Positions 1-52,858 of a stretch of DNA of 52,858 nucleotides are shown here, in pieces; position 1 is the first letter of the stretch, and every line of letters starts with the position of its first letter. The DNA comes from Sedimentisphaerales bacterium (GTDB taxonomy: Bacteria > Planctomycetota > Phycisphaerae > Sedimentisphaerales > SM23-30), in assembly GCA_963663965.2 (NCBI GenBank), contig CAXXFK010000003.1:1-52858 (forward strand), in the 5' to 3' direction. The translations under genes were made by a program, and so were the position numbers. The notes beneath the pieces were generated by a model. That model was not told the DNA's origin. It saw nothing but the letters and a program-made list of their open reading frames with translations, and searched no databases.

Positions 1-311
1 ACCCAACCGGCCACGCCCGCAGAGCCCCTCTGCGCATTTTTTTGGGGTAGGCTGTGTGCTGGGTGCCATCCTTCAAGCGCAGCTTGTGGGTGGATTTATC
101 GCCTTGTGAATTCCAATATGAAATCTGGTATCCAACCAGCCAATTTGTCGTGGCTGTTATAACAATACGAATGAAATGGAAATCAACAAACTAAAACAAC
201 CTGACATGCTGATTGTAAAAGGCCCGAAGGCCGAAGATCCGCCTCAGGAGGAGCCGACCATTTCTAGCCGGGGTCGTGAGACCGCCGGTCAACGATTGTT
301 TTTAATTTTTT

Positions 312-1095
312 CCACGCCTCGTAGAGGCGTACCGCCAGGATATCTCGCAAAAGAGATAGATAAAACCAACCATGAGCGCAGCGAATACCAAACCAAAACG
401 AAACAAACCCAACATGAAAAAATATCACTCTAACCTCAGCGTTAAAATGAGCTTAACGAAAATAATAATTTCATCCGCCAAATGGCGGATACCCAAAGCG
501 GCCCAACGGGCCGGCATAAAACAGCCCGGGGCAGAGCGAGTCCCGATCCATCGGGACGAGCGCCACCCTGGGTACCAAACCCGAATTTGAAAATTTTAAA
601 CCCACGCCTCGCAGAGGCGTACCGACAGGATTTCGCACCGGAGGCGAAAAATAAAACTAACCATGAGCACAGCGAATACCAACATAAAACGAAACAAAGC
701 CAATGACAAAAAATATCACCCTAACCCCAACAACGAAATGAGCTTAACAAAAAATAAAAAAAAATCCGCCGCTGGCCGCAGGTCCGCCTCAGGAGGACGG
801 ATACCCAAAGCAGCCCATCGGGCCAATATAAAACAACCCAGGGCAGAGCGAGTCCCGATCCATCGGGACGAGCGCCACCCTGGGTACCAAACCCGAATTT
901 GAAAATTTTAAACCCACGCCTCGCAGAGGCATACCGACAGGATTTCGCACCGGAGGCGAAAGATAGAACCACCATGAGCGCAGCGAATACCAAAACAAAA
1001 CGAAACGAAGCCAATGATGAAAATAATGGCCCTAACCCCAACAAAGAACCAAACTTAACCAAAATAAAACCAACATCCGCCACTTGGCGGATACC
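312..1095 (+). repeat. Array of three hairpin-rich units (starts 312, 602, 914; periods 290 and 312 bp)
   Basis: Each unit begins CCACGCCTCG(T/C)AGAGGC and contains ACCATGAGC(G/A)CAGCGAAT, AAACGAAAC(A/G)AA(C/G)CCAA and an ATCCGCC..GGCGGAT hairpin. Confidence 0.95.
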
Positions 1096-1104
1096 ACAAT
1101 TTTA

Positions 1105-1118
1105 AATTCGTAATTCGT
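1105..1118 (+). repeat. Heptamer tandem repeat (AATTCGT)x2 just upstream of RBS
   Basis: Read directly; RBS AAGGAGG at 1137..1143. Confidence 0.8.
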
Positions 1119-1151
1119 AATTAATAATTCCCAACCAAGGAGGTACCAACC

Positions 1152-1991
1152 ATGTCATCTTCACTACGAAGACTCAGAGCCAACCGTCGTAACGCCCAGA
1201 AATCCACCGGCCCCAAAACCCCCGAAGGCAAGGCCATCTCATCGAAAAATGCCATCAAGCACGGCCTCAGCGGCCAGGACCCTGCCCACCTCATCGTCCC
1301 TGGCGAATCCGAACTCACCTACCTCGAATTCCGCGCCGCACTGCTTCAGGATCTCAAACCAACAACCTATCTCCAGCGCCACATTGCCGACCAGATCGTC
1401 TCGGCCGCCTGGCGATTGGAACGATTAGGCCGTATCGAAGCCGAAATGATCGACGCCCGCGTCTATCAACTCCGCCTCACCAACGAAGAAATCCGCAAAG
1501 ACACCGTCATCGACCAGCCCTTCGCCCACTCCAGTATCTACCTGCCCCGCCACAACGAGGTCGGCACCGCCTTCACCCTCGAAACCCCCGCCTTCAACTG
1601 CCTGGCCCGCTACGAAGCCCACCTCAACCGAACCTTCCAGGCCAATCTTAAGCTCCTGCAACAGTTGCAATTACAACAAAAACCAAACGAACCCAATGGA
1701 TATCCCCCAGAGTACCCATTTCCCGACCTGCCCCGCGTCCACATCCCCGACCCGCCCAGAATCCCCACGCACCCCAGCGAAGCCAAATTGGCCCCCGAAT
1801 ACATCAAAGACCGACTCCCCGAATTGATGAAAGACCACAGCGCAACTGACGACCAGGTCTTCAGTTACGCCTGCAACCGCTACGAAGCCCTCAACGATTT
1901 CGCCAACCAGAACGGCGAAGAAGCCCTCCACGCCCTCGGCATCCCCACCAAACCCCCGGCCGACATCCCCATCCCGGAGGATAAGAAATAA
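1152..1991 (+). CDS. Conserved hypothetical protein, 279 aa, ANRRNAQKSTGPKTPEGK..SSxNAxKHG N-terminal motif family
   Basis: Strong RBS; paralog at 47123..47962 differs at 12 of 279 aa, and the nucleotide differences checked in the first 27 codons are all synonymous. Confidence 0.9.
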   Translation: MSSSLRRLRANRRNAQKSTGPKTPEGKAISSKNAIKHGLSGQDPAHLIVPGESELTYLEFRAALLQDLKPTTYLQRHIADQIVSAAWRLERLGRIEAEMIDARVYQLRLTNEEIRKDTVIDQPFAHSSIYLPRHNEVGTAFTLETPAFNCLARYEAHLNRTFQANLKLLQQLQLQQKPNEPNGYPPEYPFPDLPRVHIPDPPRIPTHPSEAKLAPEYIKDRLPELMKDHSATDDQVFSYACNRYEALNDFANQNGEEALHALGIPTKPPADIPIPEDKK

Positions 1992-2173
1992 GATAACATC
2001 AGCCACCACAACCAGAGCATAACACCCATGGATTGATCAAAATAATCGATCCAGCCGGTTTTGCTGCGCACTCAGATAAGGATCCCATTTTCAAATACCA
2101 CTTTAATCGGATCAGGTTTCGAGTATAATCACAGCCTGACCTATAAATTGTTAGTCTTATTCAGAAAGAGGTT

Positions 2174-3553
2174 ATGACCATGATTACTTATCTCAGGTTT
2201 CGTCTTTTCATCTTGGCTGCCTGTCTGCTTTCCGGCCTGATATTAACTACGGGGTATTCCCAGACTCCGGCCCAACCCAATATCGTATTATTTTTTGCCG
2301 ATGACATGGGATACGGCGATCTGGGCTGTTTTGGCAATCCCAATATCCGCACCCCCCATATCGACAGTCTGGCCAAGGGCGGCATCCGTCTGACCTCCTT
2401 TTACGTGGCCGCGTCGCTCTGCACCCCGTCACGAGCAGGATTGCTGACCGGGCGTTATCCTATTCATACCCTGCCGGGCAACCTGGGACCAAGTTCAACC
2501 AACGGGCTCCCACGGACTGAACCGATTATAGCAGAAGTGCTTAAAGAAGCCGGTTATCGGTCGATGGCCATTGGAAAATGGCATCTTGGACATGCCAACA
2601 AGAATATTCTTCCCACCGGACGTGGATTCAGCCGGTTTTACGGACTGCCCTATAGCAACGATATGATCCGGCCGTGGGTCAATACGGATGTCCCACTGAA
2701 ACTTTATGTGGATGACCAGGCTACCAAAACCGTGGATTATGACCAGGAAACCTTGACGGTCGATTATACCCGTGAAGCGGTCAAATTCATCAAAGAGAAC
2801 CAGGGTAATCCGTTTTTCCTTTATATTCCATACAGCATGCCCCATCTGCCGATCAGCACAACCGATCAGTTCCGTGGCCAATCCCCCGGCGGACTCTATG
2901 GCGATGTCATCGAGACCATCGACTGGAGTGTCGGCGAAGTGATCAAAACCCTGCGCGCGCTGAAACTGGAAGAAAATACCCTGATGATCTTTGCCAGCGA
3001 CAACGGCCCCTGGCTGGATCTGCCCGAACGCATGCTGCAACGCGGCGTCAAACCCTGGCATCAGGGCACAGCCGGGCCCCTGCGCGATTCTAAAGCCTCA
3101 ACCTATGAAGGCGGCATCCGCGTGCCGGGAATCTTTTATTGGAAGGGCATCATACCCGCAGGCCAGGTTTCATCCGAAATCGCGTCGAGTCTGGATATAT
3201 TTCCAACCCTGGTAGCTATCGCCCAAGCCCAACTGCCTGAAGGGAAAAAACTGGATGGGTATAACCTCCTGCCGTTTCTGACAGCAAAGGCATCATCACC
3301 TCGACTGGACTTTTATTATTTTCGTGACCGTACCCTGGAAGCCGTACGGGAAGGCGACTGGAAACTACGCTACTCCAACCACCGCAAACCCGGCGTCAGC
3401 GAAAATGATCCGGTAGAACCCGAACTGTTTAACCTGAAAGATGATCCCGGCGAAAAATACAATCAGGCACAAGACCAGCCACAAATCCTCGAACGACTTA
3501 GGAAGAAACTGCAAAAGAAAGCCGAAGAAGTCAATGCGCGTCTGACTTTCTAA
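2174..3553 (+). CDS. Arylsulfatase-family sulfatase, secreted
   Basis: Signal peptide, PNIVLFFADDMG, CTPSRAGLLTGRY formylglycine motif, GKWHLG, SDNG. Confidence 0.95.
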   Translation: MTMITYLRFRLFILAACLLSGLILTTGYSQTPAQPNIVLFFADDMGYGDLGCFGNPNIRTPHIDSLAKGGIRLTSFYVAASLCTPSRAGLLTGRYPIHTLPGNLGPSSTNGLPRTEPIIAEVLKEAGYRSMAIGKWHLGHANKNILPTGRGFSRFYGLPYSNDMIRPWVNTDVPLKLYVDDQATKTVDYDQETLTVDYTREAVKFIKENQGNPFFLYIPYSMPHLPISTTDQFRGQSPGGLYGDVIETIDWSVGEVIKTLRALKLEENTLMIFASDNGPWLDLPERMLQRGVKPWHQGTAGPLRDSKASTYEGGIRVPGIFYWKGIIPAGQVSSEIASSLDIFPTLVAIAQAQLPEGKKLDGYNLLPFLTAKASSPRLDFYYFRDRTLEAVREGDWKLRYSNHRKPGVSENDPVEPELFNLKDDPGEKYNQAQDQPQILERLRKKLQKKAEEVNARLTF

Positions 3554-3598
3554 ATGGTTTGGAAGCGACGAAGCCCCCTAGTTGAGTGTATCCATGTG

Positions 3599-4720
3599 CT
3601 ATGGCAGAAAACGGATGCAAACCGGTTTGCCTACCTTGATTTTATAATCAGTAGGCGTTAATCGGCCGGTATCCAAATCGATCCGAAAGACAATCACCGA
3701 GTCGCTATCCATATTAGCAACCAGACAGAAGTTTCCGGAGGGATCAATATTGAAATTACGCGGAGTTTTGATATTGGCCATTTCATGCTCGACAAATGTC
3801 AGCTTGCCGCTGGCCGGATCGACTTGATAAACCGCAATGCTGTCATGTCCTCGATTGGAACCATAGAGGAATTTGCCATTGGGGTGAATGCAGATTTCAG
3901 CGCATTTATTAGCGCCCTTGAAAGCATCCGGAAGCGTGGAAACTGTCTGGATTTCGTTCAGTGTGCCTGATTGAGCCTGCCAGCTAAAGGCGGTAATGGT
4001 GCCGTTCAGCTCGTTGATAACATAGCCAAACTTTCCATTGGGATGAAAGGAAAAATGACGCGGGCCTCCGCCGAGCTTGACTGTAGCAAAAGCCGGTGTA
4101 TTGGGCGTCAGGATACCCGTGGTATGATCCAGTTGGTAGATCATGAGTTTATCCAGTCCCAGGTCGGCAACGATTACAAAACGATCGTCCGGAGAGGGAT
4201 TGATGGAATGGGCGTGCGGCCCCTCCTGACGCTGTTTGTTGACACTGGAGCCACTATGCTGCATAAAGCCGGTCGGTGCAGCCAGGTGGCCATCAGGCTC
4301 TATCGGGATAACCGACGCACTGCCGCTGCCGTAATTGGCCACCAAAACAAATTTGCCATCCTGTGTCATGTTAACAAAACACGGGCCGTTGCCACCGGAG
4401 GATTGGGTGTTCAAGAGCTGGAGAACACCGGATTCCGGATCAATGGCAAACGCACTGACCGCCCCGGACCTGCCCGACTCGCTGACGGCGTAAAGATAAT
4501 TACCGGAGGAATGAATTGCCAGAAAAGAAGGATTGGGAGTCTTGGCTACCAGAACCGGCTCGGAAAGCTCACCGGATAACCGATCCAGAGTACTGCGATA
4601 GATCCCCTGACTCAAGCCATCTTTGGGGGTATAAGTCCCAAAATAAACCGGAATTGAATCAGCCGGGAGCAAGGTGGCACAGAATAATAACAGGATCGCT
4701 ATAATGATTATATTACGCAT
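3599..4720 (-). CDS. pgl: 6-phosphogluconolactonase / lactonase (7-bladed beta-propeller)
   Basis: YFGTYT, NPSFLA, VANYGSG, RQEGPHAH, DLGLDK, GPRH, TPRNF motifs; start taken at ATG 4720 behind GGAG. Confidence 0.88.
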   Translation of the reverse strand: MRNIIIIAILLLFCATLLPADSIPVYFGTYTPKDGLSQGIYRSTLDRLSGELSEPVLVAKTPNPSFLAIHSSGNYLYAVSESGRSGAVSAFAIDPESGVLQLLNTQSSGGNGPCFVNMTQDGKFVLVANYGSGSASVIPIEPDGHLAAPTGFMQHSGSSVNKQRQEGPHAHSINPSPDDRFVIVADLGLDKLMIYQLDHTTGILTPNTPAFATVKLGGGPRHFSFHPNGKFGYVINELNGTITAFSWQAQSGTLNEIQTVSTLPDAFKGANKCAEICIHPNGKFLYGSNRGHDSIAVYQVDPASGKLTFVEHEMANIKTPRNFNIDPSGNFCLVANMDSDSVIVFRIDLDTGRLTPTDYKIKVGKPVCIRFLP

Positions 4721-4800
4721 TCGAACTCCCTGAATTAAAGGCAATATTAACAAACTACATGAGCTGCTATAAATGCCAAAGCGAACATTCTAATCGCCCT

Positions 4801-5847
4801 TTACTTTGCCCATTGATAAACCCGGACATAATCAACTTCCATAATCTGTGGGAAGGCGCTATCAGGCAGATCGGTGGATTTCTGGCTGGTTCCACCGAAG
4901 AATCCGCCATCGACGGCGACATTTAAAATCATGTGGAACGGTTGGTCAAAAGGCGCGGTTTTGCTATCCGGAGCGCTTTCGGAAGACCATTCATCACTGG
5001 TGCGGGTCTGGAAGCAGACGCCATCGACATACCAGCGAATGGCGTCTTTTTCCCATTCGATGCTATAAACATGGAACGCCTCAGCGGCATTTTTATCGGG
5101 AAAGGTATAGCTGTCGCCCAGGTGTTTATTGCGGGGCCAGCCACCACCAAAATGGATCGTACCAAGGGTTTCGTGTACATTGCTGCCGCGCGATTCCATG
5201 ATATCGATTTCGCCACAGGCCGCCCAGCCACCGTATTTACTATGGGTAGGCATCATCCAGATTGCCGGCCAGATACCCGAACCACCCGGGACTTTGGCAC
5301 GGATCTCAAACCGGCCATAGGTCCACTCACCTCGTTCCAGGGACCGAATACGGGCTGAAGTGTAAGGTTGGGTTTTACCATCCATGGTGGTATGAGGTTC
5401 ACGATAAACAGCCAGATGCAAGCGGCTATCCTTGACATAACAATATTTGGGATCCACGCTGTAAAACTGCTTCTCGTTATTACCGCCCCCGTAGCCGTTT
5501 TCTTCTTTAGACCATTTGGCCGGGTTGAGTTTATCGCCTTCGAATTCATCAGACCAGACTAAAACCCACTGGTCATGCAGCTGGGTAACCCGATATTTCG
5601 CTCCGGGTATGTTTTTTTCATACGTAACGACCTCCTGTCCGGTAGCCTGGCTTGGTTGGCCGATATTTTCCCATAAACCAGAACCAGTCAGGCGTTGCAA
5701 CTGATAAAACTGCCCTTCTTCCCCCAGATAACGCACCTCAGTTACAGCTTGAGTGGTTACTTTTACCTCCGCATCACAATATTGTGATACTAAAGACAAA
5801 ACTAAACTTACTGCCAGCAATATCTTGAATAATGGTTTATATCGCAT
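4801..5847 (-). CDS. Glycoside hydrolase family 16 (laminarinase-like) with N-terminal extension
   Basis: LVWSDEF, YGRFEIRAK, GIWPAIWMM, catalytic GEIDIME, VDYVRVY. Confidence 0.93.
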   Translation of the reverse strand: MRYKPLFKILLAVSLVLSLVSQYCDAEVKVTTQAVTEVRYLGEEGQFYQLQRLTGSGLWENIGQPSQATGQEVVTYEKNIPGAKYRVTQLHDQWVLVWSDEFEGDKLNPAKWSKEENGYGGGNNEKQFYSVDPKYCYVKDSRLHLAVYREPHTTMDGKTQPYTSARIRSLERGEWTYGRFEIRAKVPGGSGIWPAIWMMPTHSKYGGWAACGEIDIMESRGSNVHETLGTIHFGGGWPRNKHLGDSYTFPDKNAAEAFHVYSIEWEKDAIRWYVDGVCFQTRTSDEWSSESAPDSKTAPFDQPFHMILNVAVDGGFFGGTSQKSTDLPDSAFPQIMEVDYVRVYQWAK

Positions 5848-6050
5848 TATTATAACTCCAATATTATTATGTACATATCAACATTCGCATAGGTCACGAC
5901 ACTTAACTAACTATATAACTGGCTTTATTATTTCTTGCAAGCATAATCATCTTAATTCAGATTACTATTGGGGGGTGTGGAAATATTCAGTTAATCCAGC
6001 CGTTTAAGTAAGATATCAGTCCAACAGATCATGTTTTGAAAGGTATTTCA

Positions 6051-7442
6051 ATGAGATATATCTCTATCCATGGAGTAATTCTATTCTTTCTCACGGCGCT
6101 TATTGTGCAAGCCGCACCCGCTAAGAAGCCCAATATACTGATTTATCTGTCGGATGATCATTTACTACTGGATTCCAGTGTTTACGGCGCGACCGATATC
6201 CCCACACCCAATATGGAGAAACTGGCGGCGGCCGGACTGACTTTTAACCGGGCTTTTGTAGCCTCACCGGCGTGTGCCCCAAGCAGGGCCGCCATGCTGA
6301 CCGGCCTGATGCCGGCTCGGAATGGCGCTGAAGCCAATCACACCTACGCTCGACCGGGAACAAAACGATTACCGGCCTATCTGCATGAGTTGGGATACGA
6401 GGTAGTCGCTTTTGGAAAAATTGCCCATGGGAATGATGTGACCGATTGCGGTTTTGATAGTTTTAAGAAAAATGCCGAAGTTCAGGTACTTGGAAAAAAT
6501 GTAACGGAATTCCTGACGCAACGCAAATCCACTAAACCGCTGTGTCTGTTTGTTGGGACCAGCAATCCGCATGTGCCCTGGCCGGCCAAAACCAGTTTCG
6601 ATCCCGCTAAGGTAATCCTGCCGCCCAAGCATATTGACACACCGGAAACCCGGGCCCATCGGGCCATGTACTATCAGGAAATCAAAGACCTGGACATTTT
6701 GCTGGGTGATCTGATGCAGTTATCTAATCAGTACCTGGGCTCTGAGACGATTATGATGTATTCAAGTGATCATGGCGCTCAATGGCCGTTTGGCAAATGG
6801 AATCTCTATGACGCCGGTATCCGCTGTCCGCTGATCATTGCCTGGCCTGGTGTGACAAAGCCCAATACCCAAACAGAAGCCATGGTCAGCTGGATAGATT
6901 TTCTGCCCACCCTGATCGAAATTGGTGGGGGACAGCCGCCTTTGGATATTGATGGCCAATCCTTTGTAAAGGTATTAAATAATCCGCAAGCGACTCACCG
7001 GGATCGTATTTATACGACCCATAGCGGTGATGGGGACAAAAATGTATATCCCATTCGTTCTCTTCGTACGGAACAATACAAATATATCTGGAATCTGCAT
7101 CCGGAATATGCCCATACCAATCATTCTGACTTACTGCTGAAGCCGGGCGCCGGGGCATACTGGCGGTCCTGGGAAGAAAAAGCCAAAACCGATCCTGAAG
7201 CCAGGGCCATTATGGATAAATATCATCAACGGCCGTCTGAAGAGCTATATGATATCACCAAAGATCCGTGGGAAGAAAATAACCTGGCTGAACAACCTGA
7301 GTTTCAAGCCCTTAAAAAGGAAATGCGTCACGAACTGGAAAAATGGATGGAAGAACAAGGCGATCAACGCACAGTGTTTAATACCCCCCGGCCACTGAAC
7401 AAACCGGAAACCTACGCAATTGGTGCAGATATCAACAAATAA
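6051..7442 (+). CDS. Sulfatase (N-sulfoglucosamine sulfohydrolase-like)
   Basis: KPNILIYLSDD, CAPSRAAMLTG, SDHG, EELYD..DPWE..NLA; start at ATG 6051 after GAAAGG. Confidence 0.92.
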   Translation: MRYISIHGVILFFLTALIVQAAPAKKPNILIYLSDDHLLLDSSVYGATDIPTPNMEKLAAAGLTFNRAFVASPACAPSRAAMLTGLMPARNGAEANHTYARPGTKRLPAYLHELGYEVVAFGKIAHGNDVTDCGFDSFKKNAEVQVLGKNVTEFLTQRKSTKPLCLFVGTSNPHVPWPAKTSFDPAKVILPPKHIDTPETRAHRAMYYQEIKDLDILLGDLMQLSNQYLGSETIMMYSSDHGAQWPFGKWNLYDAGIRCPLIIAWPGVTKPNTQTEAMVSWIDFLPTLIEIGGGQPPLDIDGQSFVKVLNNPQATHRDRIYTTHSGDGDKNVYPIRSLRTEQYKYIWNLHPEYAHTNHSDLLLKPGAGAYWRSWEEKAKTDPEARAIMDKYHQRPSEELYDITKDPWEENNLAEQPEFQALKKEMRHELEKWMEEQGDQRTVFNTPRPLNKPETYAIGADINK

Positions 7443-7505
7443 GAAAAATTGGCCAGCAAATAATCTCGTGGCAATTCAGCATCATACTGGATTACCTTTT
7501 TCGCT

Positions 7506-10500
7506 TCATGGCATATCAACCTGTTCAATCGCAGAGTCAAGTTGCAGAAAATAGTCACGGTTATTCGACATGATCCGTACTGCCAGGGTGGCAGGCTGAT
7601 CACCTTGATATTGATCGGAGGCTATTTTTATGAGAAAATGGTTCCAGCCTTTGGTTAATGGCAGATGCTGATATTGATTCAATGTTCGGTAATCAACGGG
7701 CATGGATACTGTCGGGGTGATTTCTTTGCCATCCAGCCATAACCGGCCGGCCTGTGAGACATAACAAAACATGGTAAATGTCGGCGCGTCTGGGCCATCC
7801 TGTAAAAGATTATCCAGCGACCGGAGACTGCGAATCCAGAAGCTCAAATACTGGGCAAATGGTTTTTCGGGCTTATCTTGCGATTCGATCTGATTGAAGA
7901 TAAAACGATCCCGGCTGGGGCTGTTTACGGATTGCCAGCGATGTCCGTAGGTCATTTCATTCTGTTTTGGCCGGAGGATTAGTTCCGGGATATATGATTT
8001 ATTCAGGGCCGAATCCATATTATCCGCCTCAAATCTGCCCAGGTATAACGCATTCAATAGCACACCTTCTTCGTCAAACGCGGCGGTTGCCGTTTCCTTT
8101 GATTCATGCAACCGAATACCCATCTGACTCAATAACGATTGCCAGAATCGTTCAACTTTTCGGCTGCGATTTCGATAATCCAGCGTACTGAGCAGTAGAC
8201 GGCCCCGGCCGATGGGAACCTCAATCATAGCTACGCCGGATGGTTTTTGCAGATGTTCATATAAAACTACCGCGGCACATTTGGCTGATTCAGGTGCAGT
8301 ATTGAATAATGTCCAATCGGTATTACTAGCCTGCAATAAAACCTGACTCTGCCCGACCAATGGCCCTGATAATCCCTGTTTCATTACAGTCCGACTGCTG
8401 CCTTCTTCAGCAAAGTAAAGTTGAGGCAGAGTCATAATACCCGTCCAGGGATGAGTTTCATTGGAAACCAGCGCGGTGGCGGAACGATTGGTCAAACTAA
8501 CGGGCGCCGGCAACAGAGCGACCAGTTCTGATGGCAGTTTTTCCCCGCTTGCCATCAACCAGATAACTCCCCCCTGCCGTTGAATCGTATCCAACCGGGC
8601 TTTAATGGATGCAGTTTGTGTCGGATTTATACTATCGACATCTACTATTGAAAAAGAGGTTGGCTGATCGGTAATCACGACTCCCAGTGTTTCCAGCCTC
8701 CGGGCAAGTGGATGTTGACGGTTTCCGATCAGTTCGACTTGATCGATTGTTGGTTCAGGATTTCGGACCGGCTGATCTGGATCGCGTCGGCGGATATGAT
8801 CCCATGGGCAAGCCTGGGGACCAATGGGTGCAAGGGCCGCCTGCTGGGCATGGAACATGGCAAGTGGTTTATATAGAGGTAAATCAGAGTCCCAACCCGG
8901 ATTCAAAGTAGCAACATATGGGGGTATGCGTTCGGGCTGTATACCGGGTTTACCCTCAACATAGGCCGCTGTCAATTTGATACCATCCTGTAATCCGGGC
9001 AAACGGTTAAAATCATCATAACCGAAATTCAGATGCTCCAGTCCAAACCAGGCAGTTTCACTGGCGGAATAATAGGCCAAATGGGGACGAGCCATCTTAA
9101 CAATATTGTCGTAAACATCGATAGCCAGTGCCTCATTTCGACCGGCATAACTGGCAAAAGCCTCTGAACCATTGAACATTGCCAATTGACCAGGGCGGGC
9201 GTAATAGGTACCGCCGGATTCGCCGACCATCAGTGGTTTTTGTATATCGGGTAATTCTTCGGCATGCGTACCGTGGCCAAAATGCCGGCTCCAGACTGGC
9301 ATCGTACCCCGTAAATCCTCATCGCCATCACAGGAAATCCATGGCCGGGTAGGATCCAATTGTCGGGCTCTAAGGCCTAATTCAGCTAATTGGTTGTACC
9401 AGCGGTTGGCATCTTCTTCTGAAACCTGGCTCAAGTTAAATATAGCAAACAGTTCATTCCCAAAACTCCAACCCAGGACACTTGGGTGGTTGCGATCACG
9501 TAAAATCAGACCGTCATAATGATCCGTAAATCGCTGCCACGCGATGGGTTCTTCAAAGTTGAGCGCGATAGAACTGCCGAAAATTGCCGTTTCATCCAAA
9601 ACGACCAGGCCCATTTCATCGGCCAGTTCAAGATAACAGCGTGGATGAATCTGGGCATGGGGACGAACGGCGTTACCGCCCATATCCTGAATCATCTTAT
9701 ACCAGGCCCAGACGTAGCCGCGTGACTGTGTAAAGGGACCGAATGGATGCAGTAAATCGCCGTAAAGCTGTATCTTTTCACCGTTAAGCAGTAAATCACT
9801 GCCAGAAATGTTAAATTGACGCCAGCCGAAACGAGTCATTTTCTTATCAAGAATATGACTATTCTGTTTCAGGGATAGAACCCCGGCATATAAACTGGGC
9901 GATTGGGGAGACCAGAATTTGAGTTGACCGTTAATGACCTGATTGATTGTGACTGTTTGGCTCTGGCCAGGGGCAATCGATACCTGATTATCTCTTACTT
10001 TTAATACGGGTGCGTCTAATTGCCAATTGGGAGTATATACATCTGGGATTGTCTGGCCGGCCAGGTTCTGCCAGGGGCAGATATCACCGTTAAGGGTGAT
10101 CTGTTGGACCGTATCGGTATCATTGCGGATTGTAATATCCAATTCAAGACGGTTTTGATCGACCAGTGGTTTGATAAAAGTATCTGTGATCCGTACGGAT
10201 GGTAAGCCTAGCAGGAAGATATCCTGCCAGATGCCGGCCAGACGCTCTGTTTGCGAACCACAAGGATAGGACAGCCCCATTTTGGGGTATTTTTTGCTTT
10301 GTATATTAAACAGGCTGTGTGCTCGTACACCAACCAGTAATTCATGAACCTGCCCGATTGTAACAAGATCCGTTATATCCAGTTCAAATGGCAGGTATTT
10401 ATCAAAATGGTTGCCGGCCGGCTTTTGATTGATACGTATTTCGCAATCGCCGGCGACTGCTTCAAAATGCAGCATAATACGGCGACCGGCCCAATCTGAA

Positions 10501-10958
10501 GGGACGGTAAATTCCCGCCGTAACCAGGCCATTTCGACCTGATCCCACAACTGGGGATAGCTGGGATAATAAACAGAATCCGGCCAATAGAGATGATTAG
10601 TCCCAGGACCGACATTGCGACCGTTTCCCCAGGTATTAACATTCCAGGGTGAGGGGATTTTAATAGGCGTTTCAGACCAGCCATCATCTACTGGCTGGCT
10701 GAGCCGGGGTGGATTGCCCTGATTTCGAATCCAGGTATCCGGAATAGATACCGGTTGGAATTGCCACCGGCCATTTAAACAGATTTCAGCACGATAGGAT
10801 TGTTCCGGATCAGATACCATGCCATGTTCCGGAGCAAATTCGCCGGGAAATTCCTGGGCAGCGCCTGTCCAGGTACAGAGTTGGAATAAAATTAAACCGA
10901 TAATTCCAATATTCGAGAATTTAGTTCGCAAGGTATACTCCATGTGTTGATGACGCAC
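7506..10958 (-). CDS. Glycoside hydrolase family 2 multidomain protein
   Basis: LNGRWQF, LHFEAV, AGIWQDI, RFGWRQF, LADEMG, RDRNHPSVLGWSFGNE, VGESG; start codon uncertain. Confidence 0.9.
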   Translation of the reverse strand: MRHQHMEYTLRTKFSNIGIIGLILFQLCTWTGAAQEFPGEFAPEHGMVSDPEQSYRAEICLNGRWQFQPVSIPDTWIRNQGNPPRLSQPVDDGWSETPIKIPSPWNVNTWGNGRNVGPGTNHLYWPDSVYYPSYPQLWDQVEMAWLRREFTVPSDWAGRRIMLHFEAVAGDCEIRINQKPAGNHFDKYLPFELDITDLVTIGQVHELLVGVRAHSLFNIQSKKYPKMGLSYPCGSQTERLAGIWQDIFLLGLPSVRITDTFIKPLVDQNRLELDITIRNDTDTVQQITLNGDICPWQNLAGQTIPDVYTPNWQLDAPVLKVRDNQVSIAPGQSQTVTINQVINGQLKFWSPQSPSLYAGVLSLKQNSHILDKKMTRFGWRQFNISGSDLLLNGEKIQLYGDLLHPFGPFTQSRGYVWAWYKMIQDMGGNAVRPHAQIHPRCYLELADEMGLVVLDETAIFGSSIALNFEEPIAWQRFTDHYDGLILRDRNHPSVLGWSFGNELFAIFNLSQVSEEDANRWYNQLAELGLRARQLDPTRPWISCDGDEDLRGTMPVWSRHFGHGTHAEELPDIQKPLMVGESGGTYYARPGQLAMFNGSEAFASYAGRNEALAIDVYDNIVKMARPHLAYYSASETAWFGLEHLNFGYDDFNRLPGLQDGIKLTAAYVEGKPGIQPERIPPYVATLNPGWDSDLPLYKPLAMFHAQQAALAPIGPQACPWDHIRRRDPDQPVRNPEPTIDQVELIGNRQHPLARRLETLGVVITDQPTSFSIVDVDSINPTQTASIKARLDTIQRQGGVIWLMASGEKLPSELVALLPAPVSLTNRSATALVSNETHPWTGIMTLPQLYFAEEGSSRTVMKQGLSGPLVGQSQVLLQASNTDWTLFNTAPESAKCAAVVLYEHLQKPSGVAMIEVPIGRGRLLLSTLDYRNRSRKVERFWQSLLSQMGIRLHESKETATAAFDEEGVLLNALYLGRFEADNMDSALNKSYIPELILRPKQNEMTYGHRWQSVNSPSRDRFIFNQIESQDKPEKPFAQYLSFWIRSLRSLDNLLQDGPDAPTFTMFCYVSQAGRLWLDGKEITPTVSMPVDYRTLNQYQHLPLTKGWNHFLIKIASDQYQGDQPATLAVRIMSNNRDYFLQLDSAIEQVDMP

Positions 10959-11318
10959 ATTCAGACCAGATTGCTAAGTTCTCTTCCTTCCAGTCCTGGT
11001 GAATAATCAAATCTTAATCGGCAATGGTTATTTTCAAATTGGATCATTACTATGTCAATGCAGAAACGATTAGTAATAGACAAAAGAGATTGTATGAAAA
11101 TTTAACAGTAATTTATTTTTGTATGAAATTATTCATTATCAGGGTAGTATTTGTGAGACAATTTTATCTTGATAAACAGTATCTTATTATTTTATAAGAC
11201 ATTACATTGAGCGTCCGATGATGGATGGTATTAATGGCGTTTGGGAGTGTTCCTTAATTCCTTTTTGGGCTTTACTTATCAATTATTATCAGTATTCTGA
11301 TAGGCACAGGAGTTACAA

Positions 11319-11392
<74 letters not shown>

Positions 11393-11457
11393 ATTTGTTT
11401 AAGTCGTTATTATTAATCTGGTTACACAATTCATTTCTCTTGTTGACCTGGGATCAT

Positions 11458-11479
11458 GCCCCCGAAAATGGGGCTTTTT
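11458..11479 (+). terminator. Intrinsic terminator downstream of tRNA
   Basis: GCCCC-CGAAAAT-GGGGC followed by TTTTT. Confidence 0.6.
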
Positions 11480-11563
11480 ACTGTTTTTATTATAAGTGTT
11501 TTTTTCATAATTAGTTAAATCAATATCTGGTATCCAGATCAGTCTCGATCAGTTTAGGTGAGT

Positions 11564-11580
11564 CGCCCCACCTGACGCCC
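11564..11580 (+). promoter_or_regulatory. Putative integrase arm-type site (left end)
   Basis: CGCCCCACCTGACGCCC, repeated with one mismatch at 34077..34093 near the other att site. Confidence 0.6.
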
Positions 11581-11585
11581 TGTTG

Positions 11586-12961
11586 CTATGCGCCAGCACT
11601 GACACTAACAGCTTTATCTGTGGCAAGGCTCTCAAAGTCAGGTAGTTTCTCAATTGCTGATGCTTGATGTTCTCTTAACGAATGAGAATATCTCGACATC
11701 GTTAAATTAATGTCGCTGTGCCTCATTAATGTCTGAATGGTTTTTGGGTGTACTCCGCTGGCTGCCAGCATGGTTCCAAAAGTGTGACGCAGACCGTGAA
11801 AATCAATATGGCCGCTATCATTGTTTTGCAGAAAGGTCGAGTCCATGCGTTCAGATCTCTGCTGGGGACTGACGGCCTGTTCGATCCATGCTGCCCTGGC
11901 ATCAGCACAATCTTTTCTTAGCATCCTTGCCACACTGGACGGATCAGCCATCTTCTCAAATAAATTGACTTGCGGTTTTTTGATTGAGATATGGGATTGA
12001 ACCAACTTCGCCGTGCCCCGTTTCAAGGGCAGGGTCGCTTCTTTTGAATTCTTCGCATGAGTCGAGCTTATTGTGACTGACGGATCACCTAAGTTAAAAC
12101 TGGCCCCGGTCAAGCTCCGAAGCTCGTTCGACCTCAAGCCTGTTTCAAGAGCCAGCCTGTAAAGCAAGTGTCTCTTATCAGGAGTCATCTTCATGTAGGT
12201 TTTGTTTGACTTCATAGTTGTGTCTAACAGCATGGCAACCTCAGTCGTCGTCAACGCCCTTCTCTGTTGAACCTGGTCTTTGTGAATCATTGGCAATTTG
12301 AGATATTCAACCGGGTTGCTGCTGATACGGCCATCTCTTACAGCCCATCGACAGAATTGCTTGAATGAGCTTAAATGATGTTTCTTGCTGGTGGGTGACA
12401 TATCACCCACAGGCTGGCTTTTGCCACCAATCAGTTTACGCCTGCCCTTGTTTTTTTTGTAAGAACCCCCAATTCTATGGGTCGCTTTGAAACCGGCTAT
12501 GACTTGTTGAACAATTGACGGCTATCTGACCAGTATTTAAATTTAGTCGCATTCAACACACGTTTAACCCGATCCTTCTCAAGGTCGGCATGTCTCCCGG
12601 TTACTCCGCTTGCAAGCTTGGTTTTGTGATAATCTTCAAGGTGTTTGATTAACGGCATGGTATTGGCAACCCGTTTTCTGTCGATCAGATTATACTCGAT
12701 CAGTCGGTCCTTGATCTGGGGTGGTAGAGTTTCGATCCATTGGAGTATTTCCGGGCCGGGGTGATCGCCTGCGATTTTAAATTCAACGACACGTTTGAGC
12801 TTGTTTTTAAAACTATCGGCTGCCGGTTTATTAGTAATCTGGGTTGACATCCTGCGCCGTTGCCCAGTGTGATCTCTGAATACTGTGATATAAAACCCGG
12901 TCGGCTTTCGCCCGCCCCGCGCGTTCGGTTTAGTGTTCCTAGTCAAATACATCATGGCCAT
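11586..12961 (-). pseudogene. Tyrosine recombinase/integrase split by one frameshift near 12520
   Basis: C-terminal part has TGLRSNE, HAKN, HGLRHTF, MRHS..LTMSRY. After KYWSD a one-base shift gives an open frame PSIVQQVIAG..GDMSP that joins the two ORFs. Confidence 0.88.
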
Positions 12962-13285
12962 TTACTCCAATGTCTATTTGTTATCCATTAACATTTGCTA
13001 AAGTATGTGTACAAAAAAGCCCACCGCCGAGATATGAATGTTACAATGCATGTTTAGCAGTAGGTATAAATTTTTCCAGACATTCCGTCGGTTTTGACCG
13101 GTATTAATTTGACGCAACCGAGCTGATGGGGCCAGAAGGCCTGGTTGATTCAATTCATGCATTGACGTAACTGCATCCACGGCGGGCATATTAGCGCAAC
13201 AAAAAGCTGTCGCCAACAAGAAATTCTTATCATTTCAAAAAATATTTAATGGTCTAATCATTCGTAATTAATAAAACTATAGACA

Positions 13286-13900
13286 TTATTGCATATCAAC
13301 CTTATTCTCCAAACCTAGTAATTGTTCAGAGATATTTTCAATACTGTTAATCATTTCATTCAGCATTGCTCGTACCGGGTCATCCATTTGAAATGACTCT
13401 TCCTGACATTCTTTTGCTAATTGCCTACTTATAACATATGGCCATTTATCAGGTTCATGCCAAGAATTATCTTCCTCAAATGAAGAGAGATATATTCTAC
13501 CAATCCAATGGGAATCCAATAATGGTTTAATAAATTTATAAAGACGAATCATTTCAATATATGTTTCATATTCAGCATAACGATATAACATAAATCGCTC
13601 TTTATTAAACCTTTGCTTCTGGATGTTTTCTGGATTAACTTCGTCATCATCCATGTCATATATTTGATCACATCGCAATAATAGTTGCTCGTGGAGAGAT
13701 GAAGGCATGGATAATTGATTTATATCCGGAAAAGTTTCTCTTGCCATCCATTTCGTAAGTCTTTCTAAAGTCCAGCGATCAAGTAATTTTAGAACAGTAT
13801 TGTCTTGAAAAGCTTCAAAAAACTGGCTCCATCTGGCGCTACATTTTGGATCTTGACAATCATTTGCATTGTTGATGTTGGGATCGATATTCAAATTCAT
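13286..13900 (-). CDS. Hypothetical protein (island cargo, AT-rich)
   Basis: 204-aa ORF, no recognised motif. Confidence 0.6.
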   Translation of the reverse strand: MNLNIDPNINNANDCQDPKCSARWSQFFEAFQDNTVLKLLDRWTLERLTKWMARETFPDINQLSMPSSLHEQLLLRCDQIYDMDDDEVNPENIQKQRFNKERFMLYRYAEYETYIEMIRLYKFIKPLLDSHWIGRIYLSSFEEDNSWHEPDKWPYVISRQLAKECQEESFQMDDPVRAMLNEMINSIENISEQLLGLENKVDMQ

Positions 13901-14152
13901 AATAGTAAACTCTAAAAAAAGGTGCTTTTCTAACTTTTCACATTGTTTCGCATTACTGACTTTATTCTTCTGAGTAGCAATAATTATGTACCAGTCTTTG
14001 AACCACCCCTACAAAATCGATTAGACATTACACTGTAATCAGTTATAGAAGACGCGCCAACCTACCACCCATTTTAAAGTTGGTCTTCACATTACATATA
14101 ATTATGTGTTTTCTATAGTAATATTATCTATAATCAAAATAACTGATATATA

Positions 14153-14257
14153 GGGTGGTACGGATGGTACGAATAATATAATAAATTACACAATATAAGC
14201 TTATGGATTTTAACAGGATGGTACAAAGGCTGATATAAGCTGGTGTAATGCTGGCAC
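14153..14257. repeat. Iteron-like repeats, putative replication origin
   Basis: GG(G/A)TGGTAC at 14153, 14162 and 14216, followed by degenerate GCTG(A/G) copies, in AT-rich DNA just downstream of the primase gene. Confidence 0.5.
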
Positions 14258-14272
14258 ACTTTTCTAATGAAA

Positions 14273-16441
14273 TCATAAAGTTGCCCCCTCAGCGATTCCA
14301 ATGCCAGTATAAATACGGCAACGATCAGGGCCACGACCACGCCGTTGAGTTTTTATTTCAGGATATGCTGAAACGAGTTCTTTAATGAATTGATCGGTAG
14401 TTTTCGGATTTCGGTATCCGTTGGCATAACACCAGTCTATATACCTCTGGTATAAGTGAGTTTTAGTAACTTCTGCACCAGTAATAACGATACAGCAATC
14501 ATCTACAAATGCTGAGATCGGACTGGTCGCACGATCGATTTGCTCGACCATATCTAACGACGTCGATGGCACAGTAAATCTCCCATCACGATTCAGGCGC
14601 TCGAATCCTTGTATAGCCCAGTTTAAAATTCCCGCCAGTTCCCCATATAGGCGATTGTCAAGTCCTGCATCCTCACGTCCAAAAAATGATTCGGAAAACA
14701 CTAATGGTAATAATCGCCCAGCAAAAGCTCGACTGGAATCGTATATGTTCGGGATGACGTTAGTGGCGATCAGTATCTTGGCTGTTGATTTCACATTTAT
14801 CGGATCACGATATTTGCGATCAACACGCAAGGTATCACCACCACTAATAGTTAGTATTCGCTCCACTGTCCCTTTATTTTGAGTTATGTCTTTAATCCGC
14901 GCGTCTGGTATCGCAACTATTCTTTTACCTATTATGTCTTGTAATGCAAATTGTGTATGGACCGTTCCCATTTCCATTACACCAAAATTATCAGTGCCAA
15001 TTAATTGTTCTAGCAATCGAACAATCGTGCCCTTCCCACTACGTCGTGCGCCAATCAATAATAAAATTTTGTGATGATCTGTTCGCTTAGTGAGGATATA
15101 TCCCATATATTTCTGTAGCTGTCGAATCGATTCATCGTCGCCAGGAAATACGGAGTTGAGAAAATCAATCCAGTACGGACATTGCGCTTCCGGATCATAG
15201 TCATACGCAGTACATCCGGTAACGAAAACACTGGATTCGTGCTGTTTAAAAGTTAAGCTATTCAAGTCCAGAACACCATTGTTTAACGCCAACATATCGG
15301 CATTAATCGGATCATGAATGTTAAATGGGGCGTCTAATTCATTAGGCAAGATCGCCACATCGTCCACGGACACCAGGGCGTGCAAGGCATCATCAGCTAA
15401 TCGTCTCGATGAAATTACTGGCTCGATGTTACCCTTGGGTTTAACTATCTTCAACTGGTCAATAAGTTGATAAATTTCGCGAATTATCAATTCTTTCGGT
15501 ACGATTTTATAACTCTTATCATTCCATCGATAATAGTCACCACGATATCGTACTATCGGATTGCCTTTAGCCATGCCCAACCTAACCAACAAACCAACAA
15601 TATCCCGTCCTGTCCATCGTTCGGATACAAATGGGTTTGCCATTTTCTGTGGCGGTTCTTTTATTATAGGAGTATCAAAAACCATTCTATGCAATTCTTC
15701 AATAGTGTTGCCGGATTGTAGCCAATCCGTCACATCTCCTTTGATGGGTAATCCTGGCAGGTCAATAATCTTTATCGACTTCGCAATACCAACAAGCTGC
15801 CGTGCTATTTCATTTCCATGTTTCGTACCTGCCTCGTCATTATCAGGTAACAGGATCACATCACGGTCACGTAAACATTCGGAGTATTCTTGCCTCCACT
15901 TCCCTGCGCCACCTGCATTGGTTGTTGCCGTTAAACCAATTTTCCGGAGCGATTCAACATCCCGCTCACCTTCGACAATAAAGACTGTTTCAGCAGCCAG
16001 CACTTCCGGCAGACGGTATAACAGCATATCGATCTCTTTCAAATTCCAAATCCAGCCGTTGCGACCATCTGGTCGACGCTGCCGAAATGATTTCGGATCA
16101 TACCTCACGACTTGAAATACTATCGTCCCATCCGCATCAACATAGTCGTAAGTTTCGACAACTTTTTCACGCTTTGCATTTTTCGTACTACTCGTTTTAA
16201 TACCCCGTTTATTGTTCGTAAATAGACAGGTCATGTTCAATCCTAATGCCTCGACTACAGCATCAGTCAAACATCCAGCGTGACAATACAGCAAAGTTTT
16301 GCCACCGCGTACAGTAACAGTTAAGGAGGCCTGCCTATCATCATGGGCCGGACATTGACATTGCCAAACACCATCGGCAGTGGACCTAATCTCTTTACCT
16401 GTCTGACGTAGAGCCTGAATTATTTTGTTGTCAGAGTTCAT
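14273..16441 (-). CDS. Primase-helicase: Zn-binding + TOPRIM + P4/D5-type SF3 helicase
   Basis: CPAHDD..SL..CHAGC; VFIVEGERD and LPDNDEAG; D5_N-like YDPEAQCP.W..FL; Walker A GARRSGKGT. Confidence 0.92.
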   Translation of the reverse strand: MNSDNKIIQALRQTGKEIRSTADGVWQCQCPAHDDRQASLTVTVRGGKTLLYCHAGCLTDAVVEALGLNMTCLFTNNKRGIKTSSTKNAKREKVVETYDYVDADGTIVFQVVRYDPKSFRQRRPDGRNGWIWNLKEIDMLLYRLPEVLAAETVFIVEGERDVESLRKIGLTATTNAGGAGKWRQEYSECLRDRDVILLPDNDEAGTKHGNEIARQLVGIAKSIKIIDLPGLPIKGDVTDWLQSGNTIEELHRMVFDTPIIKEPPQKMANPFVSERWTGRDIVGLLVRLGMAKGNPIVRYRGDYYRWNDKSYKIVPKELIIREIYQLIDQLKIVKPKGNIEPVISSRRLADDALHALVSVDDVAILPNELDAPFNIHDPINADMLALNNGVLDLNSLTFKQHESSVFVTGCTAYDYDPEAQCPYWIDFLNSVFPGDDESIRQLQKYMGYILTKRTDHHKILLLIGARRSGKGTIVRLLEQLIGTDNFGVMEMGTVHTQFALQDIIGKRIVAIPDARIKDITQNKGTVERILTISGGDTLRVDRKYRDPINVKSTAKILIATNVIPNIYDSSRAFAGRLLPLVFSESFFGREDAGLDNRLYGELAGILNWAIQGFERLNRDGRFTVPSTSLDMVEQIDRATSPISAFVDDCCIVITGAEVTKTHLYQRYIDWCYANGYRNPKTTDQFIKELVSAYPEIKTQRRGRGPDRCRIYTGIGIAEGATL

Positions 16442-16659
16442 TTACAGTCCTGAGCTTGCTGCATTGCAATCCAGCGGCTTCGACAAGGGCACCCAGCCTT
16501 TATCCATTCAGCTATTTCATTAGCATAATATCGCACCACTCCACCAATTTTGATAGGTTTCGGACCGATTAAACCACGAGCATTATGGGCATGAAAAGTT
16601 GACCGTCCTACTTTTAATTTCTGAGCTAATTCTCTCACAGTGAGTAATTCCGTCTGCAT
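16438..16659 (-). CDS. AlpA/excisionase-like HTH protein
   Basis: LLTVRELAQKLKVGRST..PKPIKIGGVVRY..EIAEWI; overlaps the primase start by 4 nt. Confidence 0.88.
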   Translation of the reverse strand: MQTELLTVRELAQKLKVGRSTFHAHNARGLIGPKPIKIGGVVRYYANEIAEWIKAGCPCRSRWIAMQQAQDCK

Positions 16660-16872
16660 AATATTGATAACTCCAACATGAAAGCATAATTAATTATCAG
16701 AGCCTTCAAGCATCTGACGGACTCAATCATAGCTATACAGACGTGAATTTTCAGTGAATGTGCAAAATAATTTCTTTACTATAATACCATATTTCGTAAT
16801 TAGTTAAAATCAATGCCAACATTTTCACGCTGTGAATTTTTTGTGAGTTTGTGAATCTTAAGTGACTAGGCT

Positions 16873-17895
16873 CTATTTTTCGACCTCAATAGCACATTTT
16901 TCAGAGTCTGGGGCTCGATACAACCTAAGGCCATTTTTTTTATAGCTTTCAAATCCAAATGGTTCTATTTTTTCAAACTGTTTTCGCAGGTTACTATCAT
17001 CATAATTATTACCATTTCTATACTGCCCTACCCTATCATTCAGTGTTTTAGTATCAATCGGCATTTTAGTTTTAAATAAAACTATTGCTACCAATACAAT
17101 AAATTTTGGCAATTTGATTTTCTCGCCATTATAAATAATATAGTCGTGCGATTTTGGAATAATTAGTGTACTGGGTGTTGATTCTCCATTTTTCTTATCC
17201 CAATTCCCCGAATTATTACCTGGCCCATGCTTCGTCACATCAGTCACCATATCAATATCAACTTTAATCCCTAACTGACCAGCTAATCTTGTCAACAGGT
17301 CACCCACAATCTGATTACCATTGTATTCAATTTGTGAGCAATATTCCTTCCTTGAAAGATACACTTGTATTTCCCATAGTTTACGACAATATCTCCTCTC
17401 TGTATCTGGCCTATACGTCCAGTTAATGCATAATGTTTTTGTTTTACCTGTTAAATCTGCTAATATAACCATGGCCGTTATTTTTTGAAAAATTTCACTC
17501 TGGCGTAAACAACTAATTTCTGCTTCAAGATCGGTTATATCGCTTATTAATTCACGTAAATCATTACAAGAATCGTCAATCACACAATCCGTTTCCGTAA
17601 TGGCTCCGCGTTCTACCTCAGGCCGTTTTGTTATAGCATTTTGTTGGCTCTGAAGTTGATGAATAATTTCTAATAATTTCCGCTTCTGTTGATACAGATC
17701 ATTAATACGAACCCTGGTTTTGTTTTGTTGTTCAATATTATCAAGCAAAGCAATTGCGGATAATTTCACAAATTCTGGATCGTCTAACTTCAACTTTAAT
17801 TTTTCAACCAAACCAGGAAATTTTTCATTAATTGTAAATTTTAAATGAATAAAATCAATCGTATTGGATACCATAAATGGGTCTTGCTTTCTCAT
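16873..17895 (-). CDS. Hypothetical protein, coiled coil, possible C-terminal winged helix
   Basis: 340-aa ORF in AT-rich DNA upstream of the alpA-like gene; domain call is tentative. Confidence 0.65.
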   Translation of the reverse strand: MRKQDPFMVSNTIDFIHLKFTINEKFPGLVEKLKLKLDDPEFVKLSAIALLDNIEQQNKTRVRINDLYQQKRKLLEIIHQLQSQQNAITKRPEVERGAITETDCVIDDSCNDLRELISDITDLEAEISCLRQSEIFQKITAMVILADLTGKTKTLCINWTYRPDTERRYCRKLWEIQVYLSRKEYCSQIEYNGNQIVGDLLTRLAGQLGIKVDIDMVTDVTKHGPGNNSGNWDKKNGESTPSTLIIPKSHDYIIYNGEKIKLPKFIVLVAIVLFKTKMPIDTKTLNDRVGQYRNGNNYDDSNLRKQFEKIEPFGFESYKKNGLRLYRAPDSEKCAIEVEK

Positions 17896-18631
17896 GCTTT
17901 CAGTAAGGATATTTATTGATGATCAGGAATTATGGGGCGTGAAAGCAAGAAATACGCCCCATCATAATCCTACAAGTCTTGATTGATTTATTATAATAAT
18001 CCCGATTGTTGCCACCAACCGATTCAACAGTTTTAGAAAAATCACATAACCCTTTTAGTATATTTCAGTTAAGAACGAACATAAGGAAGTAGCAAAAAAA
18101 AATTGCCAATTAATCCATACTATAAATTCTTATCGACTTCAACGTTCCTGGAATTCCCAAAGTAACAAATGATATGGAATCTTTCCGATCCGTAAGAATA
18201 ACTTTTCCTCCAATCACCACATTTTTAATTTATTATCTCCTCTTTAATTTTAATAATTCGGATAATTTAAATTTATCAAATATTAAAATAATTGTGTTTA
18301 CCTAGATTTATGAATAACGTTAAATCTTTACACTTTTTTCGAAGTAATATGTCTCAAAAATCACACATGAATCTGAAAGATTTTTATAGTATTTTACGCC
18401 ACAGTAGGTTGCGACAAAGACAATTTACTGTATTATTTATACTTAGATTTAAAATTGAAACAAATTGAAAACATCGCTTCTTATGTAGAACCATACAAAT
18501 TATGGTATTGTTAAAATCGTTCGGATTTTATGCTTGATTTATAATCTTTTGTAGCCATATTGACTTATTAAGTTGATCAGTTCTATAGACTAAAATATAA
18601 ACGACAAATCACATTGGAGATAATAAGAACG

Positions 18632-18901
18632 ATGAGCGATATATCAAATCAAAAAAATCTTAAGCCCCTGAAGATGGATCAGTATTTATCTCCCACGGAC
18701 ATTGCCCAGGCCATGAATTTAGCCAGCAGCACAGTACGTGAACACCTTCATCGGGCCATGTGTCGCGGGTATGCTGTGATCCATACCGGTCGCATTATTC
18801 GCATCAAGAAGGAAGACTGGGAACGCTACATCACCGAAGACATGGGAAATACTTCATCAAATCGAAGTAAGCGAAGTAAACCATCCAGACATAAAAAATA
18901 A
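18632..18901 (+). CDS. Excisionase-like HTH (HTH_17) DNA-binding protein
   Basis: YLSPTDIAQAMNLASSTV..GRIIRIKKEDWERYI; start uncertain. Confidence 0.75.
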   Translation: MSDISNQKNLKPLKMDQYLSPTDIAQAMNLASSTVREHLHRAMCRGYAVIHTGRIIRIKKEDWERYITEDMGNTSSNRSKRSKPSRHKK

Positions 18902-19025
18902 TACTTCACACAGTTCAATGTTACAGATCGATGAAATCACGAATGTAGCTTTATTTTTCTCGACAGATGATTGTATCATGATTGTTAGGCTCAAAAAACT
19001 TTTAAGAGTAACCACTAGTTCCTGA

Positions 19026-21803
19026 TTATTCGAGCCTTATACTATCATTCAATCCAAGGTCTGCTAAAATTTGCTGAATATCAGTATGAAAATTCTGAGC
19101 CAAATTAACATCAATATTTACTTTTAATTCAATCTTAATTTCAAGATCAGAACCACTTCTAAGTTTGGGCAATATTTTTGTTCCTAGACGATTCCAGGTT
19201 TCTGGAGGTAAACTGCCATATAATCGAATGCTGCGAACTGAAGGTCCAGATGAAGGCTCCTGGTCAGATGTTTGCTCTGATATCGGCCAGGGTTCACCAA
19301 CGTCTACTCCAGGTTCAGACGGTTGAGAGGAGGTAGATTCAGGTGATGTTGCCGGTATCACAGGCGTTTGCATGGCTTTAGCTTTGGTTTTGAGGACCAA
19401 ATAAACACCTTGCTCAAATGTCACTTCTTCAACAGGTATTGGTTCCTGAAACCATAACCTGTCACAGGTACCATCAGATCGCAAATTTGAAGCCAAACCA
19501 AAATCACCATTTTCAATCCATTCAACTATCTTTGTTTTCAAGGTTGCTTCAGGGTCCAAAAGCCTGGTCAGCGATCCATTAAGAAAACTCTGCCTGAGAC
19601 TTGCCAGGGGCCACGCTCCCGATTCCTTTAATGCGGGTGGCCAATGGCGTTCAATATACCCGGCTCCCACTGAATTGTTAAGCAATTCCTGTGACTTCAA
19701 AGCAATCAGTACGCGTCCGGTCATGGAATCACTACTGCTGGAATGCCCTGCACCCAGGTCAATCGTTCTTAAACCACTGGTTTCTTTATTGTCTGATATC
19801 GCTGCAAACCGATATCCACCCCACACCTCATCTTTAGCGGCATTTTCAGCATCCACTACTTTAGCTTGAATGTCAGCGATATCCGAGCGATCGAAGTCGC
19901 CCCCCAGGGTTCCTTCGGCCAACTCACGGGCAACCCGTTTCCAGGCCAGCCACATTTCAACCTTATCGCGCAGATCGCGCCCAGGCCGCTTCAAGCACCA
20001 GACCAATGCCCCCGGATACAATCGTGGTGACTGTCCCCTCTGTTTTGTCCAGGCAGCGATTTGCTCCCTGAGGGCCTTGTTCCCGTTCCATTCCATTCCA
20101 GGATCGCAAATCACCATAATCAATTTAGGTGTGTCCTGCACGGCACTCCCATCGGCCGGAAAGGGCACAAGGGGGATCGTCGCGTTTCGTTCAAATTCTT
20201 TCTGTACCAAGTTACGCATAGCTGGCAATATCTCAGTCTCTTCATCAAGCGATGCGCGCCGATCACTAACCACCTTTTTCATAGTTGGCTGGTGACTGAT
20301 CTTATACCCATCTGAACCCACTCGCCGGATGAAGTATGATTTACTTTCCAGGGCCGAAGCAGCCGAATCGATTGAAGTAGTATCAATTTCCGGTTCACCC
20401 AAGGCAAATCGCAACTCGGGCAGATGGGCCACCTTATCAATCTGACCGCCCGATGACTCGAACATGACCGTCGTTGCCACGCGCTGGTGGATATTGCGCA
20501 ATACACCCTTGCTGTCAGCATCCAATGCACGCGCATGAGATTGTTTACCGGAAATGTCGGCATCGATAGCCGCCAACAGTCGCGTCTCACCCAATTGTCC
20601 CAGTACGATACTTCTAAAATCCGGCACATTTAAAGGGGCGGACCCTATCGTTATTAACGGTTCGTTGCGCGCCTCTTTATAACCATCCTGGTATGCCCAG
20701 GATATCCACTGTGCCAGCATAGCCAATGTACCACGGGTCTGTTGATATTGTGACAATGCTTGCCATTTCCGTTGAAATACTGACAATGTGGCCGGATGGA
20801 ACGGGTAGCAGCTTGCAAACCTCTGGCATAAGTACTCCCGCGCGCCACTCTCAGTCGTGGCAGAGTCCACCGCGGTCCATTCCGGCGGTAACTGAGCCCT
20901 TCGTTCAAAGCACCAATCAGCATAAGCCTTGGCCACATTATTACGGATACGCTCGCTGCCGATATCTTCAAATAACCGCCTGCGTACAACCTCACTGATT
21001 TCCGCTTCATCATTGGCAATCAGGTCCTTGGCCACCCGTTTCACCACTTTGGTTATTTTTTCTTGCCACTGCATATCCCATTCCGTCATCTCTACCTGGC
21101 TGCGCGGCAAACTGATCACCGCCGCGCCGTGAGTCGTGCCGGTCATGGCAACAGTCAGGTTCTGGATAAAGGCATGGAACTGATCGGCCATACCGCGATG
21201 ACGATTGATAAAATTCAACACCTCATCAAACAATATCAAGACGGGAGCATTGGCCGCCTTAAACACCCGATCCAGGGCCTGGGTGCCCGGTGGCGTACTT
21301 TGCGCCGTTGGGCCCAACTCCTGAATACCTTTTTCACCGGCAAGCTGCCAGGCTACATCCTGCCAGGGGGTTTCACGACCGGGTTGCGGGTCCCAGGCAT
21401 TACCCACAAATACAGCGATTCTCGCCTTGGGGATACTGTCAATTCCGGCGGCATTGGCCAATACGCCCACCCCATTAAATGCTTCGGCTTTGGGTCCGTG
21501 ATTTGTCAGATGATACAAGGTCGCCAGGGTATGAGTTTTACCACCACCAAACTGGGTAATCAGGGTCATAACCGGCGCGGTCTGAGTCGTCTTGCCAGAC
21601 AATCGTCTCAGAACCATACCGGTATGCTCGCTTAACGCACGGGTAAAACAGGTCCGGGCAAAAAACTGCTCTGGCTTGCTGTAATCTTCCGGTGCCGTTC
21701 CTGCGATAACCTGTTCCAGATGGATGGCAAATTCATCCGGATTAAAGGAACGGCCCTGGCGTACTTCTTTACGGGGTGTAGTAATTTTATACCATGCTTC
21801 CAT
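19026..21803 (-). CDS. DUF499 family AAA+ ATPase (BrxC/PglY-related)
   Basis: FFARTCFT, Walker A TQFGGGKTH, Walker B LILFDE, VRRRLF, YPFHP, QQTRGTL. Confidence 0.9.
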   Translation of the reverse strand: MEAWYKITTPRKEVRQGRSFNPDEFAIHLEQVIAGTAPEDYSKPEQFFARTCFTRALSEHTGMVLRRLSGKTTQTAPVMTLITQFGGGKTHTLATLYHLTNHGPKAEAFNGVGVLANAAGIDSIPKARIAVFVGNAWDPQPGRETPWQDVAWQLAGEKGIQELGPTAQSTPPGTQALDRVFKAANAPVLILFDEVLNFINRHRGMADQFHAFIQNLTVAMTGTTHGAAVISLPRSQVEMTEWDMQWQEKITKVVKRVAKDLIANDEAEISEVVRRRLFEDIGSERIRNNVAKAYADWCFERRAQLPPEWTAVDSATTESGAREYLCQRFASCYPFHPATLSVFQRKWQALSQYQQTRGTLAMLAQWISWAYQDGYKEARNEPLITIGSAPLNVPDFRSIVLGQLGETRLLAAIDADISGKQSHARALDADSKGVLRNIHQRVATTVMFESSGGQIDKVAHLPELRFALGEPEIDTTSIDSAASALESKSYFIRRVGSDGYKISHQPTMKKVVSDRRASLDEETEILPAMRNLVQKEFERNATIPLVPFPADGSAVQDTPKLIMVICDPGMEWNGNKALREQIAAWTKQRGQSPRLYPGALVWCLKRPGRDLRDKVEMWLAWKRVARELAEGTLGGDFDRSDIADIQAKVVDAENAAKDEVWGGYRFAAISDNKETSGLRTIDLGAGHSSSSDSMTGRVLIALKSQELLNNSVGAGYIERHWPPALKESGAWPLASLRQSFLNGSLTRLLDPEATLKTKIVEWIENGDFGLASNLRSDGTCDRLWFQEPIPVEEVTFEQGVYLVLKTKAKAMQTPVIPATSPESTSSQPSEPGVDVGEPWPISEQTSDQEPSSGPSVRSIRLYGSLPPETWNRLGTKILPKLRSGSDLEIKIELKVNIDVNLAQNFHTDIQQILADLGLNDSIRLE

Positions 21804-21814
21804 AGATGTCTTTC

Positions 21815-23617
21815 CTATTCACTTACGAAACCAAAATGAATGTTAATCTTTTTGATGATATCGATGATATCGTCCGGACACATATCATAGGACTTACTTA
21901 ATCGGCTATTTGTCAAGGTAATATTGTGTTTTTGCTGAGCCCACTCCCGAATCTTTTTCAGAACAGCTTTTCCCGGACAGCGGCTGAATCTCCATTGCTT
22001 ATCTTTCCATTGTTCTTCAAACCAGTCATTAACCCTTTGCTCTTTTGTTGAGGGATCAAGGTCGCTGCCTAAAGTCTCACGATATTGAGGCATTAGCTGA
22101 TAACGAAGAGTGTTCTTTATTGCTGGTTGTTCAAGTATCGATTCGATAGCCTCTGTAATTTGCTCTAAAGTAGGCAGGGGAATAGGCTCAAGTTCTCTTT
22201 GGGTTCTATCCTCGTTGGCTTTCAGGAATGCACGTTCAATAACATCAGGTTCGATTAAATAGTTTTCTATTTCTTTTCTTGCTAACGCATGTATATGAAC
22301 ATTGCATTCATCAGTGTTTTTGTCATCAGGATTCGTTAGCCCATAATCGTTATCTACGATACAAGCAATGGGCATATTTAAATTAAATACATTAGTCAAA
22401 AGTTGTTGAAAAGTTTTTAAATGTTGTGCATCACCCTTGCCGTTCGGCAATGAAGCAACAACAACAGAGTCAGAAATTAACGGATTATTACAACCACTTT
22501 TATTGATCAACTCACTCAATGTTCTTTTATCAAAAGCACCTTCCAAAAAAATGATATTCCTGGCATGTGGCAAGAATATGGCGTCATATTTTGAGATCGC
22601 GCCGAGATCGATTAAAACCTTGCTAAGTTCATTGCATGATTTGCTCTCTTGTTCTTTGCGATCAATCCAAACAATTGACTCAACCGGCACACTTGCCACA
22701 AAATCAGGGGCATGAGTTGCTACGATAATCTGACGACCATTTTCAATCGAATAATCATACAACATCTGAGCAATCGCATTTTGTAAAGATGGATGCAAAT
22801 GCGAATCTGGTTCGTCACATAAAACACAGTATGAATTAGAAAAATGAAGCAGCGATGCCAAATTCAAAATTGAACGCATTCCTCCTCCACTGGTGCTGAT
22901 ATCGAAATCGATTCCATTTTCCTCATATTCAATTAAAACTTTTGGATTGCTTTCATGCGTTAATCGAGGAGGTTTAATCTTAGCGTCTGGTAGATATCGT
23001 TGCACCATGTTAACTATGTCGACAAATGCTTCCTTGTTGCCATCATTGTAGAGCCAGTGTAGCTGAGAACGCCAACATTCTACCAAACGCCCCTCGTTCA
23101 ATTTATTTAACATCTGAGGATATGCCATAAATACTTCGCTAGGTGATACTACACCTGTAGGTGGCATATATACGGGTTTTAGATTAAATAGGTTTTCAAT
23201 TATATTTCGAGCATTAGGTGTGATCGGATTTGGGATGAGAGTGCCGCGCTCATCTATCGAAATTGAATAAGAATTTCGCCCTGATATGTTCAAATTTACA
23301 TTAATGCCCCCCGATAAACTCGCACTAATACTACATGGCTCAGCAGTTTTCTTATTAAGCCATATTGCATCCGGGTCACCATAGTTGATTCGTTGAAATA
23401 CTTGTGATGGATTCGCCGCCCATTGTGGGCTGCTAAAGTCTGGAGTTTCTTTATTGCCAAATGCGAATTTTATAATGTCATACAATATTTGAATAGCTTG
23501 TAGAACGCTTGTTTTTCCGCGACTATTCAAACCAACAAGACAGGTAAATTGCTGAAGATTAACCTTAAACTCTCTGAACCCCTTGAATGATTTAAGATTT
23601 AGTTGCTCAATAAACAT
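21815..23617 (-). CDS. ABC-type ATPase fused to TOPRIM-like domain (OLD / fused PARIS-like)
   Basis: GLNSRGKT, signature SGGG, DEPDSHLHP, ATH; C-terminal half IIFLEGAFD, CIVDND, KEIENY. Confidence 0.85.
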   Translation of the reverse strand: MFIEQLNLKSFKGFREFKVNLQQFTCLVGLNSRGKTSVLQAIQILYDIIKFAFGNKETPDFSSPQWAANPSQVFQRINYGDPDAIWLNKKTAEPCSISASLSGGINVNLNISGRNSYSISIDERGTLIPNPITPNARNIIENLFNLKPVYMPPTGVVSPSEVFMAYPQMLNKLNEGRLVECWRSQLHWLYNDGNKEAFVDIVNMVQRYLPDAKIKPPRLTHESNPKVLIEYEENGIDFDISTSGGGMRSILNLASLLHFSNSYCVLCDEPDSHLHPSLQNAIAQMLYDYSIENGRQIIVATHAPDFVASVPVESIVWIDRKEQESKSCNELSKVLIDLGAISKYDAIFLPHARNIIFLEGAFDKRTLSELINKSGCNNPLISDSVVVASLPNGKGDAQHLKTFQQLLTNVFNLNMPIACIVDNDYGLTNPDDKNTDECNVHIHALARKEIENYLIEPDVIERAFLKANEDRTQRELEPIPLPTLEQITEAIESILEQPAIKNTLRYQLMPQYRETLGSDLDPSTKEQRVNDWFEEQWKDKQWRFSRCPGKAVLKKIREWAQQKHNITLTNSRLSKSYDMCPDDIIDIIKKINIHFGFVSE

Positions 23618-23633
23618 ATTTCATAACCCCCTA

Positions 23634-26606
23634 TTATCTTGGCACCGCCAACAACATGGCGTCCAGTAGTCGTTTTTCTTCGCATTCTTTAGGATAAAGA
23701 GCCGATAACGCATTGGCCAGGCGCAGGAAGTCCGGGCCGCGTTGTTGTTCCGACTTGATCAGGTTACGCAGGGCGTTCGCCTGACCACCCGACTGAAGCA
23801 GCATGGCAGCATGAATCCGGTCCAGGGTTGTCGCTTCAGGCTTATGCTGAATACCGGATTCATCTATTTCGATAGTGGTCTGCTTACGACCGCGCTTGGC
23901 CTTTTTCTTGGGTTCCATTGCCATCTCCGGGAACAAAAACGGCTGAATGTTATGACTGGGATCTTCTTCTACCCAGTCGGCGACAGTACGAACACTGTCC
24001 TGGCCAAAAAGTTGTTGTGAACGTTCTTCAATCGGCAGCAGACGCACTACGCCTTTTTCTGTCTTGATGATCCGGTTTTCCCAGCGAGTCAGGTCGATTC
24101 CCAGCGGCTGCGCGAATCGTCGCACTACATCGTAAATCAACGAAAATCCCTTAGCCTTGCCACGCGCCGGGGCTTCATCGTCATCATCGCTATCGCCATC
24201 ATCACCGTTACTGGATTCGGCACTATCACCCGGCCCTCCGGTCGCCTGCATCGTCCATAAAAACAGAGCCGTCAATCGCGCGTCTTCCTCCAACGCTCCC
24301 GCCGCGCCATTACGCGCCCGGGCCTCGTCAGTGCCTAACACCTGCTCCAGCGCACTGCGGCCAACCACTTCCCAGACCTTCTCCAGATAAGCTCCCAGTT
24401 TCACTTCTTCACCTTCTGCGGTTTCAACTCGACTATACCGGCTGAATATCTCCAGGGCCGGTCCAATACAGGCAAATACCAGGTCGGCTCCCCGTACTCC
24501 TTCATCCTGTAATCGTTCCATCCAGTCGCCGACTTTTGTGGGTAGTTCGCTAAGAACTTCGCCCCATTCACCAACGCCAGCATCGTCAGAGCGTGGACGA
24601 CATACAAGGTGTACACTTGTAGCTAAAGAAGCCGTATCTCGTGCATTTAATCGAGTATGTAACTCTGTTGCAATAGGCCAAGAAGCCGATATGTGCCAAC
24701 CTCCGTCAACAATTCCAGTTAATAACGATTCCCATCCTTCAGTTGTCTTGTGAGCAAATACAATTGATCCACATCCTGACTTTGAAAGTGTTTTCTGGCC
24801 AACTAAGGCCGCATCAGATATTTTGGTTTCAAAAAAATTCTTGTCTTTCGTAGAAGAACTCAACCTGTGAGGACGATCAACAACACATTCTGCATCTTTT
24901 GGTGTTAATGCAGTGGAAAACATATGCGATATACTATTATGATTAAGAGATCGCTTTATCCACACATAAAAACAATCTGCTAGATGAGCATAAGGTATAG
25001 AATCGTAGTATGGTGGATCGGTAAACCATATTTGGGCAGACTCGTCAGGCAGATATTGCTTCGTAGCATCATGTTGAATACATTGTCCAACAGACAGTTT
25101 AGCCTTCATGCACTCTTGAATCACTTGGCAGTATTTATTTAACCAAATTGTAAATGAATTATCTTTTCCAATCCTTGGAGAAGATTCGGCAAAATCCCAA
25201 ACCATCCCAATGTCATGTCTGCCAAACATATCAACAATAGATTCGCCAGAAGATTTCCACCTACAATGTGAGCTTGATATTATTAAAAGCCGATCTAATG
25301 CAAGAGAGCATAATCTCGAACATGCCTCAGACATGTCAATGTTTTTTATGGCTTGAGTATATGAGTATAGCAAAAGATTTTGACGCATTGTATATAAATC
25401 CCCCCAAGTCGTTGCGCCATATAGTGGTACAGATATCCTTCTGATTTCATTCAGAGAAATCAACTCGTTTGGTATTGGGCATTCAGAATTGTTATTCTTG
25501 ATCTCCCAGCTTTTCAATATCTTTTCTAACTGCTGTTGCGCCTCATTAACTATTTTATAATCACAGGAAGTTGGAAGGCGATACTGCCGTCCCGCATTTT
25601 CATTATTAGTAGTTACTATTGCTAACAATATTGCACCACCACAAAGCTCTCCTCCATCATCAAACCTTGGATTAGCACCACCGCGTTGTGATTTAAGCTG
25701 AGAACGGACTCGGTCTGGCGTAAGCACAGCCTCACAATTTGGATTCATACATTTCGCTTTAGCATTTGCAATGGTATTAGGGGGTACTTCCTTATCAGAA
25801 TTTGGTACAAATATTTCAAATTGTGGATACCTATTTTTCATACCAATAAAACGAAGAGCTATTTTTTTCTTAGCTTTTTTACTTAACCAAAACGAACGGA
25901 CTAATGGTATATATGAACCACAATTTGGAGCTTCACACTTGACAGTTCTTGCCCATAGATAAGCGATTGGCATACTACCATCAGGGTCTAATGGATAGTA
26001 ATTGGCAAGCTCTATTTCAGCCTTTTCTTTAATCAAATTGCCAATAACTTGAAGTTCGTCAACTAAATCTTGCCCATAGCGAGGAATATCTTCTAACAAT
26101 ACTTTGAGCACTAAATTTGCAACAGGATTCAAATCACTAGCATACGATTCGCAGCCTAGTCTTGAAGCTTCTAATGGAATGGAACCTCCTCCCGCGAAAG
26201 GATCAACAACGAGCGGCGTTTCTGTCGGATGCGCAGCCTTAACCAGACCACGGCTAACCTCTAAATATTTTTGATCAGAAGCAAATTCCCAATTGGCATA
26301 ATAACCAATAAATTCCAGCAGTTTCTTTCGCAGGTCGATGTTTTCTTTGCCGATTTTACCTTGAATGCGGGGTAACAGTTCTCGCGCCTTACTTTTAAAT
26401 TCTCCCGGACAGTTTGGGTCACAAGGATCAGGCAGCAATAATGCCATCAACATGGCCCGGCAAGCCCCCAACGGTCGCCTAGCCCACCACTTGTGCAATG
26501 TATGAGGATGTCCCAGACGCCCTGTGTTCTCCCCCGCCGAATACTTGCTTACTAATGCAATCGGAAAATCCACTTCCGCTAATCGTTTGCATTCCTTTGG
26601 TATCAT
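23634..26606 (-). CDS. DUF1156-containing adenine DNA methyltransferase
   Basis: LHKWWARRPL, VVDPFAGGGSIPLEA, AYLWARTVKC, FTDPPYYD, VFAHKTTEGW. Confidence 0.93.
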   Translation of the reverse strand: MIPKECKRLAEVDFPIALVSKYSAGENTGRLGHPHTLHKWWARRPLGACRAMLMALLLPDPCDPNCPGEFKSKARELLPRIQGKIGKENIDLRKKLLEFIGYYANWEFASDQKYLEVSRGLVKAAHPTETPLVVDPFAGGGSIPLEASRLGCESYASDLNPVANLVLKVLLEDIPRYGQDLVDELQVIGNLIKEKAEIELANYYPLDPDGSMPIAYLWARTVKCEAPNCGSYIPLVRSFWLSKKAKKKIALRFIGMKNRYPQFEIFVPNSDKEVPPNTIANAKAKCMNPNCEAVLTPDRVRSQLKSQRGGANPRFDDGGELCGGAILLAIVTTNNENAGRQYRLPTSCDYKIVNEAQQQLEKILKSWEIKNNNSECPIPNELISLNEIRRISVPLYGATTWGDLYTMRQNLLLYSYTQAIKNIDMSEACSRLCSLALDRLLIISSSHCRWKSSGESIVDMFGRHDIGMVWDFAESSPRIGKDNSFTIWLNKYCQVIQECMKAKLSVGQCIQHDATKQYLPDESAQIWFTDPPYYDSIPYAHLADCFYVWIKRSLNHNSISHMFSTALTPKDAECVVDRPHRLSSSTKDKNFFETKISDAALVGQKTLSKSGCGSIVFAHKTTEGWESLLTGIVDGGWHISASWPIATELHTRLNARDTASLATSVHLVCRPRSDDAGVGEWGEVLSELPTKVGDWMERLQDEGVRGADLVFACIGPALEIFSRYSRVETAEGEEVKLGAYLEKVWEVVGRSALEQVLGTDEARARNGAAGALEEDARLTALFLWTMQATGGPGDSAESSNGDDGDSDDDDEAPARGKAKGFSLIYDVVRRFAQPLGIDLTRWENRIIKTEKGVVRLLPIEERSQQLFGQDSVRTVADWVEEDPSHNIQPFLFPEMAMEPKKKAKRGRKQTTIEIDESGIQHKPEATTLDRIHAAMLLQSGGQANALRNLIKSEQQRGPDFLRLANALSALYPKECEEKRLLDAMLLAVPR

Positions 26607-27863
26607 CTATACTCCATTATCATCGTTAGTGGGGACCGTGTCGAATTCATCGTGTAAAAATGAAACACCCGGCATAGCTTGGCGGGCAATTTCTAAAAAG
26701 TCACTGTCCACCAGTGATTCATAAGCGACATCTTTGAAAACAACTTTTACTTGCATATTTTTAATCAGTTCTTTCGCCGTTCCAAACGCGTCAGAGATAT
26801 CTTCTTCCAACCGCTGTTTGAGGTAGTTTTCAGGAACAACAGGTCCATGAATCTTTGTATAGGAATCTGGAGGATTCTGCTTGACCGATGGAAACAATGC
26901 TTCAGCTAACTTATTTTTACTGGTTTTTATTTGTTTCTGTAATCCTTCTTCAACACCCTGGGCATAAGCGGAAACCTCATTTTCTAATTCTTTCACTGCA
27001 TTCATAAAACGCTCTTTATTCGCGCGTAACAATACCATGCCATAGCCTTTAAGGTTTATCAAAAATGACTTTTCAATACTCTTTCTCTTTTTCAATAGCG
27101 ACCGTTCTGAAACAATTTTGTTATTATCAGTTTTAACTTCTATCTGGCCCTGCTGAACAAGATTAAAATGAGCATGAAACTGAGACGCGATATCCTCGTT
27201 ACGTGCCAGACCGACAAGGGAACTGGGTATGGGGACTCTTTTTCGCGATATATAACACCCAGTCATTTCCAGTTCCACAAATTGAAAACGAGTTGTGAAA
27301 ACACGAACACGCCTGGCAAGATCAAACTTGACTGGTGGTGCAGATTTCAAATCATTTGCAACTTCATCAATTTGGTCGGGTTTTATTGGATCAAGCCCAA
27401 TGACTCGTTCTATATTGGGCTTTTCTCCTAATCCGGTATCGCGCGTCACTTCAGGTGGCGGTGCATCTAACTGGATCGCATTGGGCCTATGAGGATTATT
27501 CGATCCGGCTTCTATCAATAACGGGGTTGGGCTGAATATCAATGTAGTATCATCACATATCATCAAACCGATTCGAACCCCAGGTTGATGGCAAACCATA
27601 GAATTGGCCTGCGAGGCGGCTTGACGAATTTTAAATAACCCTTCAACAGTACCAAAACCCAGGCGGCAGACTTCAGGATCGACATCCAGAATGACCGTTA
27701 ATGTATTCGGACCGAGTTGTTGCCATCTCTGCGTTAAAGCATCTGCAATTCGTTCAGATACGCCTGGCGCAAGATACAAAATACGACGTTCAGCACGGTT
27801 GATCAGATCAACTAGTTTTGCTTCATCAGCATTGGTTATACATGGATTATTAACTGGATTCAC
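26607..27863 (-). CDS. Hypothetical protein with degenerate phospholipase D-like N-terminal domain
   Basis: LINRAERRILYLAPG..VILD..RIGLMICDD..LIFSPT follows the PLD fold pattern but has no HxK; its stop codon abuts the methylase ATG. Confidence 0.7.
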   Translation of the reverse strand: MNPVNNPCITNADEAKLVDLINRAERRILYLAPGVSERIADALTQRWQQLGPNTLTVILDVDPEVCRLGFGTVEGLFKIRQAASQANSMVCHQPGVRIGLMICDDTTLIFSPTPLLIEAGSNNPHRPNAIQLDAPPPEVTRDTGLGEKPNIERVIGLDPIKPDQIDEVANDLKSAPPVKFDLARRVRVFTTRFQFVELEMTGCYISRKRVPIPSSLVGLARNEDIASQFHAHFNLVQQGQIEVKTDNNKIVSERSLLKKRKSIEKSFLINLKGYGMVLLRANKERFMNAVKELENEVSAYAQGVEEGLQKQIKTSKNKLAEALFPSVKQNPPDSYTKIHGPVVPENYLKQRLEEDISDAFGTAKELIKNMQVKVVFKDVAYESLVDSDFLEIARQAMPGVSFLHDEFDTVPTNDDNGV

Positions 27864-27897
27864 TTTTTACTCTACTGATTGGCTATGCTTTATTATC

Positions 27898-29199
27898 CTA
27901 TATGATAAATTGATGACTTTGATCAAAAAAAGGTATTTGATTATCTTCATAATCGAAACGACGATATATCTGTGAAATTAATTCCCAGGCAACAGTCCCG
28001 GGTAATGATTCACAGGCGACGGTAATGGGATGAACTCGAAGATGGTTTTCTACATATTGCGAAGTGGACGAATCATTTCGCATTTTTAAGATTTGATAAT
28101 GAACACTTTCGGGAGCATAGGGTATTAAACGCCTACCATTGATATTGTAGAGGTTTAATCCAAATTGAATATTGCCAGAATATTGACATATATTATATAG
28201 TGCTTGTGCTAAATGAATAAAATTCACAGCAGGTTCGATAAATGCTAAAGGAAATAAAGAATCCTGGCTTTTATTCCAGCAAAACCCTTCATCGTCGGCT
28301 GCCGTGCGAAATTCTAAATAACCATTCCAAAATAATCTTAAGTGACGGAAATCTAATCCTCTTGTCATGAGACCATTTTGTGTTTCAATGATAGGGGTCT
28401 GCGAGTCCAATGTCCATCCATTGCTACGTGTGGATGGTGGATTACTTAATAATTCTTTCAAGTTTTGGCATAAACGAAACAAATTCAATGGAAAAGCATC
28501 AATCGGTATTGCATATAATCGATAAAAAGGTCTTGAACCAATATCATTCACAAACAATTGATTCATAAAATTCATAAAAACATCGATCGTTTGAATGGAT
28601 AAAAGATTACTTTCATTGATGTCTAAACTCGATTCTCTGGTGGCTATGAGGGCCTGTTGATTTGACTCAATTGTTCTTCTTATTTTAATGAGCTCTTGTT
28701 CAACACGATCTCCGGCAAAACATTCACGAATCTCAGCAGTAGTCATGAGTTTATTGCCATCTTCATATCGCCGCCAGAAATAATGATGTTCCGCATCAGG
28801 TTTAGTGCAATGCGGCTTCCGATCTGACTCGGGTACCCGAACCACCAGGATATCACAGCCATCAATTTGAAAAGGCCTTATGTCAAGCTCTTGTATTCTT
28901 GGTTCAATTTTGGCTAAACATCTGTCGATCATTGATGTTCGTTCATTCTCCAAATCATTAATGTGAACAAATCGGTTTGCCCTCCGTTGATCATCTTCTT
29001 CTATCCCAATAATGATATAGCCGCCGTCCGCATTGGCAAAAGCTGATACATCCTTGATTAATTCCTTAGTTCCACCGTCAGTTCTAAAATATGGTGATTG
29101 CTTGTATTCAATATAACGGTCTTCTGCTACGCGATCAATTACCAGTTGTCTGATTTCATCTACGGTTATGTCTCTAGTTGGTTTGCCTTCAAATATCAC
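27898..29199 (-). CDS. Schlafen/AlbA_2 domain protein with unknown C-terminal domain
   Basis: EDRYIEYKQ..ELIKDVSAFANADGGYIIIGIEE; GTG start behind GAGGAGAGG. Confidence 0.88.
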   Translation of the reverse strand: MIFEGKPTRDITVDEIRQLVIDRVAEDRYIEYKQSPYFRTDGGTKELIKDVSAFANADGGYIIIGIEEDDQRRANRFVHINDLENERTSMIDRCLAKIEPRIQELDIRPFQIDGCDILVVRVPESDRKPHCTKPDAEHHYFWRRYEDGNKLMTTAEIRECFAGDRVEQELIKIRRTIESNQQALIATRESSLDINESNLLSIQTIDVFMNFMNQLFVNDIGSRPFYRLYAIPIDAFPLNLFRLCQNLKELLSNPPSTRSNGWTLDSQTPIIETQNGLMTRGLDFRHLRLFWNGYLEFRTAADDEGFCWNKSQDSLFPLAFIEPAVNFIHLAQALYNICQYSGNIQFGLNLYNINGRRLIPYAPESVHYQILKMRNDSSTSQYVENHLRVHPITVACESLPGTVAWELISQIYRRFDYEDNQIPFFDQSHQFII

Positions 29200-29219
29200 G
29201 ATAAAGACCTCTCCTCACC

Positions 29220-32200
29220 TCAGGATAAATCACCAGTATTAAGCCAGTAATGTTGAATCGTTGAAACTTCATGCCAGGGGAATTGCGCCGGATCTTTAAT
29301 GGTTTTTTTTAGTGTGGGTTGGTTGGCGCAATTCGTCACCACATAGAGCCAATAGCAATCGCGCCGATCCTCAGCCACGCGCCGTTCGTTAGGCGTCAAT
29401 AGGATGGTGCCTGCTGGAGCGGCCAGACCCTTGACTTCGATCAGGCGTAATTCCCCGGAATTGATATCCAGGCTGGTAATGTCGTACCCTAGATTCTTTT
29501 CATGAATATCATAAACCTGGCGGCCCTGGGACTGTTCATAATCCATTACCACTTGCATGGCCGTTGCTTCGGTTTCCAGATTGGCGCGCATCTGGCGCGC
29601 TTCAGGAATCTGGCGATCCGGATGAGGCAGGATTAACACACTGGTTAACCGCTCGACAGCCTGGAGCGTCAGGGCTCGTTGTTGTGTCAGTTCACGGCGA
29701 CGGCGTTCACGCCGGGATAAGAGTTCGGCATGACGGTTTTCAGCCTGAGCCAGGCGGCCTTCCGCGCCCGGAATGCCCTTGGCAACATCTTCACTGACCT
29801 TGCCAATTTCGTCATCCACCCGTTGCATAAGTTCAGTCAAAGACAGTTCCACATGATCGGCGACACATTCAATTTCGTGTAATCGATCACTACGCGTTTC
29901 GTCCAGGAAGGCTTGTAATACATTTTCATGCAGCCAGTCCAATGGTTCAGGCATACTGACAACTTGGGGCAATGGGGAAGAAACCTGGCCAGGTAAAAAA
30001 TCACCTATCATGCCAGGTTCGCGCAACGCCGATGATCCATCCTCTTGGATTTCGACGGCAAATAGCTTTTCGTGAATAATTTGGCCCAATCCATCGACTA
30101 TCCGGGCACGATAAAAATCCATTCGAGAGGGCGTTTCATGTTTAAGGGAATAAAAACAAGCCCCTTGAGCAAAACACTCCTGCCCCGATTTCAGGGTATG
30201 CCGTCGGATGGCCTCAAACAACGGATGGCCGGGAGTAACCCATTCCAAATTGTTTGATTCGGCTGTTATTCGATCCGTAGAACAACGGGGGTATTTATTG
30301 GCGAGTTCAGGATATTTCCAGTCAGGATCACGCTCAAACAGTTTTAAATTGGGTGGTGTTCGTGCTGGCTCAAAGGTATGCGGCATATTTTCGATAGTTT
30401 TCAACTTAAACGGTACAAAATCAGCAGCGTCTTTCAGAAAACGGGCGATGGTTTCAGGAACTACCCGGCGTTCCTGGGCCCGCGCCCGTCTCTCGATCAA
30501 CATTTCAAGGTTGAGTTTCTTGGTAGCCAATCCTTCCAGGGCATTCTGACAGATTGATCGAAATCGATTTTCATCGACTGGATGCAATAACCGTTCTTCT
30601 AAATCTGCGTCCCCCATCTTGCCCGCATAATAATCACGCAATATTCGTTCGATATGGCTGGCAGGGAGTATTTCACCGACCACATTAAAGACGGCATCAT
30701 CTTCCAGGGCATCGCGAATTTCTTGAAGTTTATCCAGCAACTTTTGCAGAACACGTCCTTCAATAGTATTATCCGCAACAAAATTAAATATCAGGCAATC
30801 TTTATGTTGCCCGTAACGGTGGATACGCCCCATACGCTGTTCGAGCCGGTTAGGATTCCAAGGGATATCGTAATTGAACAGGATATTGCATACCTGAAGG
30901 TTAATACCTTCACCAGCCGCCTCCGTGGCAAGCAGTATCTGGATATTGCCTTCTTTAAATTGCTGTTCGGAATATAACCGGGTGCCGGGTTCATCACGAG
31001 AACCAGGCTTCATACTGCCATGGATACAGCCAACCGTGAATCCCCAGGCCTGGAATCGTTCCTGAAGATAGAAAAGAGTATCTTTGAATTCAGTAAAAAT
31101 TAACAACCGCTGGTCAGGTCGGTCAAAAAAACCTTCTTGATGCAGCAGTTCTTTTAATTTAGCGAGTTTGGCTTCATGCCCTCCGTCTTCGACAGCACGA
31201 GCGTCTTTAGCTAATTCTTTGAGTTCGTCAATTTCCTCACGCACTTGATCAGAATTATTGGCCAGGGTAATGGCATCAAGAATATTTTCCAGTTTTTCGC
31301 GTTCAGATTCCTCCATTTCTTCCAGATCATCCTGGTCAGGGAGTTCGGGTGGTGCCGTTCGTATTAAATCATGAGCACGACGTAGCATGTCTTCCAATCG
31401 ACGGACACGGTTCTCAAGGCTGCACCGCATGGAATGGGTACTGGAAGCCAAACGTCTCTGATACATGGACATTAAAAATCCAACAGCTCGGGCTCGGGCA
31501 TCATCACCCTGGGCAATCGCACGGGCACACTGCCGTTTGACGAATCGTGTTACATCTTGATATAGATCAAATTCCGAACCGTCAATTTCAAAATTCACGG
31601 TATGTGGAATTCGTTTTGTGAATATCTTACGTGCAATCCAGCTTCCATCGGTTTGCCGTTCAGGGAAATAAACCATGGCTTCTTTTGTACGCCGCAGGTA
31701 GAACGGGGCGCGCTGCCGTTGCATGGCTTCCTGAATCGACCTGACATCGGCATAAACGTCTTCATCAAGTAATTGCAGGAATAGAGTAAAGTTGGCTGGG
31801 CTACCTTTATGTGGAGTAGCTGTCAGCAGAACAATATGATCGGAACAGTCGCGTAGAAGTTCACCCAGGGCATAACGTGCTGTTTTCTTGGATGGAGGAG
31901 TCCAGGACATCCGGTGTGCTTCATCAACAATAACTAAATCCCACTGGACCTGTTTAAGTCCTGGAAGTATCTCCGTCCGTTTAGCCAAATCAAGCGATGT
32001 AATGGTCTTCTTTTCCTTGAGCCATTGATTAACCCCATACTGTTCCCTGACATCACCGCCACGAATCACCGTAAAATGCTCATCAAATTTGTCTTTCAGT
32101 TCGCGTTGCCATTGAAAAGCCAGATTGGAAGGGCAGACAATCAATATGCGTTCAATTAGCCCCCTCAATTGCAATTCGCGGATAAGCAGCCCTGACATGA

Positions 32201-32603
32201 TGGTTTTCCCGGCACCAGCATCATCCGCCAGCAGGAAACGCACACGGGGCAACTTAAGTAGATAATCATAAACTGCCTCAAGCTGATGCGGCAGTGGATC
32301 AACTCTCGAAATAGAAAGCCCAAAATATGGATCAAACTCATAAGCGATACCCAGACAATGAGCTTGAATAGCCAGTCGTAAAAGTTGACTATTTGCTTCA
32401 AAACTGGGAGCTGAATCGAATATGGTCATCTCCGACAATTCAGTAGCTGATAATGTAACCCTTCGAAATTTTTCTGTCTGGGCTCCAACTAAACCAAGTG
32501 ACCAGGTATCGTTAGCATTTTTAGCAACAGTTTCAATCCGCATCGGCTCACTAAACAGTGGTCCAATGATCACTAAACCAGGCGAAAGATCCCTTTCGGA
32601 CAT
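29220..32603 (-). CDS. SNF2-family helicase with C-terminal DUF3883 (PD-(D/E)xK) domain
   Basis: LLADDAGAGKT, DEAH, LTATPH, ATEAAGEGINLQ, QRMGRIHRYGQ; C-terminal GYDITS..RLIEVKG. Start is 32603 or 32615. Confidence 0.94.
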   Translation of the reverse strand: MSERDLSPGLVIIGPLFSEPMRIETVAKNANDTWSLGLVGAQTEKFRRVTLSATELSEMTIFDSAPSFEANSQLLRLAIQAHCLGIAYEFDPYFGLSISRVDPLPHQLEAVYDYLLKLPRVRFLLADDAGAGKTIMSGLLIRELQLRGLIERILIVCPSNLAFQWQRELKDKFDEHFTVIRGGDVREQYGVNQWLKEKKTITSLDLAKRTEILPGLKQVQWDLVIVDEAHRMSWTPPSKKTARYALGELLRDCSDHIVLLTATPHKGSPANFTLFLQLLDEDVYADVRSIQEAMQRQRAPFYLRRTKEAMVYFPERQTDGSWIARKIFTKRIPHTVNFEIDGSEFDLYQDVTRFVKRQCARAIAQGDDARARAVGFLMSMYQRRLASSTHSMRCSLENRVRRLEDMLRRAHDLIRTAPPELPDQDDLEEMEESEREKLENILDAITLANNSDQVREEIDELKELAKDARAVEDGGHEAKLAKLKELLHQEGFFDRPDQRLLIFTEFKDTLFYLQERFQAWGFTVGCIHGSMKPGSRDEPGTRLYSEQQFKEGNIQILLATEAAGEGINLQVCNILFNYDIPWNPNRLEQRMGRIHRYGQHKDCLIFNFVADNTIEGRVLQKLLDKLQEIRDALEDDAVFNVVGEILPASHIERILRDYYAGKMGDADLEERLLHPVDENRFRSICQNALEGLATKKLNLEMLIERRARAQERRVVPETIARFLKDAADFVPFKLKTIENMPHTFEPARTPPNLKLFERDPDWKYPELANKYPRCSTDRITAESNNLEWVTPGHPLFEAIRRHTLKSGQECFAQGACFYSLKHETPSRMDFYRARIVDGLGQIIHEKLFAVEIQEDGSSALREPGMIGDFLPGQVSSPLPQVVSMPEPLDWLHENVLQAFLDETRSDRLHEIECVADHVELSLTELMQRVDDEIGKVSEDVAKGIPGAEGRLAQAENRHAELLSRRERRRRELTQQRALTLQAVERLTSVLILPHPDRQIPEARQMRANLETEATAMQVVMDYEQSQGRQVYDIHEKNLGYDITSLDINSGELRLIEVKGLAAPAGTILLTPNERRVAEDRRDCYWLYVVTNCANQPTLKKTIKDPAQFPWHEVSTIQHYWLNTGDLS

Positions 32604-33177
32604 GTTAACCCCCATTTATCGATATTATTATCGGATAAGCATAATAATGCCAATTAGAATGAACCCAGCCATTGATTGCCCCTTTTTGACAGCAAAGGAT
32701 CAATGAACGTAACTCAATATTACTTCGATTTAGTCTGGATATAATAGACATTTAATTATTCTTATAAAAGACCGGTGGCCCCCAAAATGGGTCTCCCGTT
32801 TTGAATTAACTAGTCCAATTTAATCCAAAATTTAGTCTATTGTAATTTGTCAGTCAAGAATGATTTTATATATCCGACCTTAAGATGTTTATAAATTTTA
32901 TGGTTTAATTAATGATATTTATAAACACCGGTTACGATGCCAGTTTTTTGGGCAGCCCTGATTTTTTTTGAAAAATATTATATATTTTTTTTAGAAAAGG
33001 CGCAACACTTCAATTTGTTGTCTGAGTCAAAAAATATCTAACCAGCCAATACACATACACTGGCTAACAAACGATCTACCTACCCCTGACTAAGTTCATA
33101 TCAAAATCACAGAACATCAACCGATCCAGTTATCCATAAAAGATTATCACTGATTAATGGAATCAACACCGATCTGC

Positions 33178-33215
33178 AAAAAAATCAGGACGGAATTTTT
33201 ATTTAATCCGTCCTG
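33178..33215 (-). terminator. Intrinsic terminator of 33269..34024 gene
   Basis: CAGGACGGA/TCCGTCCTG stem followed by a T-run on the minus strand. Confidence 0.6.
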
Positions 33216-33268
33216 CTGGTTTGCTTCTTATCGACAAATACCCGGCCTCTCATGGCATATTAGCCAAT

Positions 33269-34024
33269 CTATAACCAGTTTTTGATGAGACATTCCCGAA
33301 TCCTATCCTGTGTAGCCTTATCCATTTGACCCGCTTCAATCAGGTCCCTGAATTTTTCCATCGGATCATATGGATTAATGGGGGTATCAGGCCGGTCAAT
33401 CCGGCTGCCGTCAGCCAGACCGACGATATACCCTTCATATTTTTCAGGATGATCTGGTTGAAAATCCCACCAGCCACCGGGGACGGCTGCCCTTTTCCTG
33501 GGAGCATCCTTACCTTGCCGCCTGAGTATCGCCCTGGGACTGCTGCCACGGCTGGCCGGAATGGTCCGGTGGCAAGCCTGGCATCCCATGTACTTTTGAT
33601 GTAACGGCAAATAGAGTGTCCTGGCTCTGCGTCCACAAGATTGACCGTTTACCGTCAGGGGGCATAGAAAAACTCTTTCACTCATGATAGTCTTGCCTTT
33701 ATTCAGGTTCCTGCGGTCGATGTATCCAATATGAATCCGGTATTCATACAGATGGACAACAGGCCGCCAGTGAAGCACGTGGGGCCTGAATTCCAGCCAC
33801 TGGCGTCCGTTCTGGGTGATGGGGGCGATTTTATACTCATGAATGATTGTGTCGTCAAAGGCGGCCCTGTAACGCAATAATCCGGGTCCACAGTCGAACA
33901 CCTTATGAATTCTGAATATGGTTGATGTCAACAAGGGGGCTGACTCCTCGACGATGGGTTTCTTGCCTGGTCGATGTTCTGGGGGGATGTATAGCATATT
34001 ACCGTTACCGGTGTTTCGTGGCAT
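33269..34024 (-). CDS. Hypothetical protein with Cys4 zinc-ribbon motif, at island end
   Basis: FLCP..CGRRARTLY..GCQACH; RBS-like GAGG upstream. Confidence 0.7.
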   Translation of the reverse strand: MPRNTGNGNMLYIPPEHRPGKKPIVEESAPLLTSTIFRIHKVFDCGPGLLRYRAAFDDTIIHEYKIAPITQNGRQWLEFRPHVLHWRPVVHLYEYRIHIGYIDRRNLNKGKTIMSERVFLCPLTVNGQSCGRRARTLYLPLHQKYMGCQACHRTIPASRGSSPRAILRRQGKDAPRKRAAVPGGWWDFQPDHPEKYEGYIVGLADGSRIDRPDTPINPYDPMEKFRDLIEAGQMDKATQDRIRECLIKNWL

Positions 34025-34076
34025 AGTGATTTACCTCATTGCTGGATAGGTCAGAAAATACAGTAAGACGATTGGA

Positions 34077-34093
34077 CGCCCCAACTGACGCCC
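34077..34093 (+). promoter_or_regulatory. Putative integrase arm-type site (right end)
   Basis: CGCCCCAACTGACGCCC, 16/17 identical to 11564..11580. Confidence 0.6.
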
Positions 34094-34159
34094 AGCGTCG
34101 TGTTTTCTTGTCGTCGTAACATACCGGCCTGCAAGTGGTTGCGACATGACTTTTGTTCC

Positions 34160-34203
34160 TTCCTAAACCGTAGGTCGTGAGTTCGAATCTCGCCGGGCGC
34201 AAT
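34160..34203 (+). repeat. att site: duplicated 3' half of tRNA-Arg
   Basis: 42/44 identical to 11351..11394; starts in the anticodon loop. Confidence 0.95.
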
Positions 34204-34331
34204 GTAAGAAAAAGCCCGTAAGTATTTTATTGTGAGACGGTTGCAATATCACTTATCAGAAGCATGGATACTCTTAAATTAGGGTGACGGCGTATACCAG
34301 TATACCCCCTGACCTAACGGAGTGTTATGCT

Positions 34332-34542
34332 ATGAAAAAATTCCTACAGGCTATCGCAGACAAAAAAATCGGACGGTAATGATCTCGCATTTTTAATTCA
34401 CAAGGGCAAACGGCACTATTTGGGTCGTTATGGAAGCCCTGAAAGTCTGGCTTCATTTCATCGTATTCAGGCTGAAATTGCAACCAATTGTGGTATGATG
34501 CCGTCGGATGATCCGACAGACCTGTTCTGCAACGGTTGTTAA
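34332..34542 (+). pseudogene. Remnant N-terminus of a second tyrosine integrase
   Basis: Frameshifted PTGYRRQK..HKGKRHYLGRYGSPESLASFHRIQAE resembles planctomycete integrase N-termini; lies right after the tRNA 3' copy. Confidence 0.55.
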
Positions 34543-34901
34543 TTAAACAAGACTAGTGAACACCTACCCAAACGCTTAAAACCAATGGCCAGGACCAAAT
34601 TACTTTCAAAGCCACGCCGGGAGATTATTTTCTAAGAACTTCCTAAAGAAACTGATTTTGCCGTGGATCACGCCGGAAAAGTGGCTGTTGTGATCGCTTT
34701 AAACTAATACGCTTCCCCGGCAGCCCAAAAGCAAACAGGAGCAAAGCCGCACCCTGTGATCAACTTTTTTTCGAAGTTCATTTATTTTTTTGTTTTTCAG
34801 TCCCCATTTCATGTTCATACCGCAAGGATAGTATGAAACGAAAGCTTTCTGTTTCAATGTTATTATTACTACCTTGTTTCAAAACAACTTATTGAAAGGA
34901 T

Positions 34902-35324
34902 ATGAACATGAAAAATCAAATCACACTGATTGTTATGATTGTAGCGGTTATGTCATCTGTAGGGCATGCCGCCGGTCGGAATGGTATTTATGGCATGAAA
35001 AATGGGTTTGCCGATGTAAAGGGGGGTGGGGCTTGGAGATCTGGCGTTTCTATAACCGACAATGCTATTGAAAAAGAGACACAAGGATCTAATGGATATG
35101 GTCTGTTAAACGGGCAAAATGGCGCGGGACATTACAATCCGCAAATAGCCAGAAAAGGTCGTGGTCATGGCCACGCCGGAGGTCCCCAAGGCAAAAACGG
35201 ATCCGGAGGACCGAAGGGTAAAAATGGCGCAGGAGGCCCCAAAGGTAAAAACGGAAAGGGTCGTGGTCACGGTGGCGGATCTAAAGGCCAAAATGGCACC
35301 GGTCATGTCCGTCCGATGGCATAA
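34902..35324 (+). CDS. Secreted Gly/Lys-rich low-complexity protein
   Basis: Signal peptide ending GHA; GGP(Q/K)GKNG repeated three times; RBS GAAAGGA. Confidence 0.7.
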   Translation: MNMKNQITLIVMIVAVMSSVGHAAGRNGIYGMKNGFADVKGGGAWRSGVSITDNAIEKETQGSNGYGLLNGQNGAGHYNPQIARKGRGHGHAGGPQGKNGSGGPKGKNGAGGPKGKNGKGRGHGGGSKGQNGTGHVRPMA

Positions 35325-35389
35325 AATGATTTTTTCACGATGTTTCGACGGTATCATCCGATAATGGTCCATAGTCAATATTCACTATT

Positions 35390-35941
35390 ATGAACAAGCA
35401 TGACCAAAATCTGTTTGCCGCTTTGGTACACGAACATGCCGATATGCTGTTGGCGTTCATTCGTGCAACGATACGGGATCCGGCAACCGTGGATGATATC
35501 TTTCAGGAAACGCTGTTGATTACCTGGCGGCGTTTTGACGATTATGACCCCGCGAAGCCACTGGCGAAGTGGCTTCGCGGGATAGCTCGCAAGTTGATCC
35601 TGGCTCATTACAGTCGACAGAAAACGAATCCGGTGTATTGTCAGGACACGGTTTTGCAGGTGCTGGATGATCGCATTGACTATATCGACCAGAAACCGGG
35701 AGATAGCTGGAATGATAAAGTGTTTGCACTGAGTCATTGCCTTGATCGACTGGCACCCTCGTTGCGTCAGTGTATTGAGCTATTCTATCATGACGCTCGT
35801 AAAACCGAAGAGATCGCCAAGGTATTGCAATGCAGTCGTGAGGCCATCAAAAAACGACTGCAGCGAGCGCGCCGCGTGCTGGCTGAATGCCTGAGAAATC
35901 AGGGTCTGTTTCAAGCGATTGCAACGGAGGACAAGCCATGA
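35390..35941 (+). CDS. ECF sigma-70 factor
   Basis: VDDIFQET..WRRF..YD..KWLRGIAR; region 4 EEIAKVL..AIKKRLQRAR. Confidence 0.93.
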   Translation: MNKHDQNLFAALVHEHADMLLAFIRATIRDPATVDDIFQETLLITWRRFDDYDPAKPLAKWLRGIARKLILAHYSRQKTNPVYCQDTVLQVLDDRIDYIDQKPGDSWNDKVFALSHCLDRLAPSLRQCIELFYHDARKTEEIAKVLQCSREAIKKRLQRARRVLAECLRNQGLFQAIATEDKP

Positions 35942-36879
35942 ATGAGTATGGCCGGCCGATTGAAGATGATCAGGATACCCCATTGGAGGATGTCGATCGT
36001 CTGGCGGATGAGTTGTTAATTGATGCCATGTTGAAAGGTCGTTACCAGGATACCCCGCAAACCACGGCTGAGCGTATCGAAGTGGCATGGCGCCAACAGG
36101 AGCTACTTGTCAAGATACATCGCCGTCGCTGGATCGCCGGCATGTCTGCGGCGGCGGCAATTGTCCTTCTGGGTTTGGGCCTGATATCCATTTTGTTACC
36201 GAGCGCTCAGGCGGATCTGGGTCCGATCCTTGCGGCCTTTGAGCAGGGAGACAAAACCTTTCAAATTGATATCAGTAGCGAATCGGAGGTGACTTCGGAA
36301 CACCGCCGGCTAGGCCGACGCCGGTTTGGCCGGGGCCCATCCTTTAAGCCGCCTCAGCGCGATATGATAACTCGCCGTCTGGCCGATGCCATGTTATATA
36401 CTCGCGGACGAAACTATGTTCTGACTTGTCGCACGCCTCGAGGAGGGAAAATAGCCAAAGGTTTTGACGGTCAGACAAGCTGGCAGGTATTGCCATGGGG
36501 GCGTTCCATGTCCGTTGACACACCCGATCTGATGCAAGATGAAATTCCAGATCATATCGCTTCATTACTTTTTCTGGATTTGTGGAGTATGCTTCATCAA
36601 ATCAAGGGCAACTATACACTGTCCGGCCCATCGTCCGGCTGGATTAACGATGGCGCTACTCAATTGGATTATTATACTGCCGATCGTATCGATGGCGTTG
36701 ACAATGTCCCTGGTCGCATCGAGTTCTGGTTCGATGTGAGTTCCAATCAATTGCAACAGATTACCTGCACTGATGTCTGTTTCGACCGGGCACATGATAA
36801 GCATTATACTTTGCAGATACGGCTGGTCAATACAGATCCCTTGCCTGAGAACTGGTTTACGCCAATGGCTCATCGTTAA
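35938..36879 (+). CDS. Putative membrane-anchored anti-sigma factor
   Basis: ATGA overlap with the sigma gene, GGAGG RBS, one transmembrane helix after RRRW, LolA-like extracytoplasmic part. Confidence 0.75.
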   Translation: MNEYGRPIEDDQDTPLEDVDRLADELLIDAMLKGRYQDTPQTTAERIEVAWRQQELLVKIHRRRWIAGMSAAAAIVLLGLGLISILLPSAQADLGPILAAFEQGDKTFQIDISSESEVTSEHRRLGRRRFGRGPSFKPPQRDMITRRLADAMLYTRGRNYVLTCRTPRGGKIAKGFDGQTSWQVLPWGRSMSVDTPDLMQDEIPDHIASLLFLDLWSMLHQIKGNYTLSGPSSGWINDGATQLDYYTADRIDGVDNVPGRIEFWFDVSSNQLQQITCTDVCFDRAHDKHYTLQIRLVNTDPLPENWFTPMAHR

Positions 36880-36945
36880 ATTGAGTTCTGATGATATGGC
36901 AGGGATGAGTAAAAGATTATGCCCAGTCTTTCCATTTTAGTCTAA

Positions 36946-38230
36946 CTCTAAAAATCATTTTTAGAGGTCTAAACTATCGTTAAACATCAATTTTGAAAAA
37001 TTTTGTACACCGTCATTCAAAAAACGGAATATTTTACTGCCATTGGCGGCTCATTCGCCGGTTTTATTCCTGTGTTGTCTGGATTGGGGGCACCAATTAG
37101 CCCCTGTGGACTATTAACTGGTCATCAACAGACTATACCGGTCAATATTGTAAGCCAAATTGCGCAGTCCAATTTTCACTTTCGCTCGGATGATGCCTAC
37201 GGTTCGGATGATCAAGCTGCTGGCCCGCTGAGCCTGAACGACATAAATATGTTCGATGCGGCTGCGGATTTTCGAACGAGTATAATTGCCCTGCTATTCT
37301 CGCTCGCTCAGCTTTTTGTGCCGACAGCCTTTGCGTTGCAGATGTTCGCGAAATCCATTTTCTGCCAGATAGTCCAGTTTCTCTTCGCTGCGATAGGCCG
37401 AATCGGCCCAGATATCTTTGCTGGTATTATGGTCATCAAGAAGGTCTTCAATCACCTGACTGTCATGGGTAGCCGAATCCGTCACATCATAGGCTCGAAT
37501 CAGTTTGTTTTTGTTATCGATCTGGGTATGGTTCTTGTCACCATAATGGTTCTGGCCATTCTTTTGGGTCCAGCGTGCATCAGCGTCCTTTTGGCGCTTC
37601 TTGTTTTCGCTCCAATTATCGGGAACGATGTCCTCCTTGATTTGCTAATTTTCTTCGCGGCTGTTGCGCTGACGAGGAGCGAGCACAATACTGGCATCCA
37701 CAATCTTGCCTTTTGGGGCCGCAAACCCATTTTGACGTAAAACTTGTCGAAACGCTTAAATAGCCTTTCGGCCAGATCAGCTTCAGTCAACTGTTCCTGA
37801 AACAACCAGATCATTTTCGCATTCAGCACCCAGTCGCGTAACACCAGATCCAAAAACCGAATAAAAGACAGGCGGTTATGGATTTGAAACTCAGTCTGAT
37901 CATCAAACAAATTGTACAACGATTGCAGAATGAGAATTTTGAACATCAAGATCGCATCAAACGACTTGCAGCTGGTATTGATCTTGCGTTCATTATCCCG
38001 CAGTCGGTTCAGGTCCGACGCAAACAGTTTCCAGTTGACAATGTCGTTCAACTTTACCAGCGGATCGCCACCGTTGCCGAATTGCTCAGATCGTTCGTGC
38101 CAATCAAAAAGTCCAGCATGATTCATCTGTACAAACTCCGTTTCGAGTGAATTGCTGTGATTTATTTGTCAACGAACGTAGTTTAGCAGACTGTGTTAAT
38201 AATTGCACGAAATACCTCTAATTTTTAGAG
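36946..38230 (-). mobile_element. Decayed IS5-family insertion sequence
   Basis: Inverted end motifs CTCTAAAAAT (36946..36955) and ATTTTTAGAG (38221..38230) enclose the transposase fragments. Confidence 0.75.
37150..38120 (-). pseudogene. IS5-family transposase, multiply frameshifted
   Basis: GDPLVKLN..LMFKILILQSLYNL.DDQTEFQI..RLSF..FL; downstream fragment HDSQ..IWADSAYRS; 3' limit approximate. Confidence 0.85.
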
Positions 38231-38288
38231 CTACCCTTAATGATAAGATCACGTTATGGTTTTCAATCAAGCTCCCACGTTTTTAGTA

Positions 38289-39017
38289 CTATCGTCCGGT
38301 ATACCAGAATGAGGAAACATCATCACCGGTGGTTTCATCGATATTCTCGACGTGATTATCAAGCCACAAGACATTGGCCCTGCCACCGGTTTGATACGGT
38401 TTGCTTTTGGTTATACCGTGCCGGAAGATACCTCGATAGAACTGGGATCGATTACCACCCTGACGATATTGTCTTAAGTTCAGTGTTCCCGGACCATTAT
38501 TATAGAACATATCATTGGTGCCATTTTCCATTTTGGGTTCAACGTGGTCATGAGCAACAATATAACTGGAATGAGAACGAATTTCACTGAGTCGTTTATT
38601 GTTGATATTGGAATTAAGACCGAAAGCGGCCTGTTGAATCAGTGTTGGATCTACCGGGTAAATTAATTTGGATACCAATTGAAAGCCCGGACACCCGAAT
38701 ATATCCGGCTCTTCGATATATTTCAGATAGGCCAGGCCCCAGTAGGAGTCATTCGTATTGGGCTTTAGATAATTTCCATTGGCATCTTTCCAGAAAAAAC
38801 CGTTAGAAGACTGTGCGTCAAACACCCTCTCATTGTTATTATCAGCATAATGAAATAAGGCCATGCCAATAGCGCGCAGATGGGTTTTACAAACTAATTC
38901 ACGCGCCTGATCCCGACTTTTCTGTAGAGCAGGTACTAATATCGCGATCAATAGTGCGATTATTGATATGACTACCAGCAACTCAATTAATGTAAAACCT
39001 GTTTTTTTGTTGTGCAT
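38289..39017 (-). CDS. Prepilin-type N-terminal cleavage/methylation protein (DUF1559 / H-X9-DG-like)
   Basis: [34 protein letters not shown]-terminal [13 protein letters not shown]. Confidence 0.92.
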
Positions 39018-39362
39018 CTCGGTTTTTTCCAGTCTTATTAATCACTGTTGAAATTGACATGATTTGACGCGTTGGATATGCCAACCTGTTATGTATTAAA
39101 TATTTATATTATATTTAATTAACACTTTTGGCGTCAGAACATGCTAGCTAAATTTATTATAACAAAATACCGGCCAAATTAAAATATTTTATCATTTTGG
39201 GTAATTGAGGTATTATAATCATAAAATAGTATAAAATTCTGAATTTACATTTTGTGCAATTAAGGATTATTTGTTCTGAATTGAAATGTATTTTAGCTTC
39301 GATTAACTTTATCAACCTTCAGTATACTTTATAACTTAAAATTTAGAAAATCAGGTCAACTC

Positions 39363-40658
39363 ATGAAGATCGTCTTTATAACACCCGGTTCAGGTGATAA
39401 TTTTTACTGTGAAAATTGTATGCGAGACCGTGCCCTGATCCGCGCCTTGGGCCGGATCGGTCTGGATGTCATTTTCATGCCTCTTTACCTACCTGTTGAA
39501 TTGGAGCGCCCTGAACAGCATGTTTCGGTCAGCCCGATCTTCTTTGGCGGCATTAATGTATACCTGGAACAAAAAAGCGGCTTATTCCGTCACACGCCTC
39601 GCTGGATCAATAAACTCTTTGACAGTCGTTTTATGTTAAACCTGGCCGCCCGGAAGGCTGGTATGACCGATCCATCGGGTTTGGGAGATTTGACACTTTC
39701 CATGTTAGAGGGAAAAAACGGTAAACAAAAGCGGGAACTGGACATGCTGCTGGAATGGCTGGCTCAACCAGCCCATAAACCAGACATTATCTGCCTGTCC
39801 AATGCCCTGCTTAACGGCATTGCCCCGGCTGTCAAACAACAATTGGGTATTCCGGTTGTTTGCCTATTACAAGATGAAGATGGTTTTGTGGATTCCCTGG
39901 GAAGTTGGTCTGAACCGGTCTGGCATCAGATGCAGGCCAACAGCCAGTCCATTGACCGATATATTGCTGTTAGTCAGTTCTATGCTGACCTGATGCAAAA
40001 ACGATTGAAACTTAAGGACACCCAGGTTGATTTCTGCTATAGTGGTGTGGAATTATCGGATTATGAAAATAGCGATACTCGACCAACAGACTCCAGGCCG
40101 GCCATTGGATTTCTTTCCCGCATCTGTCCGATTAAAGGATTCGATAGTCTCATCCGTGCATTCACAACACTCAAACAGGAACCGGACCTGGTTGATTTAC
40201 AATTGGTTGTCAGCGGAGGTCAGATTGGAGATGATACCTTTCTTGAAGAACAAAAACAATATCTTGCCAGGCACAATATGCTAACCGATGTGCTTTTTAT
40301 GAATGATTTCGTTCATCAATCTGATCGCTTAAAGTTCTTTAACACCGTTGATATTGTCTGCGTTCCAGAGCAGGCCCCTGTCGCACATGGCCGCTATGCC
40401 ATCGAAGCGTTCGCCTCCGGCAGGCCGGTCGTTGCGCCAGATTGGGGAGTATTTCCTGAAATCATCTCTCTAAGCCAGGCAGGATTACTCTACCGGCATG
40501 ATAATGAAACCGATCTGATCGCAAAGCTGAAATTAATATTAACCGATCATGAACAGCAAAAACAACTGGCTGAAAACGCCCTCAACAAAGCGAAACCTTT
40601 ATTTGACATTGATAGAAATGCCCAGACTATCACCGAGATATTCGAGCAAACAATATAA
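39363..40658 (+). CDS. Glycosyltransferase family 4
   Basis: IGFLSRICPIKG, EAFASGRPVV..GVFPEI GT-B motifs. Confidence 0.9.
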   Translation: MKIVFITPGSGDNFYCENCMRDRALIRALGRIGLDVIFMPLYLPVELERPEQHVSVSPIFFGGINVYLEQKSGLFRHTPRWINKLFDSRFMLNLAARKAGMTDPSGLGDLTLSMLEGKNGKQKRELDMLLEWLAQPAHKPDIICLSNALLNGIAPAVKQQLGIPVVCLLQDEDGFVDSLGSWSEPVWHQMQANSQSIDRYIAVSQFYADLMQKRLKLKDTQVDFCYSGVELSDYENSDTRPTDSRPAIGFLSRICPIKGFDSLIRAFTTLKQEPDLVDLQLVVSGGQIGDDTFLEEQKQYLARHNMLTDVLFMNDFVHQSDRLKFFNTVDIVCVPEQAPVAHGRYAIEAFASGRPVVAPDWGVFPEIISLSQAGLLYRHDNETDLIAKLKLILTDHEQQKQLAENALNKAKPLFDIDRNAQTITEIFEQTI

Positions 40659-40669
40659 AATGTAAATCC

Positions 40670-41749
40670 TTATCTAAGAAACTGTACAGCGATATCATCG
40701 TAAAAACACTCTAAAGCCTTTACATATCCTGAAATACTGGAATCAATCTGTTCTGTATATCGATCCCGATTGGTGTCAAGTTCATCGATTGCCTCAATCA
40801 GCCAGTCTATTTCTAAATCTGCCAGCTTACGATTAAACCGTTCCAATCCCATTGACAACATAAAATCACGGCATTTGGGGCGGTATTCCATCATGACTGC
40901 CGGTACCCGGCCACAACAGGCCAGAACGACCGCATGCAATTTCATCCCGATAAATACCCGGCAACTCTGTACGGAACGAATAAACTGCATGCCATCAATA
41001 TAATGAGATTCAATCGAACCAACATCCATACCTGCTTTTTGGGCCAATTCTTCACAACAGGGTAAGTCTTTGGGCCAGATACAATAAAGCCGGATTTTCC
41101 AGCCTTTCTGGCGATAATGAGTAATAATGCTTAGAAGCTTTTCCAACACGTCTTTTCCCTGGTCTTCTTTCACCATAACACCCACATTAATACCCAATAC
41201 CGGCTGTTCGGCTTTGATGGGCAGTACTGCCTTCCCCAGATATAAAGCCAGATCACCTACCAGTTTGGTATTTTCAAATCCCTGTTCCTGCATGAGTGCC
41301 AAAGATAACGGGCCCCGGACCGAAATGCCGCAACATTGTTTTAGAATTTCATTCCAGCAAGCTCGATGTCTGGGAATATCATGGCGCGGATCCGTCACAC
41401 CTTCTACTGTTCCGGCTCCACATCCCAGGGTAAAAACCGGCCAGCCATGTTCCAAAGCGACCTGCATTGATTTTAGATTACCCAAACCGCTATATATCAG
41501 CGTGCCACCTCCCAGACATCCGGCTTTGAATCCACCCAACATCTCCAAGCCACGTGTCAGGGGATTTTTACGCGATTCACGGTGCCAGGGATAGATACTA
41601 TATCGTGACATCAAAACTATGGCAGCCTGATACATCGCTTCATCACCGAGATTATCATGCCCGGTCCAGCCGATATATCCGATCCGGGGTTTACCCACCT
41701 GCCCCAGAGAACGCGCCATCCTTGATAAAGTCACAAATTTCAATGCCAT
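40670..41749 (-). CDS. Polysaccharide pyruvyl transferase family protein
   Basis: NLGDEAM, LGGGTL, ISVRG..S, DLA, MKLHAVVLA, Y.PK. Confidence 0.88.
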   Translation of the reverse strand: MALKFVTLSRMARSLGQVGKPRIGYIGWTGHDNLGDEAMYQAAIVLMSRYSIYPWHRESRKNPLTRGLEMLGGFKAGCLGGGTLIYSGLGNLKSMQVALEHGWPVFTLGCGAGTVEGVTDPRHDIPRHRACWNEILKQCCGISVRGPLSLALMQEQGFENTKLVGDLALYLGKAVLPIKAEQPVLGINVGVMVKEDQGKDVLEKLLSIITHYRQKGWKIRLYCIWPKDLPCCEELAQKAGMDVGSIESHYIDGMQFIRSVQSCRVFIGMKLHAVVLACCGRVPAVMMEYRPKCRDFMLSMGLERFNRKLADLEIDWLIEAIDELDTNRDRYTEQIDSSISGYVKALECFYDDIAVQFLR

Positions 41750-41774
41750 ATGTCGTTTAACCTTAAGCTATTTT

Positions 41775-42176
41775 TCAAGCACCTGTCATTTGTATCCAGC
41801 ATTTTCGATTCCGGGGACCATCGAACTCGCAGAAATAAATACTCTGCCAGGTTCCCAGAGCCAACCGCCCTTCTTCCACGATAACCTGTTCGGAACAACC
41901 CATTAATGAGCTTTTTACGTGGGCATCGGAATTCCCTTCGGCATGAAGATAACCGGCGCGGTGTTGCGGGAATAATTCATTTAATGTCAGCAATACATCA
42001 TGAACGACATCCGGATCAGCATTTTCATTGATGGTAATTCCTGCCGTCGTATGCGGACAGAAAACGGTCACAACACCATTAGTAATACCACTTTCTGTGA
42101 CAGCCTGAGCAATATCTCTGGTGATATCGATCATTTCATTACGTCGATGTGTTTTTACGGAGATTATTTGTTTCAT
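41775..42176 (-). CDS. yjbQ: UPF0047 / YjbQ family protein
   Basis: PHTTAGITINENADPDV, HAEGNSDAHVKSSL, LGTWQSIYFCEFDGPR. Confidence 0.93.
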   Translation of the reverse strand: MKQIISVKTHRRNEMIDITRDIAQAVTESGITNGVVTVFCPHTTAGITINENADPDVVHDVLLTLNELFPQHRAGYLHAEGNSDAHVKSSLMGCSEQVIVEEGRLALGTWQSIYFCEFDGPRNRKCWIQMTGA

Positions 42177-42326
42177 AGCTCACTCTTGTTTAAACTTGCG
42201 AAATATAGTTAACGATCTATAATATTGTCCATTATGATACGTAACATCCTATTTTGCAAAGGATTCTGTAAAAAATAGCTTCCTGATCCATTCAGGATTG
42301 ACTCTTTAAATAATTGAAAGGATTCA

Positions 42327-43205
42327 ATGCCAACTCCCAATCTGGCAAAACTTGACATAAATGGCTTAGAAATAAGAGGTTATTCAGTCGCTGGTGAAGA
42401 AACCGTGATTATGGCCCCGTATTTTAATGTTTGCTTTGATATTGGCCGTTGCCCCGAACATGCCCTGAATATGGATCATGTACTGCTTTCTCATGGCCAT
42501 ATGGACCATGCTGCCGGGATCGCTTATTACTTTTCTCAACGGGATTTTCGTGAAATGCAGCCCGGATCGGCGCTGATGCCGGAAAAACTGGTTGGTCCGA
42601 TCAACGAATTGCTGGATTGCTGGGGGCGGATTGATGGGAATCGCCCCCCCGCCAACATTATTCCCATGAAGCCCGGCCAGGAATACGAATTACGCCGGAA
42701 TCTGTTTGCGTTTGCCTTTGCCACCAACCATGCCGGCGGAGCGCTGGGATACACGATTATTGAACGGCGTCAAAAGCTAAAATCAGAATATTTTGGTCTG
42801 GCCGGCCAGGAGATCGCCAAACTTCGTCAAAATGGGGAAGAGGTCACTTACACGCTAAACCTGCCCATGATCACATTTCTTGGCGATACGATGGGTGGCG
42901 AGTTTGAAAATCTGGCGTGTGTCAAACATAGCCAGATTATACTGGTTGAATGCACTTTTTTCGACCCTGACCATCATGACCGGGCTGATGCCGGGCGGCA
43001 TTATCATATCGACCGTCTCGCCCAGGTGCTGCCCACCTGGGAAAATGAAACGATCGTTTTGACACATCTAAGCCGTCGAACCGACCTGCGGGAAGCCAAA
43101 AAGATTCTTAAACAGAAACTGCCTCCAGAGGTTCTCGATAAGATCGTTTTTCTAATGGATCGTGGCCGTCACAAAAAAAACCGCACTTCGGAAAGCGCGG
43201 TTTAA
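42327..43205 (+). CDS. MBL-fold hydrolase, short-form RNase Z-like
   Basis: SHGHMDH, KLK.EY.GL.GQEI exosite, GDT, ECTF, THLSRR. Confidence 0.82.
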   Translation: MPTPNLAKLDINGLEIRGYSVAGEETVIMAPYFNVCFDIGRCPEHALNMDHVLLSHGHMDHAAGIAYYFSQRDFREMQPGSALMPEKLVGPINELLDCWGRIDGNRPPANIIPMKPGQEYELRRNLFAFAFATNHAGGALGYTIIERRQKLKSEYFGLAGQEIAKLRQNGEEVTYTLNLPMITFLGDTMGGEFENLACVKHSQIILVECTFFDPDHHDRADAGRHYHIDRLAQVLPTWENETIVLTHLSRRTDLREAKKILKQKLPPEVLDKIVFLMDRGRHKKNRTSESAV

Positions 43206-43294
43206 ACGGGCATGTTTAATACAGACGGGAATCTATGTTTATTTCGTATTGGTTAACGGTCTATCCTTTGCAGGATTAAGCACTATCATTTCAA

Positions 43295-43387
43295 TTAACA
43301 CAAGGCGGCATAGCTGGCCAGGGCCAGGAACAGGAAACGCCATTTGCGTTGCATGAATAACCAGAATTTGTAACTTACTACTTCCAT
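43295..43387 (-). CDS. Putative 30-aa small hydrophobic peptide (MEVVSYKFWLFMQRKWRFLFLALASYAALC)
   Basis: Below the ORF-track cutoff; AGGAG upstream and a sigma54-like promoter 49 nt upstream. Confidence 0.4.
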   Translation of the reverse strand: MEVVSYKFWLFMQRKWRFLFLALASYAALC

Positions 43388-43435
43388 TATTTTCCAAACT
43401 CCTAAGGTTGGTTGTTGGTCTCTTGTTAATCATAT

Positions 43436-43451
43436 TGCAAGATGCGTGCCT
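43436..43451 (-). promoter_or_regulatory. Sigma54-type -24/-12 promoter
   Basis: Minus strand AGGCACG-CATC-TTGCA versus consensus TGGCACG-N4-TTGCW. Confidence 0.55.
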
Positions 43452-43680
43452 TGAAAACCCTAAAGCGTAAAATATATTTAACCAATTGTAATTCAATGGG
43501 TTACTAACACTCTACCCCAATCCTTAAAATAAAAACTACGCTTCCATTCATGCCCTTATGATGCAAAAAAAAGACACCGCATCAACCCAAAACAACATAT
43601 CTCATTAATTTATATAATCTTATGCGTAATTAAACGCCAATATTTCTTTATTCGCTGTTGTTCGGAAGCAACACATTATC

Positions 43681-44223
43681 TTACCTGCCGGATTGATTCC
43701 GGGTAAGATGTTCTGACATCATTCTGGCATAGCCATAGCGTAGATATTCCAGGCCAGTTAAATCCAGTTGCCCCAGAACCTGCCGGATGGTTGATTCATC
43801 CGGACCTTCTATTTCGATAAAACAGCCCAATTCTTTCACGGTATCCAGACAAATCAGGCAATTGTTCATACGCCAGTGTTGACGTTTTTTTTCGATGGTC
43901 AGGCGGATCACAAAATCGAGTCGATCCAGAATCGTTTTGAGCGATTCGAGATTGCTTACCTGGGTTTCCAGTTCTTCCCGTTTTTTGAATGGGCCCGCCT
44001 GACGCGGGCCTTTATAACAGAGTACGGTAGTAGCACTACTGTCTTTGGCTTCGTATCTTATCCGCAGACCACTGTCGGCATTTAATAACCTGCCATCCGA
44101 GAAATCATAGTAGATATCTACCTGAGTCACCGTATCCAGCGGCTGGGCATTTACTGCGGCCAGTCGTTCTAAAACGGCATTATGATCAGGTACTTTTACT
44201 TTGGCTTCCAGTTCAATATTCAT
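43681..44223 (-). CDS. cyaB: CYTH domain protein / class IV adenylate cyclase
   Basis: ELEAK (ExExK), QVDIYY, LRIR, YKGP, REELE, EKKR, FIEIEG. Confidence 0.88.
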   Translation of the reverse strand: MNIELEAKVKVPDHNAVLERLAAVNAQPLDTVTQVDIYYDFSDGRLLNADSGLRIRYEAKDSSATTVLCYKGPRQAGPFKKREELETQVSNLESLKTILDRLDFVIRLTIEKKRQHWRMNNCLICLDTVKELGCFIEIEGPDESTIRQVLGQLDLTGLEYLRYGYARMMSEHLTRNQSGR

Positions 44224-44228
44224 AAGGA

Positions 44229-45719
44229 TTAATCCGCCGGCATACAGCGGCCATCGGCCCATGCCCGCAAGTCATTGACGCGTTCAGCCATTGTGACAGA
44301 TAGTGGTGGTGACAATTTCATTACCTCAATCAATATTTCATCGTTCAACGGGACATTGCGTGAGATGGATTCATGCAAACCCCCGATAATCACCTGTTCA
44401 ATTTCCGCCCCACTGAAACCTTCGCTGCATTTGGCCAATTGGTCCAGATCGAAATTGGATGGATCCTGTTTACGGCGGCGCAAATGAATTTCAAAAATTG
44501 TCTGGCGCGTTTTCTGGCCGGGCAGATCGACAAAGAAAATTTCATCGAACCGGCCTTTACGCAGCAGTTCGGGCGGCAGCGCGTCGATTTCATTGGCCGT
44601 TGCCACCACAAACACCGGTTCGCTATGTTCCTGCATCCAGGTGAGCAGGGTACCGAACATCCGCTGTGATAAACCGCCATCGGTGCTGCGCGAAGCGGCG
44701 GAAGCAAATGCTTTTTCGATCTCATCGATCCACAGCACAATCGGCGCCATCACCTGTGCCTGATGCAATGCCCGGCGCAGACGTTTTTCCGATTCACCGA
44801 TATATTTATCGTAGAGCGCCCCGGTATCCATCCTCAGCAGCGGCAACTGCCAGGCGGTGGCGATCGCCTTGGCACACAAGCTTTTGCCTGCGCCCTGCAC
44901 ACCCAGCATGAGCACACCGCGCGGCGCATTGATCCCCAACTCGGTAACATCACCGGCCATGGCATGCTGACGCTGTTTGAGCCAGCGTTTTAAACGTTTC
45001 ATGCCGCCGATCTCATCGAGTTCGGCCGGCGCTTCGACATATTCCAGCAAGCCATCCGCGTGCAGCATCTGACGTTTCTGTGCCATGACACAGTTAATAT
45101 CATGATGGTCGAATGTGCGGTCCTTGATGACCACATCGGTAATGATCTGGCGCGCCTGCCGGCGGCTGACGCCGCGCAGGTTACGAATGATGGTATTCAA
45201 TTGTTTTCGGGTAATATCGATGGTAATCGGCTGACGCAGATGGATCTCACGCAAGGTATTGCGGACAATTTGCTGAAGCTCTTCTTCATCAGGCAGTGAG
45301 ATGGTAAAACGGGTGGCAATTTCATTCAGGGGCCGGGGCAATTCATCGTGATAGTCGATAATTATCAACGTACTGCCGGTCCGCTCAAAATGGATCAGTA
45401 AATCCCGGAATACCCGCATGGTCCGGGCGTCATTGAGGTGCTCAACCAGATCGAGCATGACAGCCAGGCAACGTGGCTGGATACTGGTCAGATACAACAA
45501 TGCCGCCGCCGCATGCTCTGTCCCGCCTACGCCGGGCGACTGCGATACCAATCCGTTACGCACGCCGTCAATCACCGTCCACAAATGAAGATCCAATCCC
45601 AACTCAACCGCGACGTCCCCCACGATTTGACGCGCGTAAGACTCTTCGCCCGTTGATATAAACACGCAGTTATGCTGCGCCTCAATGATTGTTCGCAATT
45701 GCTCCTGATTGTCAATCAT
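44229..45719 (-). CDS. Ycf46-like AAA ATPase
   Basis: IGGMKRLKRWL, GVQGAGKS, WIDEIEK, LPPELLRKGRFDEIFFVDLP. Confidence 0.9.
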   Translation of the reverse strand: MIDNQEQLRTIIEAQHNCVFISTGEESYARQIVGDVAVELGLDLHLWTVIDGVRNGLVSQSPGVGGTEHAAAALLYLTSIQPRCLAVMLDLVEHLNDARTMRVFRDLLIHFERTGSTLIIIDYHDELPRPLNEIATRFTISLPDEEELQQIVRNTLREIHLRQPITIDITRKQLNTIIRNLRGVSRRQARQIITDVVIKDRTFDHHDINCVMAQKRQMLHADGLLEYVEAPAELDEIGGMKRLKRWLKQRQHAMAGDVTELGINAPRGVLMLGVQGAGKSLCAKAIATAWQLPLLRMDTGALYDKYIGESEKRLRRALHQAQVMAPIVLWIDEIEKAFASAASRSTDGGLSQRMFGTLLTWMQEHSEPVFVVATANEIDALPPELLRKGRFDEIFFVDLPGQKTRQTIFEIHLRRRKQDPSNFDLDQLAKCSEGFSGAEIEQVIIGGLHESISRNVPLNDEILIEVMKLSPPLSVTMAERVNDLRAWADGRCMPAD

Positions 45720-45953
45720 TCTGATTCCTCTAAGCAGAATATAATGCGTTTCGGGTGTATAACGTTATGATAGTCAAGGAGCCGCGAATGTCAATCGAAA
45801 AGGGAACGATCAGGATTCTCCTGTTTTACAACCTGATCTGATAGAGTAAATTTAAAATTGGGTTCCATCTGCTGATATTGATTTTTAATTGACTTGATAA
45901 CAGGTATTTTTATGATAATCCTGTAAAGATATTACTAAAGATGAGGTAACATT

Positions 45954-47015
45954 ATGTTTTTAAGACGATTTATTGCTTTGGGTATATTGGCTGTGACTCT
46001 GGTGTCTGGTATAGCAGGCTGCAAATTCACGCATGGTCCTGACGAGAGAGATCAGGGTGTGTGGTTGCTGGCTTATTTTCGTCAACGTTATGACGCCCGG
46101 GTTGAGGTTGACGCGGAGGGGGCTGTTCATACGGTGCCGTTACCCAATCCGATGAAAGAGGAGCAGCTGCACCTGGCGCTATCGACCGATGGCCGCCACT
46201 GGACACCGTTGAATGGGAACCGGCCGGTCTGGGATCATTTTATCCGAGATCCTTATATTGGCCGGGGACCGGATGGGGTATGGCGATTGCTGGCCACGGG
46301 CGGCGGACCGGGTAAAGATCGCCGGATTGTCGGACCAAGCTGCCTTTACGCCACCTCGACGGATTTAGTACACTGGCAGGTGGAAGACTATCTGACTCTG
46401 ATGAAAGATGCTCGAAATGAAGAGGGGCAACTGGCGGGTAATATCTGGGCGCCGGAATGGTTCTATGATGAGACAACGGGAGAAGCAGTGCTGATCTGGT
46501 CATCATCTTTTAAAGATGCCGGCTGGAAAGAGAGCCGGTTGTGGTACGCACGCACGAAGGATTGGCGTACGTTCACAACCGCCAGGGTTCTGTTCGACCC
46601 GCCCTACTCGGTGATCGATGGCACTTTGTTGAAGCATAACGGCATTTACTATCTATTTCATAAGGAAGAAGAATTTGGCGTTCGAACCGGGGAACGGCGC
46701 GCGATTCGTCTGGCGACTTCTGACAAGCTGGAAGGGCCTTATCAGATTTATGATGGTCCGTTGAATCACGGCCAAATTGTACCGGTGATTACCGAAGGCC
46801 CGGCGTTGATGCCTGATCCATCGGGAGCGGGATGGTTGTTGCTATATGATTACTGTATGAGTAACGATTATGGCGTATCGGCCTCGGCGGATTTGAAACA
46901 CTGGACGATTGAACGTGATATTGCCATGCCGCCTGATGCCAGGCATGGCAGTGTCAATCGCATCAGTCAGGCTGAAGCCGCCAGGTTGAGACTGGCATTT
47001 GAGGACAGCCAATAA
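45954..47015 (+). CDS. GH43-like five-bladed beta-propeller glycosidase, lipoprotein
   Basis: Lipobox IAGC; IRDP, WAPE, VIDG, TEGP, RHGS. Confidence 0.85.
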   Translation: MFLRRFIALGILAVTLVSGIAGCKFTHGPDERDQGVWLLAYFRQRYDARVEVDAEGAVHTVPLPNPMKEEQLHLALSTDGRHWTPLNGNRPVWDHFIRDPYIGRGPDGVWRLLATGGGPGKDRRIVGPSCLYATSTDLVHWQVEDYLTLMKDARNEEGQLAGNIWAPEWFYDETTGEAVLIWSSSFKDAGWKESRLWYARTKDWRTFTTARVLFDPPYSVIDGTLLKHNGIYYLFHKEEEFGVRTGERRAIRLATSDKLEGPYQIYDGPLNHGQIVPVITEGPALMPDPSGAGWLLLYDYCMSNDYGVSASADLKHWTIERDIAMPPDARHGSVNRISQAEAARLRLAFEDSQ

Positions 47016-47122
47016 TTATCGATTAAAGGTTATGCCGACTGATAAACGAACAGCATCCGGGCAGATTGATTGTTGGGTTCAATCCGTTCGTATCAGTCAG
47101 TTAATTTATGAATGAGGCTACC

Positions 47123-47962
47123 CTATTTCTTATCCTCCTGGATGGGGATATCGGCCGGGGGTTTGGTGGGGATACCGAGGGCGTGGAGGGCTTCTTCGCC
47201 GTTCTGTTGGGAGAACGTGTTGAGGGCTTCGTAGCGGTTGCAGGCGTAACTGAAGACCTGGTCGTCAGTTACGCTGTGGTCTTTCATCAATTCGGGGAGT
47301 CGGTCTTTGATGTATTCGGGGGCGAGTTTGGCTTCGCTGGGGTGTGTGGGGATTCTGGGCGGGTCGGGGATATGGACGCGGGGTAAATCGGGAAATGGGT
47401 ACTCTGGGGGGTAGGCATTGGGTTCGTTTGGTTTTTGTTGTAACTGCAAATTTTGCAGGAGCTTAAGATTGGCCTGGAAGGTTCGGTTGAGGTGGGCTTC
47501 GTAGCGGGCCAGGCAGTTGAAGGCGGGGGTTTCGAGGGTGAAGGCCGTGCCGACTTCGTTGTGGCGGGGTAAGTAGATGCTGGAGTGGGCGAAGGGCTGG
47601 TCGATGACGGTGTCTTTGCGGATTTCTTCGTTGGTGAGCCGGAGTTTATAGACGCGGGCGTCGATCAGTTCGGCTTCGATACGGCCGATCCGTTCGAGGC
47701 GCCAGGCGGCCGAGACGATCTGGTCGGCGAGGTGGCGTTGGAGATAAGTAGTCGGTTTGAGGTCTTGCAGCAATGCGGCGCGGAACTCGAGGTAGGTAAG
47801 TTCGGATTCGCCGGGGACGATGAGATGGGCGGGGTCCTGGCCGCTGAGGCCGTGTTTGATGGCATTTCTGGATGAGATGGCCTTGCCCTCGGGGGTTTTG
47901 GGGCCGGTGGATTTCTGGGCGTTACGACGGTTGGCGCGTAGTCTTCTTAGTGACGATGACAT
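47123..47962 (-). CDS. Conserved hypothetical protein, 279 aa, paralog of 1152..1991
   Basis: 267/279 aa identical; same AAGGAGG RBS. Confidence 0.9.
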   Translation of the reverse strand: MSSSLRRLRANRRNAQKSTGPKTPEGKAISSRNAIKHGLSGQDPAHLIVPGESELTYLEFRAALLQDLKPTTYLQRHLADQIVSAAWRLERIGRIEAELIDARVYKLRLTNEEIRKDTVIDQPFAHSSIYLPRHNEVGTAFTLETPAFNCLARYEAHLNRTFQANLKLLQNLQLQQKPNEPNAYPPEYPFPDLPRVHIPDPPRIPTHPSEAKLAPEYIKDRLPELMKDHSVTDDQVFSYACNRYEALNTFSQQNGEEALHALGIPTKPPADIPIQEDKK

Positions 47963-47995
47963 GGTGGGTACCTCCTTGGTTGGGAATTATTAATT

Positions 47996-48030
47996 ACGAA
48001 TTACGAGTTACGAGTTACGAATTACGAATT
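47996..48030 (-). repeat. Heptamer tandem repeat AA(T/C)TCGT x5
   Basis: ACGAATT ACGAGTT ACGAGTT ACGAATT ACGAATT on the + strand. Confidence 0.9.
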
Positions 48031-48682
48031 TAAAATTGTGGTATCCGCCAAGTGGCGGATGTTCGTTTTATTTTTAGTTAAGCTCAATTCTTGGTTGAGG
48101 TTAGGGCGATATTTTTTCATGTTGGGTTTGTTTCGTTTTATGTTGGTATTCGCTGCGCTCATGGTTGGTTTTATCTTTCGCCTCCGGTGCGAAATCCTGC
48201 AGGTATGCCTCTGCGAGGCGTGGGGTTTAAAATTTTCTACGCTGGTTCGGGTATTCCCGCCAATGAATTGGCGGGCTATGCGCTTTTGATCTCTCCGAGA
48301 TATTATTTGTATCCGCCATTCGGCGGATGATTTTTTTATTTTTAGTTAAGCTCGTTTCATTGTTGGGGTTAGGGCAATATTTTAACCCATTGGCTTTGTT
48401 TCGTTTTCTGTTGTTATTCGCTGCGCTCATGGTTGGTTTTATCTATCTCTTTTGCGAGATATCCTGGCGGTACGCCTCTGCGAGGCGTGGGTTGAAATTT
48501 TAATTTCGTGTTTGTTACCCAGGGTGGCGCTCGTCCCGATGGATCGGGACTCGCTCTGCCCTCATAGGTTATACTAATCCTTAGAGTATATGTTATTATT
48601 AATATCAGTATTCTTTCTTTTTGCTTCTTTTTCTTTCTGTGAAATCTGTTAAATTCTGTGAAACTTGTTATTTCCCCGAAAC

Positions 48683-48835
48683 ACGCCGGGGTGTGGCGAG
48701 GTCCGCGTTGCCCAGACCTTCGAGGGCCCAGCCCAGACTGACCCGCCATCACCCCACACCAACAACCATGAGGAACAATAGATTGTCTTCCTTCGAGGAA
48801 CACTATGAGGCTGCCTGGGTTGTTCGGCTTGGCGT
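48683..48835 (+). ncRNA. IS110 bridge RNA (target-binding and donor-binding loops)
   Basis: Two stem-enclosed loops, each with a CCTTCGAGG hairpin; flanking segments match the target and donor junction sequences. Ends approximate. Confidence 0.88.
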
Positions 48836-48864
48836 AACACAACCACTAGAAAGGAGATGAATCC

Positions 48865-50100
48865 ATGCTGTTCGCCGGAATCGATTGGTCCGATCAAAAC
48901 CTGGATTATTGTTTGTTGGAGGAACAGCAGGACCCACCATTGGCCCAGGGCCAAGCGCCCGTTAGCGCCGAGGGCCTGGCCGACCTGTTCGTGCATTGGG
49001 AACAATACGCACGGCCTGACCAAATCTTGCTGGCGGTGGAAACCTCCTGCGGCTGCTGGGTTCAAAGTCTGCTGGATCGCGGCTATCGCGTATATGTGGT
49101 TCATCCCGCCGCCATTAAAAAGTTTCGCGAAGCCTTGTATCCCCAAGGCAACAAAACCGACAAGATCGACCGGTATGTGATCGCCCGATTTCTGAAAATC
49201 ATGCATGCCGAATTGAAACCGTTGAAGCCCGACGGCGACGACATGATCGCCTTGCGGATCGCTACCCAAAACCGGTTGCGGCTGGTAGAAGAACAAACCG
49301 CCAAAATCAATGAACTGAAATCTCTGCTGAAATGCCATTATCCGGCCTTCCTGACGCTGTTTGGCAGCATAAAAAGCCATATCGCCCTGGATTTTCTGTG
49401 GGCGTTTCCCACCCAGAACCGAATGATGGCCCTGACACCCAAACGACTGGGAAAATGGTTGATCAAACACCATTATCCCAGCATGGGCCGTTTTGAAAAA
49501 ATGGCCGCCATTCTGAAAGCGCCGGCCTTGCCCATTGCCCCCAATTTGCAAGAAGCCCACGCTTCGCTGATTGGCTATTTGGCTAAAAGTCTGCAAGCGC
49601 TCACGCGCGAAATCGATGACTATGATCGGAAAATTAACGACCTGCTCGACAATATGCCCGAAGCGGATTGGATCCGATCCCTGCCGGGTGCCGGCAATGT
49701 GTTGGCCCCGGCTTTGCTGGCCTGTTTGGGGCGAGACCCGGAACGCTTTGACAATCCCGCCCAAGCCCAGGCCTTCTTTGGCACCGCGCCGGTTACCAAA
49801 CAAAGCGGCAAATCGTGTCAGGTCCATTTTCGCTTCGGCTGTTGGAAATTCGCCCGTCGCACTTTGCAGCTCTTTGCCGCCAGTTCCTGTCTCTTTTGTC
49901 AATGGGCCAAAGAATTCTACCATAAACAACGACAGAAAGGAAAGTCCTACCATGCCGCCCTGAGAAGTCTGGCTCACAAATGGGTAAAAATATTGCTGGC
50001 CATGAAAAAAACCGGCCAACCCTATGATGATAACATGTTTGTTAACAGTCAACATAGATATCTCGAAAATCAATCGCAATTAATAGCGGTAACTGGTTAA
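48865..50100 (+). CDS. IS110-family transposase (DEDD recombinase)
   Basis: GIDW, AVET, KTDKID, SLPGAG, G.AP..KQSGK; RBS AAGGAG. Confidence 0.96.
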   Translation: MLFAGIDWSDQNLDYCLLEEQQDPPLAQGQAPVSAEGLADLFVHWEQYARPDQILLAVETSCGCWVQSLLDRGYRVYVVHPAAIKKFREALYPQGNKTDKIDRYVIARFLKIMHAELKPLKPDGDDMIALRIATQNRLRLVEEQTAKINELKSLLKCHYPAFLTLFGSIKSHIALDFLWAFPTQNRMMALTPKRLGKWLIKHHYPSMGRFEKMAAILKAPALPIAPNLQEAHASLIGYLAKSLQALTREIDDYDRKINDLLDNMPEADWIRSLPGAGNVLAPALLACLGRDPERFDNPAQAQAFFGTAPVTKQSGKSCQVHFRFGCWKFARRTLQLFAASSCLFCQWAKEFYHKQRQKGKSYHAALRSLAHKWVKILLAMKKTGQPYDDNMFVNSQHRYLENQSQLIAVTG

Positions 50101-50115
50101 TTTTTAAATTAAGAT

Positions 50116-50121
50116 TTGACA
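50116..50121 (+). promoter_or_regulatory. Outward -35 box (TTGACA) of IS110 circle-junction promoter; -10 TATACT at 48570..48575
   Basis: Joining the ends through one CT core gives TTGACA-17 nt-TATACT. Confidence 0.88.
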
Positions 50122-50794
50122 TAGATTGTCTGGGCTATTTTATGCCGGCCCGTTGGGCTGCTTTGGGTATCCGCCATTTGGCGGATGAAATTATTATTTT
50201 CGTTAAGCTCATTTTGTGGTTGAGGTTATGGTCATTATTTTCATCATTGGGTTCGTTTCGTTTAGCATTAGTTTTCGCTGCGCTCATGTTGGTTTTATCT
50301 ATCTCTTTTGCGAGATATCCTGCAGGTACGCCTCTGCGAGGCGTGGGTTAAAAATTAAATTTCAATCTCTATCCGGGGCCTTACGGACCCCGGCTAGGAA
50401 CTTTCGGCTTTTCAAGCCTTTTATGGCTGGGTTGCCGGGTTGTGTTGTTTTTGTTGGCTTCCATTTCATTCGTATTATTACAACAGCCACGTTAAGTTGG
50501 CTGGTTGGGTATCAGATTTCAAATTGGAACTCACAAGGCAACAAATCCACCCACAAGCTGCACTTGAAGGATGGCACCCAGCACACAGCCTACCCCAAAA
50601 AAATGCGCAGAGGGGCTCTGCGGGCGTGGCCGGTTGGGTGCGGGGCACGCCGGGGATTGGCGGGTGGTTCGGGGGCTATTGGGGCGACTTTGGGATTATA
50701 GACTGGTGTTGTGAGAAAGTCAAAATAAAAATATAGTAATGTGTTATAAAAACACAAATATATTTAAGTTGCGTTATGATTAAATGTGGGGCAA

Positions 50795-50908
50795 ATGGGA
50801 CCGATGGGATGTATGTGAGTGTAAGATACTGAAATGTAAGTTGTTATGGTGAATATGGCGGTGGGATTGGGTGTGGGAATAATGGGAGTTATGGGAATTA
50901 TGGGAGGA
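50795..50908. repeat. Two clusters of degenerate 9-bp repeats (ATGGGAnnn)
   Basis: ATGGGACCG ATGGGATGT..; GTGGGAATA ATGGGAGTT ATGGGAATT ATGGGAGGA. Confidence 0.6.
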
Positions 50909-50949
50909 GAGCTTTGGGGTAATGTCTTTAAACTAGTATTCACTGTGAT

Positions 50950-51258
50950 TCATAAAAGCTGGTCGCCGGGGTTCTCCGCGTACAGCCGGTAGCCGCTGCG
51001 GGTGATGGCGGTCAGGCGGTAGGTGGTTCCGGTTGGGCCGGCGGTGAACTGGCCGGCGGGGTCGGTAGTGACGGTGATGGTGCGAGACTCGCCGCCGTCA
51101 GGCGGGGCAATTTCCAGCCGGAGGGCGGCCTGGCCGACCGGTTCGCCGTACTGGTCCACAATCCGGTCGGCGCCCTCGGCCGGCCGGGGCAACAGGGTCA
51201 GGATGGTCAGGATCAACCCGGCGGACAGCGAAAGGATGGTTCGTTGATGGTGCGGCAT
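50950..51258 (-). CDS. Secreted protein with carboxypeptidase-regulatory-like domain, probably truncated
   Basis: AAGGAG RBS, signal peptide, RIVDQYGEPV..VTTDPAGQF; ends abruptly next to the skewed region. Confidence 0.5.
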   Translation of the reverse strand: MPHHQRTILSLSAGLILTILTLLPRPAEGADRIVDQYGEPVGQAALRLEIAPPDGGESRTITVTTDPAGQFTAGPTGTTYRLTAITRSGYRLYAENPGDQLL

Positions 51259-51441
51259 ATCGGACTCCTTTATTTTTAGGGCTGGTTGGAATTTTGCTTC
51301 ATTGTTTGCGGAATTTCTATCAGGGTATTATTGCACTCTTTGTTATCACTGGTTTTATTGGTTCGTCTTTCTGATTTGTTGTCTTAATCCATCCACAAGT
51401 TTCACTGCGTTACGCTTGAAGTGTTATGTAAATTTTGGTCT

Positions 51442-51813
51442 TTATTCGAAACTAAATGAGAATAATTTATCTGTAATCAATAATAATACTGACCGACATT
51501 TTAATTCAAAACTATTTTCGTCATCATGCAAGACACAAAGATGTTCATCTTCCATTTCGTTATTAGAGTATTCAATAGTTAATGTTAATTCATTATATCT
51601 AAATTTTCCACAAAAGAAATCGCATCCTAAACAGCATATATACAAATGTTCTTCTTTATCATCCCTACTCAAACGAATAGCAAATCTTCTCCCTAATGAT
51701 ATAGTATAATGCCATAATTTTGCTTCTGACGCCTCCCATTGTCTTAATACAGGTGGTATTTGTTGGGGGGAAAAAGTAGAATCTACTTGTTTATGAACTC
51801 TGTCCCATTCCAT
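51442..51813 (-). CDS. Hypothetical protein, possible immunity protein
   Basis: Small AT-rich ORF overlapping the end of a toxin-like fragment. Confidence 0.45.
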   Translation of the reverse strand: MEWDRVHKQVDSTFSPQQIPPVLRQWEASEAKLWHYTISLGRRFAIRLSRDDKEEHLYICCLGCDFFCGKFRYNELTLTIEYSNNEMEDEHLCVLHDDENSFELKCRSVLLLITDKLFSFSFE

Positions 51814-52168
51814 TTCACATGATCTCCATTTTTTATGAATTTTACTTTGTCCAAAAGATTTTCTTCGATCAAATAATTTAGTTCAGCATTCGTAATATTG
51901 CCACATGAAAAACCTTTAGATCTATCTTTTAAAAATATCTGTACATCAAAGTTAGACACATCAAAAACAATCTCATCTGCATTTTTAACGGCCTCTTCAA
52001 ATGATTTTCTAAAATAAAAATCATTCCCCATGCTCTCCCCCAATCAACTCTTGTCAGGCCAGCTTTTTGCCAACCACCTTCATAATATTTTATAACACCT
52101 CTTGGCAATCGATGAAGATCATCATCAAGGCCTAATCCAATTATTCTCTTTTTATTGTTAGAAGTCAA
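51783..52168 (-). pseudogene. Frameshifted polymorphic-toxin-like C-terminal domain
   Basis: IGLGLDDDL..GGWQKAGLTRVDWGRA joins MGNDFYFRKSFEEA..WNG with one added base near 52030. Confidence 0.5.
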
Positions 52169-52185
52169 TCCGTATTTACTGTTTA

Positions 52186-52770
52186 TCAGTTTATTTCATT
52201 AACAAAATCATCTCCAATTTTAATCCATTCTTGTCGATTGATAGCAGGAAAATCGTCGATTGATCCACTAATATAATTTGTGCTCAATTTTGGAAATCTG
52301 GAATTTGTCCATTGTAAAGACTGTAATTTGGCTCCTATCTTTTGAAATGCAATATTCTCAATAATACCGTAAGCAATATTACCACTCGCCATACCAACAA
52401 CCGGAGCGTTACCACAAGATAAATCAGCTTTATATTGACTGATCATTATTGATACATGTTCAGCTGATACATTTGTTAATGCCGCCATAAATGCCATCTC
52501 TTGAGTAGCATAATTATTTTTGCATTTATCGTATTCAATGAAAAAGGCGTGGCGACAGTAGTAACAACTCCTTGAAATTTATTGATAGTCTCCGGCGGAG
52601 GGGTTTTAAAGAAATTATCTACACTCTCAACAGTATTCGCCACATTAACAACAATTTGTGCTGCTCCAACTTTAATTACAGTCTCAACATTATCAGAGAA
52701 TTGACTTGCTTTTCGTGTACCTGGGCGAAATCCGTATTTATTGAAATAAGGAATCTTCGTAAGATTTTAG
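52186..52770 (-). pseudogene. Degraded fragment of a larger protein
   Basis: 103-aa ORF continues upstream in other frames (open stretch NLTKIPY..TVATP); AT-rich. Confidence 0.35.
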
Positions 52771-52858
52771 CCAAGTGAAGCAGGTAATTGGGCTAAAGTA
52801 GGTAATTTACCCGTTTTGGAGATAGATTTGCAGTGCTTTTTTGACAGCGGCGACCGGA

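Follow-up and report, generated by a model that had tools for sequence, protein, structure and literature searches.

The closest known group to the locus described here is that of the phage small terminases (TerS), namely the viral HGGxSTGPxTxEGK proteins of PHROGs 9231, 1889 and 509, which are homologous to its protein over about 43 N-terminal residues. In pac-type phages, the pac site is located in or beside the TerS gene itself. Phage satellites of the SaPI/PICI type carry their own TerS as a packaging-specificity factor, a logic in which the packaging motor of the helper is redirected to DNA with the cognate site. REP/BIME repeats and REPtrons, the latter consisting of a RAYT gene with flanking REP hairpins, are also well known, and mobile or re-used promoters constitute another concept described in prokaryotes. 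The PLE of Vibrio is likewise reported to be a phage satellite with its own packaging-specificity factor (bioRxiv 10.1101/2024.04.22.590561).

The locus at the start of the window (the whole stretch of 52,858 nt analysed, from a Sedimentisphaerales bacterium) is one contig-end-truncated copy of a dispersed cassette present in 26 copies, which encodes a protein of 279 aa. This protein resembles TerS in size (180-300 aa), in the succession of an N-terminal module and a helical region modelled as self-associating, and in the presence of a conserved DNA motif and repeats in or beside the gene of its own family. In contrast to TerS, the family gene stands alone, with no large terminase or other phage gene adjoining it in the window or at 80 related loci, the rest of the protein shows no detectable TerS homology, and there are 26 chromosomal copies with repeat units of ~290 nt downstream of a strong promoter.

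The likeness to phage satellites lies in a TerS-like protein borne by a chromosomal element, apart from any large terminase. Nevertheless, no integrase, replication, capsid or regulatory satellite family was found among the nearest-neighbour ORFs at the 80 loci and in the window, and the cassette, of 1-3 kb and with many copies per genome, contrasts with the 6-18 kb of satellites. To our knowledge, no helper phage has been described for it. The cassette shares with REP/BIME repeats and REPtrons its hairpin modules, dispersed between genes in about 50 clusters, its mosaic arrays and its association with a small gene. However, the 279-aa protein lacks an HUH/Y1 domain (no Y1_Tnp match), the gene itself and not the repeat alone is multicopy, and the units, of ~290 nt, come with a promoter cassette; the Y1_Tnp genes of this genome lie at other loci, where they are flanked by true Acido-Lenti-1 motifs. 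Finally, as in mobile promoters, a homologous promoter and leader stand before non-homologous genes of one genome, but in this case the promoter is accompanied by arrays that are structured and of kilobase scale, and the associated gene family is conserved between phyla.

Architecture and distribution of the cassette

The cassette consists of a near-consensus sigma-70 promoter and a leader, followed by one to eight modular units and by the 279-aa gene. An earlier note, made from the letters of the window alone, had described a leader, three units, a heptamer tract, a ribosome-binding site and the ORF, with a second, inverted copy, and all these parts are present (Table 1). Its count of two genes proved too low. 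The 7.24-Mb genome holds 26 intact full-length copies, plus two fragments, which bears out the proposal of a dispersed element; since there are 26 copies, the alternative of only two copies within a segmental duplication fails.

Table 1. Features of the two cassette copies of the window and of the encoded protein
Feature	Position	Strand	Remarks
Copy 1, non-coding leader	1..~305	+	5' end cut by the contig start, promoter absent
Copy 1, terminator-like hairpin in the leader	18..34, then T-run 37..43	+	
Copy 1, three modular direct-repeat units	about 306-597, 598-909, 910-1100	+	unit spacings 290-312 nt
Copy 1, exact 11-mer AAACRAACCCA in the array	401..411	+	
Copy 1, TTCGTAA heptamer, two repeats	1107..1120	+	followed by an AT-rich spacer
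Copy 1, ribosome-binding site AAGGAGG	1137..1143	+	
Copy 1, 279-aa ORF	1152..1991	+	
Copy 1, motif inside the CDS	1685..1695	+	
Copy 1, shared 3' tail	1992..2070	+	hairpin 2030..2052; ends in TGCGCA, where homology with most other copies stops
Copy 2, 279-aa gene	47123..47962	-	267/279 residues identical to copy 1; shared tail absent after the stop
Copy 2, leader, three units and five heptamers	47994..50694	-	unit 1 split by an insertion sequence; heptamers 48028..47994
IS110-family insertion in unit 1 of copy 2	48560..50130 (approximate ends)	+	PF01548, PF02371, NF033542
IS110 transposase ORF	48865..50100	+	inside unit 1 of copy 2
Copy 2, same terminator-like hairpin and T7	50622..50606	-	from the terminator scan
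Copy 2, sigma-70-type promoter TTGACT-17-TATAAT	50723..50695	-	11/12 consensus matches; A/T-rich inverted repeat directly upstream
Small secreted-protein ORF, 102 aa	50950..51258	-	weak CarboxypepD_reg match
279-aa protein, N-terminal module	about residues 3-45		TerS-like
279-aa protein, helical hairpin	about residues 73-176		
279-aa protein, C-terminal 100 residues			lineage-specific

The protein is under strong purifying selection. DNA identity among the 26 copies is 90-94%, and the variable sites are distributed as 43, 24 and 160 over the first, second and third codon positions; the calculation of dN/dS, which the earlier note had proposed, gave 0.09 with a dS of 0.28 (325 pairs). The conservation claimed for the protein stands, only 12 of the 279 residues being different between both copies of the window. 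With a dS of this magnitude, the copies of the cassette are old, in contrast to recently active insertion sequences.

Several other details of that first description are restricted to the window or have had to be modified. The presence of exactly three units is true for both window copies and is not a rule, and the heptamer tract has been found in three of the 26 copies (two repeats in copy 1, five in copy 2 and five in one further copy) and was not found in the other 23. Homology does end at the stop codon in the comparison of the two window copies, whereas most copies, including copy 1, share a tail of ~75 nt after it. The statement that no transposase is visible is contradicted by the IS110-family ORF that interrupts the first unit of copy 2; another array (at G000:C36:6068-7638) is split by a copy of the same insertion sequence with 99% identity. 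The extended -10 element proposed at 155..163 falls within the conserved leader, and the real promoter, as seen in copy 2, lies upstream; that of copy 1 has been cut off because the window starts at the first base of the contig. Regarding the ends of the cassette, the 26 dispersed copies have a common left end and a shared right tail, sharp common ends of the kind used to recognise insertion sequences. The aligned copy ends were inspected for target-site duplications and terminal inverted repeats, and neither was found.

The promoter and leader are conserved upstream of 25 of the 26 gene copies and at 16 further places, and 16 of the 43 promoter/leader matches do not adjoin the 279-aa gene. 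Similarly, when unit clusters were located by BLAST over the genome, 23 of 49 lacked the gene. Promoter, leader and units of the same kind stand before genes for secreted proteins, and a second multicopy orphan gene, for which neither homologs outside this genome nor any domain were found, shares the promoter and has units behind it. The coupling of the array to the 279-aa gene, as originally claimed, is consequently not specific. In the window, the 102-aa secreted-protein ORF is followed by short repeats of the TCCCAT(A/T)A type, an upstream extension common to a sub-group of about six copies. The neighbouring genes in the window encode a sulfatase, a lactonase, a GH43-like protein and an AAA ATPase, and a tRNA (11319..11392) represents the sole Rfam match at gathering score in the whole window.

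The 279-aa protein and its relationship to small terminases

The protein belongs to a family of 21,884 cluster representatives (E<=1e-3) from many phyla, and in the protein atlas it matches solely clusters of hypothetical proteins. No match was obtained in Pfam, NCBIfam, PHROG or PADLOC, and this includes the absence of any whole-protein match to a curated TerS family in the first three. A profile search against PDB sequences returned only noise, Foldseek comparison of the model with the PDB and with BFVD gave no match at E<=0.001, and a wide VIA-align search yielded only generic helical-hairpin matches (Z<=7.5). A literature search for the motif strings STGPRT, STGPKT and HGG[RAK]STGP found no match.

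The relationship to TerS relies on the N terminus. The earlier note had pointed to a link with an HGGxSTG motif of phage-associated proteins, and this link has been substantiated, because viral proteins holding HGG[x]STGPKTPEGK match small-terminase PHROGs. Over its first 43 residues, the family shows homology to viral proteins encoded upstream of large terminases, namely to their N-terminal module (profile-profile comparison with hhalign, probability 98.9%, E 2.4e-17 over 43 columns), and a search of this genome with the viral profile recovers exactly the 26 copies, with E about 1e-13. In 21 of 28 viral loci, an ORF of 224-299 aa bearing the motif is followed within 500 nt by an ORF of 267-654 aa; five of the 15 downstream ORFs scanned match PHROG 2 (terminase large subunit), while six of the 18 viral motif proteins scanned match the small-terminase PHROGs 1889, 9231 or 509, in matches that cover the stretch holding the motif. 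This shared module suggests that the 279-aa protein may recognise DNA. When 62 family members were compared with the small-terminase PHROGs 370, 509 and 26270, the result was limited to four matches of single members, all with E of at least 0.048. The two weak matches to a large-terminase PHROG found in this genome are of a kind that a control search also gave in 11 of 14 reference genomes, which makes them uninformative.

The protein has been modelled as all-helical. When four copies of residues 1-180 were modelled together, the predicted self-association reached a score of 0.75, compared with 0.31 for the best control, a mark attained by 20 of 30 proteins solved as one-chain pairs and by one of the 23 solved as single chains. 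Contact agreement between runs was at least 67% and partner pLDDT at least 69, and the predicted interface is placed on the helical hairpin, leaving residues 1-39 free in the model.

Related loci of the family were retrieved with a five-sequence family alignment. Among the 143 ORFs flanking the 80 loci examined, which are heterogeneous and often housekeeping, there is no recurrent partner and no terminase (Pfam, E<=1e-5). Several unrelated genomes hold multiple copies of the family gene, its occurrence among relatives is patchy (9/41 and 23/301 genomes, both counts including this one), the positions of the cassette are not syntenic between related genera, and many homologs are found on metagenome contigs of 1-2 kb. 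In relatives of the same order, unit-like modules adjoin the homologs.

The repeat units and the conserved DNA motif

The units measure about 270-310 nt and are mosaics with optional hairpin inserts. Each of the three units of copy 1 contains three kinds of hairpin: H1 (ACGCCTC..GAGGCGT), H2, which exists in two alternative forms, and H3 (ATCCGCC-NNNN-GGCGGAT), joined by A/C-rich linkers that carry an AAACGAA(A)C..CCAA motif. Phasing of AA/TT at ~10.5 bp is absent from the 21 arrays analysed, with z about 0 at periods of 10-11 nt. Several resemblances were considered and discarded. A permissive Rfam scan of positions 1..1200 gave as its sole match Acido-Lenti-1 (RF01687) in segment 499-530, on the strand opposite to the array and with 24.7 bits against a threshold of 37. 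The small ORFs of 72-79 aa inside the units were rejected as coding because indels of 1 and 4 nt occur just after the putative start and because the hairpins themselves would be translated. Likeness to integron attC or Xer/dif sites, judged by eye against their known architecture, was also dismissed, as the arms are unconserved between units or wrongly arranged.

A DNA motif is common to the repeats and the gene. Across phyla, the family carries AAACGAACCCAA at the 3' end of the gene, often in tandem repeats, with the consensus (T)GC-AAAC(G/A)AACCCA(A/T)T located at or just past the end of the core gene; its variants include AAACGAACCCAA and AAACAAACCCAA. With one mismatch allowed, the forward strand gave 41 matches, of which 36 are located between +450 and +1100 relative to the gene start; they come from 27 of the 80 loci and from many phyla. 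The motif is read in different frames in the homologous proteins, in which [QK]NEP appears 19 times (1.2 in shuffles) and TNP[IMN] 14 times (1.3 in shuffles). In an Acidobacteriota genome with six copies, homology between paralogs ends directly after the motif, and the element exhibits a sharp right boundary at the motif and a variable left one. As to whether homologs are also accompanied by arrays, tandem repeats do occur in other phyla, such as 4.5 x 229 nt in locus L138, although they are located downstream of the gene and not upstream. In this genome, the motif occurs in every unit as well as inside the CDS, where the exact 11-mer occupies an identical position in 25 of the 26 copies. A single viral locus of the 28 (L147) holds the DNA motif.

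Possible functions of the cassette

According to these data, we tentatively favour, at somewhat less than an even chance, an oligomeric, TerS-like protein that binds the motif-bearing repeats of a dispersed selfish cassette. The 279-aa protein would oligomerise through its helical hairpin, and the TerS-like N-terminal module would bind the repeats as DNA, in a manner comparable to that of TerS at a pac site within or next to the TerS gene. Together, gene and repeats would constitute a small selfish cassette, which has spread and been retained. Against this reading, the TerS homology is limited to 43 residues, none of the flanking ORFs is a terminase, the DNA motif occurs in one viral locus of 28, AA/TT phasing is absent, the strand bias of the arrays fits RNA at least equally well, units and promoters are also found away from the gene, neither target-site duplications nor terminal inverted repeats were detected, and the copies are old. 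A more specific form of this proposal, which we regard as quite unlikely, is that the arrays, which are distributed along the 7.2-Mb chromosome in about 49 clusters, serve as pac-like packaging signals and thereby as a minimal "packaging beacon" element devoid of an integrase; 26 of the clusters have a TerS-like gene of their own. Once a phage, or a particle system, with a compatible large terminase becomes active, the TerS-like protein, expressed from its constitutive promoter, would start headful packaging at the arrays, turning the helper into a chromosome-wide transducer and starving the phage of packaging capacity. If this is true, such an element would be widespread across bacterial phyla.

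The arrays might act instead as RNA, that is, as a long structured, C-rich and G-poor 5' leader that controls whichever gene follows, by early termination at a hairpin and U-run, by Rho loading on the unstructured linkers or by RNA stability; the protein might even bind this leader RNA, resulting in autoregulation. We consider this unlikely overall, but the arrays show a marked strand bias (34.7% A, 27.0% C, 20.0% G and 18.3% T), and in 25 of the 26 copies a strong upstream promoter points toward the array and the gene; an RNA function fits these two features at least as well as a DNA function. The terminator-like hairpin with T7 found ~75 nt past the -10 box in the window's copies, and the secreted-protein genes preceded by the same leader and units, are also in line with it. 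The stems of the unit hairpins are conserved and their loops variable, the two forms of H2 differing by two compensatory pairs, although only two haplotypes make up this covariation. The folding of one unit gave z = -3.2 in the sense strand and was almost as good, with z = -2.4, in the antisense strand, so folding does not discriminate between strands, and H3 is terminator-like on the antisense strand only. Moreover, no Rfam family for array or leader appears at gathering score in the window, the repeats of other lineages lie downstream of the gene, and the module shared with TerS suggests recognition of DNA. An RNA role of another kind, in which processing of the array yields RNA units able to neutralise the protein, as in a type III TA module, appears most improbable. 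The order of promoter, tandem repeat array and protein gene in this genome does recall ToxIN; however, ToxI-type repeats are a few tens of nucleotides long, compared with units of 270-310 nt that are not exclusively coupled to the gene and form arrays without it. In addition, the modelled all-helical protein matches no ToxN/AbiQ endoribonuclease-type toxin or anything else in PADLOC or Pfam, the repeats follow the gene in other lineages, and 26 copies under purifying selection would be atypical.

As unlikely as the RNA leader is the view that the units, together with promoter and leader, are a dispersed repeat family in their own right, in which a portable promoter is combined with modules of the REP or MITE type. 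Such a family would be functionally unrelated to the protein, and the 279-aa gene would simply be the commonest among several genes attached to it. The unit clusters and promoter/leader matches away from the gene agree with this view, as do the mosaic units, the second genome-restricted multicopy gene with the same promoter and units behind it, and the resemblance of a unit segment, on the opposite strand, to Acido-Lenti-1, of which full copies flank Y1-transposase genes here. Against it, AAACGAACCCAA accompanies the gene family in different phyla, homology between the paralogs of an unrelated genome ends at this motif, it is embedded in the CDS of 25 of the 26 copies, and unit-like modules adjoin the homologs of same-order relatives. 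It is also conceivable, though improbable, that the protein is a new recombinase or transposase, or an essential end-binding subunit, moving an element of ~0.7-2.5 kb with one fixed end (the motif) and one variable end, the tandem 3' modules being products of repeated end-directed events. This would account for the multicopy status in several unrelated genomes, the sharp right and variable left boundaries, the patchy occurrence among relatives, the heterogeneous chromosomal contexts and the many homologs on 1-2-kb contigs. Nevertheless, unlike in insertion sequences, no transposase or recombinase catalytic domain or fold has been recognised in this protein, whose model is all-helical; no target-site duplication or inverted repeat was found, and the copies of this genome are old, each of them being conserved.

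Even under the RNA reading, a reusable promoter with kilobase-long modular leaders before 40-odd genes would be an unusual expression device. For the favoured TerS-like cassette, the significance extends beyond this organism, whose genome holds the most extreme expansion so far of an unannotated family of about 22,000 cluster representatives. There are now three handles on this family: an N-terminal module of the TerS type, a modelled self-associating helical core and a cognate-looking motif at which the repeated unit ends. The cassette might represent an element of a new kind, selfish or related to packaging. If the protein binds the motif, minimal selfish cassettes of this type would constitute a new class, with a possible tie to transduction and to the packaging of phage DNA, and this would explain a common source of assembly breaks and of hypothetical proteins in metagenome bins, among them those of Acidobacteriota and Planctomycetota.

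Copy number and organization of the cassette

The two cassettes of the window (copy 1, at the contig start, and the inverted copy 2) belong to a set of 26 promoter-array-gene cassettes, whose gene is under purifying selection and encodes a member of a vast unannotated protein family. The 7.24 Mb genome (42 contigs) holds 26 full-length, stop-free copies of the 279-aa gene plus two fragments, so that its presence in two copies, as the earlier note had it, is true of the window only. The encoded proteins are 94-100% identical (copies 1 and 2 differ in 12 of 279 residues), and at the DNA level the genes are 90-94% identical to that of copy 1. Averaged over 325 copy pairs, dN is 0.027 and dS 0.28 (ratio 0.09), while variable sites are distributed 43/24/160 among the codon positions, and the C-terminal 104 residues are also under constraint (pN/pS ~0.18). 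Given this low ratio at a dS of 0.28, the copies are therefore old and each individually conserved, and derive neither from a recent burst nor from segmental duplication. Both the dispersed nature of the element and the conservation of its protein through mostly synonymous change, proposed in the earlier note, are thereby confirmed.

Upstream, the copies share a left part which ends in the near-consensus promoter TTGAC(T/A)-N17-(G)TCTATAAT and is followed by a conserved leader. A promoter scan recovered this promoter in copy 2 (11 of 12 consensus matches) together with a terminator-like hairpin and T7, which has a counterpart in copy 1. Because the window begins at contig base 1, copy 1 is truncated inside the element. 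The promoter/leader profile matches 43 places in the genome; 27 of these lie upstream of the gene, accounting for 25 of its 26 copies, and the other 16 lie elsewhere. An A/T-rich inverted repeat conserved in most copies lies just upstream of the -35 box, in two variants with co-varying arms (TTATGTT..AACATAA and TGTGTT..AACACA), and may be the operator site of a dimeric regulator. About six of the 26 cassettes also have in common an upstream extension with an ORF for a secreted protein and a run of short repeats.

Each gene copy is preceded by 1 to 8 units (hairpin-bearing, A/C-rich repeat modules of ~270-310 nt); the figure of exactly three applies to both window copies, not genome-wide. The units are mosaics of the hairpins H1, H2 and H3, A/C-rich linkers carrying conserved words, and optional hairpin inserts. 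The stem of H1 is invariant across units, H2 occurs in two forms (at 32:31 and 32:32) two compensatory pairs apart, and H3 combines a conserved stem with variable 4-nt loops. Small ORFs within the units were excluded as coding by 1- and 4-nt indels. The heptamer (T/C)TCGTAA is repeated 2, 5 and 5 times in three cassettes, the remaining 23 copies having another AT-rich short-repeat spacer ahead of the ribosome-binding site. After the stop codon, where homology had been said to end, most copies (copy 1 included) continue into a hairpin-bearing tail of ~75 nt that ends in ..TGCGCA; copy 2 does lack it.

Features of the window and of other contigs of this genome (G000:Cn, contig n)
Feature	Location	Strand	Remark
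Copy 1 leader	1..~305	+	non-coding
Copy 1 terminator-like hairpin	18..34		T-run 37..43
Copy 1 direct-repeat units	starts ~306, ~598, ~910	+	three
Copy 1 heptamer TTCGTAA	1107..1120	+	x2
Copy 1 ribosome-binding site	1137..1143	+	AAGGAGG
Copy 1 ORF	1152..1991	+	279 aa
Copy 1 tail	1992..2070		
tRNA gene	11319..11392		sole Rfam match in window at gathering score
Copy 2 ORF	47123..47962	-	279 aa, inverted
Copy 2 heptamers	48028..47994		five, after three units
IS110-family element	48560..50130; G000:C36:6068-7638		~1.5 kb, 99% identical
IS110-family transposase ORF	48865..50100	+	PF01548, PF02371, NF033542
Copy 2 terminator-like hairpin	50622..50606		
Copy 2 promoter	50723..50695	-	
A/T-rich inverted repeat	50740..50790	-	candidate operator
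TCCCAT(A/T)A-like short repeats	50800..50900		run
Secreted-protein ORF	50950..51258	-	102 aa, weak CarboxypepD_reg match (E 9e-5)
Second multicopy orphan ORF	G000:C10:77081-77863 and about 13 further places		~261 aa, starts MNRSMQILARAQYY..
True Acido-Lenti-1 matches	G000:C19:125714-126321; G000:C32:102513-103631		beside Y1-transposase genes

Arrays outside the cassettes and other mobile elements

The start of the unit gave 111 BLAST matches genome-wide, in 49 clusters, 23 of which do not adjoin the gene. These gene-less clusters show the same promoter, leader and units, leading into other genes (several with signal peptides), and the array is thus not private to the 279-aa gene. A second multicopy ORF (~14 full or partial copies) follows the same promoter type and is itself followed by the motif AAACGAACCCAA and units; no homolog outside this genome and no domain were found for it. 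Its C-terminal half resembles translated unit-like A/C-rich sequence.

Copy 2 is interrupted in its first unit by an IS110-family element, whose transposase ORF had been overlooked when no transposase was reported as visible. The only two copies of this element in the genome both lie within array units, at the same unit position, and the first 59 nt of the query stand alone in a third array (C12:79772-79830), which suggests that it targets the repeat site-specifically. Y1-transposase (PF01797) genes are flanked, on both strands, by matches to Acido-Lenti-1 (RF01687) above gathering score, and therefore this "RNA motif" behaves here as REP or IS200-type hairpins do at the ends of a REPtron.

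Protein family, DNA motif and phage packaging proteins

HMMER searches of 1.84 billion cluster representatives returned 21,884 family members at E<=1e-3 and 5,447 at E<=1e-10, and no representative has a Pfam domain in precomputed lists; scans of the 279-aa protein against Pfam, NCBIfam, PHROG (phage protein families) and PADLOC were likewise empty. The conserved core (~residues 4-180) includes invariant N14, G20, P21, G26, N33 and W87, and the N-terminal consensus reads ANRxNAxKSTGPxTxEGKAxSSxNAxKHGL. Elsewhere the family has a patchy distribution and few copies per genome: counting this genome, it occurs in 9 of 41 genomes among relatives (the others with 1-2 copies each) and in 23 of 301 genomes of a phylum sample. 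When reference genomes were scanned by pattern, 302 relatives were recovered, with 3-6 listed copies in several genomes, from Acidobacteriota, Planctomycetota, Verrucomicrobiota, Actinomycetota, Proteobacteria, Zixibacteria, Ignavibacteria and candidate-phyla bins. Around the 80 loci kept, the 143 nearest flanking ORFs are heterogeneous (many housekeeping, a few defence or mobile) and include no terminase. In one relative (L030, G008:C1, 728..1288), the ORF directly upstream of the homolog looks by eye like a repressor of the XRE/LexA type whose C-terminal part is peptidase S24-like.

The N-terminal motif is also encoded at 28 viral-contig loci. In 21 of these, a second ORF (267-654 aa) comes no more than 500 nt after the motif-bearing one (224-299 aa). 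Fifteen of these downstream ORFs were scanned, giving five matches to a large-terminase PHROG, one methyltransferase and nine ORFs with no match. Among 18 viral motif proteins scanned, six match PHROGs of the small terminase subunit (TerS; 1889, 9231 and 509) across the motif stretch, five match an unannotated PHROG and seven have no match. Several read HGG[x]STGPKTPEGK, which bears out the link between HGGxSTG and phage proteins drawn in the earlier note. Profile-profile comparison of the family with the viral proteins reached a probability of 98.9% (E 2.4e-17) over 43 columns only, and a viral profile search of this genome returned exactly the 26 copies. By these comparisons, the protein carries a TerS-type module at its N-terminus.

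The AlphaFold model (pLDDT 77) is all-helical, short helices at the N-terminus being accompanied by a long antiparallel hairpin (73-118 and 133-176); fold searches with it gave generic coiled-coil matches only. A four-copy model of residues 1-180 places a predicted interface on the hairpin and scores 0.75 (best control 0.31), a value attained by 20 of 30 solved same-chain pairs and by one of 23 solved single chains, in a calibration made with two copies. At least 67% of contacts agree between runs and partner pLDDT is at least 69, so the modelling supports self-association through the helical hairpin.

The gene strand of the 80 loci contains AAACGAACCCAA, with up to one mismatch, at 41 places, 36 of which lie at +450..+1100 from the gene start, in 27 loci (extended consensus roughly (T)GC-AAAC(G/A)AACCCA(A/T)T). 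ORFs crossing this motif read QNEP(N/I), (Q/K)TNPI and once KRTQF, the motif-frame peptides numbering 19 in 258 homologs versus 1.2 in shuffles, and 14 versus 1.3. Judged by its translation in different frames among homologs, the motif is conserved at the DNA level. In this genome 25 of the 26 copies have the exact 11-mer at one and the same point of the CDS, and variants occur in every unit. Paralog homology stops directly after the motif in a six-copy Acidobacteriota genome, tandem repeats begin within the gene's 3' end in some other genomes (e.g., 4.5 x 229 nt in locus L138), and same-order relatives have A/C-rich modules, like part of the unit, directly downstream of the homolog. Only one of the 28 viral loci (L147, a full-length family member) has the motif, which is specific to the gene family and marks where the repeated unit ends.

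Possible modes of action of the cassette

Small terminases have recognition sites in or beside their own genes. By analogy, we tentatively favour a reading in which the protein would oligomerise and bind the motif-bearing repeats as DNA, in small-terminase fashion, the cassette being a selfish, dispersed module. Against this reading stand the short TerS homology, the absent terminase partner and the lack of helical phasing in the arrays. The strong strand bias of the arrays and their location downstream of a strong promoter also count against it and favour an array acting as RNA; an RNA leader is an explanation that we regard as unlikely. Units present without the gene weigh against the DNA-binding reading as well; that promoter and units form an independent repeat family seems doubtful. 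A new transposon is quite improbable, and neither target-site duplication nor inverted repeat was seen at the aligned ends of the copies. A type III toxin-antitoxin-like module is extremely improbable.

Among known systems, TerS with its pac site, or the packaging-specificity module of a satellite, is the nearest working likeness of the cassette. However, no large terminase adjoins the gene in the 80 loci or in the window, the 279-aa protein has no whole-protein match to a TerS family, and its membership of TerS is not established. The arrays resemble REP/BIME mosaics and the promoter resembles re-used promoters, but in both cases the associated protein is different. A literature search with the N-terminal motif strings found no paper. 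The candidate system of the earlier note is real and unusual, though only partly as proposed: it represents an undescribed variant, of unproven mechanism, among dispersed repeat cassettes, with a TerS-like, putative DNA-binding protein family at its centre.
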